From NCBI RefSeq assembly GCF_002902845.1, contig NZ_PPTF01000065.1:26419-32000 (forward strand): a stretch of DNA of 5,582 nucleotides. The letters run 5' to 3'. Each line of letters opens with the position of its first letter. Position 1 is the first letter of the stretch. The position numbers were made by a program, and so were the translations under genes. This document shows, piece by piece, positions 1-5,582 of the stretch. The notes below the pieces were generated by a model that saw nothing but the letters and a program-made list of their open reading frames with translations, made no database searches and was not told the origin of the DNA. Source of the stretch: Chromobacterium sinusclupearum (lineage in GTDB: Bacteria; Pseudomonadota; Gammaproteobacteria; Burkholderiales; Chromobacteriaceae).

Positions 1-277
1 CCAGAATCGGCTGGCGGAGCAAAAAGAGCATGTGGAACTGATGCTGGCCAAGCTGCGCCATATCGGCCGCAAAATGGAGCTGGCGCGCCGCGCCTATGCC
101 GGCGAGGAAATAGGCGAAGACGGCGCTGCCGGCTGGACCAAGGAAATGATAGAAGCGCGCCGCGCCCTGAAACATGCGCTGCTGCTGCGCGATTATGCCG
201 ACGCCGAAGAGCAGCGCCGCATCGCCGCCATTCTGCAACGCGCCACCGCCGAAATCACCGGCCAGACCAAATCCTAA
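1..277 (+). CDS. 3' fragment of an unidentified protein (91 codons visible, codon phase starts at nt 2). Helical and charge-rich; possibly the C-terminal part of a small regulator, but no diagnostic motif is present.
   Basis: The frame beginning at nt 2 (CAG AAT CGG CTG ...) is open from the window edge to TAA at 275-277. The ORF track starts it at GTG 32 only because the window begins here. Third-position G/C bias looks like the neighbouring genes. The stop lies 10 nt before the next ATG, and AAGGAG (276-281) overlaps the stop, which implies one operon with the SIP gene. PadR-type regulators often precede SIP genes, but I cannot recognise that domain in this tail. Confidence 0.55.
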   Translation, partial: QNRLAEQKEHVELMLAKLRHIGRKMELARRAYAGEEIGEDGAAGWTKEMIEARRALKHALLLRDYADAEEQRRIAAILQRATAEITGQTKS

Positions 278-287
278 GGAGCGCCGC

Positions 288-1082
288 ATGACTCAAGACC
301 TGACGATACAAAAACTACGCCACGCCACCCGCTTCCGCCTGCTGCAAGTCAGCCGGGTAACGCGGCTGACGCCAGCCATGCTGCGGATCACGCTGAGCGG
401 CGACGATCTGGAAGGCTTTGTCTCCGCCTCCTTCGACGACCATATCAAACTGTTCTTCCCCGCCCCCGGCGAAGCCAAACCGGCTACGCCCAGCATGGGC
501 GAGGGCGGCATGAGCTTCCCCGCGGATAGACCCAAGCCGGTCATGCGCGACTACACGCCGCGCCGTTACGATGCGGCCAAGGGCGAACTGGATATCGATT
601 TTGTGGTGCACGCCGGCGGCGTCGCCGCGCAGTGGGCCGTGAACGCCAAGCCTGGCGACTATCTGGGCATAGGCGGCCCGCGCGGCTCCCGCGTGGTGCC
701 GACCGGCTTTGACTGGCACTGGCTGATAGGCGACGAATCGGCGCTGCCGGCGATCGCCCGGAGGCTGGAAACATTGCCGGCCGGCGCCCGCGGGCAAGCG
801 TGGATATTGGTGGACGACGAGGATGGCCGACTGCCGCTTGCCGCGCCGGCCGGCGTCGAAATCGTTTGGCGCTACCGCAAGCGCGGGCAGGACCTGCTGC
901 AAGCCATTGAGCAAACCGCCCTGCCCGCCGGCGAAGGCTATGTCTGGGCTGCGGGGGAAAGCGGCGAAATGCGCCCGCTGCACAAGCACCTGCTGGCGCA
1001 AGGGCTGGATAAGGAGCGGATGCGCGTGGCTGGCTACTGGAAGCGCGGCGACGCTGGAGCGCATGAGAGCATTTCGGACTAG
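288..1082 (+). CDS. Siderophore-interacting protein (SIP/ViuB family), FAD-dependent ferric-siderophore reductase
   Basis: 264 aa from ATG 288, in the same frame as track ORF 174..1082. AAGGAG lies at 276-281, 6 nt upstream of the ATG. The family-typical FAD-binding motif R-D-Y-T-P-R-R-Y is present (MRDYTPRRYD). The NAD(P)H-domain start reads WLIGDESALPAIARRLE, and the C-terminal motif reads VWAAGESGEMRPL...VAGYWKRG. Length and order match the FAD_binding_9 + SIP two-domain architecture. Confidence 0.9.
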   Translation: MTQDLTIQKLRHATRFRLLQVSRVTRLTPAMLRITLSGDDLEGFVSASFDDHIKLFFPAPGEAKPATPSMGEGGMSFPADRPKPVMRDYTPRRYDAAKGELDIDFVVHAGGVAAQWAVNAKPGDYLGIGGPRGSRVVPTGFDWHWLIGDESALPAIARRLETLPAGARGQAWILVDDEDGRLPLAAPAGVEIVWRYRKRGQDLLQAIEQTALPAGEGYVWAAGESGEMRPLHKHLLAQGLDKERMRVAGYWKRGDAGAHESISD

Positions 1083-1090
1083 AGATTTTC

Positions 1091-1129
1091 CCGCTTGGCC
1101 CATGGGCCGGCTTTAGGCCGGTTAAGCGG
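1091..1129. terminator. GC-rich nested inverted repeats in the 56-nt gap between convergent genes; possible bidirectional, non-canonical terminator
   Basis: CCGCTT (1091-1096) pairs with AAGCGG (1124-1129). The helix extends through two G-U pairs and two G-C pairs (1097-1100 with 1120-1123). An inner GGCC (1105-1108) pairs with GGCC (1116-1119) around a 7-nt loop. A competing perfect 12-bp palindrome GGCCCATGGGCC lies at 1097-1108. No U-tract follows the stem on either strand, hence the low confidence. Confidence 0.25.
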
Positions 1130-1138
1130 CTGCAGGCC

Positions 1139-2110
1139 CTATGGCGTCAGGGCGGTCCGGAAAAAAGCGACCAACGAAGCATTCAAATCATGATGAAAGG
1201 CCGTTCGGTCAAAACCTGGCGCGTCTTGGCAGATTTCCGGTTCCTCCTTGACCAGCGCCTCCGCGCATGGCGCAAGGAAGGCAAAGTGGCCCGCGTTTTG
1301 TACTACTTTGTAATCGCGCAAGGTTGGCAGCAGTTTATGCAGCTTGGCCTCCGTGTCCGGTTCTACTCCATCACCGCCCTTCTCCGAAATCCACAGGAAC
1401 ACGGGAATTTTGATGCCTGCAAGATTGGCGGCATTCGGAAAAGCATTCAGCGGATCAAGCGCTGCGGCAGCCTTGACCCTATCGTCGCGCACCCATTGGC
1501 GGGTACCCCTGGCCTCTTGCTCAAGCTGTCGGCACAGCGGACGATCGATCTTGCAGCGCACTTCCGAGCCGGCAAAATCTGGCTCGCCGCCCGCAATGAC
1601 CAAGGACGTAAAGCCTCCGCGCGAGAAACCCATGACGCCGATCCTGGAGGAATCGATTTGCGAGGCTTCGGTCGCTTCACCCAGCATATAGTCAATCACC
1701 CTTTTGATCTCGATTGGCCGTCTTTCAAAAGCCAACATGTCCCAAGGGTACTTCATACTCATCCCGCTATCCCCGGTGTGATTGAGGGACACCACTAGGA
1801 ACCCGTTATCAGCCAAAGCTTCCGCGCTGTCATGATGGCCGTACATGCTGCCGGTAAAACCGTGAGAAATCACGATCAGGGGCAGCTTATCGACATCCAA
1901 AGGACAATTGCGACTGGCGCTCACCATGAAGGCTGCGACCTGGCTGCTCTCCGGTTGCTTTGAACACGGAGACCAAATCGCGGCTTTCAATGCCGGAATC
2001 GTTTTGGTAGCTGGAATATCAACCAGCCGCAAGCCCGCAGCCAGCGTAAAGGAAGCGCAGCAGGCGAAAAGCATGCCTATCGCAACATGCATGATTTTAG
2101 TCAAACGCAT
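1139..2110 (-). CDS. Secreted or lipid-anchored alpha/beta-fold serine hydrolase (COG4188 / dienelactone-hydrolase-like, PAF-acetylhydrolase-like fold)
   Basis: 323 aa from ATG at 2110-2108, with GGAG 7 nt upstream on the minus strand (GGAGACAGACT ATG). The N-terminus MRLTKIMHVAIGMLFACCASFTLAAG is a signal peptide, with either an AxA-like site (TLA/A) or a weak lipobox (LFAC). An oxyanion-region motif reads PLIVISHGFTGS. The nucleophile elbow is G-F-S-R-G-G (Ser codon at 1622-1624), and a His candidate lies in NAGHFAF. The conserved C-terminal EICQDAPGFDRTAFH resembles COG4188 proteins. Confidence 0.85.
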   Translation of the reverse strand: MRLTKIMHVAIGMLFACCASFTLAAGLRLVDIPATKTIPALKAAIWSPCSKQPESSQVAAFMVSASRNCPLDVDKLPLIVISHGFTGSMYGHHDSAEALADNGFLVVSLNHTGDSGMSMKYPWDMLAFERRPIEIKRVIDYMLGEATEASQIDSSRIGVMGFSRGGFTSLVIAGGEPDFAGSEVRCKIDRPLCRQLEQEARGTRQWVRDDRVKAAAALDPLNAFPNAANLAGIKIPVFLWISEKGGDGVEPDTEAKLHKLLPTLRDYKVVQNAGHFAFLAPCAEALVKEEPEICQDAPGFDRTAFHHDLNASLVAFFRTALTP

Positions 2111-2169
2111 AGTCTGTCTCCACAAGCAGAAATCCGCATCCTACCCGAAATGCGTTTGACATTACGAAC

Positions 2170-3045
2170 TCATTCCACCTCGCGCAGCAATTGCGTCAAC
2201 AGCGGCGACAGATAGCGCCGCTGCACGGTAATGGCATAAAACGTTTCTTCTACCTCAGGCACCAGGCAATACTGCTGCAGCAAACCTTTCTCCAGTTCGT
2301 CGCGCACCACGATGGCGGGCAGCAGCGCCACGCCGCCCGCGTCGCGCGCCAGCAGACGCAGCATGGCCATGTCGTCCACTTCCGCCCGGATTTGCGGCTT
2401 CCAACCCATTTCCTCGCACAGCAGGTCGAAGCGCAGACGGATCTCGCTCTTGCGGCTGGGCACCAGCAAGGGCAGGCGCGTCAGATCGCGCTCGATATGG
2501 AAATCCTGTCCCGCGTCCAGCGGCGGCCCCACCAGCACCACCGGCTGGCGCGCCAGGGTGCGGCAGCGCCAGGCCTGTTTGTCATCGGCCAGCACCGGCC
2601 GATTCGACAGCACCACGTCGAGCTCATGCGCCTTCAGCCTGGCTAGCAGCTCCTCCAGGCTGCCCGCTTCCAACATCAGCCGCACCTGCTGCTGGCGCAG
2701 CACCGGCTGCAAAAACCAATCCTGGAAATTGCGCGACAAGGTCGCCACGCTGCCGATGCGCAGCGTGCCACCGCGGCCTTCGCTGGATGCCGCGCTGGCC
2801 AGTAGCTCGTTGCCCAGGGCGAAAATCTCCTCGGCGTAACGCATCACCACCGCGCCCAGTTCGGTCAATTGCAGCTTGCGGCCCTCGCGCAGGAACAACG
2901 GTTGGCCCAGCTGTTCTTCCAGCTGACGGATTTGCGCGGACAACGCCGATTGCGAAACATGCAAGCGCTCGGCAGCCCGGGTGAGGTGCCCCTCGCTGGC
3001 AACCGACCAGAAATAATACAGATGGTGATAGTTGAGTCGGCTCAT
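2170..3045 (-). CDS. LysR-family transcriptional regulator, NhaR-like subfamily
   Basis: 291 aa. The N-terminal wHTH MSRLNYHHLYYFWSVASEGHLTRAAERLHVSQSALSAQIRQLEEQLGQPLFLREGRKLQLTELG is close to the distinctive E. coli NhaR N-terminus (INYNHLYYFWHV...GAAEAL...ITGQIRALEERL). The rest has LysR substrate-domain length and layout, including the NhaR-like C-terminal element EETFYAITVQRR. It is divergent from the dabBA operon. Confidence 0.93.
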   Translation of the reverse strand: MSRLNYHHLYYFWSVASEGHLTRAAERLHVSQSALSAQIRQLEEQLGQPLFLREGRKLQLTELGAVVMRYAEEIFALGNELLASAASSEGRGGTLRIGSVATLSRNFQDWFLQPVLRQQQVRLMLEAGSLEELLARLKAHELDVVLSNRPVLADDKQAWRCRTLARQPVVLVGPPLDAGQDFHIERDLTRLPLLVPSRKSEIRLRFDLLCEEMGWKPQIRAEVDDMAMLRLLARDAGGVALLPAIVVRDELEKGLLQQYCLVPEVEETFYAITVQRRYLSPLLTQLLREVE

Positions 3046-3141
3046 TGTTCTTTATTAAAGAATGAAAACTAATATTTAATCTATTTTACTGAACATATCG
3101 ATTAGGGCAAAGTGCCGGCATGCTTTAGACGGAGCCTCTCT
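3046..3141. promoter_or_regulatory. Divergent promoter/operator region between the LysR gene and dabB
   Basis: Nt 3046-3110 are extremely AT-rich for this window (about 15 G/C in 65 nt by hand count). An imperfect dyad spans 3054-3080, with perfect arms ATTAAA (3054-3059) and TTTAAT (3075-3080) separated by 15 nt; this is a candidate LTTR site. A candidate sigma70 promoter for the LysR gene lies on the minus strand: -35 TTGCCC (3110-3105), 16-nt spacer, -10 TAAAAT (3088-3083). I found no convincing -35/-10 pair for dabB, which is consistent with activator dependence. The dabB RBS is GGAG at 3131-3134, 7 nt before ATG 3142. Confidence 0.5.
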
Positions 3142-4641
3142 ATGCCCTTTTCCCTCTCCGACGCCCTGCCCGTCGCCATCGTGCTGGCCTGGTTGTTGCC
3201 AGCCTGCTGGCCAGGCCCTGCCCTGCGCACGCATTGGCGGGCGGCTGAAGCGGCCGCCCTCTTCGGCGGCTTGTTGCTGTTGCCCTTAGCTTGGTTTACT
3301 CCATCTGCGCCCTGGTTCGCCGCTGCCTGGCTGATGCAGGCGCTGGTTCAGCTATTGGGCTGGATGGTGCTGCGCTATTCACGCCGCTACATGCAAGGCG
3401 AGCCCGGCCAGCACCGTTTCCTGCGCGCGCTGGGATGCCTGCTGGCTTCCGTCACGCTGGTCGTGCAAGGCACCCATCTTTTGCTGATGCTGGCGGCGTG
3501 GATAGTGTGCAGCCTGGCGCTGCAAACGCTGCTGACTTTCTACCCCGGCCGGCCTGCCGCCCAACTGGCGGCGCGGCGAGAGCGGCGCACCAGCCGGCTG
3601 GCGGAGCTGCTGCTGATCGCCGGCGGGCTCGCCTGGTCCTGCGCCGGCCGCAGCCTGGACCTGACGGCAGCCGCAACGGCGCCGGTCTCCATCGAAAACC
3701 ACGGCTATGCCATGCTGGCTGCGGTGTTGCTTGTGGCTGCGGTGGGCATCAAGACCGCTCAGTTGCCCTTCCATGGCTGGCTGACCCAGGTAATGGAAGC
3801 GCCCACACCGATTTCCGCCCTCTTGCATGCCGGCGTGGTGAATCTGGGCGGCATCGTGCTGATCAAGGCTGCGCCTTTGCTGCAAACCGCGCCTGCCGCC
3901 AATGCGCTGCTGATGCTGTGGGGCGGTCTGAGCGCGACAGTGTGCTGCCTGGTGATGCTGACCCGCATCAGCGTCAAGCTGCGGCTGGCCTGGTCCACCT
4001 GCGCCCAGATGGGTTTCATGTTGCTGGAAATCGGCATGGGCCTGTATTCGCTGGCGCTGCTGCACTTGCTGGCCCACTCGCTGTATAAGGCGCATGCCTT
4101 TCTCAGCGCGGGCAATGCCGTACGTGACAGCGCCGCGCGGCGTCTGGCCGGCGGCGACGAAGCCGACAGCCTGCCCGCGCACCTTGCGCGCGGCGCGCTG
4201 GCCGTGCTGGCGCTGGCCGTTTCGCAATGGCTGTGGCAACGCTGGCTGCCGGCTGCCGCCCTGCCGCCTCTATTCTGGCTATGCATGGGGCTGGGCATGG
4301 GCGTGTTGCTGCGCGGCCCGTCAGGCCTGTTGGCGACGCTGGCGCTGTGCCAATCCTATCTGCTGCTGCATGCGCTGGCGACCCAGGCGCTGCCGTGGCA
4401 TGGCCAGCCGCCCGCAGCGTGGAGCCAATGGCTGCTCGGCGCGATTTTCGCCGCGGCCTTTCTGCTGCAGGGAGTGTTGCTGCGCCACCCGCAAGGCTGG
4501 CTGGCGCGCCGGCTCTATCCGCATGCCTTCGCCGGTTTTCATCTGGATGAATGGTGGTGCATGCTCGCCTGGCACCAGCCCCGGATCCAGACTCCGATCC
4601 CATCCTGGCAACTGTCGCTGAAAGGAGGCCGTCATGACTAA
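3142..4641 (+). CDS. dabB: DabB: NuoL/NdhF/MnhA-like proton-conducting membrane subunit (Proton_antipo_M family) of a DAB/MpsAB-type inorganic-carbon pump
   Basis: 499 aa from ATG 3142. The protein is polytopic and hydrophobic throughout. The hallmark antiporter-subunit block [42 protein letters not shown] (nt 3751-3828 cover K..H) matches the NuoL consensus [44 protein letters not shown] matches NuoL HAFFKALLFL. No other complex I or Mrp subunits are nearby. A DUF2309 gene follows immediately and overlaps it, which defines DabB rather than a respiratory subunit. Confidence 0.88.
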   Translation: [499 protein letters not shown]

Positions 4642-5582
4642 GCTCGCCGCACCATGGCAGCAGGCCGTGGAACAGGCCTTATCCGCCATTGCCCCGTCCT
4701 GGCCCTTGGACAGCCTGGTGGCCAGCTCGCCTTACTGGGGCTTGCGGGATCGCTCCTTCAAGCAGGCGGCCGATACCCTGCTTCACGTGGCCAACAGCCC
4801 GCTGCACCTGCCGCAAAGCGAATACCTGGCCGCCTGGCGCAGCGGCGAAATCACGCGCGATGCCTTGCAGGCCGCGCTGAACGAGACCGGCTGGACCGAT
4901 TCGCTGGAAGCCTGGCTGGAACGGGCGCGCCAGTCTTTCGCGCCCCCTGCCGCGCCTGTCCTTCTTACCGAACTCTGCGCCGTCCCTGCCGGCCCGATGA
5001 GCGCCCAGCGCTGGACCGATGTCGTCATTCAGCAGATCAGCCAGTATTGCGCCGCCTGGTTCGATCGCGACCAGGCCAACTGGCACTTGTCGCATGAGCA
5101 AGGGTTTTACGCCGCCTGGCGGGAGCAGATGCGCCATCCCTACGGTTTGACCGCATCGCCGCAGATGCGTGAGCGTTTGCGACAGCTCGCGATGCGTCTG
5201 CCTGCCGATGCCGAGTCCATGCTGGCGTCCGGCATCGCCCAGTTGCAGCCGGACGCCGACTGGGCTGCGCCATGGCTGCAAGCGCTGTTGATGCGCAACA
5301 ATGGCTGGGCCGGCTGGTGCGCCTACCTCGCCTGGCAAGCCCATCTGACGGGCGAAAGCGATAGGCACTTGCAAGAACTATTGGCCATCCAGCTGGCCTG
5401 GGAGTGCCTGCTGGATGATGGCCGGCGCGACGCGGACAGCGCTTGGGCGTCTTGGCGCCATGCGTGGCAACATCATGGCGACTGCCGTGCCAACCCGTTT
5501 GCCGCAGTCTGGCAGCGCGCGCATGAGCTGTCCCTGCACTTGCCGCTGACGCAGGCGCTGTGCCGCCCCTCGCCGGCGCAAA
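4634..5582 (+). CDS. dabA: DabA (DUF2309/UPF0753 family, MpsB-like): N-terminal 316 codons, 3' end beyond the window
   Basis: Hand translation of the frame starting at ATG 4634 shows no stop up to nt 5582. That is why the frame is missing from the ORF track. An in-frame TGA lies at 4619-4621 just upstream, so 4634 is the first possible ATG. AAAGGAGG at 4621-4628 lies 5 nt upstream. The N-terminus MTKLAAPWQQAVEQALSAIAPSWPLDSLVASSPYWGLRDRSFKQAA fits the UPF0753 opening pattern (I-A-P-x-W/G-P-[LI]-x-x-[FV]-[IV]-A-x-N/S-P-x-x-G-L...F) as I recall it from YbcC/MpsB. NNGWAGW also resembles a family motif. Position directly after the NuoL-like gene supports the call. Confidence 0.85.
   Translation, partial: MTKLAAPWQQAVEQALSAIAPSWPLDSLVASSPYWGLRDRSFKQAADTLLHVANSPLHLPQSEYLAAWRSGEITRDALQAALNETGWTDSLEAWLERARQSFAPPAAPVLLTELCAVPAGPMSAQRWTDVVIQQISQYCAAWFDRDQANWHLSHEQGFYAAWREQMRHPYGLTASPQMRERLRQLAMRLPADAESMLASGIAQLQPDADWAAPWLQALLMRNNGWAGWCAYLAWQAHLTGESDRHLQELLAIQLAWECLLDDGRRDADSAWASWRHAWQHHGDCRANPFAAVWQRAHELSLHLPLTQALCRPSPAQ

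Follow-up and report, generated by a model that had tools for sequence, protein, structure and literature searches.

The locus studied here raises the question of what a dabB-dabA gene pair does in a heterotrophic bacterium, and by what it is controlled. The stretch of DNA analysed (5,582 nt in full, hereafter the window) matches Chromobacterium sinusclupearum, whose deposited DabB (POA98080.1) is 100% identical to the protein encoded in the window and whose deposited DabA (POA98081.1, 792 aa) is identical over the 316 visible codons (316 of 316 residues). The window very probably represents a LysR-controlled dabB-dabA operon encoding a DAB2-type energy-coupled 'vectorial carbonic anhydrase', which would supply bicarbonate in a heterotroph (Table 1). 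The gene pair is not new: UniProt already names both proteins DabA and DabB, and the first-pass annotation was right to treat the family as known and not as an undescribed system. The pair itself matters little because it is one more heterotrophic DAB carrier, adding Chromobacterium, a soil and water genus of opportunistic pathogens, to the carriers. What sequence comparison adds to the first-pass annotation is an apparently dedicated LysR with its candidate operator, and a DUF6671 gene that, as seen in relatives, probably lies just past the window.

Table 1. Coordinates of genes and candidate control sites in the window
Feature	Position	Strand	Evidence
SIP/FAD_binding_9 reductase	288..1082		Pfam profile match
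Alpha/beta hydrolase, hydrophobic N-terminus	1139..2125	-	Pfam profile match
lysR, LysR-type regulator, 291 aa, NhaR-like clade	2170..3045	-	PF00126 + PF03466
Candidate LysR box, dyad GTTCTTTATTAAAGAA, T-N11-A type	3047..3062	strandless	Palindrome and conservation
Promoter core, two blocks: TATTTTAC (3082-3089) and GGCAAAGT (3106-3113)	3082..3113	strandless	Kept in alignment A1
dabB, stand-alone NuoL-like membrane subunit predicted to conduct protons, 499 aa	3142..4641	+	PF00361/PF00662
dabA, codons 1-316 of 792, N-terminal domain and start of beta-CA-like domain II	4634..5582	+	PF10070

The product of dabB matches PF00361 (E 2.7e-33), as had been expected in the first-pass annotation, together with PF00662, and scores 508 bits against the NCBIfam model NF006029 (cutoff 380). 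Its best match in the PDB is DabB2 of Halothiobacillus neapolitanus (9rd0_B, E 5.9e-52), which ranks ahead of all NuoL/ND5 chains of complex I (180 bits to DabB2 versus at most 121 to any NuoL/ND5 chain). These scores argue against the reading that dabB is an ordinary complex I NuoL paralogue that stands next to a DUF2309 gene by chance, a reading suggested by the PGAP name that DabB carries, 'NADH-quinone oxidoreductase subunit L', and by the fact that PF00361 is common to NuoL. In addition, no further nuo gene adjoins dabB, and the pairing is conserved, the two genes even being fused into one ORF at one locus (L013). The related view that the pair is a decaying remnant conflicts with the intactness of both ORFs and with their purifying selection (dN/dS 0.20-0.26 for dabB and 0.11-0.27 for dabA). 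Whether as a stray paralogue or as a remnant, such an origin is extremely improbable. The start codon of dabB was placed at ATG 3142 because a GGAG at 3131-3134 and this ATG are kept in 12 aligned loci; a GTG at 3112 was rejected as the start in view of the same conserved ribosome-binding site and ATG. Alignment to 9rd0_B showed that Lys235, Asp185, Arg182 and Ile151 of DabB2 correspond to K204, E155, R152 and I121 of the window DabB. The set of proton-path residues is thus present, comprising the Lys, the acidic/Arg pair and the Ile at the position of NuoL Glu144, and the change from Asp to Glu is conservative.

The dabA frame is open up to the end of the window (316 codons), and the visible part matches positions 1-278 of 747 in the PF10070 profile (E 3.1e-54), the family anticipated for this ORF. 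No NCBIfam model matches DabA, and a homologue search with the fragment returned a single match. Since dabB and dabA overlap, by 8 nt, there is no gene between them; the overlap, together with the good Shine-Dalgarno sequence AGGAGG at 4623-4628, suggests that the two are co-translated at a ratio of 1:1. As the first-pass annotation had noted, the window stops ahead of the zinc ligands, the last visible residue being 316 and the first ligand being Cys328 in the full-length POA98081.1. The catalytic half of DabA was judged from POA98081.1, with its identical N-terminus, and from relatives with 94% identity, rather than from the window. The gene is intact in these sequences, the protein of the probable source species having 792 aa, and the Cys/Asp/His/Cys zinc site on which the earlier reading depended is retained in POA98081.1. 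The site consists of C328, D330, R332, H488 and C503, which are also present in two relatives (L001 and L104), and the counterparts in DabA2 are C351, D353, R355, H524 and C539. The full PF10070 profile (1-747) is covered in the 94% identical ortholog L001, which can be aligned along its entire length to DabA2 (9rd0_A, E 1.9e-150). Meanwhile, POA98081.1 carries the DAB coupling motifs GFAGFFG (351-357), NNPQAAALQCGACGG (494-508) and DWAETRPEWAL (615-625), and the residue E415, the conserved Glu of the finger that inserts into the membrane. The DAB-specific patterns are G(I/F)AGFFG for the lid, NNPxxxALxCGACGG and DWxxxRPEWxL. Mutagenesis of DAB2 has demonstrated that C351, D353, H524 and C539 are needed, and that the Asp-Arg dyad and Glu444 are also required. 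Because these DAB2-essential residues and the DAB motifs are all found in the full-length POA98081.1, they were counted in favour of DAB function.

The first-pass annotation had called the pair MpsAB-type. The membrane subunit does come first, in the mpsAB-like order; however, that label reflects gene order, whereas sequence and composition are DAB2-like. DAB1 systems are marked by a third small membrane subunit, DabC, and by a strictly conserved NNPYESALDCGACGG; here the motif takes the form given above, and the gene that follows dabA in relatives encodes a cytoplasmic DUF6671 protein. The pair was regarded as DAB2-like because it lacks DabC, has DabA2-style substitutions in the NNPxxxAL.CGACGG motif, and has DabA2 as its best solved match. 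With DAB2 of H. neapolitanus (9rd0) it shares the two-subunit composition without DabC, a DabA that aligns end to end (792 versus 827 aa), the zinc ligands, the Asp-Arg dyad, the finger Glu, the lid GFAGFFG, the NNP..CGACGG and DW..RPEW.L motifs and, in DabB, the Lys/acidic ion pair and the Ile at the NuoL Glu144 position. The differences from DAB2 include the reversed gene order (B then A, with the 8-nt overlap), the length of DabB (499 versus 551 aa), the replacement of DabB2 Asp185 by Glu, and the change of LDCGAC to LQCGAC, by which the Asp before the second zinc Cys becomes Gln. In addition, the Chromobacterium pair belongs to a heterotrophic host without carboxysome context, and is accompanied by a divergent LysR gene and, in relatives, by a downstream DUF6671 gene.

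Other known systems resemble the pair in part. Staphylococcus aureus MpsAB and Bacillus subtilis NdhF-YbcC (MpsB) likewise have the NuoL-like gene first, a heterotrophic host and a proposed role in bicarbonate supply at atmospheric CO2, and are functionally interchangeable with carbonic anhydrase; however, they are Firmicutes proteins, likened here by gene order, host and role, MpsAB is proposed to be Na+-coupled, and their operons carry mpsC or canC and have no LysR/DUF6671 context. The Tcr_0853/0854 genes of Hydrogenovibrio (Thiomicrospira) crunogenus show the membrane-subunit-first order, co-transcription and a role at low dissolved inorganic carbon (DIC), but belong to the CO2-concentrating mechanism of an autotroph, and their DabA has been reported as closer to DabA1. 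In the cyanobacterial NDH-1MS/CupA complex, directional hydration of CO2 is likewise coupled to a proton channel of the NuoL/NdhF type, although this thylakoid complex is redox-driven and its Cup protein is unrelated.

The mpsA-mpsB-like gene order, and the proposal in the literature that MpsAB is a Na+/bicarbonate cotransporter, could also be taken to mean that the pair works as a Na+/HCO3- symporter like MpsAB, or as a system for cation translocation or for homeostasis of membrane potential, Na+ or pH, under an NhaR-like sensor of Na+ or alkaline pH, with no CO2 hydration. This is unlikely: the complete beta-CA-like zinc site and the DAB coupling motifs have been kept and would be superfluous in a pure transporter, and DAB2, the closest solved relative, needs no Na+ and does not rescue an nhaAB mutant according to the literature. 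The regulator, considered below, bears on the same point.

According to the DAB reading, DabB would act as a NuoL-like channel through which protons flow down the proton-motive force, and DabA would sit on its cytoplasmic face, with a helical hairpin carrying the conserved Glu inserted into DabB. CO2 entering the cell by diffusion would be hydrated by DabA at a deeply buried Cys2-His-Zn site with the Asp-Arg dyad; hydration would proceed in one direction, and the product would be trapped as bicarbonate. At low ambient CO2, this bicarbonate may feed the carboxylation of acetyl-CoA, pyruvate or PEP, carbamoyl-phosphate synthesis, PurK and TsaC/Sua5. Such a role in a heterotroph is not new, having been proposed and experimentally tested for DAB/MpsAB homologues in S. 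aureus and B. subtilis. It is also the best reading of dabBA, for which an anaplerotic role is inferred.

Chromobacterium is a chemoorganotroph, which argues against dabBA being the uptake component of a CO2-concentrating mechanism for autotrophic fixation whose genes lie elsewhere in the genome. The first-pass annotation had seen no carbon-fixation gene in the window, and the same holds over a wider range, since RuBisCO, carboxysome shell and cbb genes are all absent within 10 kb on either side in the relatives L001 and L104. DABs were discovered as components of CO2-concentrating mechanisms and are found most frequently alongside Form I RuBisCO; however, many DabA-bearing genomes lack RuBisCO, and service to autotrophy is very improbable for this locus.

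The Pfam scan gave the same neighbours as the first-pass annotation, namely an iron-reductase-type gene (SIP/FAD_binding_9), a hydrolase gene and lysR. However, lysR appears to belong to the module as a conserved and dedicated component rather than being a mere flank. A divergent lysR adjoins dabB-dabA in Chromobacterium, Pseudogulbenkiania, Noviherbaspirillum, Polaromonas, a Steroidobacteraceae MAG and metagenome loci (neighbours in the high-GC metagenome loci were counted by tblastn), and this synteny spans Betaproteobacteria and beyond. The regulator is more conserved than the pump, with 57-63% identity for LysR where DabA and DabB show only 42-46%, and dN/dS for lysR is 0.08. Given the conserved divergent arrangement, the constant length of the lysR-dabB control region (95-98 bp) and the invariant dyad within it, LysR is proposed to be the dedicated regulator of the dab operon. 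Our literature search turned up no connection between DAB and a regulator of the LysR or NhaR-like type.

The dyad is a perfect palindrome with 7-nt arms that occurs once in the window and in none of 200 shuffles. Its GTTCT and AGAA half-sites (GTTCT-N7-AGAA) are kept across the 12 aligned loci, and the pattern was matched in 16 loci, 15 of them at one site adjoining the lysR start, with 88 loci giving no match. Based on these sequence patterns, the dyad is proposed as a candidate recognition site of LysR. Relative to the start of dab transcription, predicted at about 3120, the dyad is centred near -65; it lies inside the lysR leader, the lysR transcript being predicted to begin at about 3076 on the minus strand. 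The layout is the classical divergent one of LysR-type regulators, with a divergent gene and a T-N11-A dyad and with promoter positions taken from consensus matches. A consensus scan gave a candidate lysR promoter on the minus strand (TTGCCC-16-TAAAAT, 9 of 12 matches), and by inspection TTTACT-17-CAAAGT may be the dab promoter on the plus strand. LysR would bind the dyad, probably repressing its own promoter and activating the weak dab promoter upon a signal. An inverted repeat at 3104-3112 was also considered as a translational hairpin with the start codon; this was set aside because the repeat is kept only within Chromobacterium and because its upstream arm precedes the predicted transcription start. 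An Rfam scan of the window found no RNA family, the sole match being a chance miRNA (E 0.56).

As for the signal, the nearest characterised relative of the regulator is the Na+-responsive NhaR, the E. coli activator of nhaA; NhaR (NF008284) is the best NCBIfam model and the best-scoring one of a characterised LysR-type regulator over the full length of the window LysR. This would also fit cation homeostasis, as would the JGI/KO name of the regulator clade, 'activator of nhaA'. However, the score of 141.7 bits is below the cutoff of 219, so that the window LysR is not an NhaR equivalog, and its partner is dabBA rather than nhaA. In addition, the same regulator clade and operator front an isocitrate-dehydrogenase-DUF6671 operon, an arrangement at odds with control by Na+. 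The conserved LysR and its recognisable operator may offer a route to the signal that switches on DAB pumps in non-autotrophs. There is also a practical interest in native regulators and helpers of DAB pumps, since such pumps are being introduced into Cupriavidus by engineering and are under consideration for plants.

Relatives have a DUF6671 gene that is coupled in translation to dabA, with sua5 next in order. Elsewhere, DUF6671 genes sit behind genes for SbtA-like bicarbonate transporters, and a DIC transporter gene was found in 31 of the 80 DUF6671 loci sampled. The DUF6671 family (PF20376) comprises about 2,000 sequence clusters and is uncharacterised; our literature search found nothing on it, no NCBIfam model matches it, relaxed Pfam scans gave only zinc-ribbon noise, and Foldseek returned only weak matches. 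We tentatively suggest, at somewhat short of even odds, that dabBA stands at the centre of a larger DIC module, as yet undescribed, consisting of the NhaR-like LysR, its GTTCT-N7-AGAA operator, the pump and DUF6671. In that module DUF6671 would be a new component of DIC uptake, accessory or regulatory, that is shared by DAB and the unrelated SbtA-like transporters. DUF6671 is a concrete candidate for a missing helper or regulator in the acquisition of inorganic carbon by bacteria. It may serve as a partner that senses nucleotides, as SbtB does, or as an enzyme producing or removing the effector of the regulator. The DUF6671 model has a confident domain with weak similarity to the ITPase/Maf-like fold, followed by four CxxC pairs.

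A six-frame ORF listing of the window, combined with Pfam and NCBIfam scans, gave the gene map in the table, which bears out the first-pass annotation in its coordinates, its Pfam predictions and its description of the flanking genes. The dabB and dabA genes, which would encode a DAB-type CO2-to-bicarbonate pump, overlap by 8 nt (ATGACTAA), and AGGAGG lies 5 bases 5' of the dabA ATG. An upstream GTG at 3112 was ruled out as the dabB start, since 12 aligned loci keep both GGAG at 3131-3134 and the ATG at 3142.

Genes of the window and of the region downstream of dabA in related loci
Feature	Position	Strand	Remarks
PadR-family gene, 3' end	1..277 (ORF 32-277)		synteny with Logan contig L104
Siderophore-interacting (SIP) FAD reductase	288..1082	+	PF08021 + PF04954
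Alpha/beta-hydrolase, hydrophobic N-terminus	1139..2125	-	
LysR-type regulator	2170..3045	-	
NuoL-like membrane protein (dabB), 499 aa	3142..4641	+	PF00361 E 2.7e-33; NF006029 508 bits (cutoff 380)
dabA, 316 codons	4634..>5582	+	PF10070 positions 1-278/747, E 3.1e-54
DUF6671 (PF20376)	L001 (C. amazonense) 12369-13184; L104 5229-6044		just past window end
DUF6671 elsewhere	L010 3274-4158; L021 1989-2852		also among L024-L103
sua5/tsaC	L001 13199-14155; L104 4258-5214; L010 6122-7117		also L042-L046, L051, L054

A GTDB genome scan with the DabA fragment as query yielded 13 loci, the best of which, from Chromobacterium amazonense DSM 26508 (L001), aligns collinearly over the full window with 93.6% nucleotide identity; the Logan contig L104 shows 93.9%. 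A cluster look-up of the L001 proteins led to those of C. sinusclupearum: POA98080.1 is 100% identical to the window DabB, and POA98081.1, a DabA of 792 aa, is 100% identical across all 316 visible codons. The DNA therefore belongs to this species or to a nearly identical strain. The first-pass annotation would have abandoned the pump if the second ORF lacked a PF10070 match, if dabA were broken beyond the window, or if its zinc ligands were lost. The match is present and the DabA ortholog covers the complete profile, POA98081.1 is full-length without frameshift or early stop, and its Cys328, Asp330, Arg332, Ser333, His488 and Cys503 are the equivalents of C351, D353, R355, S356, H524 and C539 in DabA2 of Halothiobacillus neapolitanus; the pump reading therefore stands on these points. 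The zinc ligands are needed to rescue carbonic-anhydrase-free E. coli and have been seen binding Zn in cryo-EM structures. POA98081.1 also retains the DAB-specific motifs (the lid GFAGFFG, the NNPxxxALxCGACGG loop and DWxxxRPEWxL with its conserved Leu), as well as E415, the Glu of the membrane-inserted finger that is essential in DAB2. Against L001 and the locus L002, dabB has a Nei-Gojobori dN/dS of 0.20-0.26 and the dabA N-terminus one of 0.11-0.27; these values are similar to those of neighbouring genes and indicate purifying selection on both.

When compared with all PDB sequences, C. amazonense DabA matched only H. neapolitanus DabA2 (9rd0_A), with residues 12-790 aligning end to end to DabA2 21-824 (E 1.9e-150). 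The window DabB scored 180 bits against DabB2 (9rd0_B) and 121 bits or less against complex I NuoL/ND5 chains. Of the DabB2 residues that the structure paper discusses, Lys235, Arg182 and Ile151 are kept as K204, R152 and I121, whereas Asp185 is conservatively changed to Glu155. The NNP motif carries DabA2-type substitutions, and the window operon has no space for a dabC gene. By sequence and composition, the pair is a DAB2-type complex with B-then-A gene order, an order common to tcr_0853/0854, mpsAB and ndhF-ybcC. The earlier label "MpsAB-type" therefore holds for gene order only.

In L001 and L104, the 10 kb to each side contain no RuBisCO, carboxysome or cbb genes. DABs in RuBisCO-less genomes, pathogens included, were recorded when the family was defined, and bicarbonate for biotin carboxylases was proposed as their role. 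Staphylococcus aureus needs MpsAB for growth in air, and MpsAB is interchangeable with carbonic anhydrase. Given this neighbourhood and these precedents, the bicarbonate supply proposed at first pass is the best-supported reading, although it is the standard one and not new. In UniProt exactly these proteins already carry the name "Probable inorganic carbon transporter subunit DabA/DabB"; at NCBI they are "DUF2309/YbcC family" (DabA) and "NADH-quinone oxidoreductase subunit L" (DabB, model NF006029), the latter name being misleading because no complex I genes adjoin. The dabBA pair is a new, uncharacterised case of a system that is well known and already annotated. What appears to be undescribed is a predicted dedicated LysR regulator with a conserved candidate operator, together with a recurrent DUF6671 partner.

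As established by tblastn synteny and gene-context look-ups, the LysR gene is divergent from dabB-dabA in all Chromobacterium and Pseudogulbenkiania loci, in Noviherbaspirillum (adjoining an isc operon), in Polaromonas (adjoining a SpoU methylase gene), in one Pseudomonadota MAG and in metagenome loci L030, L042 and L079. A Steroidobacteraceae MAG (L013 8276-12403) has dabB and dabA joined in one ORF of 1375 aa and keeps the divergent LysR gene; such fusions have been reported for other taxa. The chromosomal surroundings of the module vary among taxa, and the regulator, at 57-63% identity, is better conserved than the pump, at 42-46% for DabA/DabB. Because of this higher conservation, the varied neighbourhoods and a constant spacer with a conserved dyad, the LysR gene with its spacer (2170-3141) is predicted to be a dedicated dab partner, forming a conserved regulatory unit in Betaproteobacteria and beyond. 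Its closest characterised model is NhaR (141.7 bits, below the cutoff of 219), no close solved structure exists, and a literature search found no paper tying such a regulator to DAB.

The lysR-dabB spacer is 96 bp in the window and constantly 95-98 bp in the Chromobacteriaceae, Noviherbaspirillum and Polaromonas loci. GTTCT-N7-AGAA (3047-3062), a perfect palindrome of the T-N11-A type with 7-nt arms, abuts the lysR start codon and is kept across the 12 aligned loci, as are TATTTTAC (3082-3089), GGCAAAGT (3106-3113) and the dabB RBS. Within the window the dyad is unique, and none of 200 shuffles contains it; it adjoins the lysR start in 15 of 16 matching fetched loci. A consensus scan picked out a minus-strand candidate promoter, TTGCCC-16-TAAAAT, made up of the two conserved blocks. 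Read on the plus strand, these blocks give a weak candidate promoter, TTTACT-17-CAAAGT. With the latter, the dyad would be a candidate operator at about -65 of the predicted dab promoter, the classical position of LysR-type recognition sites.

Behind dabA in L001 and L104 comes a 271-aa DUF6671 gene, with an 11-nt overlap between its ATG and the dabA stop, and the two genes are probably translationally coupled in Chromobacterium. DUF6671 stands in the same place in Polaromonas; in Polaromonas-like loci (L021 807-1963; L078, L079), dabB-dabA-DUF6671 converges on paired chromate-transporter-family (PF02417) genes. A sua5/tsaC gene follows 14 nt past DUF6671 in L001 and L104, with purL convergent, and lies near DUF6671 again in seven metagenome loci and a Nitrospirae MAG (dabB-dabA-DUF6671-ilvD-sua5). 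TsaC/Sua5 consumes bicarbonate, making threonylcarbamoyl-AMP. Its proximity may have a functional basis, or may be no more than core-genome synteny conserved with purL/ilvD.

Among 80 metagenome loci encoding DUF6671 (70 with >1 kb upstream), which are not phylogenetically independent and are skewed to relatives of the Chromobacterium protein, tblastn synteny placed DabA in 18 and an SbtA-like (PF05982) gene in 13. A transporter gene lies immediately 5' on the same strand in 25 of the 80 (13 dabA, 12 SbtA-like), the usual layout being LysR-type regulator <> transporter - DUF6671. Isocitrate dehydrogenase replaces the transporter in five loci, two of which (L064, L073) have the operon fronted by the window-type regulator clade and operator; other DUF6671 genes stand among unrelated neighbours. 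The family comprises 1,974 50%-identity clusters (E<=1e-3), all stand-alone and about 270-300 aa, with many invariant polar residues. Its AlphaFold model (pLDDT 92.5) shows a domain followed by four CxxC pairs and resembles known structures weakly, the best being ITPase/Ham1/Maf NTP pyrophosphatases (E 3.5e-3, TM 0.29/0.41). A literature search found no paper mentioning DUF6671. Its association with two unrelated inorganic-carbon-uptake families, DAB and SbtA-like, hints that the family takes part in inorganic-carbon acquisition or in regulating it; this is a lead and not a finding.

At the other end of the window, the SIP reductase gene begins 10 nt past the PadR gene (1-1082), whose full-length product in L104 is 199 aa; the two therefore probably form one operon, unrelated to the dab genes. 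Neither the hydrolase gene nor the SIP gene is matched in the loci retrieved from more distant species of Chromobacterium (L002-L008). The secreted hydrolase gene has a G+C of 0.53-0.58 (profile 1000-2250) against 0.63-0.69 elsewhere, and its dS to C. amazonense is 0.09, with neighbours at about 0.22; this segment is possibly a recent acquisition or exchange.
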